From NCBI GenBank assembly GCA_031459385.1, contig JAVKIP010000007.1, positions 64,001-128,000 on the forward strand: a stretch of DNA of 64,000 bases, read 5' to 3'. Below, piece by piece: positions 1 to 64,000 of this stretch. A model generated the notes under the pieces. It did not search any database. It saw nothing but the letters and a program-made list of their open reading frames with translations, and was not told the origin of the DNA. Both the position numbers and the translations under genes were made by a program. The DNA comes from Candidatus Fervidifonticultor secundus (lineage in GTDB: Bacteria > Sysuimicrobiota > Sysuimicrobiia > Sysuimicrobiales > Humicultoraceae). Within the stretch, counting starts at the first letter, position 1; each line of letters opens with the position of its first letter.

Positions 1-2
1 CG

Positions 3-260
3 CAGGCACGCGCCTTTCACCAGGCCGTGCGCCTCACCGGCATCGTCATCACCAAGCTGGATGGGACGGCCAAAGGCGGCATCGCCGTGGCGATCGCGCA
101 GACGCTGCAGGTGCCCATCGTCTTCATCGGAACCGGCGAGGGCCCCGACGATCTGGCGCCCTTCGATCCGGCGGCCTTCGCCCTGGCCCTGCTGGCCGAC
201 GACGGCGGGGGCGTGGAGCGGCCCGGCATTGACGGCAGGGCCTCGCCCGCGGTACCGTAG
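3..260 (+). CDS. ftsY: Signal recognition particle receptor FtsY, C-terminal part (truncated by window edge)
   Basis: LTGIVITKLDGTAKGG and PIVFIGTGEGPDDL SRP-GTPase motifs; sits upstream of ylxM/ffh. Confidence 0.95.
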   Translation, partial: QARAFHQAVRLTGIVITKLDGTAKGGIAVAIAQTLQVPIVFIGTGEGPDDLAPFDPAAFALALLADDGGGVERPGIDGRASPAVP

Positions 261-273
261 GGAGGATCTCATC

Positions 274-295
274 CGTCAAGGGAATCCACTTTACG
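274..295. promoter_or_regulatory. Imperfect inverted repeat CGTCAAG-N8-CTTTACG upstream of the ylxM-like gene; possible operator
   Basis: AT-richer dyad 13 nt before the ATG at 309; function inferred. Confidence 0.35.
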
Positions 296-308
296 TAGTG
301 AGGACCCG

Positions 309-1169
309 ATGGATCGCGCACTCGCGGGGCGTGACCGTGCCAACCGTCTGCTGGATCGCTACGGCCGCCTGCTGACCACCCGGCAGCGGGAGTTCCTGGT
401 GCGGTACTACCAGGACGACCTCTCGCTGGGTGAGATCGCGACGCAGCTGCACATCTCGCGGCAGGCGGTGCACGACGGCCTGCGGCGGGCCCTGGGCATG
501 CTGGAGCGGTTCGAGGCCGCCCTGGGGCTCGTGGCCGGCGCGCAGCGCGCCGGCACGGAGCACTACTTCTCGCGGACCCCGCGGTCGGCCGCGCAGCCCC
601 GGACCGTGCGCGCGACGCTCCGCGGGCGCCCGTGGGCGTTCCAGGTGGCCCGGGGCGTGTTCGCGCGCCGGGGCGTGGATGCGGGCACCCGCCTGGTGAT
701 CGAGACGATGCAGATCGACCCCACCGACCGGGTGCTCGACCTGGGCTGTGGTTACGGCGCCATTGGCTTGGTGGCCGCAGCGCTAGCGCCCCGGGGCAGC
801 GCGTGGCTGATCGACGCCAACGCGCGTGCCGCGGCGCTGGCCCGCGCCAACGCCGCAGCCAACCACCTGGCCAACGTGGCGGTGCTCGTCGGCGACCGCG
901 CCGCGGCCATCCGGAACGCCTCGATGGACGTCGTGGTCACCAACCCGCCGATCCGCGCGGGCCGGCGCGTGGTGACGGCCTTCATCGATGACGCCCACCG
1001 TGTGCTCCGGCCGGGCGGGCGCTTCTACCTGGTGGCGCGCACCGCGCAGGGCGCCAGGACCCTGGCGCGGCTGATCGAGGCGCGGTTCGGCAGCGTGCGG
1101 CAGGCGGCGCTGCGCGCCGGCTACCGCGTCTACGAGGCAAGGCGCGGCCCGGAGCCCGCGGGTGTTTGA
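309..1169 (+). CDS. YlxM-family HTH protein fused to an RsmC/YbxB-like class I SAM methyltransferase
   Basis: N-term LLDRYGRLLTTRQREFLVRYYQDDLSLGEIA...SRQAVHD (YlxM); then EHYFS...GVF...VDAGTRL, VLDLGCGYG, TNPP (small MTase); no stop codon between the two. Confidence 0.85.
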   Translation: MDRALAGRDRANRLLDRYGRLLTTRQREFLVRYYQDDLSLGEIATQLHISRQAVHDGLRRALGMLERFEAALGLVAGAQRAGTEHYFSRTPRSAAQPRTVRATLRGRPWAFQVARGVFARRGVDAGTRLVIETMQIDPTDRVLDLGCGYGAIGLVAAALAPRGSAWLIDANARAAALARANAAANHLANVAVLVGDRAAAIRNASMDVVVTNPPIRAGRRVVTAFIDDAHRVLRPGGRFYLVARTAQGARTLARLIEARFGSVRQAALRAGYRVYEARRGPEPAGV

Positions 1170-2490
1170 GGGGCTGCAGCAGCGTCTGGGCGAGATCGTC
1201 CGCAGGCTGACGGGCCGCGGTGTGCTCTCGGCCGAGGACGTCGACGCCGCACTGCGCGAGGTGCGCCTGGCGCTCCTGGAGGCCGACGTCCACTTCAAGG
1301 TCGTGCGCGACTTCACCGCCCGTCTGCGCGAGGCAGCGGTGGGGCAGGAGGTCTGGAAGCACCTCAACCCCGGCCAGCAGGTCGTCAAGCTCGTCCACGC
1401 CGAGCTCACCCGTCTGCTGGGCGGCGGCGCCCGCGAGCTCCGCTTCGCGCCCGCGCCGCCGTCCGTGGTGCTGCTGGTGGGGCTGAACGGCGTCGGCAAG
1501 ACCACCTCGGCGGCCAAGCTCGCCCGGTGGCTGCGGCGGCGGGGCAAGATGCCCCTGCTGGTGGCCACCGACCTCAAGCGCCCCGCGGCGATCGAGCAGC
1601 TGCGCGTGGTCGGCGCGGCGGTGGGCGTGCCGGTCTTCGCGCAGGACGACGCGCTCGACCCCCTCGCCGTAGCCCGCGCCGCCGTGGCGCACGCCCGCGA
1701 GGCGGGGAGCGACGTCGTGGTGGTGGACTCCGCCGGGCGCCAGCACGCCGACGAGGAGCTCATGGCCGAACTGAGCGCAATGCACGCAGCCCTGCGCCCG
1801 CAGGAGACCCTGCTGGTCCTGGACGCCATGGCCGGGCAGGACGCCGTGACGATGGCCGAGCGCTTCGCGTCGCGCCTGCCCATCGACGGGCTGATCCTCA
1901 CCAAGCTCGACGGCGACGCCCGCGGCGGTGCCGCGCTGTCGGTGGTGGCGACCCTGGGGCGGCCGATCCTGTTCGTCGGGGCCGGCGAGAAGCTCGATGC
2001 CCTGGAGCCCTTCCACCCCGACCGCATGGCGGGACGCATTCTGGGCATGGGTGACGTCCTCACGCTCATCGAGAAGGCTGAGGCCACGGTCTCGGCGGAG
2101 CGTGCCGCCGAGCTCGAGCGCAGGCTGCGCCGCGCGCGGTTCACGTTCGAGGACTTCCTTGAGCAGCTGAAGCAGGTGCGCCAGATGGGCCCGCTCGACC
2201 AGTTGCTGGAGATGATCCCGGGCTTTGCCCGCGCGCGGGCGGTGGGGCTCTCGGTGGACGAGCGTCAGCTCCGGCGCGTCGAGGCCATGATCCAATCCAT
2301 GACGCCCGCCGAGCGCGCGGACCCGGCTCTGATCGACGGCAGCCGGCGCCGGCGGATCGCGCGGGGCAGCGGGACCACGGTCCAGGACGTGAACCGGCTC
2401 TTGAAGCAGTTCGAGGAGACCCGGCGCCTGCTGCGTCACGTGGACGAGCGGGGCCGCAGCGGTCGCGGGTTGCCGTTCCCGCCCCGCTGA
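1162..2490 (+). CDS. ffh: Signal recognition particle protein Ffh
   Basis: GLNGVGKTT, DSAGR, TKLDGDARGGAALS, RILGMGD; M domain SRRRRIARGSG. Confidence 0.98.
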   Translation: MFEGLQQRLGEIVRRLTGRGVLSAEDVDAALREVRLALLEADVHFKVVRDFTARLREAAVGQEVWKHLNPGQQVVKLVHAELTRLLGGGARELRFAPAPPSVVLLVGLNGVGKTTSAAKLARWLRRRGKMPLLVATDLKRPAAIEQLRVVGAAVGVPVFAQDDALDPLAVARAAVAHAREAGSDVVVVDSAGRQHADEELMAELSAMHAALRPQETLLVLDAMAGQDAVTMAERFASRLPIDGLILTKLDGDARGGAALSVVATLGRPILFVGAGEKLDALEPFHPDRMAGRILGMGDVLTLIEKAEATVSAERAAELERRLRRARFTFEDFLEQLKQVRQMGPLDQLLEMIPGFARARAVGLSVDERQLRRVEAMIQSMTPAERADPALIDGSRRRRIARGSGTTVQDVNRLLKQFEETRRLLRHVDERGRSGRGLPFPPR

Positions 2491-2580
2491 CCGCACGGGG
2501 AGTTCGGGCCGCCGCGCTGGCTCAGGCTCGCGGTATCCCCGGAGCGCACGCGCAGAGCGCATGCTGCGAGGAGGCAGACG

Positions 2581-2856
2581 ATGGCCGTCAAGATCCGCCT
2601 GATGCGCATGGGAGCCAAGCACCAGCCTGTCTACCGGGTGGTGGTGGCCGACTCCCGGACGCCCCGTGGGGGCAAGTACCTCGAGGCGCTGGGCTACTAC
2701 AACCCGCGCACCGAGCCCTCCACGATCCGGCTCGACGAGGACCGGGTGCGCCGGTGGTTGGACCGGGGCGCTCGCCCCTCCCAGGCCGCGCGGGTGCTGC
2801 TGGAGAAGACCGGCATCCTGCGGCGCTGGGAGGCGGGCCGCTCGCAGCCCGCGTAG
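2581..2856 (+). CDS. rpsP: 30S ribosomal protein S16
   Basis: [40 protein letters not shown]. Confidence 0.98.
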
Positions 2857-2866
2857 GGGCCGGGAC

Positions 2867-3169
2867 GTGGCCGCGGCGGACGTGCGGGCGCTCGTCGAGT
2901 ACGTCGTCCGCGGGCTCGTGAGCCAGCCCGCGGCCGTGCGCGTTGAGGCCACTGCGCGCGAGCGTGTGCTGGTCGTGGAGGTGCGGGTCGCGCCGGAGGA
3001 CGTCGGCAAGGTGATCGGGCGCCGCGGCCGGGTGATCGGCGCGCTGCGCACGGTGGCCCGGACCGCGGCGGCGCGGGCCGGCCGCCGCGTGCACGTGGAG
3101 ATCGTCCCGTACCCCCCCATCCAAGGAGGAGCGCATGAGCATTACCCTCGTCCGGCCGGTGGTCGTTAA
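2867..3169 (+). CDS. khpA: KH-domain RNA-binding protein KhpA (YlqC)
   Basis: GTG start; EDVGKVIGRRGRVIGALRTV KH motif; conserved position after rpsP; 3' end overlaps ylqD by 35 nt. Confidence 0.9.
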   Translation: MAAADVRALVEYVVRGLVSQPAAVRVEATARERVLVVEVRVAPEDVGKVIGRRGRVIGALRTVARTAAARAGRRVHVEIVPYPPIQGGAHEHYPRPAGGR

Positions 3170-3539
3170 GGCCATCGTCACCGAGTCGTTCAAGCGCCAG
3201 TATCTCAGCGAGCTCGAGGACATGATCCGGCGCCTCGACGCCGTGATCGGGCAGATCGACACCCAGATCCGGCGCGCGGAGCTCGAGCGGCAGATCACGC
3301 CGCAGTCGCGGGCGATCCGCCAGCAGCTGGAGCTGGAGCGGTCGCGCCAGGAAGCGGCGCGCGCCGAGCTGAGCGCGCGGGTGCGCGAGGCCGAGGCGCT
3401 GGAGCTCCACTCGGAGTTCTCCCAGGGCACGGTGGAGAGCCTGGTCGAGGTGAACATCGGCGACAACTTCTTCTCGCGGCTTGCGCGCACCGAGATCGTC
3501 ATCAAGGATGGGATCGTCATCGAGATCCGCGAGGGGTAG
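3135..3539 (+). CDS. ylqD: YlqD family protein
   Basis: MSITLVRPVVVKAIVTE...QGTVES.VEV.IGD...EIVIKDG pattern; AGGAGG SD; between khpA and rimM. Confidence 0.85.
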   Translation: MSITLVRPVVVKAIVTESFKRQYLSELEDMIRRLDAVIGQIDTQIRRAELERQITPQSRAIRQQLELERSRQEAARAELSARVREAEALELHSEFSQGTVESLVEVNIGDNFFSRLARTEIVIKDGIVIEIREG

Positions 3540-4068
3540 GCCCGCGGGCGCGCCGCCCGCGCCGCCGGCATGGATCGTCGTTGGCAGGATCGTCCGGCCA
3601 CACGGGGTGCGGGGCGAGGTGCGGGTGCGGCCCGAGACGGACTTCCCTGAGCGCCTGGCCGGCCGCCGCCGGGTGCACCTGCGTCGGGAGGGCGCCCTCA
3701 GCCCCGTGGAGATTACCGGGGTGCGCCCGCACGGCGCGGCGCTGCTGGTGACGCTGCGGGGGGTGGACAGTCTCGAGGCTGCCGAGCGCCTGCGGGGGGC
3801 GGAGCTCGTCGTCGCGCGGCGCACGCTGCCGCGGCTGGGGCCGAACGAGTTCTACCTGTTCGAGATCATCGGCCTGCGGGCGCGGACCGAGGACGGGCGG
3901 CTGCTCGGCGTGGTGGCCGAAGTGGTGCGGGGGCCCGCGCACGACGTCTACGTCGTGCGCGGCGAGGCCGGCGAGGTGCTGGTGCCGGCGCTCCGCGAGG
4001 TCGTGCGGCGGGTCGACCGTGCCGCCGGCGAACTGGTCGTCCGCCTGCCCGCTGGCTTGGAGGCGTAG
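3508..4068 (+). CDS. rimM: Ribosome maturation factor RimM (start uncertain)
   Basis: [38 protein letters not shown]; the nearest in-frame ATG lies inside the ylqD 3' end. Confidence 0.92.
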
Positions 4069-4069
4069 G

Positions 4070-4816
4070 GTGCGGATCGACATCGTCACGATCTTCCCCG
4101 AGGCCATTCGGCCCGCGCTGGAGGTGTCGCTGTTGGGGCGGGCGCGGCAGCGAGGCCTGCTGGCCATCGCTGTCCACGATCTGCGCGACTACACCACCGA
4201 CCGACACCGTCAGGTCGACGACGTCCCCTACGGCGGCGGGCCCGGGATGGTGATGAAGCCCGAACCGTTCTTCGCGGCGGTCGAGGCCCTGACCCCGCCG
4301 GCGGGGCCGCGGCCGCGCGTGCTGCTGACCTCGCCCCAGGGCCGGCGTTTCGACCAGCGGATGGCCGAGGAGCTGAGCCGCGCAGAGCACCTGATCATCC
4401 TGTGCGGCCGCTACGAAGGCGTGGACGAGCGGGTGGTCACCGGGCTGCCCGCCGAGGAGATCTCGATCGGCGACTACGTGCTCGCCGGCGGCGAGCTGGC
4501 GGCGCTGGTCATCGTGGACGCCACCGTGCGACTGCTCCCCGGTGTGGTGGGGGACGCGCAGTCGGTCGCTGCCGACTCCTTCACCGGCGGGCTGCTGGAC
4601 TACCCGCACTACACGCGACCTGCGGAGTTCCGGGGACTGCGCGTGCCCGAGGTCCTGCTCCGCGGCCACCATGCCGAGATCCGCCGCTGGCGTCGCCGCG
4701 AGCAGCTGCGCCGCACCCTGCAGCGCCGGCCCGACCTGCTGGCGCAGGCGGTGCTCAGTGACGAGGACCGGGCGCTGCTGGCCGAGGTCCAGGCCGAGGA
4801 GGCGCGCGGTCGGTAG
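4070..4816 (+). CDS. trmD: tRNA (guanine-N1)-methyltransferase
   Basis: [51 protein letters not shown]. Confidence 0.98.
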
Positions 4817-4881
4817 CCCGGCGGTGCTTCCGCCGCTGGCGCGGTGGTGCGTGTCCTGCGGCCGGCTGCCGCCGCCCGCGC

Positions 4882-4911
4882 TTGGCCCGGGGCCGCGGGC
4901 TGTGCTAGAAT
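4882..4911 (+). promoter_or_regulatory. Sigma70-type promoter for rplS
   Basis: TTGGCC-N18-TAGAAT with extended -10 TG (TGCTAGAAT). Confidence 0.5.
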
Positions 4912-4961
4912 GCACAATCGTGACCGGCGCCGCCTTGCGGCCGGACGAGGAGACCACAGCC

Positions 4962-5303
4962 ATGGACAGGGTGAAGGCCGTCGAGGCCGCGTTCCTCAAG
5001 AAGCAGGTCCCCGACTTCCGCCCCGGCGACACCGTCCGGGTGCACGTCAAGGTCACCGAAGGCGGCCGCGAGCGGCTGCAGATGTTCGAGGGCACCGTCA
5101 TCGCCCGCCGCGGCGGCGGCACCGGGGCCACGTTCACCGTGCGGCGCATCAGCCACGGCATAGGGGTCGAGCGCATCTTCCCGCTGCACTCGCCGCGCGT
5201 GGAGAAGATCGACGTCGTCCGCCGTGGTCGCGTCCGGCGGGCCAAGCTGCACTATCTTCGGGGCAAGGTGGGGAAGGAGACCCGCATCAAGGAGCAGCGG
5301 TAG
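4962..5303 (+). CDS. rplS: 50S ribosomal protein L19
   Basis: [49 protein letters not shown]. Confidence 0.98.
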
Positions 5304-5321
5304 GACGCTGCCCCATCGCGC

Positions 5322-5975
5322 ATGACTCGCGACATCCTGACGGTCGTCGAGCGACTGCCGTTCGGTATCCCAACCTTCATCGTGCTGCTCGCAGCCGGCC
5401 TGCTGGTGCTGCGCACGGTGGTCCGGCGGAGTTACCGCTTGCCGCCGGCGGTGCGCCTCTCCATCGTCGAAACGCTGGACGCCACGATCTTCGCGGCCTT
5501 GCTGTCGCTGGTCATCATCGTCTTCGTCGTCCAGGCGTTCTTCATCCCGTCGGGGTCCATGGAGCCCACGCTGCGGGTGGGCGACCGGATCCTCGTCGGC
5601 AAGTTCGCCTACCGCTTCTGGGACGTCCAGCGTGGCGATATCATCGTCTTCCGGTACCCGCTCAATCCCAACAAAGACTTCGTCAAGCGTGTCGTCGGGC
5701 TGCCCGGCGAGCGCATCGAGATGAAGGAGGGCCTGGTGCGAATCAACGGCCGGACGCTGTCGGAAGTCTACCCGACGGCGCTACCGGGCGGCGACCGGGC
5801 GTGTGCCAGCACCTACGGCCCCGAGGTCGTCCCGCCCGGGCACGTCTTCGTACTGGGCGATAACCGCTGTAACAGCGAGGACAGTCGCTTCTTCGGCTTC
5901 GTGCCCGTGAAGAACATCGTGGGCCGGGCGCTGGTGGTCTACTGGCCGCCCGACCGGATCGGGCTCGTCCGGTGA
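5322..5975 (+). CDS. lepB: Signal peptidase I
   Basis: IPSGSMEPTL, FVKRVVGLPG, LGDNRCNSEDSRFFG; two N-terminal hydrophobic segments. Confidence 0.96.
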   Translation: MTRDILTVVERLPFGIPTFIVLLAAGLLVLRTVVRRSYRLPPAVRLSIVETLDATIFAALLSLVIIVFVVQAFFIPSGSMEPTLRVGDRILVGKFAYRFWDVQRGDIIVFRYPLNPNKDFVKRVVGLPGERIEMKEGLVRINGRTLSEVYPTALPGGDRACASTYGPEVVPPGHVFVLGDNRCNSEDSRFFGFVPVKNIVGRALVVYWPPDRIGLVR

Positions 5976-5981
5976 GGCGCC

Positions 5982-6818
5982 ATGGCCCGGCGGGCCGCTG
6001 ACCGGCCGCCCGACCACGGTTCCCGGCCGACGCTCGCGGCGCTCGCCGCAGCCCTGCAGGCGGGTGTCTTGTCGGTGGCCGACCTCGCCCGCGACCCGCG
6101 GGCGGGCGCGCGGCAGCTGGCCGCGCAGTGGGCGCGGCGCCAGGTCCGCGCCCAAGCCGAGCGGGCGCGGCTGCGGGCGCTGTTCGCGCACGAGCGGGCA
6201 GCCTGGGCGGCGGGGCTCGCACCGGTCGCGGGCCTGGACGAGGCCGGCCGCGGCCCACTGGCCGGCCCGGTGGTGGCCGCCGCCGTCGTGTTCTCCGAGG
6301 AAGTGGCCGTCCCCGGGTTGCGCGACTCCAAGCGTCTGCCGCCAGAGGGCCGTCTGGCGGTCTACGAGCGGCTGCTACGCTGCGGTGCCGCGGTCGGAAT
6401 CGGGGTGGCCGGGGTAGACGAGATCGACCGGCTGAACATCCTGGGCGCCACGGCCCTGGCCTGGACCCGCGCGCTGGCCGGACTGCCCGCGACACCGGCT
6501 CTGGTGCTCATCGACGGACACCTGCGGGCGCCAGTGACGATTGCGCAGCGGCCGATCGTGAAGGGCGACGCGCAGTGCGCGTCGATCGCGGCCGCGTCGA
6601 TCGTGGCCAAGGTAACGCGCGACCGGCTGATGCGCGACCTGGACCAGCGCTTCCCGCAGTACGGGTTCGCCCGCCATAAAGGGTACGCGACCGCCGCGCA
6701 CCTGGCGGCCCTGCGCCGCCACGGCCCCTGCCCGGCACACCGCCGGGCGTTCCTGCCCGCTGACCTGCAGCAGGAGGCGCTATGGCCGGCGCCCCGGGCG
6801 CGGGAGGGCGCGCGGTGA
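5982..6818 (+). CDS. rnhB: Ribonuclease HII
   Basis: GLDEAGRGPLAGPVVAAAV, DSKRL, KGDA..ASIAAASIVAKVTRD, HKGYAT. Confidence 0.97.
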   Translation: MARRAADRPPDHGSRPTLAALAAALQAGVLSVADLARDPRAGARQLAAQWARRQVRAQAERARLRALFAHERAAWAAGLAPVAGLDEAGRGPLAGPVVAAAVVFSEEVAVPGLRDSKRLPPEGRLAVYERLLRCGAAVGIGVAGVDEIDRLNILGATALAWTRALAGLPATPALVLIDGHLRAPVTIAQRPIVKGDAQCASIAAASIVAKVTRDRLMRDLDQRFPQYGFARHKGYATAAHLAALRRHGPCPAHRRAFLPADLQQEALWPAPRAREGAR

Positions 6819-6851
6819 GCCCGCGGTGCCACGATCTTGCGGCGCTGGCTG

Positions 6852-6994
6852 TTACGCGGGCGTGAGGTCCAGGGCCTCGACGACCCGCACGAACGGAATC
6901 TGGGCCGCCCGGTTGACCTCCTCGACCGGCGAGGGTCGGGCGCCTCGAACAGACACATGACGTGCGCCTCACCGCGCACGAAGGTGTTCTCGAG
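6852..6994 (-). pseudogene. DUF4242-like (SCO4226-type) protein remnant
   Basis: LENTFVRGEAHVMCLFEAPDP, then a 1-nt frameshift near 6925 into VEEVNRAAQIPFVRVVEALDLTPA*; in-frame TGA immediately upstream, so the N-terminus is missing. Confidence 0.6.
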
Positions 6995-7011
6995 TCAGGA
7001 CACGAGTAGGC

Positions 7012-7914
7012 TCACGCGCGCCGGCCGCGCAGCCGGGGATCCAGCAGGTCGCGCAGCGCGTCGCCCACGAACATGAAAGCCGCCACCGTTGCGCCGATGG
7101 CCAGGCCCGGCGCGATGGGCACCCACCAGGCCGTCAGCAGGAACTGGCGGCCCTGGGCCACCATGAACCCCCACTCGGGCAGCGGTGGCTTCGCGCCCAG
7201 ACCTACGAAGCTCAGGCTGGCGGTGATCAGGATGGCGTTGCCGGCATCGGTGGCCAGCTGCACCAGCAGGGGCGCCAGGCAGTTGGGCAGCAGGTGGCGG
7301 CCCAGCACCCGGGCCTCGCCCGCCCCCAGCGCTCGCGCCGCCTCGACGTAGGGGAGGTGCGCCAGGGCCAGCACCTGGCCCCGCATCAGCCGCGCGTACC
7401 GCGGCCACCAGGCGATCCCCACGGCCAGGACCGCGTTGGCCAGGCTGGCGCCCAGCGCCGCCACGATGGCCATGGCCAGCAGGAACGACGGGAACGCCAG
7501 GAAGATGTCGGCGGTGCGCATGATGGCCTCGTCGAGGAGGCCACCGCGATAGCCGGCCACGATCCCCAGCGGCACGCCCAGGGCGCACGCCACGGCCAGC
7601 ACGAACCCCGCCACGGCCAGGGAGACCCGCGCTCCCACCATCACGCGGCTCAGCACGTCGCGGCCAAGGTCGTCGGTGCCGAACGGGTGCGCTGCGCCGG
7701 GAGGCTGGAAGCGCTGCTCGACGGCGATGGCGTAGGGGTCGCGCGGCAGGTAGACGGTGCTGAGCAGCGCCACCGCGCCGATGGCGCCCAGCAGCAGCAG
7801 GCCGGCCACCGCGCCGGCGTTGGCCCGCAGGCGCCGCCACAGGCCCGCACGCCGGCGGGCCGTTGCGGGCCAGGCGGCCGGCAGGGCGAGGGCGGAAGCA
7901 GACAGGCGGCGCAC
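7012..7914 (-). CDS. Peptide/nickel-family ABC permease, DppC/OppC-like
   Basis: HPFGTDDLGRDVLSR, YVEAARALGA (EAA loop), LSFVGLG..PP.PEWG. Confidence 0.95.
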   Translation of the reverse strand: MRRLSASALALPAAWPATARRRAGLWRRLRANAGAVAGLLLLGAIGAVALLSTVYLPRDPYAIAVEQRFQPPGAAHPFGTDDLGRDVLSRVMVGARVSLAVAGFVLAVACALGVPLGIVAGYRGGLLDEAIMRTADIFLAFPSFLLAMAIVAALGASLANAVLAVGIAWWPRYARLMRGQVLALAHLPYVEAARALGAGEARVLGRHLLPNCLAPLLVQLATDAGNAILITASLSFVGLGAKPPLPEWGFMVAQGRQFLLTAWWVPIAPGLAIGATVAAFMFVGDALRDLLDPRLRGRRA

Positions 7915-7921
7915 GGCGCGG

Positions 7922-8929
7922 TCAGTACTGGATGCGGGGATCGAGGGCCAGGTAGGCCAGGTCCACCAGGAAGTTCACCACGACGTAGACCAGCGAGAAC
8001 AGCAGCGTGATCCCCATGATCGGCTGGAAGTCGAGGCCCAGGATCGCGCGGACCGCGTACGAGCCGATGCCCGGCCACGAGAAGATGTACTCCACCAGGA
8101 ACACGTAGGCGATGAGCGCGGCGGTCTGCAGCCCGACCACCGTCACCACCGGGATCATGGCGTTCCGCAGGGCGTGGTGGACCAGCACCCGGCCCGCGCC
8201 GAGCCCCTTGGCGCGCGCGGTGCGGACGTAGTCGGCGGTCAGCACCTCGAGCATGCTGCTGCGGGTCATGCGCGTGATGACCGCCAGATTGGCCACGGCC
8301 AGGGTCGCCGCCGGCAGGGCCAGGTGGTGCAGGGCCGAGGCGAAGGCGGGCCAGTTGCCAGCCAGCACGCTGTCTACCAGCAGGAGCCCGGTCACCACCG
8401 CAGGCCGCGCCACGGCGTCGCTCAGCCGGCCTCCCGAGGGGAACCACCGCAGCTCTTTGTAGAACACCAGCTGGAAGAGCAGGGCCACGATGAAGACCGG
8501 CATCGAGACGCCCAGGATGGCGAACGCGCGGGTCGCGGCGTCGGCCAGGCGGCCCGCGCGCACGGCGGTGAACACGCCCAGCGCGATGCCCAGCGGTACG
8601 CACAACGCCAGCGAGACCAGGGCCAGCTCGATGCTGGCCGGCAGGAACGCGGCGATGTCGTCGCGCACCGGCCGCTGGTTCAGGATCGACCGGCCCAGGT
8701 CGCCGCGCAGCACGATGCCGGTCACGTAGCGCAGGTACTGCTCGGGCAGCGGCCGGTCCAGGCCCAGGTCGCGGCGGTACTGTGCGATCTGCTCGGCGGT
8801 GGCGTTGAAGCCGGCGGCGGCCGCGGCGGGGTCGGCCGGGATGATGTGCGAGATGGTGAACGTCAGCAACGACATGCCCCACAGCACGAACGCCAGGCTG
8901 ACCAGCCGCCGGACGAGGTAGGGAAGCAC
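7922..8929 (-). CDS. Peptide/nickel-family ABC permease, DppB/OppB-like
   Basis: YLVRRL, PADPA, LGLDRPLPEQY, GDLGRS, DYVRTARAKGL, HALRNA, FSWPGIG. Confidence 0.95.
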   Translation of the reverse strand: MLPYLVRRLVSLAFVLWGMSLLTFTISHIIPADPAAAAAGFNATAEQIAQYRRDLGLDRPLPEQYLRYVTGIVLRGDLGRSILNQRPVRDDIAAFLPASIELALVSLALCVPLGIALGVFTAVRAGRLADAATRAFAILGVSMPVFIVALLFQLVFYKELRWFPSGGRLSDAVARPAVVTGLLLVDSVLAGNWPAFASALHHLALPAATLAVANLAVITRMTRSSMLEVLTADYVRTARAKGLGAGRVLVHHALRNAMIPVVTVVGLQTAALIAYVFLVEYIFSWPGIGSYAVRAILGLDFQPIMGITLLFSLVYVVVNFLVDLAYLALDPRIQY

Positions 8930-8940
8930 GGCCGTCGGGG

Positions 8941-10091
8941 CTAGGCGCGGTCCATGGGCGCGGCGTCGGCGGGCACGTAGGGGATGTCGAACCCGAAGTG
9001 GGTCGGCCCCAGCGCTGCCAGGCCCGCGGGCGTCCGGAAGGCCGGCGCCGCCGCCGCCACCAGCACCCCCACCGCGGCGCCGATGGGAAGGTCGGTGTTG
9101 GTATAGGGCTCGCCCGAGGCGGCGTCGGCCACCATGATCAGGTCCGGGCTGGTGGCGCACGGCCGGTCGTCGAGCCAGGCGATGTGGTTCTCGTTCTTGT
9201 ACCAGATGCGCAGCCGGCCCCCGCGGTGGGCCCCCGTGCCGTCCAGGTGCGTCTCGCCGATCATGTATCCGTCGCGGCTCTCCCACGGGCGCGCGGTCAC
9301 CACGCCGGTGAACAGCACCCGCCCCTCAAGCGCCGCCGCGGCCGCCGCCAGCGGGTCGCGCCCGGCTTCCCGCGCTTCGCGGATCGCCCGCCCCACGGCC
9401 AGCGCGCGGGTCAGCGTCCCTCCCACGGCCACCCGGCGCAGGTCGGCACCTCGCATCAGGTAACCGGCGTGCGCGCAGGTGAGACGCGGATCGGGCAGGC
9501 GGGTGGCCAGGCTGATCATCTTGCCAATCCGCTCGGCCACCGCCAGCTGTGGGCCGCCCGCAGCACCAGGCGGTTGCCCCACGAGTCGCAGATCGCCACG
9601 GGGCAGAGGGGCACGCCGGCCAGCGCCGCGGTAGTCTGCGTCAGTTCCGGCACCGCGCGGCCGGCCAGGTCGGCGTCCACGGCCAGCAGGCCCAGGCGCG
9701 CCGCGGCGTCGAGCGGGCCCGCGGTGTTGCCGGCGCCCAGCTCGAACGGGACGATGGCGGCGATCGCCTGGCCGGTGGCCGCGGCCAGGTCGGACACCGC
9801 CTCAGCTAGCGGCCGGTCAACGGTGACTTCTCCGTAGCCCAGCGCGGCGCGCTCCTGCGCCGACAGCACCGGGGTCGGGGCGATGGAGCCCATGCCGAAG
9901 GTGGTGCACACCCACGCGTCGTCGGCCACCTCGCTCGGGTCGACCCACCCGATCCCAGGCCCCTCCGTCACGTGGGGCAGCAGGTATTCCCGGCCCTTGT
10001 CGGGACGGCCGCCGCCCCCGGTGCCTAGCAGGGTCAGGCCCCGAAGGAGGTCGTTCGCTTCGACGGCCGTCTGGATCCGGTGACGGGGCAT
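8941..10091 (-). pseudogene. DUF917-family protein split by a 1-nt frameshift near 9545 (or a sequencing error)
   Basis: N-half LLGTGGGG, ELGAGN, VDADLAGRAVPEL; C-half LFTGVV, YKNEN, ATSPDLI, LGPTHFG; adding one base joins them into ~383 aa. Confidence 0.8.
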
Positions 10092-10095
10092 GCCG

Positions 10096-11757
10096 CTACG
10101 CCTCCACCCACAGCGCGTAGAAGTCGGGCGGCAGGTTGAAGAGGAACGGGTGCCACTCGAAGCCGTGCAGCTTCTTCGACCGTCCGAAGATCTGGAAGAA
10201 CTGGGCGCAGAAGATCGCCGGACCGTCGTCGCGCAGCAGCCGCTGCACCTGGGTGTAGTGGGGCCGCCGGCGCTCGCGGTCGGGCACGGCCACGCCCCGG
10301 TCGATCAGCTCGTCGACCTGCGGGTTCCGGTAGAACGTGAAGTTCTGCGCCGTCGGCGGCGTCGCCGTGGAGTGGTAGGTCCGGAACAGGATGTCGTGCG
10401 GGTCGTCGTAGGCGGGGTTGATGGCCCACCCGTACATGTCCGGCCCGCGGTCCAGGGTGGTCAGCGCGCCGAGAAACCCCGCCGCATCGGGCTTGTCGTC
10501 GATGGTGAGGCTGAGGCCCACCTCGGCCAGGTTCTGCTGGAAGATCTGGGCCAGCTGCGGGTAGTAGGGGAAGAACGGCGAGATCGTCTGCAGCACGAAC
10601 GTCTTCTGGGCAGGACCCACCTCCTGGATCAGCTGCTTGGCGCGAGTCAGGTCCCGCCGGAACTGGGGCAGGGACGGGTCGTGGGCCCAGATGCCGCGGG
10701 CGATGGGGCCGTTGGGGATGCGGCCCTTGTTGAGCAGCACACCGCCCACGAAGCTGCTGTAGCCGAAGACCGCGCGCATCGCCTGCCGGAAGCGCGGGTC
10801 GGTGAACGGGCCGCGCATGCGCATCATGATGTGGATCTGCGCGGGCGTGTCGTGCTCCTCGATGGCCACCGCCGGGTGCTTCTTGAGGGCGTCGGCGTCG
10901 GTGATGACGATGCCGTCGGCCAGGTCGGCCTCGCCCGTCTCGAGCATCAGGCGCTGGGTCGCCGACTCACGCACCAGCCGCACGACGATGCGCTCGGCAT
11001 GCGGGCCCTGCCAGCCGCGCCAGTAGGTGGGGTTGCGCACAAACGTGACCTGCTGGCCTCGCACCCAGCTCTCCAGCAAGTAGGGCCCGGTGCCCACGGC
11101 GTTGTCGTTGAGCCAGCGCTGGGCCAGGTCGCCGGCCTGCGCCCGGACCTGCGTCGCGGGGCTGATCATGTAGGGGGCTTTGGCCAGTGCCTCGATGAAC
11201 GGCGCAAACGGCGTCTTGAGGGTGACGCGCACCGTCAGGCGGTCGAGCACGTCGACCCGGTCGATAGCCGGCAGACGCGCCGCCGGCCCCTTGTTCACGG
11301 CCTTGAGGCGCTCGAAGTTCCACCTGGCGGCGTCCGCGTCGAAGGGCGTCCCGTCGGAGAACCGCACGTTGGGCCGCAGGCGGAAGGTGTACACGCGCGC
11401 ATCGGGGGAGGCGCGCCATTCGGTGGCCAGCACCGGTGCGATCCTGGCGCCGCCCTTTCCATCGGGCACGTAGTCGACCAGGGGCTCGTAGACCGGCCGC
11501 TGCGCGTTCTGCGAGTAGATGAAGTCGTTCTGGTGCGGGTCCAGCGTCAGGGTCTCGGTGCGTACCACGAACACCAGCGGCCGCGCCGCCACGCGGGCCG
11601 GGGCCGCCGTCACCGCCAGCGGCTTGAGGAGTCCGGCCAAACCGCTGGTCGCGCCGGCGCCCGCGGCTGCCCCGGCGCCCGCGGCCAGGCCTGCGGCGGC
11701 GGCCGAGCGGGCCAGGAACTGACGTCGGGTCAGCGTGCTGGGGCACCCTACGTTCAC
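10096..11757 (-). CDS. Family 5 ABC substrate-binding protein with Tat signal (copy 1)
   Basis: TRRQFL twin-arginine motif; LDP, VYEPLV, YTFRLRPNVRFSDGTPFDA, GTGPY; GGAGGTG SD before the GTG start. Confidence 0.92.
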   Translation of the reverse strand: MNVGCPSTLTRRQFLARSAAAAGLAAGAGAAAGAGATSGLAGLLKPLAVTAAPARVAARPLVFVVRTETLTLDPHQNDFIYSQNAQRPVYEPLVDYVPDGKGGARIAPVLATEWRASPDARVYTFRLRPNVRFSDGTPFDADAARWNFERLKAVNKGPAARLPAIDRVDVLDRLTVRVTLKTPFAPFIEALAKAPYMISPATQVRAQAGDLAQRWLNDNAVGTGPYLLESWVRGQQVTFVRNPTYWRGWQGPHAERIVVRLVRESATQRLMLETGEADLADGIVITDADALKKHPAVAIEEHDTPAQIHIMMRMRGPFTDPRFRQAMRAVFGYSSFVGGVLLNKGRIPNGPIARGIWAHDPSLPQFRRDLTRAKQLIQEVGPAQKTFVLQTISPFFPYYPQLAQIFQQNLAEVGLSLTIDDKPDAAGFLGALTTLDRGPDMYGWAINPAYDDPHDILFRTYHSTATPPTAQNFTFYRNPQVDELIDRGVAVPDRERRRPHYTQVQRLLRDDGPAIFCAQFFQIFGRSKKLHGFEWHPFLFNLPPDFYALWVEA

Positions 11758-11831
11758 GTTCTCCACCTCCCCGGTATACCCATGGGCGCGACGTCTGCGC
11801 ACGCGTCGCCCCCGTGGGTGGCTGATCTCAC

Positions 11832-12620
11832 TCATGGCTCGCTTGCTGCAGACAGTCCGAGCTTTGGAAAGACGGGAATCGATCGCCCGCCGTCCATCAC
11901 GATGGCGCGTCCGGTCACGACGTCGAAAGCCGGGGAGCAGAGGAGGACCACCATCGTGGCGATTTCAGGCTCGGTCACCAGGCGACCGAGCGGCGTGGCG
12001 GCGATCGCCGCCGCTTTGTACTCCGGGAGCCGATCGGTGCGCGGGCTGGCGATCTGGCTCGGGACCACTGCGTTCACCGTAATGGCGGGCGCCAGCTCCA
12101 GGGCCAGGCTTTCCGTCAGGTGGAGGAGGGCGGCTTTCGCGAGACCGTAGACGGCGTGTGAGCGCACGAACGCGGACGTGGCCCCGAGGTTGATGATCCG
12201 TCCCCACCCCTGCTGGTCCATGCCGGGGGCGACCAGCTGCGCTGCCAGGTAGACTGCCTTGAGATTGGTCGCCATGATGTAGTCCCAGTCGGCTTCCGGG
12301 AGGGCGCGAAACGGCGTGTCGCTGAACGGGCCGGCGTTGTTCACCAGAATGCTGATGGCGCCCACGTCGGCCGTGACGGCGCCGATCAGCGACCGCACCT
12401 CGGCGCTGTGCGCCAAGTCGGCGCGAAACGCCCTAGCCTCGCCGCCTTCGGCCTTGATGGAGGCTACGACGCTCGTGGCGTGCGAGGCAGCGGTGCGGTA
12501 GTGGACGGCGACGCACGCACCGTGCCGCGCCAGGGCCCGGGCGATCGCTGCGCCCGTGCCCCGGGAGGCGCCGGTGACCAGGGCGATCTTGCCTGCGAGG
12601 AACCGGCCCTGCGGCATCAT
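11832..12620 (-). CDS. SDR family NAD(P)-dependent oxidoreductase
   Basis: VTGASRGTG, LVNNAG, YGLAK (YxxxK), TPLGRL, DGG. Confidence 0.93.
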   Translation of the reverse strand: MMPQGRFLAGKIALVTGASRGTGAAIARALARHGACVAVHYRTAASHATSVVASIKAEGGEARAFRADLAHSAEVRSLIGAVTADVGAISILVNNAGPFSDTPFRALPEADWDYIMATNLKAVYLAAQLVAPGMDQQGWGRIINLGATSAFVRSHAVYGLAKAALLHLTESLALELAPAITVNAVVPSQIASPRTDRLPEYKAAAIAATPLGRLVTEPEIATMVVLLCSPAFDVVTGRAIVMDGGRSIPVFPKLGLSAASEP

Positions 12621-12705
12621 CCGCGTCCCGCCACCGTGGAGGCCGCGAGTCCCGCACCTGCCGGCGAGCTGGAGTCCCCACCCGCCGTGATCGCCCCCGG
12701 TGCCG

Positions 12706-14346
12706 TCATGCTTCGACCCAGAGGGTCCAGTAGTCCACGGGCTGAGCCACCAGGAGGGGATGCGCCTGGAACCCCTGGAGCTTCCGGGAGCGCCCGAGCA
12801 CCAGGAAGAACTGCGCGCAGAACACCGCCGGACCGTCCTCGCGAAGCAGCCGCTGGGCCTCGGCGTAGATCGCGCGGCGCTTCTCCTGGTCGACGATCGT
12901 CGCACCCTGGTCGATCAGCGCATCGACCCGCGGGTTCTTGTAGAAGGTGTAGTTCTGCAGGGTCCCGGCGACAGACGAGTGGTACACGGGGAACAGGAAC
13001 TCGTGAGGATCGTCGAAGGCCGGGTTGACGACCCAGCCGTACATGTCGGGGCCGCGGTCCAGCGTGCGGATGTTTCCGATGAACGTGGCGGCATCGATGA
13101 GGTCGTCGACGCTCAGGGTGAGGCCCAACTCGGCCAGATTCTGCTGGAAGATCTGCGCGAGCTGGGGATAGTACGGGAAGAAGGGAGAAATCGTCTGCAG
13201 CGTGAAGGTACGCTGGCTCGGCGCGACCTCGGCGAGGAGCCGCCGGGCCCTGGTCAGGTCCCGTCGGAACGCCGGGAGCGCGGGGTCGTAGGCCCAGGCG
13301 CCTTTGGGAATCGGCCCGTTGGGTACGCGCCCCTTGTTGAGCAGCGCGCCCGCCACGAAGCTGGTGTAGCCGAAGGCCGCTCGCATGGCCTGGCGGAATC
13401 GCGGGTCGGCGAGGGGACCGCGCATGCGCATCATGATGTGGACCAGCGATGGCGCCTCGACCTCCTCCACCACGACCGCGGGCTGCCGCTTCAGCGGGTC
13501 GACGTCGACCAGCGAGATGCCGTCGGCGAGGTCGGCCTCGCCGGTCTCCAGCAGCAGCCGCTGCGTGGCGGGCTCCCGCACCAGGCGCAGGACGATGCGG
13601 TCGGCATGCTGCCCGCTCCACCCGCGCCAGTAGGTGGGGTTGCGGCTGTAGGAGATCTGCTGGCCGCGGACCCACTGCTCCAGCAGATACGGCCCGGTGC
13701 CTGTGGCGTGGTCGTTGAGCCAGCGCTGGGCGAAGTCCCCCGCCTCCGCGCGGTCCTGCGCCGACGGGCTGATCATGTAGGGGACCTTCGTCAAGGTGGG
13801 AAGGAGCGCGGCAAAGGGCGCCTTGAGCACGAGGCGCACGGTTTGCCGGTCCACCACCTCGACCCGGTCGAGGACGGTCAGGCGCGCTGCAGGTCCCTTG
13901 TTGACAGCCCTCACGCGGTCGAAGTTCCACTTGACGGCGTCGGCGTCGAACGGCGCGCCGTCGCTGAACCGCACGCCGGACCGTAGCCGGAAGGTGTAGA
14001 CACGTCCGCCGTCCGAGACCCGCCACTCCGTCGCGAGCAGCGGCTCGATCCGTGCTCCTCCCTTGCCATCGGCGACGTAGTGCACCAGGGGTTCGTAGAC
14101 CGGGCGCTGCGCCCGCTGGGTGTAGCTGAAGTCGTTCTGCGCGGGATCCAGGGTGATGGTTTCGGTCCGGGTGGCGTAGACCAGCGGCCGCGCCGCCACG
14201 CGGGCCGGGGCCGCCGCCACCGCGAACGGCTTGAGGAGCCCGGCCAAACCGCTGGCCGCGCCGGCCCCCGCTGCCGCGCCGGCGGCGACGGCCGAGCGCG
14301 TCAGGAACTCCCGTCGTGTCAGGGCATCGTGCCGATCGTCCGTCAT
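12706..14346 (-). CDS. Family 5 ABC substrate-binding protein with Tat signal (copy 2)
   Basis: TRREFL; same motifs as copy 1 and collinear with it over the full length. Confidence 0.92.
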   Translation of the reverse strand: MTDDRHDALTRREFLTRSAVAAGAAAGAGAASGLAGLLKPFAVAAAPARVAARPLVYATRTETITLDPAQNDFSYTQRAQRPVYEPLVHYVADGKGGARIEPLLATEWRVSDGGRVYTFRLRSGVRFSDGAPFDADAVKWNFDRVRAVNKGPAARLTVLDRVEVVDRQTVRLVLKAPFAALLPTLTKVPYMISPSAQDRAEAGDFAQRWLNDHATGTGPYLLEQWVRGQQISYSRNPTYWRGWSGQHADRIVLRLVREPATQRLLLETGEADLADGISLVDVDPLKRQPAVVVEEVEAPSLVHIMMRMRGPLADPRFRQAMRAAFGYTSFVAGALLNKGRVPNGPIPKGAWAYDPALPAFRRDLTRARRLLAEVAPSQRTFTLQTISPFFPYYPQLAQIFQQNLAELGLTLSVDDLIDAATFIGNIRTLDRGPDMYGWVVNPAFDDPHEFLFPVYHSSVAGTLQNYTFYKNPRVDALIDQGATIVDQEKRRAIYAEAQRLLREDGPAVFCAQFFLVLGRSRKLQGFQAHPLLVAQPVDYWTLWVEA

Positions 14347-15026
14347 CTTCCTGCACCTCCTGCCTCGTCCGATCCGCCGGCGAGCACTTCGAGGTAGACG
14401 GCAGGCTCGGCGCCGATCGCCTCGCCCGTGTGCGGGACGTTGGCCGGGATCAGGGCGGCGTCGCCGGGCACGAGCACGTGGGCGTCGTCGCCGACCTGCA
14501 GGCGGAGCCGGCCGCTCAGCATGTGCACCAGCTGCTCCTCGGGGTGCCGCTGCGGGGTGATGGTGACACCGGGGGTCAGGCGCACCAGGATCACGGTCAT
14601 CGCCCGGCCCCGGCGCCGGCGCAGGGCGATCCCGGGGCGCGCGGCGTCCTCGGGCACGTCCTCCCATCGAACGACCACCCCCGGCGGCGCCGGCCCGCCT
14701 GCCAGCGGCGCCGGCGTCACCACCTCCGCCCAGAAGTCCAGCGTGCGCTCGACGAACGCCGGATTCCGCTGGCGGAACCGCTGGAAGCCCGGGGAGGCGT
14801 CCAGGTCCTTCCCGTAGGCCTCGCGATCGGTGACCACGATCTGCTCGATGTAGTCGAAGGGCAGCTGGCTGCGGTCCAGACCGTCGGGCAGGATCCGGTG
14901 CGTCCGGTAGTGGACGATGGTCCGCAACTCTGGCAGGACCGGGTAGTCGTACTCCCGGATGAACCGCTCGTAGGCTGCCGCCGTCACCTCCGGCCGCAGG
15001 CCCACCAGTACGAACCGTGTCGGCAT
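14343..15026 (-). CDS. RedY/HapK-like (EthD-like dimeric alpha/beta barrel) domain fused to a cupin domain
   Basis: LRPEVTAAAYERFIREYDYP...PFDYIEQI; C-term QRHPEEQLVHMLSG...IPANVPH cupin motifs. Confidence 0.7.
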   Translation of the reverse strand: MPTRFVLVGLRPEVTAAAYERFIREYDYPVLPELRTIVHYRTHRILPDGLDRSQLPFDYIEQIVVTDREAYGKDLDASPGFQRFRQRNPAFVERTLDFWAEVVTPAPLAGGPAPPGVVVRWEDVPEDAARPGIALRRRRGRAMTVILVRLTPGVTITPQRHPEEQLVHMLSGRLRLQVGDDAHVLVPGDAALIPANVPHTGEAIGAEPAVYLEVLAGGSDEAGGAGR

Positions 15027-15045
15027 CGCATCCCTCCGCAGCGCC

Positions 15046-16089
15046 TCAGCCGGCCGGCGAGGCGGTCATCTGCGCCGCCAGGGGCAGCACTTCGCCCGCG
15101 AACCGCTCGATGGTTCGCTCGATGCGGCGGTCGGGGGCCATGGGGTAGAGCATGAACTGCGTGATGCCGGCCCGCTGCATGCGGGCGACGCCGGCGGCTA
15201 TCGTCTCCACCGGCCCGGCGAGGGTCAGGGCGTCGACGAAGGCGTCGGGCACCAGGGGCGCCACCTGCGCCGCCGCGCCACTGAGGTAGCCGTACGCGAA
15301 CCCCGCCACCGCCTGGCGGATCTGCGCCGGCACCTCCAGCCCCGCGGCCACGAACCCGGGAAAGGTCGGCTGCTGGGCGATCAGGCTCACCGCCACCGAC
15401 CGCCGCATCAGGTCCCGCGCCACCGCCGGGTCGTCGTGGATGCAGACGTTGATGCGCGCCACCAGGTCCACGGCGGCCGGGTCGCGCCGCGCGCTGGCGG
15501 CGCCGCGGGCCACGTGCTCTCGGAAGTACGCCAGGGCCGCGTCGGCAACGCAGCCCTGCATGATCGCGCCGTCGGCGACGCGGCCGGCCGTCTCCAGTCC
15601 CCTGGGGGCGTTGCTGGCGACGTAGATGGGGATCTCGGTGCGCGGGGGCGCAAAGTTCAGCTTCGCGCCGTCGGCTGAGACCAGCGCGCCGCGGTACGTG
15701 ACCGTCTCGCCGCGCAGCAGCCCGCGGATCACGTAGATCGCCTCGCGGATGGCGGTCGCAGGCCGCGTGCGCGCGATCCCCAGCTCGCGAAACCCCGACA
15801 CGCCGGCGCCGATGCCGAGCACGGCCCGGCCGCCGCTGAGCTCGTCCAGGGTCGCGATGGCCATGGCGGTGAGCGCCGGATGCCGCGAGTAGGGATCGGT
15901 CACGCACGGGCCCAGGCGCAGGCGGGTCGTGTGCCGCGCGCACAGGGTCAGGCTGGCGTAGACCTCCCGGTAGAACCGCTCGTCAGCATACCAGAGGTAG
16001 TCGAACCCCAGCGCCTCGGCCTGCCCGGCCAGGTCGAGCAGGCGGCCCGGTGGGTGCTCGCCGAGCAGCAGGAGCCCGGTGCGCAGCAT
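15046..16089 (-). CDS. Luciferase-like (LLM, Mer-like) flavin/F420-dependent oxidoreductase
   Basis: AEALGFDYLWYADE, LGPCVTDPYSRHPALTAMAIATLDELSGGRAVLGIGAG. Confidence 0.9.
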   Translation of the reverse strand: MLRTGLLLLGEHPPGRLLDLAGQAEALGFDYLWYADERFYREVYASLTLCARHTTRLRLGPCVTDPYSRHPALTAMAIATLDELSGGRAVLGIGAGVSGFRELGIARTRPATAIREAIYVIRGLLRGETVTYRGALVSADGAKLNFAPPRTEIPIYVASNAPRGLETAGRVADGAIMQGCVADAALAYFREHVARGAASARRDPAAVDLVARINVCIHDDPAVARDLMRRSVAVSLIAQQPTFPGFVAAGLEVPAQIRQAVAGFAYGYLSGAAAQVAPLVPDAFVDALTLAGPVETIAAGVARMQRAGITQFMLYPMAPDRRIERTIERFAGEVLPLAAQMTASPAG

Positions 16090-16397
16090 CACTCGATCGC
16101 CTCCCCCACGAAGTTGTCGGAAGGCTCGATGAACTCCGCGAGCTGCTGGCGCAGGGTCTGCAGCTCGGGGCGGGCGAGATCCTGGCGGTAGGCCTCCAGG
16201 TCGGTGATGTGGATCACCTCGAGGTAGTCGTACCGGACATCGGCCTTCCGCAGGGGCCCCGCCAGACGGTAGTTGGTGTACGAGACGATGCTCGGCAGCC
16301 GTCGCGCCGTGGGGTAGTCGACCTCCCGCACCCACCGCTCGTAGGCCGCCGGCTCGACGCCGGGCCGCAGGCGAGCCAGGAACACGACGACAGGCAT
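16089..16397 (-). CDS. RedY/HapK-like small protein (102 aa)
   Basis: LRPGVEPAAYERWVREVDYP...YDYLEVIHITD; AGGAGG SD; TGATG coupling at both ends. Confidence 0.75.
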   Translation of the reverse strand: MPVVVFLARLRPGVEPAAYERWVREVDYPTARRLPSIVSYTNYRLAGPLRKADVRYDYLEVIHITDLEAYRQDLARPELQTLRQQLAEFIEPSDNFVGEAIE

Positions 16398-18667
16398 CAG
16401 ACCGTCCTCCTTGTCCCGCGCAGGGCCGCGTGCACCCTGGGTGCGGTGATCGGCAGGCTGGTGACCCGCGCGCCCGCCGCCGCGTCCAGGGCGTTGGCCA
16501 CCGCTGCCGGCGGCTCGATGATCGGCGGCTCTCCCACGCCCTTGGCGCCGTAAGGGCCCACCTCGCTCGGCCAGGCGACCGTGACCACCTCGATGGGAGG
16601 AACGTCCGTGACCCGCGGGACGGCGTAGTCGCTCAGGTTGTGAACGAGGGGCTGGCCGTCCTGGTAGCGCAGCTCTTCCCAGAGCGCCTGCCCGAGCCCC
16701 TGGACCACGCCCCCCTCGATCTGACCCTCGATGAGCTGCGGGTTGATGGCGAAGCCCACGTCCTGTACGGCGACGTAGCGCAGCACGCGCACCTCCCCGG
16801 TCTCCGGGTCGACCGCGACCTCGGCGGCGTGCGCGTGGAAACTCGGCGAGTGGAACGCCGGGTAGACGTGCCCGCGGACGCACGAGGCGTCGTAGGGTGT
16901 GGGCGGCGCGGCGAATGCGCCGGCAGCGATCAGGCCGCCGCGCTGCAGACCCAGCCGGGCCACCTCCGCGAGCGACAGCCGTCGCGCCGGCGCCCCGGCC
17001 ACCGCCACGTGGCCGTCCCGCAGCACCAGGTCGCGAGGGTGCGCTTCCAGCGCGCCGGCCGCCACGTCGAGAATCTGCCGCCGGAGCTCGGCCGCGGCCT
17101 GGCGCGCGGCGTTGCCCACGCCGAAGGCCGTGCGGCTGCCCTGCGCCCCGTGATCGTACGGCGTGGCGAACGTGTCCGCGCTCACGACGCTGATCCGGTC
17201 CACCTCCAGGCCGAGTTCCGCCGCCAGCACCTGGACGGCGCCGGTCAGGGCGCCGGTGCCGATCTCGGCGCAGCCGGTCAGGAGTGTCGCGGAGCCATCC
17301 GGCTGCAGCTTGACGTAGACGCCCGAGGGCCCGCCGGTGGTCGTCCACCAGCCGCAGGCCAGACCCTTCCCCCGGTAGGGGCCCGACGGCTGTCCCCAGC
17401 CGATGGCCTCGGCTGCCCTGCGCAGCACCGCCTCCATGCTGCTCCGGCCGAACACCTGGCCGGTCGGCCCGGCGTCGCCGTCGCGCACGATGTTCCGCAG
17501 CCGGAACTCCAGAGGATCGAGCCCCAGGCGCCGGGCGATCATGTCCATCTGCGATTCGACCGCGAAGGCACACTGGGGGCCCATGGGCGCCCGATACGAG
17601 CCGAAGTTCTGCTTGTGGGTGTAGACCGCCCTGGCGACCAGGCGCAGGTGGGGAATGCGGTAGGGCCCCGCCAGGACCAGGGTGGCGACCGAGGGGAGGC
17701 CGGGGCTCGAGCCGCTGTAGGCGCCAGCGTCCAGCAGGGCCGTGGCCTCCTTGCCGACGATCGTGCCGTCCCGCCGCACCGCGGTGCGCAGACGGATCCG
17801 CATCCCGTGCCGCGGGTAGGCCGCCACGAACTCCTCGTCCATCGTCAGGGCCACCTTCACCGGACGGCGGGCGCGCTGCGCCAGCAGGGCGGCGATGTGC
17901 TCGACGCCGACCCGCAGCTTGCCGCCGAAGGCGCCACCGATGCCGGTGACGACCACGCGGATCTGCCCCGGCGACAGGCCGAAGGCATCGGCCAGGGTCT
18001 GCTGGATCTCGAAGGGCAGCTGGGTGTTCGAATAGACGACGAGCCGGTCGGGCGTCTCCCAGACTGCGAGCGCGGCCCGGGGCTCCAGGTACGCCTGGTG
18101 CACCGGTGCGGTGGTGAACGTGTCCTCGTAGACAGCGTCGGCCTCGCCGAGCGCACGGTCCCAGTCGCCCTTCACGATCCATGCCTCGCCGCAGACGTTG
18201 CCGGACCGGATCACCTGTGGGTGCGCGGCGTAGGACTCCCAGGCCTCGTGGACGAGCGCGGCATCCTCGGCCGCCGCGCGGTCGGGATCGGTGATCGCCG
18301 GCAACACCTCGTAGTCCACGGCCAGACGGTCGACCGCGTCGTCGGCCGCTTCGCGGCTCGTGGCCGCGACCGCCGCGACGGGCTGGCCGACGTAGCGGGC
18401 CACGTCGACGGCGAAGATCGTCTCGTCCTTCACCAGGCCACCGAAGCGGCGCGCCGGCGCGTCGCGGGCGGTGACCACCGCCACCACCCCCGGCACCTGC
18501 AGGGCGACGGACGGGTCGATGCCGCGGATGCGGGCGTGCGCGTGCGGGCTGCGGGCGATGCGCCCCCACAGCATGCCGGGCAGCGCGATGTCCATGGCGT
18601 ACGCGTACTGGCCCAGCACCTTGGCGCGGCCGTCGAGGCGCAAGACGGACCGGCCGACGGCGCTCAC
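16397..18667 (-). CDS. Xanthine dehydrogenase-family molybdopterin-binding subunit
   Basis: RSPHAHARI, HQAYLEP, IGGAFGGK, AEIGTG, GAQGSR, INP..IEGQIEGG, GAKGVGE. Confidence 0.95.
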   Translation of the reverse strand: MSAVGRSVLRLDGRAKVLGQYAYAMDIALPGMLWGRIARSPHAHARIRGIDPSVALQVPGVVAVVTARDAPARRFGGLVKDETIFAVDVARYVGQPVAAVAATSREAADDAVDRLAVDYEVLPAITDPDRAAAEDAALVHEAWESYAAHPQVIRSGNVCGEAWIVKGDWDRALGEADAVYEDTFTTAPVHQAYLEPRAALAVWETPDRLVVYSNTQLPFEIQQTLADAFGLSPGQIRVVVTGIGGAFGGKLRVGVEHIAALLAQRARRPVKVALTMDEEFVAAYPRHGMRIRLRTAVRRDGTIVGKEATALLDAGAYSGSSPGLPSVATLVLAGPYRIPHLRLVARAVYTHKQNFGSYRAPMGPQCAFAVESQMDMIARRLGLDPLEFRLRNIVRDGDAGPTGQVFGRSSMEAVLRRAAEAIGWGQPSGPYRGKGLACGWWTTTGGPSGVYVKLQPDGSATLLTGCAEIGTGALTGAVQVLAAELGLEVDRISVVSADTFATPYDHGAQGSRTAFGVGNAARQAAAELRRQILDVAAGALEAHPRDLVLRDGHVAVAGAPARRLSLAEVARLGLQRGGLIAAGAFAAPPTPYDASCVRGHVYPAFHSPSFHAHAAEVAVDPETGEVRVLRYVAVQDVGFAINPQLIEGQIEGGVVQGLGQALWEELRYQDGQPLVHNLSDYAVPRVTDVPPIEVVTVAWPSEVGPYGAKGVGEPPIIEPPAAVANALDAAAGARVTSLPITAPRVHAALRGTRRTV

Positions 18668-19179
18668 GGGCGCACCGTCGCTGCGCGCGCGGCCAGCCGC
18701 CGCGCGGCGACCTGCACGGCCTGGACGATCTTCGCGTAACCGGTGCAGCGGCACAGGTTCCCGGACAATGCGCGCCGGATCTGGTCCGCGGTCGGTTCGG
18801 GGGCCTCGGCCAGCAGCGCGACGGCCGAGAGGACCACCCCCGGTGTGCAGTACCCGCACTGTACGCCGCCGCACTCGACGAGCGCCTCCTGCACCGGGTG
18901 CAGCGCGCCCTCGCTGGCGACCCCCTCGATGGTCACCACCGATCGGCCGTCGGCCGAGGCTGCGAGCACCAGGCAGGCGGTCGCCGGCCGGCCGTCCAGG
19001 AGCACGGTGCAGGCGCCGCAGGCGCCTTCCCGGCACGACTCCTTGGTGCCGGTGAGTCCCAGGTCATCGCGCAGCAGGTCGAGCAGCGTGCGGTGAACGG
19101 GAGTCTGCACGACGTGCGGCGTGCCGTTGACGCGCAGGGCCACCGGCAGGGTCCGGGGCAGACCGGGCTGCGAGCTCAT
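18664..19179 (-). CDS. [2Fe-2S] small subunit of a Mo-hydroxylase (CoxS/XdhC-like)
   Basis: GTKESCREGACGACTV, QCGYCTPG, GNLCRCTGY. Confidence 0.96.
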   Translation of the reverse strand: MSSQPGLPRTLPVALRVNGTPHVVQTPVHRTLLDLLRDDLGLTGTKESCREGACGACTVLLDGRPATACLVLAASADGRSVVTIEGVASEGALHPVQEALVECGGVQCGYCTPGVVLSAVALLAEAPEPTADQIRRALSGNLCRCTGYAKIVQAVQVAARRLAARAATVRP

Positions 19180-19961
19180 GGCGTCTGTTCCACGGCCGCC
19201 GGCGCGGGCAGACGGGCCTGGAGTGGCCAGATCTCGGCCAGGCGCGCCGCGGTCGCCACCACCCGCGGCGCGAGTTCGTGCTTGCGCGCCACCGGCAGCC
19301 GGAACGTCGGCCCCGAGAGCGACACGGTCCCCACGACGCGGTTGGCCGCGCGCGGCAGCCTGACGGCTGCGGCCACAGCGCCGGCGCCCTCGAACAGCTC
19401 CTCCTCGACGACGGCGTAGCCGAGCCGGCGGACGCGTCGCAGTTCCCGGCGCAGGGCCACCGGCGAGGTCACGGTCCGCCGCGTGAACGCCCGCAAGCGC
19501 TCCCGGCGCGCGATGGCCAGCGCCTCCGCCTCCGGCAGGCTGGCCAGGAAGACCTTGCCGGCCGCCGTCGCGTGGAGGGGCGCGAACTGCCCGAGCATGG
19601 ACACCATCCGGATGCGCTGGTCGCGGCCTTCGGCCTTGGCCACGAACAGCAGGCGCTGGCCGTCGACGACCCCCAGCTGCACCAGCTCGCCGGTCTCGTC
19701 GGCCAGATCCTGGAGGACCGGGAGGCAGACGCCCGGGAAGCCCAGGCGATCGGCGTAGCGCAGCCCCAGCGCCAGGATGCTCAGGCCCAGGTGGATTCGC
19801 CGGGTGGCAGGCGAGGGAACCACGTAGCCCCGGGCCGCCAGGTGCCGGAGAGTCCGCGACACGACGCCCTTGTGCACGCGGAGCTGGCGAGCCAGCTCGC
19901 TCACGGTCAGGCCGTCCTGCGCCGACGAGAGCGCCTCGACGATGGCCAACCCCACGCTCAT
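19176..19961 (-). CDS. IclR family transcriptional regulator (start uncertain)
   Basis: HTH LTVSELARQL..VVSRTL; TGELVQLGV, PLHATAAGKVFLA, GYAV..EE, SLSGPTFRL. Confidence 0.92.
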   Translation of the reverse strand: MSVGLAIVEALSSAQDGLTVSELARQLRVHKGVVSRTLRHLAARGYVVPSPATRRIHLGLSILALGLRYADRLGFPGVCLPVLQDLADETGELVQLGVVDGQRLLFVAKAEGRDQRIRMVSMLGQFAPLHATAAGKVFLASLPEAEALAIARRERLRAFTRRTVTSPVALRRELRRVRRLGYAVVEEELFEGAGAVAAAVRLPRAANRVVGTVSLSGPTFRLPVARKHELAPRVVATAARLAEIWPLQARLPAPAAVEQTP

Positions 19962-20009
19962 GGCTGGTGGGCCCTCACGGTCCCGACGTCCCGGCAGCTC
20001 CGGCGTCGG

Positions 20010-20020
20010 GTTGTGACAAC
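20010..20020. promoter_or_regulatory. Palindrome GTTGTGACAAC, candidate operator of the catabolic operon
   Basis: 5-bp arms around one central base in the AT-richer iclR/yraN intergenic region. Confidence 0.35.
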
Positions 20021-20148
20021 TTTGTTGCTTCACCGAAGGTTTCGCCGTCTGCAGCGCCATTCCTGGTGGACGCGGCTGTTCCGTGTGTCCGGGCCCTCCC
20101 CCGTACGCAGCCTCCGCCCGCGCCGATGGGAGCTCAGGGGGAGCAGCG

Positions 20149-20514
20149 ATGCCACGACGCACCGGCGCCATCGGCGAGGACGCGGCAGCGGCCTGGTTTG
20201 AGGCCCAGGGGTACCAGGTGCTGGCCCGCAACGTGCGGTGGCGCAGCGGAGAGATCGATCTCGTCGTGCGCCGTGGCGCGGTCGTGGTCGTCGTCGAGGT
20301 CAAGAGCCGGACCGGCGACGGGTTCGGACACCCGGCCGACGCGGTCACGCCGCGCAAGCGCCGCCGTCTCACGCGGCTGGCTGCGCGCTATCTGGCCCTG
20401 GCCGGCCTCGACGACGCCGTGGTGCGCTTTGACGCCGTGGCCGTGCACCTGACGCCTGAGGGTCAGGTCCGGTCCGTCGAGCATCTGCCCGACGCGTTCA
20501 GCGCATCGAGGTGA
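20149..20514 (+). CDS. yraN: YraN (UPF0102) putative endonuclease
   Basis: GAIGEDAAA, RNVRWRSGEIDLV, VEVKSR, VTPRKRRRL, RFDAVAV. Confidence 0.93.
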   Translation: MPRRTGAIGEDAAAAWFEAQGYQVLARNVRWRSGEIDLVVRRGAVVVVVEVKSRTGDGFGHPADAVTPRKRRRLTRLAARYLALAGLDDAVVRFDAVAVHLTPEGQVRSVEHLPDAFSASR

Positions 20515-22000
20515 AGGCGGTGTACCCTGCGGCCCCTGGGCGCAGGGCGATCTGGGCCAGCACCTGCGCCGCGGCCTCCTGGCCCTGGCGGATGCAGTCG
20601 GGAACCCCGACGCCCCGGTAGCCAGCGCCCGCCAGCGCCAGGTGCGGCAGGCCGGCCAGGACCGTCTCGGCGGCGGCCAGACGGTCGAGGTGGCCGGGCG
20701 TGTACTGCGGCATGGCATGTGGCCACCGGGCGACGTGCGCGATCCGTGGGGTGGCGTCGAGACCCATCACCAGGCGCAGGTCGCGGCGTGCCGTCTCGAC
20801 CAGCGTGGCGTCGTCGGCCGCCACGATGGCGTCGGCCCCGGCGCGGCCGAAGTAGCAGCGCACCAGCGCGATGCCCGGCGGCGCCCGGCCAGGCCACTTC
20901 GACGAGACCCAACTGCACGCGGTGATCTGCACGGGTTCGCCCCGCGCCACCACGAACCCGTGGCCGTCGAGGGGATGAGCCACCTCGGCGCGGCGATAGG
21001 CCAGCGTGACGGCCGCGGTGGACGCGTACGGGATGTCGCGCAGCACCGCGGCCGCGGCCGGGGCGAATCCGGCAAGCAGGTCTGCGGCGACGAAGGCGGG
21101 CGTGGCGAGCACCAGCGCCTGTGCGCGCAGGATGCGGCCGTCGCCCAGGTAGAGGGCGTACGCGGCCTCGCGGGGATCCGGCCGCACGATCCGCACCACA
21201 GGGGTGCCCGTGAGCAGCGCTGCGCGGTGCTGCAGCGCCGCGCGGAGGGCGTCCACGAGCTCGGCCATGCCGCCGGCCAGGCTCAGGAACACGGGAGCGC
21301 CCGGCGGCGTGTTGGCGCCATCGCCCTGGCGGTGCTCATCCGCAGCACGCCCCGTCCGGCGCTGCGCCAGCCCGGCCAGGATCAGGCTGCGGTGGCGGCG
21401 CTCCCACTGGCGCAGCTGCGGGAACGTGGCCTGCACGCTGAGCGCATCGGCGTCGCCGGCGTAGATGCCAGCCAGCAGCGGTGCGGCCAGGCGATCCACG
21501 ACGGCCGCGCCCAGCCGGCGCCGGAGCAACCGGCCCACAGGCTCGTCTGCGGCCTCGCGGGCCCGTGGCAGGAGCAGGTCGGCTGCGGCGCGCAGCGCGT
21601 CTGCAGGCGACAGCAGGCCCGCGCGGACCAGCAGGTCCGGCCGCGTCGGGATCCCCAGCACCAGGCCGTCGGGCAGCGGCCGCAGCCGGCCGCGGTACGC
21701 GACGTAGACCCCGCGCCCGGGCCGCGTGGCGATGAGCCGGTCCGCCAGCCCCAGCGCGGCGCACAGGTCGCGCGCCCAGGGCTTGGCTGCCAGGAATGCA
21801 TCGGGGCCGCACTCGACGATGCAGCCGTCGACGACCTCGGTGTGGAGCTTCCCGCCGAGGCGGGGGTCGGCCTCGACGACCGTACAGGTCACCCCGGCGT
21901 CCCGCGCGCGCGCGTCGCTGACCAGGCGATGGGCTGCGGCGAGCCCGGCGATGCCGCCGCCAATCACCACGACGTGGTGACCCGGGCCGTCGCGCGCCAT
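20498..22000 (-). CDS. hemY: Coproporphyrinogen/protoporphyrinogen oxidase HemY (CgoX)
   Basis: VIGGGIAGLAAA, ECGPDAF, GIYAGD..LS, GHGFVV, SSKWPGRAP, MPQY..GH, GVGVPDCI. Confidence 0.95.
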   Translation of the reverse strand: MARDGPGHHVVVIGGGIAGLAAAHRLVSDARARDAGVTCTVVEADPRLGGKLHTEVVDGCIVECGPDAFLAAKPWARDLCAALGLADRLIATRPGRGVYVAYRGRLRPLPDGLVLGIPTRPDLLVRAGLLSPADALRAAADLLLPRAREAADEPVGRLLRRRLGAAVVDRLAAPLLAGIYAGDADALSVQATFPQLRQWERRHRSLILAGLAQRRTGRAADEHRQGDGANTPPGAPVFLSLAGGMAELVDALRAALQHRAALLTGTPVVRIVRPDPREAAYALYLGDGRILRAQALVLATPAFVAADLLAGFAPAAAAVLRDIPYASTAAVTLAYRRAEVAHPLDGHGFVVARGEPVQITACSWVSSKWPGRAPPGIALVRCYFGRAGADAIVAADDATLVETARRDLRLVMGLDATPRIAHVARWPHAMPQYTPGHLDRLAAAETVLAGLPHLALAGAGYRGVGVPDCIRQGQEAAAQVLAQIALRPGAAGYTAFTSMR

Positions 22001-22004
22001 GCGG

Positions 22005-23039
22005 TCAGCTCGCCGGCGCCGCGGCCGCCGTGGTCTCGTGCACCAGCGCCACGAGCCGCGCCAGGTGTTCGGGCGGCGTTTGGGGCAGGACGCCGTGTCC
22101 CAGGTTGAAGATGTGACCGGGCCGGCCTGCAGCCTCGTCGAGGATCTCGCGGGCCGCCGCCTCCACCACGGGGAACGGCGCCAGCAGCACGGCCGGATCC
22201 AGGTTCCCCTGGATGGCTCGCGGGCCGATCTGCGCCCAGGCCTCGCCCAGGCGGACGCGCCAGTCGACACCGATCACGTCGCCGCCCGCCTGCGCCATGA
22301 GCGACAGCAGGCCCGCGGTCCCGGTGCCGAAGTGGATCGCGGGCACGTCCAGCGTCGCCAGCCCGGCGAACAGGCGCCGCATGTGGGGAAGGACACCGGC
22401 CGCGTAGTCGCGCGGCGCCAGCGCGCCCACCCACGAGTCGAACACCTGGACCGCCTGCGCGCCGGCCGCGACCTGCGCCCGCAGGTAGGCCAGGGTCGCG
22501 TCGGTCAGACGCGCCAGCAGCGCGTGCCAGGTCACCGGATCGCCGTGCAGCAGCCGCTTGGTGCGCAACAGGTCGCGCGCGCCCCGACCTTCCACCAGGT
22601 ACGACGCCAGGGTGAAGGGCGCGCCGGCAAACCCGATGAGCGGCACCGGGCAGTCCCGCCGGACGAGGCTGATCGCCTCGAGGACGAACGGCAGGTCGCG
22701 TTCGGGCTCCAGCGGCCGCAGCCGGTCCACGTCGCCGGGCGACCGCAGCGGCTCGGAGATCACCGGTCCCACGCCGTCGACGAGATCGACGGCGACCCCC
22801 ATGCCGACCAGCGGGAGCGTGATGTCGGCGAAGAGGATCGCGGCGTCCACGCCCAGGCGCTGGACCGGCAGCACGGTCATCTGCGCGGCCAGCGCCGGCG
22901 TGCGGCAGAGGTCGAGCAGGGTGTAGCGCTCGCGCAGCGCCCGGTACTCGGGCAGCGCCCGCCCGGCCTGACGCATGAACCAGACCGGCGTGCGGTCCGT
23001 GGGCGCGCACCGGCACGCCCGCAGGAACCGATCAGTCAT
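22005..23039 (-). CDS. hemE: Uroporphyrinogen decarboxylase
   Basis: PVWFMRQAGR.LPEYR, DAAILFADI, GFAGAPFTLASY, QGNLDP, HIFNLGHG. Confidence 0.98.
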   Translation of the reverse strand: MTDRFLRACRCAPTDRTPVWFMRQAGRALPEYRALRERYTLLDLCRTPALAAQMTVLPVQRLGVDAAILFADITLPLVGMGVAVDLVDGVGPVISEPLRSPGDVDRLRPLEPERDLPFVLEAISLVRRDCPVPLIGFAGAPFTLASYLVEGRGARDLLRTKRLLHGDPVTWHALLARLTDATLAYLRAQVAAGAQAVQVFDSWVGALAPRDYAAGVLPHMRRLFAGLATLDVPAIHFGTGTAGLLSLMAQAGGDVIGVDWRVRLGEAWAQIGPRAIQGNLDPAVLLAPFPVVEAAAREILDEAAGRPGHIFNLGHGVLPQTPPEHLARLVALVHETTAAAAPAS

Positions 23040-23063
23040 CGCCCGGCCCGCTGCGGCCGCCGC

Positions 23064-23768
23064 TCATGGCCGCACGGCCGCGCCGGCGGGCGCACCCAGC
23101 AGCGCGGTGATCTCCGTCAATGGCCGGTGCACGCCGAGGAGCAACGGGGTGTCGCGCACCGTGTACTTGCGGCCCTCGGTCGCTCGCAACGCCTGCACCA
23201 GGTCCTGGAACGCCTGCAGGTCGTTCGTCTCGTACGCCACGATGAACTCCTGGTCGTCCAGGCCGAACGAGTAGGCCAGCAGCTGGCGTACCATCGGGAA
23301 CTGGTGGCCGACGCGCATGTGCTCGTTCATCATGCGCTGGCGATCCTCGCGGGGGGTCAGGTACCACTCGGCGGACTTTACGAACGGGTAGACGATCAGG
23401 TACGCATCCCGCGTGCCGGCGAACATCGCCTGCTCCTGTAGGGTCGGCTTCCTCACGTAGACCGACGGTCGCACGAGGCCCACCATGGCGTGCGCCACGG
23501 TCAGGAAGCGGCCCAGGCCTGCCTGCAGCAGGCTGGCCGCAGTCTCCTCCGCCGCCTCGACCGAGGGCGCCAGGCGCCAGAGCAGCACGTCGGCATCCGC
23601 TCGCAGGCCGATCATCGAATACGTGAACGTGTGCACCCGCCGGGCCGCCGCCTCGGCGGCGGCCAGGAAGGCTTCGGCGTCCTGCCGGCGCGCCTGATCG
23701 GGCAGGCGCCGCCACGCCGGGTCCAGTCGCAGCGCCAGCACGTGCACCGTCATCCAGGTCGCGTCCAC
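23064..23768 (-). CDS. hemQ: Coproheme decarboxylase ChdC/HemQ (chlorite dismutase family)
   Basis: GLRADAD, VYPFVKSAEWY, MNEHMRVG, YSFGLDDQEF; located in a hem operon; GTG start at 23768 or ATG at 23753. Confidence 0.88.
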   Translation of the reverse strand: MDATWMTVHVLALRLDPAWRRLPDQARRQDAEAFLAAAEAAARRVHTFTYSMIGLRADADVLLWRLAPSVEAAEETAASLLQAGLGRFLTVAHAMVGLVRPSVYVRKPTLQEQAMFAGTRDAYLIVYPFVKSAEWYLTPREDRQRMMNEHMRVGHQFPMVRQLLAYSFGLDDQEFIVAYETNDLQAFQDLVQALRATEGRKYTVRDTPLLLGVHRPLTEITALLGAPAGAAVRP

Positions 23769-23773
23769 CGCCC

Positions 23774-24772
23774 CTAGGCCTCCTCGCGCAGCCAGCGGAG
23801 CGCGTCCGCGGCCGCGTACGTGATGATGATGTCGGCGCCCGCCCGGCGGATGGCCGTCAGCACCTCCAGGACGGCGTGGCGCTCGTCGAGCCAGCCGGCG
23901 GCCGCTGCCGCTTTGACCATGGCGTACTCGCCGCTGACCCAGTAGGCGGCGAGCGGCGCCGTGACGGCCTCGCGGGCCGCGCGGATCACGTCGAGGTAGC
24001 AGAGCGCCGGCTTCACCATGACGATATCGGCGCCCTCGGCGAGATCCAGCGCGATCTCCCGCAGCGCCTCGCGCGCGTTGGGCGGGTCCATCTGGTAGCC
24101 CCGGCGGTCGCCGAACTGCGGCGCCGAGCCCTGCGCGTCCCGGAACGGGCCGTAGAAGACCGACGCGTACTTCGCCGAGTAGCCCATGATGGCCACGTCG
24201 GGGAAGCCCGCATCGTCCAGCGCGGCGCGGATGGCTCCGACCTGACCGTCCATCATGGCGCTGGGGGCGACGACGTCCGCGCCGGCCGCGGCGTGCGAGG
24301 TGGCGGTCCGCGCCAGCAGGTCCAGCGTGTCGTCGTTGTCCACGGCGCCGTCGCGCACCACCCCGCAGTGCCCGTGGTCGGTGTAGGCGCACAGGCACAC
24401 GTCGGTGATCAGCACCAGCCCGGGGTGGCGGGCCCGCAGGCGCCGCAGCGCAGTCTGCACGATGCCGTCGTCGGCATAGGCCTCCCGGGCCGCCGCGTCC
24501 TTCGCGCCGGGAACACCGAAGAGCAGGACCGCGCCCAGGCCCAGGGCCACCAGGCGGTCGACTTCACGGTCCAGCGCATCCGGCGACAGCCGGTACTGGC
24601 CCGGCAGCGACGCGATCGGCTCCCGGATGTTAGCGCCGGGCCGCACGAAAAGCGGGGCCACGAGCCCGCCGGCATCCCAGCGCGTCTGGCGGGTGAGCGC
24701 GCGCAGGCCAGCGGTGCGGCGCAGGCGCCGCGGGCGCTGCGTCAGGTTAGTCTGCACTGCGGTCCGTGCCAT
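23774..24772 (-). CDS. hemB: Porphobilinogen synthase (Zn-type)
   Basis: DVCLCAYTDHGHCG, APSAMMDG, YSAKYAS.FYGPFRDA, MVKPA, VSGEYAM. Confidence 0.98.
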   Translation of the reverse strand: MARTAVQTNLTQRPRRLRRTAGLRALTRQTRWDAGGLVAPLFVRPGANIREPIASLPGQYRLSPDALDREVDRLVALGLGAVLLFGVPGAKDAAAREAYADDGIVQTALRRLRARHPGLVLITDVCLCAYTDHGHCGVVRDGAVDNDDTLDLLARTATSHAAAGADVVAPSAMMDGQVGAIRAALDDAGFPDVAIMGYSAKYASVFYGPFRDAQGSAPQFGDRRGYQMDPPNAREALREIALDLAEGADIVMVKPALCYLDVIRAAREAVTAPLAAYWVSGEYAMVKAAAAAGWLDERHAVLEVLTAIRRAGADIIITYAAADALRWLREEA

Positions 24773-25559
24773 CTCGAACTCCTTTCCTCTGGATGTCGGT
24801 CACCAGCGCGGCCACCAGGCCGGCGACCGTATGGGAGCGGGCGACGACATGCGGCTGCAGGCCCGCGCGGCGCGCGGCCGCCGCCGTGACCGGGCCGATG
24901 CAGGCGAGGCGGCACCCGGCCAGGCTGGCCCGGCCGGCCAGGCGCACCAGCCCGCGCACCGTCGAGGCGCTGGTGCACACGATGGCATCGACCCTGCCGG
25001 CCGCGAGCGCCCGCCGCAGCGACGCCGCCGATGCCCGCGGGGCCACGCGTGTGCGGTACGCCACCACGGTGTCGACGCGGGCGCCGCGCGCCGCCAGGCG
25101 GCGGGCGAGGCCGGGCGAGGCCAGGTCGGCACGCGCCAGCAGCACGCGCCGGCCGGCGACGTCGGGGAGTTCGCTGCCCAGCGTATCGGTCAGGTAGCGC
25201 GATGGGATCTTGGCCACGCGCACGCCGGCGGCGCGCAGCACCGCAGCCGTCGCCGGACCGACGGCGGCCCACCGCGGTCCGCGCAGCCGGCGCAGGTCCA
25301 GGCCGAGCACCTCCGCGCGCGCGATGAGCGCGCGCGCGCCGTTGGCGCTGGTCACCACGATCCAGTCGTAGGCCGCGAGCCGGCGCACCGCGCGGTCGAG
25401 ACGACCAGGAGGCGCCGGGACGATCTCGATGGTGGGGACCGCCACGACCGTGGCGCCCAGCAGGCGCAGCCGCGCACACAGGTCCCGGGCCTGCGCGCGG
25501 GGGCGCGTGACCAGGATGCGCCGGCCGGCGAGCGGTCGCCCGGCGCGCGCGGGCCTCAC
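24747..25559 (-). CDS. hemD: Uroporphyrinogen-III synthase
   Basis: LAGRRILVTRP, YDWIVVTSANG, AVGPATA, VAYRT, TSASTV, CIGPVTA; GTGA overlap with hemC. Confidence 0.92.
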   Translation of the reverse strand: MRPARAGRPLAGRRILVTRPRAQARDLCARLRLLGATVVAVPTIEIVPAPPGRLDRAVRRLAAYDWIVVTSANGARALIARAEVLGLDLRRLRGPRWAAVGPATAAVLRAAGVRVAKIPSRYLTDTLGSELPDVAGRRVLLARADLASPGLARRLAARGARVDTVVAYRTRVAPRASAASLRRALAAGRVDAIVCTSASTVRGLVRLAGRASLAGCRLACIGPVTAAAARRAGLQPHVVARSHTVAGLVAALVTDIQRKGVRDGTDRSAD

Positions 25560-26476
25560 GGCGCGACCTCCACCATGAGCGCCCGCGCGCCGCGCGCGAG
25601 CAGGCGCCGGCCGAGCGTCTCGCCCAGGGCCGCGGCGTCGGCAGCGCCGCCCGCCACCTGGTCCCGCAGCATGGCGCGTCCATCCGGGGCGAGCACCGCG
25701 CCGTCCAGGGTCAGGCGCCCCTCGCGGCAGACGCCCAGGGCCGCGATCGCCGTCTGGCACGTGCCGCCCAGCGCCGTCACAAACGCGCGCTCGGCGTCCA
25801 CCGCCCGGCGCGTCGCCGCGTCGTCGAGGGCCGCCACCTGCACCGCCAGCGGATCACCGGCGCGCGCCTGGATCGCCACTACGCCCTGGCCCACCGCCGG
25901 CAGCATCACGCGCGGATCCAGCGTCTCCGTGATCCGGCGCGCCAGGCCCAGGCGGGCCAGACCCGCCGCCGCCAGCACCAGCGCGTCGACTTCGCCCGCG
26001 TCGAGCTTGCGCAGCCGCGTGTCGACGTTGCCGCGGATGCCGCGCACGTCCAGGTCGGGCCGGGCGGTCAGCAGGAAGGCGCGGCGGCGCGGGCTGTCGG
26101 TGCCGATGCGACTGCCGGACGGGAGGGCGTGCAGCGGCAGACCGGCGCGCGCGACCAGCGCGTCGCGCGGGTCGTCGCGCGGGAGGAACGCGGCGACGAC
26201 GAGCCCCGGCGTCGTCTGGCTGTGGAGGTCCTTGGCGCTGTGCACCGCCAGGTCGATGCGGCCGTCGGCGAGCGCGTCCTCGAGTTCCTTGACGAACGCG
26301 CCCGGACCGAGGACGCGCGTCGGGCGGTCGGGGTGGGCGTCGCCCCGCGTGCGGATGACGACCGGCTCGCCGTCCAGTCCGAGCGCCGACAGGGCCGCGG
26401 TCACCTGCGCGGTCATTACCAGGGCCAGGGCGCTGCCGCGCGTGCCCACGCGCACCGGCTGCCGCCGCGCCACCAT
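25556..26476 (-). CDS. hemC: Hydroxymethylbilane synthase
   Basis: GTRGSALA, FVKELE, AVHSAKD, IRGNVDTRL, PAVGQG, GGTCQ. Confidence 0.97.
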   Translation of the reverse strand: MVARRQPVRVGTRGSALALVMTAQVTAALSALGLDGEPVVIRTRGDAHPDRPTRVLGPGAFVKELEDALADGRIDLAVHSAKDLHSQTTPGLVVAAFLPRDDPRDALVARAGLPLHALPSGSRIGTDSPRRRAFLLTARPDLDVRGIRGNVDTRLRKLDAGEVDALVLAAAGLARLGLARRITETLDPRVMLPAVGQGVVAIQARAGDPLAVQVAALDDAATRRAVDAERAFVTALGGTCQTAIAALGVCREGRLTLDGAVLAPDGRAMLRDQVAGGAADAAALGETLGRRLLARGARALMVEVAP

Positions 26477-27171
26477 CAGTGCCGCTCGGGAGGAGGGGCC
26501 GTGGCGCCCCGCTGGTCGGCGCGGCGGCCGGGATGGCCGGGTGCCGCGTCCTGCGCCCGCAGCATGGCGGTGAAGACGGCATCGAGGAGGTCGCTGGTCT
26601 CGAGCAGCGTGCGCACCTGTGCCTCGTCCAGCAGGCCGCCGCGGCCGCGCGGGTCGGTCACCATCTTGAGCACCACGTGCCGGAAGTAGGCGAACGCTTC
26701 CGCGGCCTCGGCGGGCCCCACGCCCGCCCGGCGGAGGTCGCTGCCGTAGCGCGCCGCGCGTTCCAGCAGCTGCTGGCGGAGCGTGCGGCGCACCTCGGGG
26801 TGGGCCATGAACTGCACGACCGCAGCGAAGAGGTGGCGGCCGTGCTCGCGCGCCCGCGCGCGCAGCGCGGGATCCAGTGCCGAGAACCACGGCCGGCGCT
26901 GGAGCGGCCGGGCCGGCGCGCCGGCCAGGACGCGGGCGCTGCGCCGGCGCAGGAGGTGCCCGAGATCCTCGACCTTCGGCGCCTCGCGCTGCAGGAGCGC
27001 GTGCAGGTCGTCCTCGCGGAAGCGCCGGTGCCCGCCCGGCGTGCGGAACGTGCGCACGCGGCCCATGTCCGCCCAGTGCCGCAGGGTCGCCTCGTCGACG
27101 CCGAGGAGCGCGGCGGCCTGGCCGAGCGGTAGCCAGCGGCCTTCGCGGGGGCGATCGGTGCGCGCGGACAT
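26476..27171 (-). CDS. BldC/excisionase-type (MerR-like) HTH protein with a C-terminal all-helical, probably globin/RsbRD_N-like domain
   Basis: LGQAAALLGV...TLRHWAD.G.V...RTPGGHRRF; C-term ARYGSDLRRAGVGPAEAAEAFAYFR; TGATG-coupled to hemC. Confidence 0.8.
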   Translation of the reverse strand: MSARTDRPREGRWLPLGQAAALLGVDEATLRHWADMGRVRTFRTPGGHRRFREDDLHALLQREAPKVEDLGHLLRRRSARVLAGAPARPLQRRPWFSALDPALRARAREHGRHLFAAVVQFMAHPEVRRTLRQQLLERAARYGSDLRRAGVGPAEAAEAFAYFRHVVLKMVTDPRGRGGLLDEAQVRTLLETSDLLDAVFTAMLRAQDAAPGHPGRRADQRGATAPPPERH

Positions 27172-27175
27172 CGGC

Positions 27176-27215
27176 CCTTAGATTCTATAGAAGTCTGTGT
27201 AATCCTTCGTGAATC
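27176..27215 (-). promoter_or_regulatory. hem operon promoter region: -10 TAGAAT plus four degenerate ~10-bp direct repeats
   Basis: - strand GATTCACGAA/GGATTACACA/GACTTCTATA/GAATCTAAGG just upstream of the ATG; AT-rich relative to the flanks. Confidence 0.45.
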
Positions 27216-27291
27216 GTGCCAAGACACACCGGCCCGCCGCACAGCCGCGCCCGGGCGGCCGATGACACCGGTGGGGAGATCGTCCGAGGCG

Positions 27292-28806
27292 ATGCTGGCA
27301 GTCGTCGCGAGCGCCACGCTCGCTGGCCTGGACGCCGTGCCCGTGTCCGTGGAGGTCGATGTCGGGCCGGGGCTGCCGACGTTCGCCATCGTGGGCCTGC
27401 CGGACGCCGCCGTGCAGGAAGCGCGGGAGCGCGTGCGCACGGCGATCAGGAACTCCGGGTACGAGATGCCGCCGCGGCGGATCGTGGTGAACCTGGCGCC
27501 CGCGGACCGCCGGAAAGAGGGGCCAGGGCTCGACCTGCCGATTGCGCTGGGGGTGTTGATCGCCACCGGCCAGCTGCGCGCCGACGCCGTGCGGGGCTAC
27601 CTGGCACTGGGTGAGCTGGCGCTGGACGGCGCGCTCCGTCCGGTCCCCGGCGTGCTCTCGGCGGCCGAGACCGCGCGGCGCATCGGCGCCCGTGGCCTGC
27701 TGGTGCCCGCAGCCAGCGCCGGCGAAGCCGCCATCGTCGAGGAGGTGCGCGTCTATGCGCTCGCCAGCCTGCGTGCAGCCGTCGACCACCTCAGCGGCGT
27801 GCGCGCCGCGTCGCCGGCGGTCGTGCCGGTGCCGGCGCAGACGCCCCACCCGCCACCGCTGGACCTGGCCGACGTGCGCGGGCAGCCGGCCGCGTGCCGG
27901 GCGCTGGAGGTCGCGGCGGCGGGCGCGCTCAACCTGCTGCTGGTCGGGCCGCCCGGGGTCGGCAAGACGATGCTGGCCCGGCGGCTGCCCTCCATCCTGC
28001 CACCGCTGCGCCGCGACGAGGCCGTCGACGTAACCCGGGTCTACAGCGTGGCCGGCCGCCTGCCGCCGGGGACGGGCCTGCTGTGGGAGCGCCCGTTCCG
28101 TGCGCCGCATCACAGCGCCAGCGCGTCGTCCCTGGCCGGCGGCGGCACCATCCCCCGGCCGGGCGAGATCTCCCTGGCCCACCACGGCGTGCTCTTCCTC
28201 GACGAGTTGCCCGAGTTCAGGCACGACGCGCTGGAGGTGCTGCGCCAGCCGCTGGAGGACGGCGTGGTCACGGTAGCGCGCGTCCACGGCGTGGTGCGTT
28301 TCCCCGCGCGGTTTGTGCTGGTCGCCGCGATGAACCCCTGCCCCTGCGGGTTCCGCGGCGATCCGCAGCGCCCGTGCGCGTGCACGCCGGCGCAGGTCCA
28401 GCGGTACCTCGCCCGGCTGTCCGGTCCGCTGCTCGACCGCATCGACCTGCACGTCGAGGTGCCCCGGCCGCCCACCGAGGCGGTCCTGACCGGGCCGCCG
28501 GGCGAGCGCTCCGCGGCGGTGCGCGCGCGGGTGACCGCGGCGCGCGAGCGCGCCAGGGCGCGCGCAGCGCGTGCGGTCGGAGGCGACGGCGCCGGTGCGG
28601 AGAGCGGACCGATCGCTCCCGAGGCGCTGGCGTTCGTACACCGGTGTGCCGACCGTCTGCTGCTGGGCGCGCGGGCGACGCGCCGCCTGCTGCGCGTCGC
28701 CCGCGCGATCGCCGACCTCGAGGGCGCGGAGGCTGTGCACGTGGAGCACGCGGCCGAGGCCGCGCGCTACCGGCTGCTCGACCGGCACGCGCCGGCAGCC
28801 GTGTGA
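27292..28806 (+). CDS. comM: YifB/ComM Mg-chelatase-like AAA+ ATPase
   Basis: VGLPDAAVQEARERVR, VNLAPAD, GPPGVGKTM, RPFRAPHHSAS, LFLDELPEF, MNPCPCG, LDRID. Confidence 0.95.
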   Translation: MLAVVASATLAGLDAVPVSVEVDVGPGLPTFAIVGLPDAAVQEARERVRTAIRNSGYEMPPRRIVVNLAPADRRKEGPGLDLPIALGVLIATGQLRADAVRGYLALGELALDGALRPVPGVLSAAETARRIGARGLLVPAASAGEAAIVEEVRVYALASLRAAVDHLSGVRAASPAVVPVPAQTPHPPPLDLADVRGQPAACRALEVAAAGALNLLLVGPPGVGKTMLARRLPSILPPLRRDEAVDVTRVYSVAGRLPPGTGLLWERPFRAPHHSASASSLAGGGTIPRPGEISLAHHGVLFLDELPEFRHDALEVLRQPLEDGVVTVARVHGVVRFPARFVLVAAMNPCPCGFRGDPQRPCACTPAQVQRYLARLSGPLLDRIDLHVEVPRPPTEAVLTGPPGERSAAVRARVTAARERARARAARAVGGDGAGAESGPIAPEALAFVHRCADRLLLGARATRRLLRVARAIADLEGAEAVHVEHAAEAARYRLLDRHAPAAV

Positions 28807-28821
28807 GCGGAGGGACCGACG

Positions 28822-29973
28822 ATGGCCTCCGCGTGGCCGCCGCCGTACCACCGGCCGCTGGAGGGCGAAGCGCTCGAGGCCGAGGTCGAGGCGTACGTCG
28901 GGCTGAGCCTGCTCCCCGGGATAGGGCCGCGCACGATCAAACAGTGGGTCGAGCAGGTAGGGCGGGCCCGTGCGGTGTGGGACCGCCTGCCGCAGATGGT
29001 CCGAACCCGGGCCGGCCGCGATGACCTCATCATCGCCTGGCGCGCGGCACACCCCGGCCGGGTGGTGGCCCGGGCACGGCGGTGCAGACAGCAGGTCGTG
29101 GTGCCAGGACACCCGGCGTATCCGGAGCGCCTGTGGCAACTCGCCGACCCGCCGCCCGTGCTGTTCGTGCGCGGCGCCCTCGATGCGCGGCCGGCCGTGG
29201 CCGTGGTGGGGGCGCGGCGGGCGTCGCCGTACGGGCTCCAGGCGGCCGCACGCCTGGCCCGCGACCTGGCGGCAGCCGGCGTCGCCGTGGTGAGCGGGCT
29301 GGCACGCGGCATCGACGGCGCCGCGCACCGCGGGGCGCTCGACGGCGGAGGGCGCACGGTGGCGGTCCTGGGGTCGGCCGTGGACGTAATCTACCCGCCC
29401 GAGCACGTGCCGCTGGCCGAGGCGATCGCAGCGCGCGGCGCGCTCGTCTCCGAGTTCCCGCCGGGCACCCCGCCCCAGCCCGGCCACTTCCCCCGGCGCA
29501 ACCGGCTGATCAGCGGGCTCTGTCTGGCGGTCGTGATCGTCGAGGGCGCGGAGGACAGCGGGGCGCTGGTGACCGTGGACTACGCGCTGGCCCAAGGACG
29601 CGACGTCTTCGCCGTGCCGGGGAGCATCTTCAGTCCGGTCAGCCGGGCGCCGCTGGCGCTGCTCCGCGACGGTGCGAAGATGGCGACCTCTGCAGACGAC
29701 ATCCTGCAGGAGTTGCAGGTGCCGGCAGTGCCACCTGTCGATGCTGCGCCTGGCGGTGCGGCCGGATCCTCCGATGGCGGTCGCCCGACCGACCGGCTGC
29801 TGGCGGCCCTGGCGGGAGGACCGGCCACACTGGACGCCCTGGTGGCGTCGACGGGCCTCACGGCGGCGGAGGTCGCGGCGGCGATCACGCTGCTGGAGGT
29901 GCAGGGCAGGGTCGTGCTGCATCCTGGCCAGCTGGTGGCCGCGCGGGCGATGCCGGATCGCCGGGAGCCTTGA
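28822..29973 (+). CDS. dprA: DNA processing protein DprA
   Basis: DPPPVLFVRG, VVGARRASPYG, VSGLARGID, FPRRNRLISG, SGALVT; C-terminal winged helix. Confidence 0.97.
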   Translation: MASAWPPPYHRPLEGEALEAEVEAYVGLSLLPGIGPRTIKQWVEQVGRARAVWDRLPQMVRTRAGRDDLIIAWRAAHPGRVVARARRCRQQVVVPGHPAYPERLWQLADPPPVLFVRGALDARPAVAVVGARRASPYGLQAAARLARDLAAAGVAVVSGLARGIDGAAHRGALDGGGRTVAVLGSAVDVIYPPEHVPLAEAIAARGALVSEFPPGTPPQPGHFPRRNRLISGLCLAVVIVEGAEDSGALVTVDYALAQGRDVFAVPGSIFSPVSRAPLALLRDGAKMATSADDILQELQVPAVPPVDAAPGGAAGSSDGGRPTDRLLAALAGGPATLDALVASTGLTAAEVAAAITLLEVQGRVVLHPGQLVAARAMPDRREP

Positions 29974-30145
29974 CAGCCCGTGCTACCGTATAGGATGAAC
30001 TTTGCGCCCCCTGGCCCCCCGACGGGCGTGGTGGCGCTTCCGGGCGCTCGATGTCTGGGGACGATGGGGGCCGGGTACTGGGGTACTGACGATGCAGGTG
30101 CCTCACGGTGCGGGCCGGCGGCCTGCGTGACGCTGAGGGAGGTGG

Positions 30146-32287
30146 GTGGTGGCGGCGCAAAAGGCGCTGGTCGTCGTCGAGTCACCGACGAAGGCTCGCA
30201 CCCTGTCCAAGCTGCTGAAGCGGCCCTACGAGGTCAAGGCGTCGATGGGCCACGTGAAGGACTTGCCCCGAAGCCAGTTGGGCGTGAACGTGGAGGAGAA
30301 CTTCACCCCCAAGTACATCGTCATCAAGGGCAAGGGCCCCATCATCAAAGACTTGAAGGACGCCGCCAAGAAGGCGTCCGCGGTCTACATGGCCACCGAT
30401 CCTGACCGGGAGGGCGAGGCGATCTCCTGGCACCTGGCCGAACTCCTGGGCCAGGTCAACCCCGAGATCCGGCGCATCGAGTTCCACGAGATCACCAAGG
30501 AAGCGGTCCAGCGGGCGCTCAGGCACCCGCGGGCCATCGACCAGAACCTGGTGAACGCGCAGCAGGCGCGCCGGGTGCTGGACCGCCTGGTGGGCTACAA
30601 GCTGAGCCCGCTGCTGTGGCGCAAGCTCCGCGGCGGCCTGTCCGCCGGCCGCGTGCAGTCGGTGGCGCTGCGCCTGGTGGTCGACCGCGAGCGCGAGATC
30701 GAGGCGTTCACCCCGCAGGAGTACTGGTCCGTCACCGGCACGTTTCGGACTGCGGGCGGCGAGGAGTTCGAGGCGCGGCTTTTCGCCCGGGAGGGCGCGC
30801 GCTACGGGTCGCCCGCAGACGAGGGCGCGACGGTCATCCGCACCGAGGCCGAGGCGCAGGCCCTGGTGGCGGCGTTGCGCGGCGTACAGTACGCGGTCAG
30901 CGAGGTCCGGCAGCGCGATCAGCTGCGCCACCCCGCCCCGCCGTTCACCACCAGTACGATGCAGCAGGAGGCCAACCGGCGCTTGGGCTACTCCGCCGCG
31001 CGGACGATGGCGGTCGCCCAGCAGCTCTACGAGGGCCTCGACGTGGGCGACGAGGGCACGGTGGGGCTGATCACGTACATGCGCACCGACTCGGTCAGGG
31101 TGGCCGCCGCGGCGCAGGCCGAGGCCCGCGACTTCGTCGCCAACGCCTTCGGCGACGCCTACCTGCCGGAGCGGCCGCGCCAGTACCGATCGCGGCGCGA
31201 CGCGCAGGGGGCCCACGAGGCGATCCGGCCCACGAGCATCGCCCGCACGCCCGAGCGCGTCAAACCCTTCCTCCGGTCGGACCAGTACCGCCTCTACCGG
31301 CTGATCTGGGAGCGCTTCCTCGCCAGCCAGATGGCCGCGGCGGTGCTCGACACGCTGTCGGTGGACGTCACCGGGGGCCCGTTCCTGTTCCGCGCCACGG
31401 GCAGCCGCGTGAAGTTCCCCGGCTACCTGATTCTCTACCGCGAGGCCGCCGACAACGGCGCCCCCGAGCAGGAGAGCTGGCTGCCGCCGCTCGCGGCGGG
31501 TGAGCCGCTGGCGCTGGCGGCCGTGACGCCCGCCCAGCACTTCACGCAGCCGCCGCCCCGCTATACGGAGGCGGCGCTGGTGCGCGCCCTGGAGGAGAAG
31601 GGCATCGGCCGGCCGAGCACCTATGCGCCGACGATCGAGACGATCAAGAAGCGCGGCTACGTCACCAGCCGCGACCGCCGCCTGGTGCCCACGGACCTGG
31701 GGCGCATGGTCACCGACCTGCTGGTCGAACACTTCCCGGAAGTCGTGGACGTCGACTTCACGGCCAGCATGGAGGAGGATCTGGACCGCGTGGAAGAAGG
31801 GCGGGCGGACTGGCGGCAGATCGTGCGCGACTTCTACGAGCCGTTCGCGCAGACGCTGCAGCGCGCCGAGGCGAAGATCCCCGTGACGGAGCTTCCCGAA
31901 GTCGCGATCGGAGAGCCCTGCCCCCAGTGCGGGCGACCGCTCGTGCGCAAGCACGGCCGGTTCGGCGAGTTCATCGCCTGCTCGGGCTTCCCCGCGTGCC
32001 GCTACACGCGCCCGGTGGGCCTCGGTGTCGCCTGCCCGCAGTGCGGGAGCGAGCTGGTGGCGCGGCGGACCCGGCGCGGGCGGCCCTTTTATGGATGCAG
32101 CGCGTATCCCGCCTGCGCCTTCACGTCGTGGGACCGCCCCAGCCCTCGCCGCTGTCCGGTCTGCGGCGGCCTGATGGTCGTCAAGACCATGCGGCGCGGC
32201 GACGAGCTGCGTTGCACGAACGACGCCTGCGGCCACCGCGAGCCGGCGGCTGAGCCCGCGCCGGTGCCGGTGCCGGTCTCCTCCTAG
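30146..32287 (+). CDS. topA: DNA topoisomerase I
   Basis: VVESPTKA, ATDPDREGEAI, SAGRVQS, LITYMRTDS, GIGRPSTYA; C-terminal Zn ribbons. Confidence 0.98.
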   Translation: MVAAQKALVVVESPTKARTLSKLLKRPYEVKASMGHVKDLPRSQLGVNVEENFTPKYIVIKGKGPIIKDLKDAAKKASAVYMATDPDREGEAISWHLAELLGQVNPEIRRIEFHEITKEAVQRALRHPRAIDQNLVNAQQARRVLDRLVGYKLSPLLWRKLRGGLSAGRVQSVALRLVVDREREIEAFTPQEYWSVTGTFRTAGGEEFEARLFAREGARYGSPADEGATVIRTEAEAQALVAALRGVQYAVSEVRQRDQLRHPAPPFTTSTMQQEANRRLGYSAARTMAVAQQLYEGLDVGDEGTVGLITYMRTDSVRVAAAAQAEARDFVANAFGDAYLPERPRQYRSRRDAQGAHEAIRPTSIARTPERVKPFLRSDQYRLYRLIWERFLASQMAAAVLDTLSVDVTGGPFLFRATGSRVKFPGYLILYREAADNGAPEQESWLPPLAAGEPLALAAVTPAQHFTQPPPRYTEAALVRALEEKGIGRPSTYAPTIETIKKRGYVTSRDRRLVPTDLGRMVTDLLVEHFPEVVDVDFTASMEEDLDRVEEGRADWRQIVRDFYEPFAQTLQRAEAKIPVTELPEVAIGEPCPQCGRPLVRKHGRFGEFIACSGFPACRYTRPVGLGVACPQCGSELVARRTRRGRPFYGCSAYPACAFTSWDRPSPRRCPVCGGLMVVKTMRRGDELRCTNDACGHREPAAEPAPVPVPVSS

Positions 32288-32288
32288 C

Positions 32289-33215
32289 GTGGGCCGCCAG
32301 GCGCGCGGGCCCGGCGCGCCGCCCCCCCTGGCGCCGGCGCTCGCCCGCGACATCGAGGCGTTCCTCCAGATGCTGGAAGCAGAGCGCGCGGCCTCGCCGC
32401 ACACCCTGGCGGCGTACCGGCGGGACCTGGAGGGCTTCGCGCGCTTTCTCGCCGGGGAGGGCATCGGCGGCTGGGACGGCGTAACCGTGGCCGTGGCCCG
32501 GCGGTACCTGGCTGCCCGCCACCACACCCACGCCCGGGCGTCGGTGGCCCGCGCCCTGTCGGCGCTGCGCACGTTCTTCCGGTTCCTGCGCCGGGAGGGC
32601 CGCGTGGCGGCGAGCCCCTTGCGGCTCCTGGCCTCCCCGCGCCTGCCCCGCCGCCTGCCCCGGGCGATCCCGCCCGATGCCGTGGCGGCGCTGCTGGGCG
32701 CGCCGCCACTGGACCGTCCGGCCGGCCTGCGCGACCGCGCGATCCTCGAACTCCTCTACGCCGGGGGGGTGCGGGTGGGCGAGCTGGTGGGGCTCAGCCT
32801 GGCGCACCTGGCGGGCGACGAGATCCGCGTGCGCGGCAAGGGGAACCGGGAGCGCGTGGTGCTCATCGGGGAGCAGGCCGCCCGGGCGCTGGCGCGCTAC
32901 CTGCGCGACGGCCGGCCGCGGCTGGTGCGGCGGCCCACGGATCGCATCTTCGTCAGCGCGCGCGGCACGCCGCTGTCGGCGCGCGCCGTGCAGCTCATCG
33001 TGGGCCGCTGGGTCCGCGCGGCTGCCGTGCAGCAGCGGGTGACGCCGCACGTGCTGCGTCACACGTTCGCCACGCACCTGCTCGATGGCGGCGCGGACCT
33101 GCGGGTCGTGCAGGACCTCCTGGGCCACGCGAGCCTGACGACCACACAGGTCTACACCCATGTCTCCCGCGAGCGCCTGAAGCGGATCTACGCGCAGGCC
33201 CACCCCCGGGCCTGA
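32289..33215 (+). CDS. xerC: XerC/CodV-type tyrosine recombinase
   Basis: RDRAILELLY..GVRVGEL, GKGNRER, PHVLRHTFATHLL.GGADLR.VQ.LLGH.SL.TTQVYTH; follows topA. Confidence 0.88.
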   Translation: MGRQARGPGAPPPLAPALARDIEAFLQMLEAERAASPHTLAAYRRDLEGFARFLAGEGIGGWDGVTVAVARRYLAARHHTHARASVARALSALRTFFRFLRREGRVAASPLRLLASPRLPRRLPRAIPPDAVAALLGAPPLDRPAGLRDRAILELLYAGGVRVGELVGLSLAHLAGDEIRVRGKGNRERVVLIGEQAARALARYLRDGRPRLVRRPTDRIFVSARGTPLSARAVQLIVGRWVRAAAVQQRVTPHVLRHTFATHLLDGGADLRVVQDLLGHASLTTTQVYTHVSRERLKRIYAQAHPRA

Positions 33216-33274
33216 CGCCCGCGCCGCGGGGGCCCGCGGCCGGGCGCCCAGGGTTTCCCTGGCGCGAGGGACCG

Positions 33275-33283
33275 TGGTATACT
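33275..33283 (+). promoter_or_regulatory. Extended -10 promoter of rpsB-tsf
   Basis: TGGTATACT. Confidence 0.6.
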
Positions 33284-33390
33284 ACCGCGGGATTTGTCGC
33301 AGGAACGCGGCATAGCGGCCCTCGCTCCCCGCAAAGTCGTGCGCGATTTTGCGGGGTTTGCATGCCGGGCGGCCTGCGCGATCCGGAGTT

Positions 33391-33471
33391 CGCACGCGCC
33401 CTGACCCGCCGAGCGTGCCCTGCGGGGCCTCGGCCCGGATGCGCGGGAATGAGGAGGCGCGGAGGCTGAAC
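33391..33471 (+). ncRNA. rpsB (S2) autoregulatory leader, t44-like
   Basis: CACGCGCC..CCCG...CGGG AATGA GGAGGCGC GGAGG stem pattern resembling Firmicutes rpsB leaders; directly 5' of rpsB. Confidence 0.6.
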
Positions 33472-33515
33472 ACGTGCGACGACCGGCGGGCCCGGCGTCG
33501 AGAGGAGGCCCAGTG

Positions 33516-34328
33516 GTGCCAGTAGTCACGATGAAGCAGCTCCTGGAGGCGGGGGTCCACTTCGGGCACCAGACCCGGCGGTGGAATCCCAAGATGGCGC
33601 GCTATATCTTCACGGAGCGCAACGGCATTCACATCATCGATCTCCAGAAGAGCGTGCCCCTGCTGGAGGAGGCCTACCGCTACGTGCGCGAGGCAGTGGC
33701 CGGCGGCGGCGACATCCTCTTCGTCGGCACCAAGAAGCAGGCCCAGGACGCCATTCAAGAGGAAGCCACCCGCGCCCAGCAGCCCTACGTGAACCAGCGG
33801 TGGCTGGGCGGGATGCTCACCAACTTCCAGACGATCCGCCGGCGGGTCGAGCGCCTGAAGGAGATCGAGGACATGCGCACCCGCGGCACGCTGGAGGTGC
33901 TGCCCAAGCGCGAGCAGGCGCGCCTGCTGGACGAGGCGGCCCGCCTGGAGAAGTACCTGGGCGGGATCAAGCACATGACGCGGCTGCCGGCCGCCGTCTA
34001 CATCGTGGACACGCGCAAGGAGCACATTGCCGTGGCCGAGGCCCGCAAGCTCGGCATCCCGGTCATCGCGATCCTGGACACCAACTGCGATCCCGACGAG
34101 GTGGACTACGCCATCCCCGGCAACGACGACGCGATCCGCGCCGTGCGGCTCATCACCAACCGGATGGCCAACGCGTGCCTGGAGGGACTGGAGGAGCGGC
34201 GCAAGCGCGAGGTGGTGGAGGAGGCGCCGGCCGAGGCAGCCGACGCCGAGGAGGCGGAGGAGGCGTTGACGTTGCCGGACGTGCGCGAGCACGAATTTGG
34301 CCAGACCACGGTGGAGACGCGAGGCTGA
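33516..34328 (+). CDS. rpsB: 30S ribosomal protein S2
   Basis: [47 protein letters not shown]. Confidence 0.98.
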
Positions 34329-34331
34329 GCG

Positions 34332-34904
34332 ATGGCGGTGACCACGGAACTCGTGAAGGAACTGCGGGCGCGCACCGGCGCGGGCGTCATGGACTGCCGC
34401 CGGGCCCTCGAGGAGACCGGCGGCGACCTCGAACGCGCTGCGGAGCTGCTGCGCGCCAGGGGGATGGCCGCAGCGGCCAGGCGCGCGGGCCGCGAGACCT
34501 CCGAAGGCCTGGTGGAGGCCTACATCCACACGGGCGGCCGCCTCGGCGCCCTGGTGGAGCTAAACTGCGAGACCGACTTCGTGGCCCGGACCGAGGAGTT
34601 CCGGACGCTGGCCCGCGAGCTGGCCATGCAGGTGGCGGCCGCGAGGCCGACCTGGGTCTCGGTCGACGAGATCCCGGCCGAGGTGCTGGCCGCCCGGCGG
34701 GCGGCGCTCGCCGGTGAGGCGGACGGCGGCGCACCGCACGTCGAGGCGCGCCTGGCACAGTGGATCGCCGAGGTGGCGCTCCTGGAGCAGCCCTACATCC
34801 GTGACCCCGGGCGGCGGGTGCGCGACCTGATCGCCGACGTGACCGCGCGCGTGGGCGAGCACGTCCGCGTGCGGCGGTTCGCACGGTTCCAGCTGGGCGA
34901 GTAG
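34332..34904 (+). CDS. tsf: Elongation factor Ts (short form)
   Basis: [36 protein letters not shown]. Confidence 0.97.
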
Positions 34905-34948
34905 CCGGGCGCGCGCCGGCCCGGTCCAGGACCACCAGGAGGGGCCCG

Positions 34949-35692
34949 ATGGATGCCGCGGCAGGGCGGCCAATCTACACGCGGATCCTGTTGAAGCTCA
35001 GCGGCGAGGCGCTCGCCGGCGAGGGTGGCGTGGGCCTCGACCCGGCGGTCCTGCAGCTGGTGTCCAGCGAGGTGCGGGACGTGCAGGCCCGCGGCGTGCA
35101 GGTGGCGATCGTGGTGGGCGGCGGCAACATCGTGCGCGGCGCCGACCTCAGCCGGCGGCTGGGCATCGACGAGGTCACCGCCCACACCATGGGCATGCTG
35201 GCCACGGTCATCAACGGTCTGGCCCTCATGGATGCCATGGAACGCCTGGGCCTGGTGGTCCGCGTGCTGTCGGCGATCGAGATGCACCAGGTAGCCGAAC
35301 CGTACATCCGGCGCCGCGCGATCCGGCACCTCGAGAAGGGCCGCGTCGTGATCTTCGTGGGCGGCACGGGCAGCCCGTACTTCACTACCGATACCGCGGC
35401 CGCGCTGCGCGCCATCGAGATCCAGGCCGGCGCGCTGCTGATGGCCAAGCGGGGCGTCTCGGGGGTCTACGACAAGGACCCGCGCCAGCATCCCGACGCC
35501 GTCATGTACACCCATCTCGACTACATGGACATCCTCAACCGGGACCTGCGCGTCATGGACGCCACCGCTGCCGCGCTGTGCAGGGACAACAACATGGACA
35601 TCGTGGTCTTCGACGTCACCCGGCCCGGCAACATCACCCGGGCCGTGCTCGGGGAGGCGATCGGCACCCTGGTGGGAGGCGGCCGCCGGTGA
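34949..35692 (+). CDS. pyrH: Uridylate kinase
   Basis: [44 protein letters not shown]. Confidence 0.98.
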
Positions 35693-35703
35693 ACCCCGGT
35701 GAT

Positions 35704-36261
35704 ATGACCGACGAGGTCCTGGCCGATGCCCGGGGGAGGATGCAGAAGGCGATCGAGGCCACCCGCCGCGAGTTCGCGGCCCTGCGCACCGGGCGGGCGA
35801 GCCCGGCGCTGCTGGAGCACGTCCGCGTCGACTACTACCAGACGCCCACCCCCATCACCCAGCTGGCGACCGTCTCGGTACCCGAGCCGCGGCTGCTGGT
35901 CATCCAGCCCTGGGACAAGAGCATGGTGAAGGAGATCGAGCGCGCCATCCTCAAGAGCGACCTGGGCCTGACGCCGAGCAGCGACGGCGTGGTGATCCGC
36001 CTGCCGATCCCGCCGCTGACCGAAGACCGTCGGCGCGAGCTGGTCAGGGTCGCGCGCCGGCACGCCGAGGAGGGACGCGTCGCCATTCGCAACATCCGGC
36101 GCGAAGCCAAGGAGATGCTGGAGGAGCTGGAGGAGGCGGGTGACATCTCGGAGGACGCGTCGCGCCGCGGCCTGGAGCGGCTGCAGCAGCTCACCGACGA
36201 GATGATCGCGCAGTTGGACCGGCTGCTGGCGGCCAAAGAGAAGGAGATCATGGAGGTCTAG
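35704..36261 (+). CDS. frr: Ribosome recycling factor
   Basis: [39 protein letters not shown]. Confidence 0.98.
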
Positions 36262-36267
36262 GCCGGG

Positions 36268-36477
36268 ATGCTCGACCTGCTGGGGCGCCCGCTGGCGGAG
36301 GTCCGGGCGCTGCTGGACGCGGAAGGCTACGCGGTGGAGGTGCGCGAGACCCGGCCGCCGCGGCCGGGCGTGCAGCTGGTCGGGGCCTTGCGCGTCGTGC
36401 GCCAGGCCTTCGCCGGCGGCACCGCGCGGCTGGTCGTCGTGCACGAGCGCTACGTGCCGCCCGCCCGACGCGCGTGA
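36268..36477 (+). CDS. Small hypothetical protein with a PASTA-like pattern
   Basis: MLDLLGRPLAEVRALLDAEG...RVVRQ; fills the frr-uppS gap; GTGA-coupled to uppS. Confidence 0.6.
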   Translation: MLDLLGRPLAEVRALLDAEGYAVEVRETRPPRPGVQLVGALRVVRQAFAGGTARLVVVHERYVPPARRA

Positions 36478-37223
36478 GTCACCTGCGCCCCGCTCCTGCG
36501 CCGGCGGCGATCGACCGCACCCGCGTACCCGCCCACGTGGCCATCATCATGGACGGCAACGGCCGGTGGGCCGGCGAGCGGGGGCTGCCCCGGGCTGAGG
36601 GACACCGCGCCGGCCGCGAGGCGATCCGTCGTACGGTCGAGGCTTGCCGCGAGCTGGGCGTGCAGGTCCTGACGCTCTACGCGTTTTCCACCGAGAACTG
36701 GCAGCGGCCGCCCGAGGAGGTCGAGGCGCTGATGCGCCTGCTCCACCAGGCGCTCCTGGAGGAGGCCGAAGAGCTGCACCGCCAGGGGATCCGCCTGCGG
36801 TTCGCCGGCGATCTGGACGGCCTGGCGCCGGCCATTCGCGAGGAGATCGCGCGGGTCGAGGCCCTCACCCGTGGGAACCAGGCGATGGTGCTGAACATCG
36901 CGCTGAACTACGGCGGCCGAGCCGAGCTGGTCCGGGCCGTGCGGCAGCTCGCCGCCGATGTACGCGCCGGTCGCCGGCGCCTCGAAGAGATCGACGAAGC
37001 CGCGGTGGCCGGGGCGCTCTATACGGCGGGCCTCCCCGATCCCGACCTGCTGATCCGGACCGGTTGCGAGCAGCGCCTGTCCAACTTCCTGCTGTGGCAG
37101 GCGGCGTACGCCGAACTCTACTTCGCCGACGTGTTCTGGCCCGACTTCGACCGCGCACACCTCCTGGCGGCTCTCGTCGAGTACCAGCACCGGCAGCGCC
37201 GCTTCGGCGGGATCCGTGACTAG
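36474..37223 (+). CDS. uppS: Undecaprenyl diphosphate synthase
   Basis: HVAIIMDGNGRWA, YAFSTENWQRP, ALNYGGR, DLLIRT..EQRLSNFLLWQ. Confidence 0.98.
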   Translation: MSHLRPAPAPAAIDRTRVPAHVAIIMDGNGRWAGERGLPRAEGHRAGREAIRRTVEACRELGVQVLTLYAFSTENWQRPPEEVEALMRLLHQALLEEAEELHRQGIRLRFAGDLDGLAPAIREEIARVEALTRGNQAMVLNIALNYGGRAELVRAVRQLAADVRAGRRRLEEIDEAAVAGALYTAGLPDPDLLIRTGCEQRLSNFLLWQAAYAELYFADVFWPDFDRAHLLAALVEYQHRQRRFGGIRD

Positions 37224-38025
37224 CGCGCGGGCGTGGCCCGACCGCGCGCTGGGCGCCCGCGTCGCGACCATCGTCGTCGGCGGGCCCGTCTTCCTGGCTG
37301 CGGTCTGGGCCGGCGGTCTCGCGCTGCTGGCGGTGGTGCTGGCACTGGTGGCCGTAGCGCTGGTGGAGTACCGGCGGCTGGCGCAGACCGCCGGGCTGCG
37401 ACCTGCCGGCGTCGTGCTGGGCGGCGGCGTGGGCTTTCCGCTCCTGGCGGCGTGGGGACTGTGGCCGCACGCCGGTGCGCTGGTGGCGGCGCTCGTGGCG
37501 GCGGCCGCGGGGACGGGGCTGTGGCCCGAACGGCGGGCGGGGGCTCTGGCACACGCCGGGGCCGCCGTGCTCGGCGCGGTGTACGTGGGCCTGCTGTTCG
37601 CGCACCTGGTGCTCGCGCGTGCGGCGTTCGGGCCCGGCCCGCTGCTCGCGCTGCTGGGCGTCGTGTGGGCCAGCGACATCGCGGCGTACCTGGTGGGCGT
37701 GCGGTGGGGCCGGCGCAGGCTGCTGCCGGCGGTGAGCCCGGGCAAGAGCGTGGAAGGCGTCGCCGCTGGCCTCGCTGCGGGGGCGGCCGTGGCGGCCGCG
37801 GCCGGCGGGGTCATCGGGTGGCCTGCCGCGCAGAGCGCGCTGGGGGGAGTGCTGGTCGCGGCGATCGGCGTCGTCGGCGACCTGTGGGAGTCGGCGCTGA
37901 AGCGCGCCGCCGGCGCCAAGGACTCGGGGGCCTGGCTGCCCGGACACGGCGGCATCCTGGACCGGTTCGACGCGGTGCTCTTTGGCGTGCCCGCCGGGTA
38001 CTACCTGATGGGATGGCTCCGATGA
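37216..38025 (+). CDS. cdsA: Phosphatidate cytidylyltransferase
   Basis: WASDIAAYLVG, SPGKSVEG, GDLWESALKR...KDSG..LPGHGGILDRFD. Confidence 0.96.
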   Translation: MTSARAWPDRALGARVATIVVGGPVFLAAVWAGGLALLAVVLALVAVALVEYRRLAQTAGLRPAGVVLGGGVGFPLLAAWGLWPHAGALVAALVAAAAGTGLWPERRAGALAHAGAAVLGAVYVGLLFAHLVLARAAFGPGPLLALLGVVWASDIAAYLVGVRWGRRRLLPAVSPGKSVEGVAAGLAAGAAVAAAAGGVIGWPAAQSALGGVLVAAIGVVGDLWESALKRAAGAKDSGAWLPGHGGILDRFDAVLFGVPAGYYLMGWLR

Positions 38026-39170
38026 GGCGGCTGGTCGTGCTGGGCTCCACCGGGAGCGTGGGACGCGCCGCGCTCGAGGTCGCCGCGGCACTGGGCGACG
38101 TCGAGGTCGTCGGGTTGAGCGCGCGGCACCGCCACGCGCTGCTGGCCGCGCAGGCGCGCCGGTTCCGCGTCCGGGCCGTGGCCGTGGAGGATCCGGCTGC
38201 CGCCGCAGCGCTCGAGGATGCGCTGCCGGCCGGCACACGGGTCTTGAGCGGCCCCCAGGCCGCCACGACGCTGGCGCTGCTCGACGGCGCGGACGTCGTC
38301 CTGGTGGCACTCGTGGGCGTCGCGGGCCTGGCGCCGACGCTGGCCGCACTCTCCGCCGGACGCGACGTCGCGCTGGCCACCAAGGAAGCCCTGGTCGCTG
38401 GCGGGCACCTGGTCGCCGCAGCCGCAGCCCGGTCGGGCGCGCGGCTGATCCCCATCGACAGCGAGCATGCGGCCATCGCCCAGTGCCTGCTGGGGCAGGA
38501 CCGCGGGGCGGTGCGGCGGCTGATCCTCACCGCCTCCGGCGGCCCGTTCCTGCGGCGGGCCCCAGACGAGCTGTGGACGGTGACCGTGCAGGAAGCGCTC
38601 GCGCACCCCACGTGGAACATGGGGACGAAAGTCACGATCGACTCCGCCACGTTGATGAACAAGGGCCTGGAGATCATCGAGGCCCGATGGCTGTTCGACG
38701 TCGCGCCGGAGCAGATCGACGTCGTCATCCATCCCCAGAGCATCGTGCACGCCATGGTGGAGTTCGCCGACGGGATGGTCCTGGCGCAGATGAGCCGCCC
38801 GGACATGCGTGGCCCCATCCAGTTCGCGCTGACCGGGCCGCAGCGCCGGCCGGGGCTGGTGGCGCCGGTGGACTGGCACCGGCTGGGACTGACGTTCGAG
38901 GCGCCAGAGGCAGGGCGCTTCCCGGCGCTGGACCTGGCCAGGGAGGCGCTGCGCCTGGGCGGGACGGCGCCCGCCGTGCTGAACGCGGCCAACGAGGTGG
39001 CCGTGGGGCAGTTCCTGGAGGGAAGGATTCGCTTTCCCGAGATCGTTGAAACGGTGCGCGCGGTGCTCGCGCGGTGCAGCCCGCTCCCGGCGCCGACCCT
39101 GGACGCCGTGCTCGCCGCCGATGCGTGGGCCCGGGAAGAGGCGGCCCGGGCCGCCCGCGTGGTGAGGTGA
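38022..39170 (+). CDS. dxr: 1-deoxy-D-xylulose-5-phosphate reductoisomerase
   Basis: LGSTGSVG, PIDSEH, LTASGGPF, HPTWNMG.K.TIDSAT.MNKGLE, NAANE. Confidence 0.98.
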   Translation: MRRLVVLGSTGSVGRAALEVAAALGDVEVVGLSARHRHALLAAQARRFRVRAVAVEDPAAAAALEDALPAGTRVLSGPQAATTLALLDGADVVLVALVGVAGLAPTLAALSAGRDVALATKEALVAGGHLVAAAAARSGARLIPIDSEHAAIAQCLLGQDRGAVRRLILTASGGPFLRRAPDELWTVTVQEALAHPTWNMGTKVTIDSATLMNKGLEIIEARWLFDVAPEQIDVVIHPQSIVHAMVEFADGMVLAQMSRPDMRGPIQFALTGPQRRPGLVAPVDWHRLGLTFEAPEAGRFPALDLAREALRLGGTAPAVLNAANEVAVGQFLEGRIRFPEIVETVRAVLARCSPLPAPTLDAVLAADAWAREEAARAARVVR

Positions 39171-40192
39171 CTGCCGTGCCCAACATCCTGGCCGCGATCG
39201 TGGCCTTCGGCGCCATGATCTTCTTCCACGAGCTCGGCCATTTCCTCATGGCCAAGCGGGCGGGCGTGCGCGTGCACGCCTTCGCCATCGGATTCGGCCC
39301 CGCCCTGGTGAGGTGGACCCGCGGCGGGACCCGGTACGCGCTCAACCTGCTGCCCTTCGGCGGCTACGTGCGCATGGAGGGCGAGGACAGCGCCACCGCC
39401 GGCGAGGGCAGCTTCCAGGCCAAGAGCGTGGGCGCCCGGATCAGCATCATCGCCGCCGGCCCCCTGATGAACCTGGTGATGGCGGTCGTGATCCTGGCGG
39501 TGGCGGCGGCCGCCGGCGGGGTCGCCACCAGCACGCGGGTGCGCACCATCGAGGCGGGCTGGCCGGCCGAGGCCGCGGGGTTGCAGCCGGGGGACCGCAT
39601 CGTCGGCATCGGCGGCCAGGTGATGGGGACCGACCAGCTCATCGACACCATCAACCGCAGCGTGGACCGGACCCTGGTGCTGGACGTACGCCGCGGGGCA
39701 GAGGCGCTCTCCGTGACGGTCACGCCCCGTCTGGATCCCGCGCGCGGCGTGGGCCGCATCGGGTTCGCGCCCGAGCCGGTGTTCACCCGCCTCCACCCCG
39801 GCGCGGCGCTGGTCTGGGGCGTCCACCAGACCGGCCGGTACATCGTCCTGCTGGCCGGCATCATCGAGCGGCTCGTCCGCGAGGGCCGGTTACTCGAGCA
39901 CCTCGGGGGACCGCTGGCGGCCGGCGACCAGCTCCGGCAGGCGGCCGAGCTGGGGATCCTGGTCTTCCTGCACCTGACGGCGCAGTTCAGCATTCTGATC
40001 GGCTTCTTCAACCTGCTGCCGATTCCCGCGCTGGACGGCGGACGCCTGGCGTTCCTGCTGGCCGAGGCCGTGCGCCGGCGGCCGGTGCTGGACGCCCGGC
40101 GCGAGGGGCTCGTGCACACCGTCGGGCTGGCCCTCCTGCTGCTCCTGCTGGCCACGGTGACGCTGCGCGACCTCCGGCGGCTGTTCGAGTAG
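39167..40192 (+). CDS. rseP: RIP metalloprotease RseP with a PDZ domain
   Basis: HELGH, PFGGYVRM, AGPLMN, AGLQPGD, NLLPIPALDGG. Confidence 0.95.
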   Translation: MTAVPNILAAIVAFGAMIFFHELGHFLMAKRAGVRVHAFAIGFGPALVRWTRGGTRYALNLLPFGGYVRMEGEDSATAGEGSFQAKSVGARISIIAAGPLMNLVMAVVILAVAAAAGGVATSTRVRTIEAGWPAEAAGLQPGDRIVGIGGQVMGTDQLIDTINRSVDRTLVLDVRRGAEALSVTVTPRLDPARGVGRIGFAPEPVFTRLHPGAALVWGVHQTGRYIVLLAGIIERLVREGRLLEHLGGPLAAGDQLRQAAELGILVFLHLTAQFSILIGFFNLLPIPALDGGRLAFLLAEAVRRRPVLDARREGLVHTVGLALLLLLLATVTLRDLRRLFE

Positions 40193-40206
40193 TCCGGGAC
40201 GGCCCG

Positions 40207-41343
40207 ATGCACCGGACACAGACGCGCACCGTCAGGGTCGGCAAGGTCGAGATCGGGGGCCAGGCGCCGGTCTCGGTGCAGTCCATGACGATCACGGACA
40301 CCCGTGACGTGGACGGCACGCTGGCGCAGATCTACCAGCTGGCGGCCGAGGGGTGCGAGATCGTCCGGCTCGCGGTGCCCGACCGGGAAGCCGCAGCGGC
40401 GCTGGCGGCGATCAAGCCGCGGAGTCCGCTGCCGATCGTGGCCGACATCCACTTCGACCACCGCCTGGCGCTGGCGGCCCTGGAGGCGGGGATCGACAAG
40501 CTCCGCATCAACCCCGGCAACATCGGCAGCCTGGACCGCGTCCGCATCGTCGCCCGCGAGGCCGCGGCGCGCGGCGTGCCCATCCGCATCGGCGCCAACA
40601 TCGGCTCGCTCTCCAAGGCCACGCTGCGCAGGTGGGGGCGCCCGTGTGCCGAGGCCCTGGTGGACTCGGCGATGGAGGACGTGAAGGTCCTGGAGGATCT
40701 CGGCTTCCACGACATCGTCATCTCCGTCAAGGCATCCGACGTGCCCACGATGATCGAGGCGTACACCATGATCAGCGCGCTGGTCTCCTACCCGCTGCAC
40801 GTCGGGGTGACCGAAGCGGGCACCGCGTGGGCGGGCGGCATCAAGTCCGCGGTGGGGATCGGCGCCGTGCTGGCCCGCGGCATCGGCAACACCATTCGCG
40901 TCTCGCTGGCCGCAGACCCCGTCGAGGAAGTGCGCGCCGGGTACGAGATCCTCAAGAGCCTGGGTCTGCGCACCCGGGGGGTGCAGTTCGTGGCGTGCCC
41001 GTCCTGCGGGCGCGCCGAGGTGGACATCATCCAGATCGCGCAGGAGGTCGAGCGGCGGCTGCGTGGCATCCCCGCGCCCGTGAAGGTGGCGGTGATGGGC
41101 TGCGCCGTCAACGGCCCGGGCGAGGCGCGCATGGCCGACCTGGGCATCGCCTGCGGCCGCGGCATGGGGCTGATCTTCCAGGACGGCAGGATCGTCGCCA
41201 GCCTGCCGGAGGACCAGCTTATCGACGGCCTGATGGCCCACGTCTGGCGGGTGGCGCGCGAGCGCTACGGGGTCGCGGCACCGGCGGCCGTCGCGCCGGC
41301 GGGGAGCGGTGCGGGGACCGCGGGGGCCCCGGCGACGCCATGA
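40207..41343 (+). CDS. ispG: HMBPP synthase IspG
   Basis: VQSMT, VADIHFD, RINPGNIG, PLHVGVTEAG, CPSCGR, VMGCAVNGPGEA. Confidence 0.98.
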   Translation: MHRTQTRTVRVGKVEIGGQAPVSVQSMTITDTRDVDGTLAQIYQLAAEGCEIVRLAVPDREAAAALAAIKPRSPLPIVADIHFDHRLALAALEAGIDKLRINPGNIGSLDRVRIVAREAAARGVPIRIGANIGSLSKATLRRWGRPCAEALVDSAMEDVKVLEDLGFHDIVISVKASDVPTMIEAYTMISALVSYPLHVGVTEAGTAWAGGIKSAVGIGAVLARGIGNTIRVSLAADPVEEVRAGYEILKSLGLRTRGVQFVACPSCGRAEVDIIQIAQEVERRLRGIPAPVKVAVMGCAVNGPGEARMADLGIACGRGMGLIFQDGRIVASLPEDQLIDGLMAHVWRVARERYGVAAPAAVAPAGSGAGTAGAPATP

Positions 41344-41990
41344 CTCCCTGGTGGGAGGCCCTGGCGCGACTGCTCCTGGCGGTGACGCTGGGCGGCGTCA
41401 TCGGCTTCGAGCGCGAGAGCGTCGACAAGCCCGCCGGCTTTCGCACCAACATCCTGGTCTGCGTGGGCGCCGCGCTGTTCGCCCTGGTGTCCAGCGCGGG
41501 CTTCTTCGGGACGGGCGCTGATCCGGCCCGGGTGGCCAGCAACATCGTGGTCGGGATCGGCTTCCTGGGGGCCGGCACCATCTTCCGCACGGGCGGCGGC
41601 GTCCAGGGCCTGACCACAGCCGCCACGCTGTGGACGGTGGCCGCCATCGGCACGGCGTGCGGCATCGGGTACTACGCGGGCGCGTTGGGTGCCACCACCA
41701 TCGTCATCCTGGTGCTGACGCTGATGAAGAGCGTGGAGCGGTTCCTCCCCCGGCGCGGGATCGGCCACTGCTTCGTGCAGATGGCCGACGTGCCCGGGCA
41801 GCTGGGCAAGATCGGCACCGCGCTGGGCCTGCTGGGCGTCAACATCGACCGTGTGGAGTTCACCGCGAAGACCGACACCAGGGTCACGCTGGACCTGACG
41901 CTGCGCCTGCCGGCGAGGGTGAGCCGGGGCGACGTCCTGGTGGCGCTGGGGGAGATCGAGGGCGTGGACGAAGCCCACTGGGAAGCCTAG
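41340..41990 (+). CDS. MgtC/SapB family protein with a C-terminal ACT domain
   Basis: IGFERE...AGFRT, DPARVASNIV.GIGFLGAG, GLTTAATLW; D.PGQLGKI...GVNI ACT motif. Confidence 0.92.
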   Translation: MTPWWEALARLLLAVTLGGVIGFERESVDKPAGFRTNILVCVGAALFALVSSAGFFGTGADPARVASNIVVGIGFLGAGTIFRTGGGVQGLTTAATLWTVAAIGTACGIGYYAGALGATTIVILVLTLMKSVERFLPRRGIGHCFVQMADVPGQLGKIGTALGLLGVNIDRVEFTAKTDTRVTLDLTLRLPARVSRGDVLVALGEIEGVDEAHWEA

Positions 41991-41993
41991 TCC

Positions 41994-42659
41994 ATGCTCC
42001 CGCTGCGGGACCTCAACCCGTCGCGCTCCACCCCGGTCGTGGTCTACATGCTCATCGCGACCTGCGTCGCCATCTTCCTGTACACCATGGGCCTGGGGAG
42101 CGAGGCGGCGCAGGCCGCCTTTTTCGCCCGCTACGGGGCGGTGCCGGCGCAGATCACCGGCGGCCTCGCCGGCGCCCGCGGGCTCGTCACCTCCATGTTC
42201 CTCCACGGCTCGTGGATGCACCTGGGCGGGAACATGCTGTACCTGTGGGTGTTCGGCGACAACGTCGAGGACGCCATGGGGCACGGCCGCTTCATGGTGT
42301 TCTACCTCACCGGCGGGGTCATCGCCGGCCTGGCCCACGTGGTTACGCAGCCGGCCTCGCCGGTGCCGCTGGTAGGCGCCAGCGGCGCGATCGCCGCCGT
42401 CCTGGGCGCGTACCTGGTGCTCTACCCCCGCGCGTCGATCCTGTCGCTGGTGTTCTTTGGCGTCTTCGTCCGCTTCATGGAGCTCCCCGCGCTGCTGGTG
42501 CTGTCGCTGTGGTTCGTGCTGCAGGTCGTGCAGGGGGTGGCGACGCTGGGCATGCCCGGGGTGACCACCGTGGCCTGGTGGGCGCACATCGGGGGGTTCG
42601 TCGCCGGCGTGGCGCTCGTGGGGCTCTTCGCCCGGCGGCGCGCACCGCGCATCATCTGA
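41994..42659 (+). CDS. Rhomboid intramembrane serine protease
   Basis: MFLHGSWMHLGGNMLYLWVFGDNVED, GASGAIA, AHIGGF. Confidence 0.95.
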   Translation: MLPLRDLNPSRSTPVVVYMLIATCVAIFLYTMGLGSEAAQAAFFARYGAVPAQITGGLAGARGLVTSMFLHGSWMHLGGNMLYLWVFGDNVEDAMGHGRFMVFYLTGGVIAGLAHVVTQPASPVPLVGASGAIAAVLGAYLVLYPRASILSLVFFGVFVRFMELPALLVLSLWFVLQVVQGVATLGMPGVTTVAWWAHIGGFVAGVALVGLFARRRAPRII

Positions 42660-42674
42660 CCCCGGGGTGGCCGC

Positions 42675-42703
42675 TTGGACGCCCCTGTCCGGTCTGCTAT
42701 AGT
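42675..42703 (+). promoter_or_regulatory. Sigma70 promoter of mat
   Basis: TTGGAC-N17-TATAGT with extended TG. Confidence 0.65.
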
Positions 42704-42737
42704 GTGGCGCGTGGTGAATGGCACAGAGGAGGGGCGC

Positions 42738-43940
42738 ATGCGCAACATCGTGGTGGACGTCCTGGCCAGGACCCCGGTGCCCGAGCAGCAGGTGGAGATC
42801 GTGGAGCGCAAGGGGGTCGGGCACCCCGACTCGATCTGCGATGCCATCATGGAGCAGGTCTCCGTCGAGCTGAGCCGCGAGTACCTGCGGACGTGCGGGC
42901 GGATCCTCCACCACAACATCGACAAGGCGTTCCTGGTGGCCGGGAACGCGGAGATTCGCCTGGGCGGCGGCGTGGTCACCGAGCCCATGCGGCTGATCTT
43001 CGGCGACCGCGCTACGGCCGAGTGCAACGGCCAGCGCATCGCGGTGGACGAGATCGCCGTGCGCACGGCCAAGGCCTGGATCCGCGACAACCTGCGCTTC
43101 GTCGACCCCGAGCAGCACGTGGTCTACGACGTGCAGATCAAGCCGGGCTCGCCCGAGCTGATGGACATCTTCCAGCGCGAGCGTCCTACGGCCAACGACA
43201 CCTCGGCCGCCGTGGGCTTTGCCCCGCTCTCGCCCACCGAGCGCGCGGTGCTGGACGTCGAGCGGCTGCTCAACAGCCGGGAGTTCAAGCAGCAATACCC
43301 GGAGGTCGGCGAGGACGTGAAGGTGATGGGCTTCCGGCGCGGTGACGCGCTGCACCTGACGACCGCCGTGGCCTTCGTGGACCGGTTCATCGACAGCGAG
43401 GCAGCCTACTTCCGGCGCAAGAGCATGCTGCGCGATGCCATCATGAGCTTCCTGGACGGCCGTCCCGAGTTCCGCGAGGTGCAACTCGACCTCAACACGC
43501 TGGACCAGCCCGGGCGCGGGCTCGGCGGCATGTACCTGTCCGTCACCGGGACCTCGGCAGAGAGCGGGGATTCGGGCCAGGTGGGTCGCGGCAACAGGGT
43601 CAACGGCGTGATCTCGCTGAACCGGCCCATGGGCACCGAGGCTGCCGCGGGCAAGAACCCCGTCTCGCACGTGGGCAAGATCTACACGGTGCTCACCAAG
43701 AAGGCAGCCGAGCGCATCCACCGCGAGGTGCCCGGCGTGCGCGAGATCTACGTCTGGATGTTAAGCCAGATCGGCGCGCCCATCGACGAGCCGAAGGTCG
43801 CTGCCGCGCAGGTGGTGCTGGAGCGCCACGCCCGGCGGCGGGTTGTCGAGCGGCGGATCCGCGAGGTGCTCGACGACGAGTGTGCCCGCATCTCCACCCT
43901 CACGCAGGAACTCGCCAGCGGCCTGCACCCGATGTGGTGA
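42738..43940 (+). CDS. mat: Archaeal-type S-adenosylmethionine synthetase
   Basis: EIVERKGVGHPDSICD, HHNIDK, ANDTS, GEDVKVMG, GTSAE.GDSGQVGRGNR.NG, GKNPVSHVGKIY. Confidence 0.93.
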   Translation: MRNIVVDVLARTPVPEQQVEIVERKGVGHPDSICDAIMEQVSVELSREYLRTCGRILHHNIDKAFLVAGNAEIRLGGGVVTEPMRLIFGDRATAECNGQRIAVDEIAVRTAKAWIRDNLRFVDPEQHVVYDVQIKPGSPELMDIFQRERPTANDTSAAVGFAPLSPTERAVLDVERLLNSREFKQQYPEVGEDVKVMGFRRGDALHLTTAVAFVDRFIDSEAAYFRRKSMLRDAIMSFLDGRPEFREVQLDLNTLDQPGRGLGGMYLSVTGTSAESGDSGQVGRGNRVNGVISLNRPMGTEAAAGKNPVSHVGKIYTVLTKKAAERIHREVPGVREIYVWMLSQIGAPIDEPKVAAAQVVLERHARRRVVERRIREVLDDECARISTLTQELASGLHPMW

Positions 43941-43950
43941 GTCGGGCGCC

Positions 43951-44985
43951 GTGCGCCGGGGGACGGCTGCGGCGCTCGTCATCGCAGCGGTGCTGGCCAC
44001 GGGGTGCGAGGTGCGCCGGCAGCCCCCGCCGGTGGGAGTGGCGTTCCTGCGGGTCGAGGGCGTCACCCGTGCCACCCGGCAGTCGGCGCTGAGCCCGGTC
44101 GCGTGGGCGTCGGACGGCCAGCGGTTTGCGTTCGGCGCCCAGGACGGCGTGTGGGTGCAGCGCGCCGCGGGCTCCGCCGCCTCGCGCCTGGCTCCCGGCC
44201 ACGTCGTCACCGCCGTGGCGTGGGCGCCGGTGGTAGATGCCCTGGCGTACATCGACCGCGGCGAGGTGTGGGTCGTGCAGCCCGACGGTCAGCGCCGTCA
44301 CCGGGTGGAACTGCCCGCGCCCGCCGTCGCCCTGGCCTGGGCCCCGGTCGGCGACCGGCTGGCCGTCGTGGTGCACGCGCCGGGTCCGCAGCGCCGCTCG
44401 GAGCTGTGGTGGACGAGCGTCGGCGGCAACATCCTGCGCCGCGTGCAGTGGGCCCCGCCGCGCCCGGTCGCGGGGATCGGGTGGTTCCCCGAAGCGCTCT
44501 ACCTGTTCGTGCCGCTCGAGCACGACGGGGGGAGCGGCGAGTGGTGGAAGGTCCGGATCGCGTACCCCGACATGCGTCTCCTGCAGCGCCGGGACCCACC
44601 GGCCCGCGAGGCGGCCCTTTCGCCCGCGGGTGACTGGGTCGCCTTCGTGGCGCGCGGCAACCGCGACCAGGTCTTCGTGGTGCGCCCGGACGGCTCCGGG
44701 CTGCGCGCCGCCTCGCCGCCGGCGCCACGCATCGCTGGCCTGGCCTGGGCGCGCGGCGGCGACAAGCTGGCGTATGCGGTGCTCCTGGATGAGGCGAACG
44801 CCGAGATCTTCGTCACGACGCCGTCCGGTGCGTCCCGCCGCCTGATCACCTACCGGCTCGAGTTCCCGGCTCCCAGCGCGGCCCTGGCGCTGGCGTGGGC
44901 GCCCGGGGACACCTACCTGGCCTACGGCACGAACACCGGCGCGCTGGCGGGTCCTGTATGGCTCGCGCGCTTCGGCCGGGATTGA
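43951..44985 (+). CDS. Lipoprotein with a TolB/WD40-like beta-propeller
   Basis: Lipobox LATGC; repeated AW(A/S)P.GD/DG blade motifs. Confidence 0.75.
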   Translation: MRRGTAAALVIAAVLATGCEVRRQPPPVGVAFLRVEGVTRATRQSALSPVAWASDGQRFAFGAQDGVWVQRAAGSAASRLAPGHVVTAVAWAPVVDALAYIDRGEVWVVQPDGQRRHRVELPAPAVALAWAPVGDRLAVVVHAPGPQRRSELWWTSVGGNILRRVQWAPPRPVAGIGWFPEALYLFVPLEHDGGSGEWWKVRIAYPDMRLLQRRDPPAREAALSPAGDWVAFVARGNRDQVFVVRPDGSGLRAASPPAPRIAGLAWARGGDKLAYAVLLDEANAEIFVTTPSGASRRLITYRLEFPAPSAALALAWAPGDTYLAYGTNTGALAGPVWLARFGRD

Positions 44986-45070
44986 CAGCGCCGCGGCCGG
45001 CCCGCGCATAATAGTACTCGTTGACCCGCCGCCGAAGGCGGCGTGCAGTCGTTACGCTGGAGGGTTCGTC

Positions 45071-45367
45071 ATGCCCGTGTACGAGTACCGCTGCCGTCAG
45101 TGCCGACACCAGTTCGAGCAGGTGCAGCCGGTCGGGCAGCCGGCACCGGTGTGCCCGCGCTGCGGCGGGGAGACCCGGAAGGTCTACTCATCTGTAGGGC
45201 TGATCTTCAAGGGCAGCGGCTTTCACACCACGGATTACCGCAAGCCCGCACGGGCCAACGGCGACGGCGCGACTCCGCCCGCCGGCGCTTCCACCAAGAA
45301 GGAAGACACGGCCGCGCCAGCCAGTGCGCCGCCGTCACCGCCGGCGTCCGCACCGCCGTCCCGCTGA
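45071..45367 (+). CDS. FmdB-family zinc ribbon protein
   Basis: MPVYEYRC..C.HQFE, CPRCG, FKGSGFHTTDY. Confidence 0.9.
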   Translation: MPVYEYRCRQCRHQFEQVQPVGQPAPVCPRCGGETRKVYSSVGLIFKGSGFHTTDYRKPARANGDGATPPAGASTKKEDTAAPASAPPSPPASAPPSR

Positions 45368-47085
45368 GCGTCCTGCAGGCCAGGCTGGTCCCGGGCCGCG
45401 TCTTCCTCGCGGTTGCGGCCGTGCTGCTCCTGCCGGGGCCGGCTCCCGCGGCGTCTGCGGGCGGCATCACGGCGGTCGCGGCCGGGTTCGACGGTCGTGC
45501 CCGGATGGGGGCGTGGACGCCGGTCTGGGTGGACGTCGAGGCGCCGACCGCTGGCCTTGAGGGCGTGCTGGCCCTGGAGGCGACCTCGCCGGTGGGCGGC
45601 GTGGCGGCGCGCTACGCGGTGCCGGTACGCGCCGGTCCGGGCGCCCGCGTGCGTGTCTTCCTCCCCGCGGTCTTCTACGACGCACGGGCCCCGGGGGCGC
45701 TGACCCTGGAGGCTGCTGGAGGCCGCCTCGCGCGCCTGGAGCTGGGGCGCCTGCGGCCGGTAGACGAGATCGTCCTGGCCCTCTCCCGCGCGCCGCTCGC
45801 CGGCGGACGGCTCGCGCCGGGCGTCGAGCGCCTGGAACTCGTCTACCTCTCGCCCGAGCGCCTGCCGCCGGCCTGGCAGGCCTACGAAGCCGTGCGCCTC
45901 GTGATCGTCCGCGACCTGGACGAGCGCCGCGTGGACGAAGAACAGCGCCGCGCGCTGCGCGACTGGGTGCTGGCAGGTGGCCGGCTGCTGGCCATGCCGT
46001 CGGGCGACGACGTCCGCGGGCTGCAGGGGCCCACGCTTCGCCCGTTGCTGCCGGCCGCGCTCTCCGTGGCCCGCGGCGGCGACCTGCTCATGACACCAGA
46101 GGCCGGCGCCCGGGCCGACGGCCCCCGCGGCGCGCGCATCGTGCGCGCCGCGCGCGGCCGAGGCCGGGTCGTGCTCTGGGAATGGGACGGCAGCCGCCCG
46201 GTGCGCGCGGACATCGAGGCACGGGCCTGGGAGGAGGTGCTGCAGGCCGGGCCGGCGCCCATCCCGCCCGACCTGGAGAGCACGCTGCCGCCGCAGCGCC
46301 CGTTGCCGCTGCGGATGCAGGTCGGCACGGCGGTGGTCGTGCTCGCATACATCGCCGCGGTGCGTCGGGTGAGCCGCCTGGCCGCGCGCGGCCAGATGGC
46401 CGGGCTGGCGGTCGTGCTCCTGATCGCCCTGGCCGCCACGGCCGGCGCAGTGACGCTGGCCGCGCGGGTGCGACGCGATGCCTCCGGGCCGGTGGCCTCC
46501 GTCGTGGTCGAGGCCCTGCCGGGCACCGCGGTCGGCCGCGTGCTGGTGGTGGCCCGCACGGTGGCCGCACCCGGCGTCACGTACGCGTTCCGCGTGGGTG
46601 CGGGTATGCTGATCCGGCCGGCCGTGCCGTCGCCGGTGACGGTGGTCGTGGGGGCCGATGGTGCCGAGGTCTCCGGCACCGGCAGCGTGCGGCTGGTGGC
46701 GACCGCGCTGGCGCCGGTGCGCGTGCGGGCCGCGCTGGATGCGGCCCGCACGCGCCTGGCCGTCGAGACCGCAGACGGCGTCCGCGTAGACCGGGGATGG
46801 CTCTACGTCGCCGGCCGCGTCCACGCCGTCCCGGCAGTCGCCGGGCGCGTCCAGGTGGCGCTCGCCGACTCCCGCTGGCTCTCGCGCGACCGGCTCGCGC
46901 GTACCGAGCCCAATCACGCGCTGCTGCTGTGGGCGTTCTCGTTGCTGGAGTCCGATGCTATACTCAAGGCACACCCGGCGTGGCTGCTGGGCTGGACGCG
47001 GGATCCCGCGCTCGGCTTCCGGTGGAACGGCCGCGTGGAGGCGCTCTGGCAACTCGTGCTCGTTCCGGTGGCCACTGCGGAGTGA
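45364..47085 (+). CDS. Exported/membrane protein with a GATase-like central region (start uncertain)
   Basis: Signal-like N-terminus, GFDG..R.GAW.PVWV, ALRDWV..GGRL, two TM helices; first gene of the MoxR module. Confidence 0.7.
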   Translation: MSVLQARLVPGRVFLAVAAVLLLPGPAPAASAGGITAVAAGFDGRARMGAWTPVWVDVEAPTAGLEGVLALEATSPVGGVAARYAVPVRAGPGARVRVFLPAVFYDARAPGALTLEAAGGRLARLELGRLRPVDEIVLALSRAPLAGGRLAPGVERLELVYLSPERLPPAWQAYEAVRLVIVRDLDERRVDEEQRRALRDWVLAGGRLLAMPSGDDVRGLQGPTLRPLLPAALSVARGGDLLMTPEAGARADGPRGARIVRAARGRGRVVLWEWDGSRPVRADIEARAWEEVLQAGPAPIPPDLESTLPPQRPLPLRMQVGTAVVVLAYIAAVRRVSRLAARGQMAGLAVVLLIALAATAGAVTLAARVRRDASGPVASVVVEALPGTAVGRVLVVARTVAAPGVTYAFRVGAGMLIRPAVPSPVTVVVGADGAEVSGTGSVRLVATALAPVRVRAALDAARTRLAVETADGVRVDRGWLYVAGRVHAVPAVAGRVQVALADSRWLSRDRLARTEPNHALLLWAFSLLESDAILKAHPAWLLGWTRDPALGFRWNGRVEALWQLVLVPVATAE

Positions 47086-47166
47086 GGCGGGAAACCGGTC
47101 GCCGGCGGGTGGGGCCACGCCGGCTGGCCTGGCGCGGGGGGAGCCGCAACGCGAGACCTCAATCCT

Positions 47167-47877
47167 GTGACCCGCGGCGACCTGCGTGCCCGCCTCGGCA
47201 CATCCCGGGGCCGCGGGGTACAGACGTTCTACCTGCTGCTGTGCAGCGCGTTCCTCTTCCTGTCGCTGCCCCCGGAGATCGGGCGGTTCGAGCTGCGCGA
47301 CGCGCACCTGCTGCTCGCCCTGCTGGCCGCGCAGACCGTGGCAGTCACCTACCTGACCTCGGCGTTCGCCTCGGGCGAGGTGGCTCTCGACGGGGAGAAA
47401 GCGCTCCCGGACCTGGTGCTCTCGGCGTTTTCCACAGCGGTCATCACCGCGGGCAAGGTGCTCTCCGGCGCCCTGTACGCTCTCTACCTGGTGCTGATCG
47501 CGGCGCCGCTGGTCGTGTTTGCCGTGGCGCTGCGCGGCGCCCCGCTGGCCATTGCCCTGTGGGCCGGTGCGGTCTCCGCCGCGGTGGGCGCGGCGGCGGG
47601 GGCGTGGGGGGCGTGGCTTGCTGGCCGGTTCGCCTCCGAGTTCACCCGCAGCATCGTGCACTGGAGTCTGCTCGGTGCGATCTTCGTCGGCACGGCCCTG
47701 CTGCCGCCGCCCTGGTCGCTGGTCAATCCGATCCGCGCGCTCGACGGGCTCACGAGCGGCGTGGCGCCGGCACTGCTGCTGGCGGTCGTCGCGGGCTACC
47801 TGGCTGTGGCGCTCGCCGGGGCCGCGGCGATCGCCGCCCACGTGCGCGCCGCGCGGTCGGAGGCCGCGCCGCTGTGA
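47167..47877 (+). CDS. ABC-2-type permease-like membrane protein
   Basis: About six TM helices; (NP)V...LRARL, GE...LPDLVLS, GKVL, NP motifs. Confidence 0.65.
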   Translation: MTRGDLRARLGTSRGRGVQTFYLLLCSAFLFLSLPPEIGRFELRDAHLLLALLAAQTVAVTYLTSAFASGEVALDGEKALPDLVLSAFSTAVITAGKVLSGALYALYLVLIAAPLVVFAVALRGAPLAIALWAGAVSAAVGAAAGAWGAWLAGRFASEFTRSIVHWSLLGAIFVGTALLPPPWSLVNPIRALDGLTSGVAPALLLAVVAGYLAVALAGAAAIAAHVRAARSEAAPL

Positions 47878-47913
47878 TGGCCAGGCTGTCGGGCAACAGC
47901 CGCGAGGTGAGCG

Positions 47914-49464
47914 GTGGAGCCTGAGGTCGTCAGGGAGGTCGTCGAACAGGCACGGCGGCGGCTCGCGGCGCGCCGCGCGTGGCAGTGGGGAAGCCGGCTG
48001 GCGCTGGCGCTGGCAGCACTGGCCCTGCTGGGGGAGCTCGCGCGCACGGTCGTGCCGCTGGCGCTGCCCGCGGGCGCGCTGGCCGCGGCCAGCATCGCCG
48101 CCGGCGTGCTGGTCGCGGGCGCGCTGGCGCGGCTGTGGCGCGTACCGCCGCAGCTGGCCGCCCAGGTGGTGGACCTGCGCCTGGGGTGCGCCGACCGCCT
48201 GGCGACGGCGGTCGAGGTCCTGACAGGGCAGCACCGCCCGACGGCCCTGACCGATGCGCTCGTGGCCGACGCGGCGCGGACGGCCGCATCGCTCGACCTG
48301 CGGCGCGGGCTGGCCGTGCGGCCCCCGCGGCTGATGGCGCTGGCTGTCGTCGTCGCGGTGCTGGCGATGGCCTCCGATGTCGCGCTGGTGGGCCTGACGG
48401 TGCCCGGCACGCCCGCGCGCATGGTCGTGGAGACGATCCGCCGCGAAGGCCGGCGCCTGGAGCGCAGCGCCGAGGCGTTGGAAGAGCAGGCGCGCCTCGA
48501 CCGGGCCCGGCTCACGCGACGGTTCGCACCGTCCCTGCGCGCGCTGGGCCAGAGCCTGCAGCGCGAACGGCTGGAGCGTCAGGATGCCCTGGCCCGGCTC
48601 GAGGCGCTGGCCAAGCAGGTGGAAGCTGCGCGCCGCCAGGTGCAGCGCCGCGCGTCCGACCTGGGGGGGCAGCCGCCGCCCGCCGAGCGGCCGTCCGACC
48701 TGTTCCGGCGCCGCGCTGCGGCCGAGCGCACCCTGCGGCAGATCCGCGAGATCGCAGAGCGCCTCACGCAGAGCCGGTCCCCGGAGGAGCGCCAGGCCTT
48801 GCTGCGGCAGCTCGCTGCCCTGGCCGGCGGCGGTGAGGACGGCGACGTGCCGGCGCGCGCGCGCCAGCAGGCGGCCGAGGCGCAGCGCCACCTGGAGGCC
48901 GGGGACGCGGCGGGCGCGCGCCGCGCGCTGCAGCAGGGCGCCAGCGACCTCGAAAATCTGCGCGCGATGCTGGCTGACGAGGAGGGCCTGCAGCAGACGC
49001 AGCGAGACCTCCAGCGGTCGTCGCAGCAGATCGCCCGCGGCCGGCCGGTGTCCGCCGATGACGCCGAACAGACGCCGCAGGCAGCGGCGCAGCCTGGCCA
49101 GGTCGCGCCCGGTACCCGCCCACCCCAGGAACGCAATGCGCCCGATGGCCTGGAGCCGCCGCCGGGGCCGAACCAGGGCACCACGCCCGGCCAGGGCGCG
49201 CCGGCGGAGAAGCTCGGCGAGCGCACCCCGCGGCTGGACGCCGACAGGCAGTCGTCTCGCGTGCGTGGCCTCCAGGGTGAGGGGCGCGTGACCACCTCCG
49301 AGCTGCTCGGACCGGGACGCGCCGCCGAGGTCCGGGCGCCGCAGGGCCCGGCGCTGCGGGTGGCGCGCGCCGAGGCCGACCGCTACATGGCGCGCTGGCG
49401 CATTCCGCCCGAGTACCGGGAGATCGTGCGCCGGTACTTCGAGGCGCTGGCCGCGCAGCGCTGA
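47914..49464 (+). CDS. Membrane-anchored coiled-coil protein (DUF4175-like)
   Basis: Three TM segments, DRLATAVE, long heptad region, P/G/Q-rich tail, terminal IPPEYREIVRRYF. Confidence 0.7.
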   Translation: MEPEVVREVVEQARRRLAARRAWQWGSRLALALAALALLGELARTVVPLALPAGALAAASIAAGVLVAGALARLWRVPPQLAAQVVDLRLGCADRLATAVEVLTGQHRPTALTDALVADAARTAASLDLRRGLAVRPPRLMALAVVVAVLAMASDVALVGLTVPGTPARMVVETIRREGRRLERSAEALEEQARLDRARLTRRFAPSLRALGQSLQRERLERQDALARLEALAKQVEAARRQVQRRASDLGGQPPPAERPSDLFRRRAAAERTLRQIREIAERLTQSRSPEERQALLRQLAALAGGGEDGDVPARARQQAAEAQRHLEAGDAAGARRALQQGASDLENLRAMLADEEGLQQTQRDLQRSSQQIARGRPVSADDAEQTPQAAAQPGQVAPGTRPPQERNAPDGLEPPPGPNQGTTPGQGAPAEKLGERTPRLDADRQSSRVRGLQGEGRVTTSELLGPGRAAEVRAPQGPALRVARAEADRYMARWRIPPEYREIVRRYFEALAAQR

Positions 49465-49500
49465 CGGCGCGCCCACACCAGGCCCAGGAGGCTCGACCGG

Positions 49501-50493
49501 ATGGACGCCACGACGTTTCGACGCACCTACACGGCGCTGCGGGAAGAGATCCACAAGGTCATCGTCGGCCACGAGGCGCTGGTCGAGCACGTGCTGATCG
49601 CGCTGCTGGCCAACGGGCACGTGCTCCTCGAGGGTGTGCCGGGGCTGGGGAAGACGTTGCTGGTGAAGACGCTGGCGGCAGCGCTCGACCTGCGCTACTC
49701 GCGGATCCAGTTCACGCCCGACCTCATGCCCGCCGACATCATCGGCACCAACGTCATCCACCAGGACGCCGAAGGGCGGCGGTTCTTCGAGTTCCAGCGC
49801 GGCCCGATCTTCTCGCAGATCGTCCTGGCCGACGAAGTGAACCGCGCCACGCCCAAGACCCAGTCGGCCCTGCTGGAGGCCATGCAGGAGCGCACCGTGA
49901 CCGCCCCCGGCGGTCCCTATGCCCTGGAGGAGCCGTTCCTGGTCCTGGCCACCCAGAACCCCATCGAGATGGAAGGGACCTACCCGCTGCCGGAGGCGCA
50001 GGTCGACCGGTTCCTCTTCAAGCTCAAGGTCGAGTTCCCGGCGCTGGACGACCTGGTGGAGATCATGGACCGCACCACCGGCCCCGAGCCCCCCGCCGTC
50101 CAGGTCGTGGCCTCGGCGCCGGTGATCCGCGCCATGCAGGCCCTGGCGCGCGAGGTCCCGGTCGCCGAGCACGTGAAGCGCTACGTGGCGCGGCTGGTGC
50201 GCGCCACGCATCCCCGTGACGAAACGGCCAGCAGCCTGGCCAGGCGCTACGTCCGCTACGGCGCCAGCCCGCGCGGCGCGCAGGCGCTGTTGCTGGCCGG
50301 CAAGGTGCGTGCCCTCGTCGACGGCCGCGTGAACGTCAGCGTCGACGACGTGCGAGCGCTGGCCCTGGCCGCCCTCCGGCACCGGGTGATTTTGAACTTC
50401 GAGGCCGAGGCCGAGGGCATCGACCCCGACCAGGTGATCCGCGCCACTCTCGATGAGGTCCCGGTCTCGCCGGCGGCCTCGGTGGCGTACTAG
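49501..50493 (+). CDS. MoxR-family AAA+ ATPase
   Basis: GHVLLEGVPGLGKT, RIQFTPDLMPADI, LADEVNRATPKTQSALLEAMQE, ATQNPIE.EGTYPLPEAQ.DRF. Confidence 0.97.
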   Translation: MDATTFRRTYTALREEIHKVIVGHEALVEHVLIALLANGHVLLEGVPGLGKTLLVKTLAAALDLRYSRIQFTPDLMPADIIGTNVIHQDAEGRRFFEFQRGPIFSQIVLADEVNRATPKTQSALLEAMQERTVTAPGGPYALEEPFLVLATQNPIEMEGTYPLPEAQVDRFLFKLKVEFPALDDLVEIMDRTTGPEPPAVQVVASAPVIRAMQALAREVPVAEHVKRYVARLVRATHPRDETASSLARRYVRYGASPRGAQALLLAGKVRALVDGRVNVSVDDVRALALAALRHRVILNFEAEAEGIDPDQVIRATLDEVPVSPAASVAY

Positions 50494-50496
50494 CCG

Positions 50497-51383
<887 letters not shown>

Positions 51384-51384
<1 letters not shown>

Positions 51385-53195
51385 TGGTGCTCGGCACGCC
51401 TGCCGCGCTGTGGGGCCTCCTGCTCATTCCGCTGGTGGTCCTGCTCTACCTCCTGCGGGCGCGGCGCGAGCCCCGCGTCATCTCCAGCACGCTCCTGTGG
51501 GAGCGCGCCGCGCGGGATCTCGTGGCGCGCCTGCCGGTCCGCAGGCTGGAGCGCAGCGTCCTGCTGCTGCTGCAGCTCCTCGTCGTCGCCGCCGTGGTGG
51601 GCGCCCTGGCACGGCCCCTGGTCGCGCTGCGTGGGTTCACCGGCGACGCCGTGGTGCTCGTGGTCGATGCCACCGCCAGCATGCAGGCCACCGACGTGCC
51701 GCCCTCGCGCCTGGCCGCTGCGCAGGCTGAGGCGCTGGCCGTGCTGGCCGGCCTGGGCCCGCGTCAGCCGGCCGCGGTCCTGGCCGTGGCCGGACGGCCC
51801 CGGCTCCTGCTGGAGTTCACCACCGACCGCGCCGCGGCCCGTGCGGCGCTCGGCGGGGTGCGGCCCACCGACACTGCGGGTGGCCTCGAGGACGCCGTGG
51901 CGCTGGCCGCCAGCCTGCGCGCGGGCGGCCGCCCCGCCGTCGTGCACGTCTTCAGCGACGAGCCGCCCGGCGCCCCAGGTGTGGTCTGGCACCGCGTCGG
52001 CCGCGGCGCGCCCAACGCGGGCATCACGGCACTCCGGGCGCGCAACGATGCGGCCCGGCGTGCCCACCTGATGGTGCGGGTGGAGGCGGTCGGCGCGCCC
52101 GCCGACCGCCGGCTCGTGGCCCGCATGGGGCCGCGCGTGCTGGCCGAGCGCCGGGTACGCGTCGTCCCTGGCGCGCCGCAAACGGTGCTGCTAGACCTGG
52201 GCCACGCCTCGGGCGTCGTCACGGTCACCCTCGAGGGATCCGACGCGCTGGCCGCAGACGACCGCGCCGTGCTCGCGGTGGGCGCCGACGGACGCCCGCG
52301 CGTGCTCGTCGTGGGCGATGCCACCCCGGTCCTGGACGCCGCGCTCGCCGCAGTCCCCACCGGCGGCATCGAGCGCGTGCCGGACGCCTCGCCGGCACAG
52401 TGGGGCCGGGCGTCGGTGGTGGTCCTGGATCGCGTGCCGGTCGCCCAGCCGCTGCCGCCGGGCGCGTACCTGCTGGTAGGGACTGTCGCGCCCAACCTCC
52501 CGCTGCAGATCACGGGCGTGGCCGGGCCGCAGGTGGTGCAGGCGGTCGCGTCCACGCATCCTGTCGTGCGCCTGGCCGATCTGCGCGGCGCCCGCGTGGC
52601 CGAGGCGCTGGCCCTGCGGCCCCACGGCGGGGCCGTGCTGGCGGAGGGGGAGACGCCGCTCGTGTGGGCGTTCGATGCCCAGGGGCTGCGGGTCGTGCTG
52701 CTGCCGTTCGATCCGTCATCCAGCGAGCTGGCTGTGCACCCGGCGTTCCCGGTGCTGGTGGCCAACGCCATCGACTGGCTGACCGGCGGCGGACAGGTGG
52801 CCGCGGGCGCGCAGCCTGTGGTGCCGGCCGGGCCGTGGGCACGCGCAAGCCTGCGTGGACCTGACGGCCACGCCGTCGACGTCGAGGCGCGCGATGGCCG
52901 GTTCGCGCTGCCGCCGCTCGACCGCATCGGGGCCTGGCGCCTGCGGACCGGCGGCTGGGAGCGCCTGTGGGTCGTGGCAGCTGCAGACGCTCGCGAGACC
53001 GCTGCGGTTGCGGTCCCGCCGCCGACGCCTGCGGCGGCCGCGTCCGGCAGCGCCCAGGTCGCCCAGGTGAGCCTGACCCCGGCGCTGCTGGCCATGGCCG
53101 CGGTGCTGCTGGGTCTGGAGTGGGCACTGTGGACCCGGTCGCTGCCCCGCCGCGGCCAGGAGCCGCAGGCACGCCTTAGGGGCGCACGCCGGTGA
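51384..53195 (+). CDS. BatA-N plus vWA domain membrane protein
   Basis: PLVVLLYLL...SSTLLW...LLLLQLL...ARP (BatA); DATASM MIDAS; FPVLVANAIDWL; C-terminal TM LEW. Confidence 0.88.
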
Positions 53196-55915
53196 TCCGC
53201 CTGGCGTCGCCCTTCATGCTGGCAGCCCTGCTGGTGCTGCCGCTGGTGCTGCTGTCCACCCGCCGCCGCACGCCCCGGCGTCACCTGCTGGGGCTGCGTC
53301 TGGTGGCCCTGGTGGCGCTGGCGCTGGCCGCCGCAGGCCTGGAACTGATGGCGGTTGTCCCGGACATCACCGTCGTGCTGGTCGCCGACCGCTCCGACAG
53401 CATCGGGCCCGAGGGCGCGCGGGCGATCCGCGCCTTCCTCGACGGCGTGCGCGCGGTGGCCGGTCCCCACCACCGCGTGGGCCTGGTGACGTTCGGCGGC
53501 GATGCCGTGCTCGAGGAGGCGCCGTCTCCCCAGCCCCGGCTGGCCCTGACGTCTCGTCCCCGCGCCGACGGCACGAACCTGGCGCTGGCCATCGAGCGCG
53601 CGCTCACGGCCGTCCCCGAAGGGCGTCGCGCCCGCATCGTGCTGCTCACCGATGGCAACGCCACGACCGGCAACCTGCCGCAGGCCCTCGATGCGGCTCG
53701 CGCGCGCGGCGTCGAGCTCGCCGTCGTCCCCGTGGCGTCGGCGTCCGGGCCTGACGTGCTGGTCGAGGACGTGAGCGTGCCGTCCGTCGTGTCCCTGGGA
53801 GAGCGCATTCCGGTCAGGGTGACGTTGCGCGCGACCGCGCCCGCCGAGGCGACGCTGCGCGTCCGCGGCAACGGCACGCTGCTGCTGGTCCGCGACCTGC
53901 AGCTGCGGCCCGGACGCACCGAGGTCGACCTCGAGCCGGTGACGACGCAGGGGGGCCTGCTGCGCGTCGACGCCGCGGTGGACGCGGACCCCGACGGCGA
54001 GCCCGGGAACAACCGCGCCTTCGCGCTGGCATTCGTGCAGGGCCGGCCGTTCGTGCTCTACGCGGGCGACCCGCCCGGCCCCCTGGCCGACGTGCTCGCG
54101 GGCCAGGGGTTCGAGGTCCGGCGCACCGCTCCGGGACAGCTGCCGACGTCGCCGGCCGCCTATCAGGGGGTCGCCGCCGTGGTGCTGGACGACCTGCCGG
54201 CTTACCGGCTGAGCCCGCACCAGATGACGGCCCTGCGCGACTACGTGGCCGCAGGCGGCGGGCTCGTGGCCGCAGCGGGCCGGCAGTCGTTCGGGATCGG
54301 CGGATATGCCGATACGCCGCTCGAGGAGGCCCTGCCGGTCAGCATGGACGTCCGGCACCGGTTGGCCATTCCGTCGATGGCGGTGGTGCTGGTGCTGGAC
54401 GCGTCGGGCAGCATGGGGAGCTTCGGGCCGGAGCTGGCCAAGGTGGAGCTCGCCAAGGAGACGGCGCAGTCGGTGATCGACCTCCTCGGCGAGCGCGACC
54501 TGGTGGGCGTGATCGCGTTCGACCAGCAGCCCCGCTGGCTGGTAGAGCTCACGCCGGCCGGGCGGCGCGCGGCGATCCTGGACGCGGTGGCGCGCATCAA
54601 GGCCGGCGGCGGCACCAACCTCTACCCGGCTCTGGTGGCGGCAAGGGACGCGCTGCGCCGCGCCGAGGCCAAGGTGAAGCACGTGATCGTGCTCTCCGAC
54701 GGGCAGACCGATCCGGGTGACTTCCGCGGCCTGACCGTGGGCATGGCCGACGAGCGGATGACGGTCAGCACCGTGGCCATCGGCCGCGACGCCGACGTGG
54801 AGATCATGCGGAACATCGCGGCCTGGGGCCGCGGGCGCGCGTACGTCGCGCAGGACCTCTACAGCATCCCGCAGATCCTCACCGCCGAGGCGATGCTGGC
54901 CACGCGCGCCTATGTCGTCGAAGAGCGTTTTTCGCCCCGTATCGTCGGCGCCCCGGCGCCCCTGGCCGGCATCGCGGGCCTGCCGCCGTTGCGCGGGTAC
55001 CTGGCCACGGCGCCGAAGCCGGCAGCCGAGGTCGCGGTGATCTCGCACCAGGACGACCCGGTGGTGGCGCTGTGGGCGTACGGGCTCGGCCGCGCCGTGG
55101 CTGTTGCGACCGACGCCCGCCTCCGCTGGACCGCTGAGTGGAGCGGGTGGCCCGACGCCCCGCGCTTCTGGTCGCAGCTGGTACGCTGGGCGTCGGCGAC
55201 AGCCAGCTGGCCCCTGGACGTGCACGTGGACACGGAGGCCGGCCGGGTGCGCGTGGTCCTGGACGCCCGGGCCGCGGACGGGACGCCGATCGTCTCCTGG
55301 ACGGCCCAGGCCACGGTGGCCGGCGACGGCGCCGAGACCGTGCGCGTGCCGCTGGAACAGACCCAGCCGGGCTGGTACGAGGCGTCGCTGCCGCTGCCCG
55401 CGCCCGGCGCCTACCTGGTGACCGTGGCCGCATACGACGGCGGGCGGCTGGTCGGCCGGGCGGCGCGCGGGCTGGCCGTCCCCTACTCGCCCGAACTCCG
55501 TCAGGTCGGCCTGAACCGCGCCTTGCTCTCGCAGATCGTCGAGACCGCAGCCGCGCGCATCGTGACCCGGCCCGCCGAGGCGCTGGCGTCCCCGGCACAC
55601 CCGGAGCGCCGGCCGCGCCCGGTCTGGCCCGCGCTCGCGGCGGTGGGGCTGATGGCGTTCCTGGCGGAGGTGACGCTGCGGCGGGTGCCGGTCATCGAGC
55701 ACCACGTCGCGCGCCTGGCGGCGGCCGCGGTGGCGCTGGTGCGCCGCACCCCGCCGCCGGACGTGCTGGCCGGGGACGCAGAGTACGATGCGGCCGACCG
55801 CTGGCGCATCGACGAGCCGGCCGAGGCCGCGGCGCGTGCCGCCTCGATGGAGGCAGCCGCGCGGTTGTACATCGCGCGGCTCCGGCGCCAGCGCGAGGAC
55901 GACCAACCGGCGTGA
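53192..55915 (+). CDS. Large membrane protein with two vWA domains and a GATase-like (DUF1355-like) domain
   Basis: DRSDS/LLTDG and DASGSM/LSDGQT MIDAS sets; GGGL...GGY..TPLEEALPV; W.YGLGRAVA. Confidence 0.88.
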   Translation: MIRLASPFMLAALLVLPLVLLSTRRRTPRRHLLGLRLVALVALALAAAGLELMAVVPDITVVLVADRSDSIGPEGARAIRAFLDGVRAVAGPHHRVGLVTFGGDAVLEEAPSPQPRLALTSRPRADGTNLALAIERALTAVPEGRRARIVLLTDGNATTGNLPQALDAARARGVELAVVPVASASGPDVLVEDVSVPSVVSLGERIPVRVTLRATAPAEATLRVRGNGTLLLVRDLQLRPGRTEVDLEPVTTQGGLLRVDAAVDADPDGEPGNNRAFALAFVQGRPFVLYAGDPPGPLADVLAGQGFEVRRTAPGQLPTSPAAYQGVAAVVLDDLPAYRLSPHQMTALRDYVAAGGGLVAAAGRQSFGIGGYADTPLEEALPVSMDVRHRLAIPSMAVVLVLDASGSMGSFGPELAKVELAKETAQSVIDLLGERDLVGVIAFDQQPRWLVELTPAGRRAAILDAVARIKAGGGTNLYPALVAARDALRRAEAKVKHVIVLSDGQTDPGDFRGLTVGMADERMTVSTVAIGRDADVEIMRNIAAWGRGRAYVAQDLYSIPQILTAEAMLATRAYVVEERFSPRIVGAPAPLAGIAGLPPLRGYLATAPKPAAEVAVISHQDDPVVALWAYGLGRAVAVATDARLRWTAEWSGWPDAPRFWSQLVRWASATASWPLDVHVDTEAGRVRVVLDARAADGTPIVSWTAQATVAGDGAETVRVPLEQTQPGWYEASLPLPAPGAYLVTVAAYDGGRLVGRAARGLAVPYSPELRQVGLNRALLSQIVETAAARIVTRPAEALASPAHPERRPRPVWPALAAVGLMAFLAEVTLRRVPVIEHHVARLAAAAVALVRRTPPPDVLAGDAEYDAADRWRIDEPAEAAARAASMEAAARLYIARLRRQREDDQPA

Positions 55916-55916
55916 C

Positions 55917-57179
55917 GTGACCGGCACCGCCGCGCTGCCCCCCATGTTCCGGATCGCCCGGCGCCTGCCGCGGCCGCGCGTGGGCGATCCCGGCCGCGCC
56001 ACCGAGGACGCCCTGGCCCGCCTGGACCTGGCCCCGCGCGTCGCCGGCCGCCGCATCGCTGTCACCGCCGGCAGCCGGGGCATCCGCGACATCGTTCCCG
56101 TGCTGCGCGCAGTGGTCGCGCACCTGCGGCGCCTGGGCGCCGACCCCGTGGTCGTGGCCGCGATGGGCAGCCACGGCGGCGGCGTGGCCGACGGCCAGCG
56201 CCGGGTCCTTGAGCACCTGGGCATCACCGAGGCCGCGCTCGGGGCGCCGGTCTCCACCGCGATGGAGGCGGAGGTCGTCGGGCGCACGCCGGAGGGCCTC
56301 CCGGTCTGGTGCGATGCGGTCGCCGCGGCGTGCGACGGCATCGTGGTGGTCAACCGCATCAAGGAGCACACGGGGTTCTTCGGGCCGTTCGGCAGCGGTC
56401 TGATGAAGATGCTGGCCGTCGGGCTGGGCAAGGTGGCGGGCGCCTCCCAGGTCCACCGCCACGGTCCCGGCGCTCCCATGGCCGGGGCGATCCGCGCCAT
56501 GGCCCGGGTCCACCTGGCCCGGGGCGCCGTCGTGGCCGGGGTCGCGATCGTGGAGAACGCCTACGACGAGACCGCGCACATCGAAGTGGTCCCGCCCGAG
56601 CACCTGCCCGAGCGCGAGCTGGAGCTGTTCGGCCTGGCCCAGCGGCTGCGTCCGCGGTTGCCGCTGGACGACCTGGACGTGCTCATCGTGGATGCGATCG
56701 GCAAGGACTATTCGGGCACCGGCATGGATCCCGTGGTGGTGGGCCGGATGCGCGTGCCCGGGCTGCCAGAGCCCCCGGCGCCGCGCATCCGGCGCATCGT
56801 GGCGCTGCGCCTGTCGGCCGGGTCGGAAGGCAACGCCCAGGGCGTGGGCCTGGCTGATCTCGTGACGCAGCGCCTGGTCGACGCCATCGACCGGCGGGCC
56901 ACCTACCTGAACGCGATCACGAGCACGTTCCTCCAGCGCGCGTTCATCCCGGTGACGCTGCCCTCGGATCGCGACGCGATCACCACGGCCCTGGACACGC
57001 TGGGTCTGGCCGACCCGCGCGAGGCCCGCATCGTGCGCATCGCCAACACGCTGCATCTGGAGACGCTGCTGGCATCCGAGGCGGCGGTGGCGGCGCTGCG
57101 GGGGCAGGAGGGGCTGGAGATCGGCGGACCCGTGCCGTGGCGCTTCGCGCCCGACGGCCAGCTCGCCGACCTGCCGTGA
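55917..57179 (+). CDS. LarA N-terminal-like (DUF2088) protein
   Basis: AVTAGSRGI, AMGSHGG, VNRIKEHT, SGLMKMLAVGLGK, GKDYSGTGMD. Confidence 0.75.
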   Translation: MTGTAALPPMFRIARRLPRPRVGDPGRATEDALARLDLAPRVAGRRIAVTAGSRGIRDIVPVLRAVVAHLRRLGADPVVVAAMGSHGGGVADGQRRVLEHLGITEAALGAPVSTAMEAEVVGRTPEGLPVWCDAVAAACDGIVVVNRIKEHTGFFGPFGSGLMKMLAVGLGKVAGASQVHRHGPGAPMAGAIRAMARVHLARGAVVAGVAIVENAYDETAHIEVVPPEHLPERELELFGLAQRLRPRLPLDDLDVLIVDAIGKDYSGTGMDPVVVGRMRVPGLPEPPAPRIRRIVALRLSAGSEGNAQGVGLADLVTQRLVDAIDRRATYLNAITSTFLQRAFIPVTLPSDRDAITTALDTLGLADPREARIVRIANTLHLETLLASEAAVAALRGQEGLEIGGPVPWRFAPDGQLADLP

Positions 57180-57988
57180 TCGGGCCCGTGCGTCAGGGCG
57201 CCCTGGACGCGGCCGTGGCCCGGCTGCGGAAGGCCCGCGCGGCCGTGGCGTTCACCGGCGCGGGCATCAGCACGGCGTCGGGGCTCCCCGACTTCCGCTC
57301 GCCCCAGGGCCTGTGGGCCACGGTCGACCCCGCCACCGTCGCCTCGCGCTCCGCCTTCGAACGCGACCCCCGGCGGTTCTACCAGTTCTACCGCGAGCGC
57401 CTCGACCGGCTCCGTCATGCCGCCCCCAACGCCGCCCACCACGCCATTGCGGCGCTCGAGCGCGCCGGCCGGCTGCGCGGGGTGATCACGCAGAACGTCG
57501 ACGGTCTGCACCAGGCCGCCGGCTCCCGGCGGGTGATCGAACTGCACGGCAACCTGCGGGAAGCGGTCTGCCCGCGCTGCGAGGAGCTGTGGCCCATCGC
57601 CGTGGTGGTCGAGGCGCTGGCGCAGGACCGGGTGCCGCTGTGCCAGCGGTGCGGCGCGGTGCTCAAGCCCAACGTCGTGCTGTTCGAGGACCTGCTCCCC
57701 GCGCGCGCGTGGCAGGCGGCGGCCGCGCTGGCCCGGGCGGCGGATGTGATGCTCGTCGTGGGGTCGTCGCTCCAGGTGACCCCCGCGGCCTACCTTCCCC
57801 AGGACACCCTGGATGCCGGCGGCGTGCTGGTGATCGTGAACCGCGAGCCCACGCCCTACGACGATCGCGCGGCGGTCGTCCTTCGCGCCGACGCGGCCCT
57901 GGTGTTGCCCGCGATCGCGGCCGCGCTCGGCGCCTGGGAGGACCGCTGCGACGCGCCGCCGAATCACTTCCCACAGCCAGAGGAGTAG
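57176..57988 (+). CDS. cobB: NAD-dependent protein deacylase (sirtuin)
   Basis: TGAGISTASGLPDFRS..GLW, TQNVDGLH, HG, CxxC...CxxC, KPNVVLF, GSSL.V.PAA. Confidence 0.93.
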   Translation: MIGPVRQGALDAAVARLRKARAAVAFTGAGISTASGLPDFRSPQGLWATVDPATVASRSAFERDPRRFYQFYRERLDRLRHAAPNAAHHAIAALERAGRLRGVITQNVDGLHQAAGSRRVIELHGNLREAVCPRCEELWPIAVVVEALAQDRVPLCQRCGAVLKPNVVLFEDLLPARAWQAAAALARAADVMLVVGSSLQVTPAAYLPQDTLDAGGVLVIVNREPTPYDDRAAVVLRADAALVLPAIAAALGAWEDRCDAPPNHFPQPEE

Positions 57989-58047
57989 ACCCCGCGGCCC
58001 GGCGACGCCGGGCCGATTCGTGTGTGGCGGCGCGAGGTGGTCACGGC

Positions 58048-58845
58048 ATGGTCCAGGCGGAGATCGGCGTGTTCGGCGGCTCGGGATTCTACGCGCTGCT
58101 GGACGACGCGCAGGAGATCACCGTCGAGACGCCCTACGGCCCGCCCAGCGACACGATCACCGTGGGCGAGATCGCGGGGCGGAGGGTCGCATTTCTCCCG
58201 CGGCACGGGCGGCGACACCAGTATCCGCCCCACGCCATCAACTACCGCGCCAACGTGGCCGCGATGAAGCAGCTGGGGGTCACGCGCCTGCTGGGACCGT
58301 GCGCGGCGGGCAGCCTGCAGCCCCATGTGCGTCCGGGGGAGTTCGTGCTGTGCGACCAGGTCGTGGACCGCACCGCCGGCCGGAAGGACACGTTCTACGA
58401 CGGCCCTGAGACGGTCCACGTGAGCCTGGCCGATCCGTACTGCCCGCAGCTCCGCCAGGTCGCCTGGGAGGCGGCGCAGCGCCTGGCCGTGCCGGTGCAC
58501 CGCAGAGGCACCGTGGTGGTCATCCAGGGGCCGCGCTTCTCCACGCGCGCCGAGAGCCGCTGGTTTCGCGCCGCCGGCTGGGAGGTCATCAACATGACCC
58601 AGTACCCCGAGGTGGTGCTGGCGCGCGAGCTGGAGCTGTGCTATCTGAACATCTCCCTGATCACCGACTACGACGTGGGGGTCGAGGGCGATCCGACCGC
58701 GAGGCCCGTCACGGCCGAAGAGGTGCTCAAGGCGTTCGCGGCCAACCTCGGCCGCCTGCGCGAGCTGCTGGGCGCCATCATCGCGGCGATCCCCGCGGAG
58801 CGCACGTGCCCCTGCGGGCGGGCCCTGTCCGGCGCGCGCGGGTAG
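58048..58845 (+). CDS. mtnP: S-methyl-5'-thioadenosine phosphorylase
   Basis: GVFGGSGFY, TPYG.PS, LPRHG..H, GPRFSTRAES, NMT..PE, TDYD. Confidence 0.93.
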   Translation: MVQAEIGVFGGSGFYALLDDAQEITVETPYGPPSDTITVGEIAGRRVAFLPRHGRRHQYPPHAINYRANVAAMKQLGVTRLLGPCAAGSLQPHVRPGEFVLCDQVVDRTAGRKDTFYDGPETVHVSLADPYCPQLRQVAWEAAQRLAVPVHRRGTVVVIQGPRFSTRAESRWFRAAGWEVINMTQYPEVVLARELELCYLNISLITDYDVGVEGDPTARPVTAEEVLKAFAANLGRLRELLGAIIAAIPAERTCPCGRALSGARG

Positions 58846-58915
58846 CGCCGGGTCCGGGCGCTGCGGGGCGAGGCGTGCGGGACGGGCTGCGGCAGAGGAC
58901 GCGAGGAAGGCAGGG

Positions 58916-59209
58916 ATGCAGATGCGACGATCCACCGACGACCCGTCGGGCAAGTGGATGGGCCTGGCCGTGTTCCTGCTGGGCGTGGTGTTCCTGACGA
59001 TCGTCTTCATCATGGCGTACCGGGACGTGGTGGCCTCCGGGGTGCTGGGCAGGGTGGCCGCCGCCGGGCCGACGCCCGAGCCTGGCCCTGCCCTGGTGGC
59101 CCTGGCGATCAAGGGCGTCCTGCTGGTCGTCATGGCCGTCGCCGGCGGGGCGCTGGCCAACCGGGGCATCGGCCTGTACGCGGCCGCGCGTGGGTCCGAT
59201 GAAAGCTGA
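58916..59209 (+). CDS. Small two-TM hypothetical protein
   Basis: Two clear hydrophobic helices; codon use matches the host; fills the mtnP-ltaE gap. Confidence 0.65.
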   Translation: MQMRRSTDDPSGKWMGLAVFLLGVVFLTIVFIMAYRDVVASGVLGRVAAAGPTPEPGPALVALAIKGVLLVVMAVAGGALANRGIGLYAAARGSDES

Positions 59210-60263
59210 GCTCTCCCGCTCGCAGGTGGCCGCGGGGCACGTCATCGACCTCCGCAGCGACACCGTCACCCAGCCGACGGACGCGATGCGCGAGGCCATG
59301 GCCCGGGCCGAGGTCGGCGACGACGTGTACGGCGAGGACCCCACCGTCAACGCGCTGGAGGCGCTGGCAGCCTCGCGCACGGGCAAGGCCGCTGCGGTGT
59401 TCCTGCCCACGGCGACGATGGCCAACGCCGTGGCCGTGCTGAGCCAGACGCAGAGGGGGGACGAGGTGATCGTCGAGGCCGAGTCCCACCTCTACAACAT
59501 GGAGGCGGGGGGCCTGAGCGCGCTGGCCGGCGCGATCCCGCGGCCGGTGGTCACGGAGCAGGGCGTCATCAGGGTCGCGCAGCTCGAGGCCGCGCTGCGC
59601 CCGCCCGACCCCCACCACGCGCCAGCCCGGCTGGTCGCGCTGGAGAACACCCACAACCGCCACGGCGGGACCGTCGCCACGCCCGAGGAGACCGACGACC
59701 TGGGGGCTGCGGCGCACCGCGCGGGGCTGCGGTTCCACCTGGACGGCGCGCGCCTGTTCAACGCGGCGGTCGCGCTGGGCGTGCGGGCCGCGCGGCTGGC
59801 CGCCGCCGCCGACACCGTCACGCTGTGCCTGTCCAAAGGGCTCTCGGCGCCCGCCGGCGCGCTGCTGTGCGGCGACGCCGAAGTCATCGCCGTGGCCCGG
59901 CGCTTCCGCAAGATGCTGGGCGGGGGCATGCGCCAGGCCGGGGTCCTCGCCGCCGCGGGCATCGTGGCCCTGGAACAGATGGTCGACCGGCTGGCCGACG
60001 ATCACCGCACAGCCCGGGCGCTGGCCGAGGCGCTGGCGTCGGTCCCTGGCGTGGCCGTCGAGCTGCACCGGGTGCAGACCAACATCGTCCGCATCGAGGT
60101 GCCCGGGCGCGATGCGCGCCAGGTAGCCGCCCGGCTGCGCGAGCTGGGCGTGCGGGCCAGCGTGATCGGCGCCGCGCGCCTGCGGCTCGTGACCCACCGG
60201 CACGTGGGCCCCGACGACGTGCCGGTGGTGCGCGAGGCATTCCGTGCCGCGCTCGGGGGTTGA
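59199..60263 (+). CDS. ltaE: Low-specificity L-threonine aldolase
   Basis: DLRSDTVT, GDDVYGEDPTV, LENTHN, HLDGARLFNA, CLSKGL.AP, GGGMRQAG. Confidence 0.96.
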   Translation: MKAELSRSQVAAGHVIDLRSDTVTQPTDAMREAMARAEVGDDVYGEDPTVNALEALAASRTGKAAAVFLPTATMANAVAVLSQTQRGDEVIVEAESHLYNMEAGGLSALAGAIPRPVVTEQGVIRVAQLEAALRPPDPHHAPARLVALENTHNRHGGTVATPEETDDLGAAAHRAGLRFHLDGARLFNAAVALGVRAARLAAAADTVTLCLSKGLSAPAGALLCGDAEVIAVARRFRKMLGGGMRQAGVLAAAGIVALEQMVDRLADDHRTARALAEALASVPGVAVELHRVQTNIVRIEVPGRDARQVAARLRELGVRASVIGAARLRLVTHRHVGPDDVPVVREAFRAALGG

Positions 60264-60342
60264 TGACTACGCCGGCGCGCCGCTGGGCATCTGCTCTTCG
60301 AGGGTCGTGCCGCCGCGCTTGGCCAGCCGCGCCTGGCCAAAA

Positions 60343-60369
60343 GAAGGAGATCGCGGCGCGGTCGCGAAT
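60343..60369 (+). promoter_or_regulatory. Candidate SigH-like promoter of the small peptide gene
   Basis: GAAGGA-N17-GAAT matches the spacing of the Firmicutes sigma-H consensus AGGA...GAAT. Confidence 0.4.
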
Positions 60370-60425
60370 ATACGCGCGCGAAGACGGGCGACCGTCACGC
60401 GCGCGTTCGAAAGGAGGCGACCTCG

Positions 60426-60470
60426 ATGGCCAAGAAGGCGAAGAAGGCGGCCAAGAAGAAGGGCAAGTAG
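60426..60470 (+). CDS. 14-aa Lys-rich peptide MAKKAKKAAKKKGK
   Basis: AAAGGAGG SD 8 nt before the ATG; all eight Lys codons are AAG; followed by an intrinsic terminator; below the ORF-track cutoff. Confidence 0.7.
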   Translation: MAKKAKKAAKKKGK

Positions 60471-60495
60471 CTCGCTGGCTGCCTTGCGGATGGGC

Positions 60496-60536
60496 AAGGG
60501 AGCACTGCAGGCGCGGTGCTCTCTTCTTTATTGTTT
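60496..60536 (+). terminator. Intrinsic terminator
   Basis: AAGGGAGCACTG-caggcg-CGGTGCTCTCTT stem followed by CTTTATTGTTT. Confidence 0.8.
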
Positions 60537-60544
60537 GGGCGCGC

Positions 60545-61906
60545 TCAGAACCGGCGAAAGTACCCTAGCCCCAGGGTCGGCGACTGCAGGAGGTCGGTGG
60601 CGCGCAGGGTGATGCCGTAGTCGCGGTGGAGGAAGTAGGACGCGTAGAGGTTCAGGGTGAGGCGGTTGAGGTTGGAGAGGTCCAGGGAGTACACGGGGCC
60701 CGGCGGTGTCCCGTAGTCGACGCCAGCGCCGAGCTGCGAGTCCACCAGGCCGTAGCGCAGGAAGACCGGCGGGCGCTGCAGCCACTGCCCGACCTGCAGC
60801 CCGATCCGGTTCTCCATGCCCACGTCCCGCCAGGTGAAGATGTAGCGCCGCGGCGCGTCGGGGAGCAACGTGAACATGACGTCGTGGCCCAGCCGCGTCG
60901 TGTACCACAGCTCGTACTGGAGGCGGTAGCTGGTGCGCAGGTCGGGCAGCTCCAGCCGCTCCGGTACCACCCGGTTCACGCGCTCGACGACCCGGTCGGC
61001 CCGCTGGATCAGCGCCCGGGCTTCCCCCACCGCCTGGCGCGCTTCGGTGACCGCCGCCTGCGCCTCGCCCAGCGCCACACGCACCTGCCGGATCTGCGGC
61101 TCGTTGATGACGCCCTGCAGGTCCCTGACCATGCGGTCGATGCCCTGCGCCGCGCGCTGCACGGCGGCCACCGTCTCGCGCACCTGCTGCGCGGTCTGGC
61201 CCCCCGCGGCCACGTCCGCCACCAGTGCCCGCATGTCGTGGGCCGCGGCGGCCAGGTCGTCGGCGGTGGCCCGCACGCCGGCCATCACGGCGGGCACGTC
61301 TTGCCCGGCCATGCGCTCCAGGGTGCGCGTCATGCGGTCCACGGTGTCGGCGACCCGGCGCATGACCGCGGTCGCCTCGCGGGTGTTGCGCACCGCCTCG
61401 GCCAGCGCCTGGCCCAGCTCCGGATCGCCGATCAGCCGGTTGACGTGCCCGAGAGCGTCTTCCGCCTGGCGCGCGACGGCGATGACTCGGGTGATGACGT
61501 CCTCGACCGTGAACGGGTCCAGCCCCTGGACGACGCTCTCGGGCGGCAGCGGTGGCGCAGTGGGCAACCCGGGCGAGATGGTGACGAACCGCTCGCCCAG
61601 CAGGCCCGTGGTGGCGATGGCGAAACGCGAACCCTGCGGGATGGCGAACCGGGACCGGATGCGCAGGACGAGCTCGGCCTGGCCCGACGGCGTGAGCCCG
61701 ATGGTGCGCACCTCCCCGATCTGCACCCCTGCCATCTGGACCGGCGCGCCCTCGACCATGCCGCCGGCGTTGCCGACCCGTAGGCGGATCACGTAACGGG
61801 GCTCGAACAGCTCGGTCACGCCCCCGCTCAGGAAGACCACGGCGCCCAGCAGCGCCGCCACGAAGAGGACGACGGCCACGAGCCCGACTCTGGCTTCAGT
61901 GGTCAT
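60545..61906 (-). CDS. mlaD: MlaD/MCE protein with a long helical stalk and a probable C-terminal beta-barrel
   Basis: EARVG plus TM; AGGM..GAPVQMAGVQIGEV, GLLGERFV.I.PG (MCE); heptad region; alternating beta-strands ending LGLGYFRRF. Confidence 0.9.
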   Translation of the reverse strand: MTTEARVGLVAVVLFVAALLGAVVFLSGGVTELFEPRYVIRLRVGNAGGMVEGAPVQMAGVQIGEVRTIGLTPSGQAELVLRIRSRFAIPQGSRFAIATTGLLGERFVTISPGLPTAPPLPPESVVQGLDPFTVEDVITRVIAVARQAEDALGHVNRLIGDPELGQALAEAVRNTREATAVMRRVADTVDRMTRTLERMAGQDVPAVMAGVRATADDLAAAAHDMRALVADVAAGGQTAQQVRETVAAVQRAAQGIDRMVRDLQGVINEPQIRQVRVALGEAQAAVTEARQAVGEARALIQRADRVVERVNRVVPERLELPDLRTSYRLQYELWYTTRLGHDVMFTLLPDAPRRYIFTWRDVGMENRIGLQVGQWLQRPPVFLRYGLVDSQLGAGVDYGTPPGPVYSLDLSNLNRLTLNLYASYFLHRDYGITLRATDLLQSPTLGLGYFRRF

Positions 61907-62694
61907 GTGCGCACGACCTCGGCGCCCGACATGAGGAACCCCCGCACAACCGGATGGGACGACGCGCGGATCGCCGCGGGCGTGCCGGCGGCGATCAGGC
62001 GGCCGGCGTCCATCACAGCCAGCCTGTCGGCCAGCCGGAACGCGCTGGCCAGGTCGTGGGTGACGACGACGGCCGTGGTCCCCAGCTCGGCCCGCAGGCG
62101 CAGGATCAGCTCGTCGACGGCGCGGGCCGTGACCGGGTCCAGGCCGCCGGTGGGCTCGTCGTAGAGCAGGAGATCCGGCGCCAGCGCCAGCGCCCGGGCG
62201 ATGCCCACGCGCTTGCGCATGCCCCCCGACAGCTGCGCGGGCATCAGCGACTCGGCGCCCGCGAGTCCGACCAGGGCCAGCAGCTCGCTGACCCGGGCGT
62301 CGACGGCGCGCGGGCTCATCCGGCGGTGGCGGCGGAGGGGGAAGGCCACGTTCTGCGCCACGGTCATCGAGTCGAACAGCGCGGCCGACTGGAAAACCAC
62401 GCCCACCTGCAGGCGCAACGCGTTCAGCTCCTCCTCGGGCAGGGTGTGCACGGGCTGGCCGAAGACATAGACCAGGCCGCGGTCGGGCCGCAGCAGCCCC
62501 ACCAGGTGCTTGAGGAGCACGCTCTTGCCACACCCGCTGGGGCCCATGATGACCTGCACCTGGCCCCGCGCCACCTCCAGGGTGACGCCGGCCAGCGCCT
62601 GCGTGGCCCCGAATGCTTTCCAGACGTCCTGCACGCGCACCACCACGTCGCCGTCGGCGGGCTGTGGTGGCGTCGCGGGAGCCGCGCCGGCCAT
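61903..62694 (-). CDS. mlaF: MlaF ABC ATPase
   Basis: GPSGCGKS, FQSAALFDSMTV, LSGGMRKRVGIARA, YDEPT.GLDP. Confidence 0.93.
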   Translation of the reverse strand: MAGAAPATPPQPADGDVVVRVQDVWKAFGATQALAGVTLEVARGQVQVIMGPSGCGKSVLLKHLVGLLRPDRGLVYVFGQPVHTLPEEELNALRLQVGVVFQSAALFDSMTVAQNVAFPLRRHRRMSPRAVDARVSELLALVGLAGAESLMPAQLSGGMRKRVGIARALALAPDLLLYDEPTGGLDPVTARAVDELILRLRAELGTTAVVVTHDLASAFRLADRLAVMDAGRLIAAGTPAAIRASSHPVVRGFLMSGAEVVRT

Positions 62695-62696
62695 CG

Positions 62697-63503
62697 CTAC
62701 CTCACCTGGAAGAGGAGCTGGTTCAGGAAGTAGTTGACGGCCATGATCAGCACGATGGCGCTCACGACCGCGCCGGTGGCCGCGCGCCCCACCCCTTCCG
62801 CGCCGCCGCTGGCGTGCAGCCCGCGATACGCGCCCACGGCGGCGATGATGAGCCCGAAGAAGACCGCCTTCAGCAGGCCCGCGTAGAGATCCCACGTCCA
62901 GGTGAACTGCCGCAGCGAGGCCCAGAACGACCCGGCCGGCACGCCGGCGGCCACCGCCACGAACGAGCCCCCGACGGCGCCCACGACCTCCGCGAACATC
63001 GTCAGCACGGGCAGGGCCACCGCAGCGGCCAGCAGCCGGGGCACCACCAGGAAGCGCACCGGGTCCGTGGCGAGCACCCGCAGCGCGTCCACCTGCTCGG
63101 TCACGGTCATCGTGCCCAGCTCGGCCGCGATCCCCGCGCCCACCCGGCCCGCCGTGACCATGGCCGTGAAGACCGGGCCGGCCTCTCGCGCCAGCGAGAC
63201 GCCCACCAGGCCGCCCACGAAGCCCTGCGCCCCGAACTTGCGGAACACGCCCGCGGTCTGGTAGGCCAGGACCATGCCGGCGAACAGCCCGGTGACCAGC
63301 ACGATGAAGATCGAGTCCCAGCCGATGCGTTTCAGCTGGACGATCGTCTCGCCGAGCTCCAGGTGGCCCCGCCGCACCCAGCGGAAGGCCTGCACCAGCA
63401 TCCCTGCGGCGCGGCCGGTGTCGGCGAGCACCGCCAGGACCGCCCGGCCGGCGGCGGCCAGCCCCCCGGCCGACGGCTCGCGCGCGAGCGCCCCGTTGCT
63501 CAT
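62697..63503 (-). CDS. mlaE: MlaE permease
   Basis: REAGPV, GRVGAGIAAELGTM.VTEQVDAL, P...LVVPR, GAEGVGRA.T.AVV. Confidence 0.95.
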   Translation of the reverse strand: MSNGALAREPSAGGLAAAGRAVLAVLADTGRAAGMLVQAFRWVRRGHLELGETIVQLKRIGWDSIFIVLVTGLFAGMVLAYQTAGVFRKFGAQGFVGGLVGVSLAREAGPVFTAMVTAGRVGAGIAAELGTMTVTEQVDALRVLATDPVRFLVVPRLLAAAVALPVLTMFAEVVGAVGGSFVAVAAGVPAGSFWASLRQFTWTWDLYAGLLKAVFFGLIIAAVGAYRGLHASGGAEGVGRAATGAVVSAIVLIMAVNYFLNQLLFQVR

Positions 63504-63560
63504 CGCCTGACTCTCTTCGGTGCGGCCGCAGGCCGATCCCTCTGCGGCGGCCGCACCGCG

Positions 63561-63589
63561 TTGACGCCGCCCCCCGCCGATGCTATACT
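63561..63589 (+). promoter_or_regulatory. Sigma70 promoter of the infC operon
   Basis: TTGACG-N17-TATACT with extended TG. Confidence 0.8.
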
Positions 63590-63607
63590 CCGCCCGGTTG
63601 TGCGGCC

Positions 63608-63718
63608 CTAAGAAGAAGCCATCCGCTTCTCACCCGAGCGCCCCCAGGGTGCGCCTCGGGTGGCCGCAGTGCGAAGGGTTCCTGCGGGGATGGCGTGGGC
63701 CGTCCCCGCTTGAATTTC
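63608..63718 (+). ncRNA. Ribosomal protein L20 leader (infC-rpmI-rplT attenuator)
   Basis: AGAAGC-CATCC-GCTTCTCACC signature, CACCCGAG...CTCGGGTG stem, terminator-like GCGGGATGGC...GCCGTCCCCGC-TTGAATTT; directly upstream of infC. Confidence 0.75.
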
Positions 63719-63764
63719 CACCGTCCGGCCGGGGTGCCGGCGGGTGGCCGGGAGGGCGACAGGC

Positions 63765-64000
63765 ATCGACCGCGAGATACGGGTCAACGAGCGCATCCGC
63801 GCACGCGAGGTACGGCTGATCGGGCCCCACGGTGAGCAGCTGGGAATCCTGCCGACGCGCGATGCCCTGGCGAAGGCGCAGGAACACAATCTGGACCTCG
63901 TGGAGGTCGCGCCAACCGCCACCCCGCCCGTCTGCAAGATCATGGACTTCGGCCGGTACAAGTACGAGCAGAGCAAGCGCGAGCGCGACGCGCATCGCAA
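63765..64000 (+). CDS. infC: Translation initiation factor IF-3, 5' part (runs off the window)
   Basis: [20 protein letters not shown]...LDLVEVAP...[26 protein letters not shown] start. Confidence 0.95.

What the first reader, a model, noticed from the sequence alone, without database searches (positions are those of the whole stretch)
60340..60536. Stand-alone transcription unit for a 14-aa, 8-lysine peptide with a structured leader and a SigH-like promoter
Seen in sequence: between ltaE and the convergent mlaD lies a complete mini-gene missed by the ORF track. It has a candidate AGGA-N17-GAAT promoter, a 5' hairpin (ACGCGCGCG..GACGG-GCGA-CCGTC..CGCGCGCGT, GNRA loop, 60372-60406), a strong AAAGGAGG SD, the ORF MAKKAKKAAKKKGK and a 12-bp terminator with a U tract. 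A competing 6-bp hairpin CCTTGC/GCAAGG (60482-60499) overlaps the terminator. Established: AKK-rich polycations resemble histone H1/HupB tails and small basic ribosome-associated peptides. Inference: this may be an unannotated nucleoid-condensing or ribosome-binding micropeptide under alternative-sigma (stationary phase) control, or a dual-function sRNA.
Basis: partly seen in the sequence, partly recalled or inferred. Interest (0 to 1): 0.75.

Follow-up and report, generated by a model that had tools for sequence, protein, structure and literature searches.

The report
Conserved gene for tiny polylysine peptide
This is a real, unannotated mini-gene for a 14-residue peptide with eight lysines, present twice in this genome and conserved across an uncultured bacterial phylum; the peptide probably binds DNA or ribosomes as a small polycation when growth slows.

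Summary

Comparison shows it is a gene.
- A second copy elsewhere in the genome (contig C59) encodes the same peptide with different flanks.
- In 16 full-length relatives of that copy, 10 distinct DNA versions encode one peptide. Variable sites are 0/13, 0/13 and 5/13 by codon position.
- The window's copy keeps its place across the order, between a threonine-aldolase-like gene and a convergent MlaD gene. There it is an 11-30-residue Ala/Lys-rich ORF in 18 of 29 loci read.
- All 11 family loci read carry AGGA-N17-GAAT, and the genome encodes a full-length SigH (350.8 bits against a 294.8 cut-off).
- tRNA genes use TTGACA/TATAAT-type promoters instead.
- Similar stand-alone mini-genes occur in Acidobacteriota and Planctomycetota.

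No Rfam, Pfam or NCBIfam family matches. No usable expression data exist, so function is inferred. My best reading is a free polycation resembling a histone H1 or HupB tail that binds nucleic acids.

The parts
60345..60371 (+). SigH-type promoter-like motif: AGGA (60345-48), 17-nt spacer, GAAT (60366-69)
   Evidence: Sequence. AGGA-N17-GAAT is present in 11 of 11 family class A loci read. Other families have AGGA-N17-GTAT or GTAA. The genome-wide spacer scan gives 34 hits at N17 against 5-17 at the other spacings that are out of codon phase. SigH is encoded in the genome.
60372..60406 (+). 5' hairpin: 9-bp outer stem, 5-bp inner stem, GCGA loop
   Evidence: Same-genus relatives keep it, with one compensatory change in the outer stem and loops GTAA and GGAA. 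There is no consensus across genera. By SigH geometry (recalled) the start would fall near 60377, inside the 5' arm; this is unexplained.
60410..60417 (+). Shine-Dalgarno AAAGGAGG, 8 nt before the ATG
   Evidence: A GGAGG- or GGGGG-type SD at similar spacing lies before every homologous ORF read.
60426..60470 (+). ORF MAKKAKKAAKKKGK plus TAG
   Evidence: An identical peptide is encoded at the paralogue G000:C59:56399-56457(-). Only synonymous variation is seen in 16 class B orthologues. Order-wide syntenic Ala/Lys-rich ORFs of 11-30 residues.
60444..60485 (+). Predicted 10-bp helix between the mid-ORF (60444-53) and the 3' UTR (60476-85)
   Evidence: Minimum-energy and centroid folds. By eye, other class A loci also carry a pyrimidine-rich 3' UTR segment complementary to the ORF. 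Class B has an invariant 8-bp helix between the ORF end and the 3' UTR. No covariation was tested for class A.
60482..60499 (+).
   Evidence: Present and kept in the two same-genus relatives. It is not in the predicted minimum-energy fold. It overlaps only the 4 basal pairs of the terminator.
60496..60536 (+). Intrinsic terminator: 13-pair stem, loop AGGC, T-rich tail
   Evidence: The stem core GAGCACTGC/GCAGTGCTC is kept with varying loops in the class A loci of the family. The class B terminator shows compensatory changes at 6 pairs.
59190..60263 (+). Upstream co-directional gene, threonine-aldolase-like (Beta_elim_lyase)
   Evidence: Pfam PF01212, E = 2.7e-100. The same gene end precedes the mini-gene in relatives, read by eye.
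60545..61873 (-). Convergent MlaD-domain gene ending in ...GYFRRF
   Evidence: Pfam PF02470, E = 1.4e-17. A lysine-rich mini-ORF lies convergent to its orthologue in 18 of 29 loci.

Best explanation
The interval is a monocistronic gene for a translated microprotein. After the likely removal of Met it is a 13-residue Ala/Lys polycation.

Transcription most likely starts at a SigH-type promoter (AGGA-N17-GAAT), so the gene would be switched on with the SigH regulon. In Firmicutes that is the transition out of growth; here the timing is inferred. The roughly 160-nt mRNA carries a 5'-proximal hairpin (inferred role: stability), a 9-nt Shine-Dalgarno match and a strong terminator.

The peptide has no hydrophobic residue and carries the KAAK motif of histone H1 and HupB tails. 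Its older, 27-30-residue homologues are AKK/TAKK/PAKK repeats. I therefore take it to act in trans as a free, unstructured polycation that binds nucleic-acid phosphates with little sequence specificity. Nucleoid DNA is the first candidate (charge neutralisation and compaction) and ribosomal RNA the second.

Shown here: the anatomy, conservation, coding selection, the paralogue, the presence of SigH and conservation of the motif. Inferred: transcription, translation, timing and target.

Odds:
- a real translated gene: about 0.85
- SigH-dependent: about 0.6
- a nucleic-acid-binding polycation: about 0.55
- DNA rather than ribosome: about 0.55 of that
For: 1. Anatomy is at the stated coordinates.
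2. A second locus in the same genome encodes the same 14 residues from a GTG start with unrelated flanks.
3. In the class B alignment, 16 of 18 rows are full length and hold 10 distinct ORF sequences encoding one peptide. Variable sites are 0/13, 0/13 and 5/13 by codon position, Fisher p = 0.002.
4. Lysine-rich mini-ORFs with an SD were read in 18 of 20 regions fetched from relatives, at 11-30 residues. One lies convergent to the MlaD orthologue in 18 of 29 loci, spanning three GTDB families. The nucleotide sequence and length drift while the Ala/Lys composition, SD and stop are kept.
5. An upstream in-frame extension is not conserved: a 1-nt insertion between the SD and the start shifts it in L014.
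6. Promoter. AGGA-N17-GAAT is in 11 of 11 family class A loci. A match to AGGA-N17-G[AT]A[TA] is in 15 of the 18 syntenic loci. SigH scores 350.8 bits against a 294.8 cut-off in this genome and is over the cut-off in 54 of 61 genomes of the order. The literature description is -35 AGGA, -10 GAAT and a 17-18-nt spacer (passage of PMC12456013). None of 56 tRNA upstream regions carries the motif, while 34 of 56 carry a TAnA[AC]T -10. The same motif lies before mraZ in 16 of 19 family genomes, and before divIC and a sigma-factor gene in this genome.
7. Only two such lysine-rich mini-ORFs exist in the genome.
8. KAAK and PAKK motifs mark the DNA-binding tail of HupB and histones H1/H5 (passages of PMC5676037). 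The 14-mer contains KAAK, and a 30-residue homologue from another family contains PAKK.
9. Stand-alone 14-18-residue Lys-rich genes, each with its own promoter, leader and terminator, occur in 7 of 11 genomes of one Acidobacteriota order.
Against: - There is no expression evidence of any kind.
- The untranslated regions are as conserved as the peptide: in class B the leader has 5 of 34 variable columns, against 5 of 13 at third codon positions. RNA-level function is therefore also under selection.
- AAG repeats favour in-frame slippage, so in-frame length changes are weaker evidence than they look.
- Relatives are not independent, so the Fisher test overstates.
- The cross-phylum hits were found with a pattern that required the last nine residues, which is an ascertainment bias.
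- The mraZ motif overlaps GTGGG repeats, which I recall as MraZ boxes. These could explain its conservation.
- Class B has GAAC rather than GAAT, at N18, and also carries a TATAT -10-like element.
- By the SigH geometry I recall, the start would fall near 60377, inside the outer stem that nevertheless shows a compensatory change.
- Nothing here separates DNA from ribosome from any other polyanion.
- Six genomes of one genus lack the window-type copy at the syntenic site.
Confidence: 0.5

Rival explanations
1. A tiny ribosome-associated protein. The peptide would occupy a specific rRNA pocket or bridge, as eL41, bS22, bL37 or bTHX do. Alternatively it would join ribosomes when growth stops, like E. 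coli Sra.
For: Size, charge and stand-alone gene organisation resemble those proteins (recalled). The very strong SD and two gene copies suggest high output. The class B peptide is invariant in 10 distinct DNA versions, which fits a specific site better than a loose counter-ion. A bL31 in another bacterium ends in the same KKAAKKKGK tail (L021).
Against: At order level the sequence evolves by repeats and length changes from 11 to 30 residues. That is unlike the fixed sequences of known tiny ribosomal proteins (recalled). No family match was found for the 27-30-residue homologues. A SigH-type promoter rather than a housekeeping one does not fit a core ribosomal protein.
Confidence: 0.25
2. Mainly a regulatory RNA, either dual-function or non-coding. 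The roughly 160-nt structured transcript would act by base-pairing or protein binding, and the ORF would be incidental or would only load ribosomes to stabilise it.
For: The leaders, 3' UTR segments and terminator stem core are strongly conserved. The class B leader can form two exclusive folds. One of them sequesters the SD and the GTG, and it is the consensus fold of 18 sequences. The purine-rich ORF pairs with a 3' UTR segment.
Against: Variation inside the ORF is synonymous only. The two paralogues share the ORF and SD but not the flanks. Across families the RNA sequence and length change while an Ala/Lys ORF with SD and stop is always kept. No Rfam match was found. All pairs of the class B switch are invariant, so there is no covariation support.
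Confidence: 0.12
3. A cis-acting sensor ORF. Translation of eight Lys codons would report lysyl-tRNA supply or ribosome pausing and set only the fate of its own mRNA or of a neighbouring gene, as a leader peptide does.
For: Lys codons are dense. The small hairpin overlaps the terminator base, and the ORF pairs with the 3' UTR.
Against: No co-directional gene follows: the next gene is convergent. This holds in 18 of 18 syntenic loci that carry the mini-ORF. The alternative hairpin touches only 4 of the 13 terminator pairs. Class B sits in different surroundings with the same peptide.
Confidence: 0.04
4. A chance ORF in an intergenic spacer.
For: It is only 14 codons long and of low complexity.
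Against: Conservation, the paralogue, synteny and the codon-position pattern. There are only two such ORFs in the genome.
Confidence: 0.02

Closest known systems
Lysine-rich PAKK/KAAK C-terminal tail of mycobacterial HupB (MDP1) and of histones H1/H5
   Same: Ala/Lys low-complexity polycation. The KAAK motif is in the 14-mer, and PAKK and AAKK repeats are in the 27-30-residue homologues. In HupB that tail is needed for DNA binding (passages of PMC5676037).
   Different: Those tails are long and attached to a folded HU or globular domain. Here the polycation is a free 11-30-residue gene product with its own promoter and terminator. DNA binding was not tested.
Tiny basic ribosomal proteins (eL41, bS22, bL37, bTHX) and E. 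coli Sra (all recalled)
   Same: Very small, very basic, separately encoded. Sra is induced in stationary phase.
   Different: Those are Arg-rich with fixed, non-repetitive sequences. No model matched the homologues here, and no ribosome data exist.
SigH (sigma-H) regulon promoters of Bacillus, Clostridioides and Sporomusa
   Same: -35 AGGA, -10 GAAT and a 17-nt spacer. A SigH equivalog is encoded in the genome.
   Different: The host is a non-Firmicutes candidate phylum in which no Spo0A or SpoIVA was found. The start site and sigma dependence have not been mapped.
Lysine-rich micropeptide genes noted by this scan in Bathyarchaeia (e1-6364542)
   Same: Unannotated, conserved Lys-rich ORFs of 17-18 residues with a strong SD.
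   Different: Archaeal, and paired there with an acidic partner peptide. No sequence or context link was tested here.

Membership tests
SigH-dependent promoter | -35 AGGA and -10 GAAT separated by 17-18 nt | tested here: met
   60345-48 and 60366-69 with a 17-nt spacer. Present in 11 of 11 family class A loci. The definition comes from a passage of PMC12456013.
SigH-dependent promoter | Cognate SigH encoded in the genome | tested here: met
   TIGR02859 scores 350.8 bits against a 294.8 cut-off, over positions 1-198. Over the cut-off in 54 of 61 genomes of the order (the tally includes unpublished G010).
SigH-dependent promoter | Mapped start site and loss of transcription without SigH | not testable with these tools
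   No RNA holder was listed, and the contigs laid gave nothing usable.
Intrinsic (Rho-independent) terminator | G+C-rich stem-loop followed by a U tract | tested here: met
   13 pairs at 60496-60525, then CTTTATTGTT. The paralogue's terminator has 6 pairs with compensatory changes.
Translated small ORF (protein-coding gene) | Substitutions concentrated at synonymous sites; SD, start and stop retained | tested here: met
   Variable sites 0/13, 0/13 and 5/13 by codon position. SD plus start plus stop are present in all the mini-ORFs read.
Translated small ORF (protein-coding gene) | Ribosome footprint or detected peptide | not testable with these tools
   No such data could be reached.
H1/HupB-type PAKK/KAAK DNA-binding tail | PAKK/KAAK-type motifs in an Ala/Lys-rich low-complexity stretch | tested here: met
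   KAAK is in MAKKAKKAAKKKGK. PAKK is in the 30-residue homologue of G030. The motif definition comes from PMC5676037.
H1/HupB-type PAKK/KAAK DNA-binding tail | Tail attached to an HU or globular histone domain | tested here: not met
   The ORFs are free-standing at 11-30 residues. It may work like such a tail, but it is not a member of those protein families.
Tiny basic ribosomal proteins (bS22, bL37, bTHX, eL41) | Sequence match to the family model | tested here: inconclusive
   No NCBIfam or Pfam family at E up to 10, other than noise, for four 27-30-residue homologues. The 14-mer is below the 20-residue input limit.
Leader-peptide attenuator | Co-directional regulated gene downstream of the terminator | tested here: not met
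   The next gene is the convergent MlaD gene.
Described RNA families (Rfam 15) | Covariance-model match | tested here: not met
   Only chance-level hits at E up to 10 in the window region and at E up to 1 in six related loci.

The most novel reading that the evidence does not exclude
Free, gene-encoded oligolysine peptides of 11-30 residues are an overlooked and widespread class of cellular polycation. They would be a kind of 'peptide polyamine', made on demand from dedicated, highly structured mini-mRNAs in several phyla: Sysuimicrobiota, Acidobacteriota, Planctomycetota and perhaps Bathyarchaeia.

In this lineage they would belong to a SigH programme in a non-sporulating phylum. They would condense the nucleoid or silence ribosomes as growth stops. 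One possibility is that the peptide stays in the anionic exit tunnel of the ribosome that made it.
Probability: 0.2. Interest if true: 0.85.

Novelty: new variant of a known kind. Interest (0 to 1): 0.62.

Why it matters
Gene finders skip ORFs this short, and trypsin destroys such peptides, so a whole class of abundant small polycations could be invisible to standard genomics and proteomics.

This case gives a clean, testable example. It has two loci per genome, conservation across a phylum and a defined promoter class. The peptide is simple enough to synthesise for DNA, RNA and ribosome binding tests.

It also shows a SigH-type sigma factor and promoter class working outside the Firmicutes, in a lineage where no Spo0A or SpoIVA was found. 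That bears on what SigH did before sporulation evolved.

Tried and rejected
RNA evidence:
- No RNA holder was listed for window 60200-60700.
- The one metatranscriptome run offered (X1, kept as contigs) was laid on 56000-64000. It gave mostly short pieces of other organisms and nothing usable over the mini-gene.

Database and literature searches:
- Rfam gave no match in the window region or in six related loci.
- The protein search refuses queries under 40 residues.
- Structure and complex prediction were not attempted. The peptide is under 30 residues and of low complexity.
- The protein atlas holds the 30-residue homologue letter for letter and lists clusters of 29-38-residue hypothetical proteins. 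The nearest cluster with a Pfam family is HC2 at 0.86, which is only a lead.
- NCBIfam and Pfam on four homologues gave nothing.
- Literature: the peptide strings occur in 0 papers. Two word searches for lysine-rich small proteins found nothing relevant in their listings.
- Earlier findings of this scan: nothing near the site or by sequence.

Structure:
- RNAalifold on 10 class A leaders predicted 0 pairs, so the 5' hairpin is not a homologous structure across the family.

Readings rejected:
- A longer ORF from an upstream in-frame start. The extension is not conserved and is shifted in L014.
- A leader-peptide attenuator, because the downstream gene is convergent.
- A type I toxin, because the peptide has no hydrophobic residue.
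- AGGA...GAAT as the housekeeping promoter type, because tRNA genes use TTGACA/TATAAT-type promoters.
- An endospore protein, because no Spo0A or SpoIVA was found.

Full report
**Observation.**
- AGGA 60345-48, a 17-nt spacer, GAAT 60366-69
- a two-tier hairpin at 60372-60406 with a GCGA loop
- AAAGGAGG at 60410-17
- ATG at 60426 and the ORF MAKKAKKAAKKKGK ending in TAG at 60468-70
- CCTTGC/GCAAGG at 60482-99
- a 13-pair terminator at 60496-60525 with a T-rich tail

The 180-nt stretch folds better than all 200 shuffles, z = -3.3. Rfam has nothing there.

**A second copy, and the lineage.** The same genome holds a second locus, G000:C59:56399-56457(-), which I call class B. It encodes the identical peptide from a GTG start, with its own hairpin, SD, 3' UTR and terminator. 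Only these two SD-preceded mini-ORFs in the genome are more than half lysine.

Record titles of relatives and the taxonomy tool place the group in Candidatus Sysuimicrobiota (CSP1-3), near Ca. Fervidifonticultor. The phylum paper PMC11604079 does not contain the words sporulation, sigma or small protein (term search of its text).

**Coding selection.** I aligned 18 class B transcripts, leaving out one from an unpublished genome. Of these, 16 are full length and carry 10 distinct ORF sequences, all encoding the same 14 residues. Variable columns are 0/13, 0/13 and 5/13 at codon positions 1, 2 and 3, Fisher p = 0.002.

Class A and class B in this genome differ only at the start codon and at two third positions, while their flanks are unrelated. 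An in-frame upstream extension is not conserved and is frame-shifted in L014.

Two caveats apply. The genomes are related, so the test overstates. AAG repeats favour in-frame slippage.

**Distribution.**
- A DNA search of 40 relatives found the window's locus at 87-89% identity in the two same-genus genomes, and the class B ORF region in many genera.
- Of 20 regions then fetched, 18 hold an SD-preceded Lys-rich mini-ORF. L072 and L083 hold none.
- Using the MlaD C-terminus as an anchor, 29 of 61 genomes of the order gave a match. In 18 of those 29 loci a Lys-rich mini-ORF lies convergent within 450 nt. The count is 5 of 13 in the window's family, 12 of 12 in family f5 and 1 of 1 in f7.
- The 11 loci without one are six genomes of one genus (which do carry class B), two loci cut by contig ends, and three others.
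- Lengths run from 11-14 residues in the window's family to 27-30 residues of AAKK/TAKK/PAKK repeats in f5 and f7. Composition, SD and stop are kept while sequence and length drift.
- In the window's genus, class A has become identical in peptide to class B, which suggests gene conversion (inference).

**Promoter.**
- AGGA-N17-GAAT stands at the same place in 11 of 11 class A loci of the family.
- The other families have AGGA-N17-GTAT or GTAA.
- Class B has AGGA-N18-GAAC, plus a conserved upstream TTGTGT and a TATAT element, so its promoter type is ambiguous.
- A passage of PMC12456013 describes SigH promoters as -35 AGGA and -10 GAAT with 17-18-nt spacers.
- The genome encodes a full-length SigH equivalog at 350.8 bits against a 294.8 cut-off, among 13 sigma-70-family genes. 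In the order, 54 of 61 genomes score over the cut-off (the tally includes an unpublished genome).
- The motif is not the housekeeping type. Of 56 tRNA genes, 34 have a TAnA[AC]T -10 upstream, 16 also have TTGnnn at 16-18 nt, and 0 have the AGGA motif.
- Genome-wide, AGGA-N17-GAAT occurs 34 times, against 5-17 at the other spacings that are out of codon phase.
- Intergenic copies stand before divIC, mraZ, a sigma-factor gene, thyX and an M24 peptidase gene.
- The mraZ copy is kept in 16 of 19 family genomes. Three rows were dropped: one was cut at a contig end and two were from unpublished genomes. It overlaps GTGGG repeats that I recall as MraZ boxes, which may explain part of its conservation.
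- No Spo0A was found (best hit 68 bits against a 200 cut-off, receiver domain only) and no SpoIVA. I found no sign of endospore formation.

**RNA features.**
- The window's hairpin is kept in the two same-genus genomes. They show one compensatory change in the outer stem (ACGCGT/ACGCGT to ACACGT/ACGTGT) and GNRA loops GTAA and GGAA.
- Other genera mostly have some hairpin in the leader, and two have none. Ten leaders give no consensus structure.
- By the SigH geometry I recall, the start would be near 60377, inside the 5' arm of the outer stem. That does not fit the compensatory change. Read-through from the upstream gene or a nearer start could explain it. This remains unexplained.
- The class B leader is highly conserved (5 of 34 variable columns) and can adopt two exclusive folds. 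One is a 5' hairpin, GACGGCA/UGCCGUC. The other is a helix pairing GCCGUCC with GGACGGU plus CUUCC with GGAGG, which buries the SD and the GTG. The second is the alifold consensus. All its pairs are invariant, so covariation says nothing either way.
- The class B terminator has compensatory changes at 6 pairs.

**Other phyla.** A scan of one genome per species for the last nine residues plus a stop gave 40 stretches, classified:
- 20 are class A or class B loci of this lineage
- 14 are tails of longer proteins, including a bL31
- 1 ends in TGG rather than a stop
- 5 are mini-ORFs with an SD in Acidobacteriota (3), a Phycisphaerales MAG and a Planctomycetales MAG

The Acidobacteriota gene has a TTGACA-N17-TATACA promoter, a conserved leader of about 105 nt, an SD, MKKTAKK... 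ORFs of 14-18 residues and a terminator. It is found in 7 of 11 genomes of that order and is not in Rfam. The search pattern biases this sample, and kinship with the Sysuimicrobiota genes is not shown.

**Interpretation.** The comparative evidence makes a translated microprotein gene the clear best reading. What the peptide does is inferred from its chemistry. It has eight lysines and no hydrophobic residue. It carries the KAAK motif, and its longer homologues are PAKK/AAKK repeats like the DNA-binding tail of HupB and histones H1/H5. Evolution by repeat and length change points to a loosely specific polyanion binder. The strict invariance of class B leaves room for a specific ribosomal site.

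No family model matches. The protein atlas lists only unnamed clusters of 29-38-residue proteins. Literature searches found no description. No expression data could be obtained.

Noticed in passing
G000:C11:57690-58283 (-), outside the window: A full-length SigH equivalog (TIGR02859, 350.8 bits against a 294.8 cut-off) sits behind a TTGACG-N17-TATAAT promoter. In this candidate phylum I found no Spo0A or SpoIVA. SigH is over the cut-off in 54 of 61 genomes of the order.
   Followed up: partly
window 60545-61873 (-): The MlaD-domain protein has a long C-terminal extension ending in ...GYFRRF. An aromatic C-terminus of this kind (YRF, RRF, KRF) is kept across the order and looks like an outer-membrane beta-signal. 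Only the MlaD domain is recognised by Pfam.
   Followed up: partly
L002:1444-1597 (-) and 17 orthologues (alignment A1): The class B leader can switch between a 5' hairpin and a helix that buries the SD and the GTG start. All the bases involved are invariant across genera.
   Followed up: partly
L088, L089, L090-L094 (Acidobacteriota): A stand-alone gene for MKKTAKK... peptides of 14-18 residues. It has a near-consensus sigma-70 promoter, an A/T-rich upstream element and a conserved leader of about 105 nt that includes GGCUCAACAUGUUGAGC and a palindromic UUCCCGCCGGCGGGAA. The leader is not in Rfam.
   Followed up: partly
L012 (Planctomycetales MAG), around 601-630 (-): A 29-residue ORF with an SD whose N-terminus is Cys-rich (MCNCCGC...) and whose tail is Lys-rich and ends in KKAAKKKGK.
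   Followed up: no
G000:C57:2222-2320 (outside the window) and L096-L116: The mraZ upstream region carries AGGA-N17-GAAT interleaved with GTGGG repeats. It is conserved in 16 of 19 family genomes.
   Followed up: partly
G000:C20 near 285 (-) and C56 near 16 (+): An identical sequence, with an AGGA-N17-GAAT match, lies at the ends of two contigs. It is probably a repeat that broke the assembly.
   Followed up: no
window 60496-60525 and class A loci of relatives: The terminator stem core GAGCACTGC/GCAGTGCTC is kept unchanged across genera while the loop varies. Such conservation without covariation is unusual for a plain terminator.
   Followed up: no
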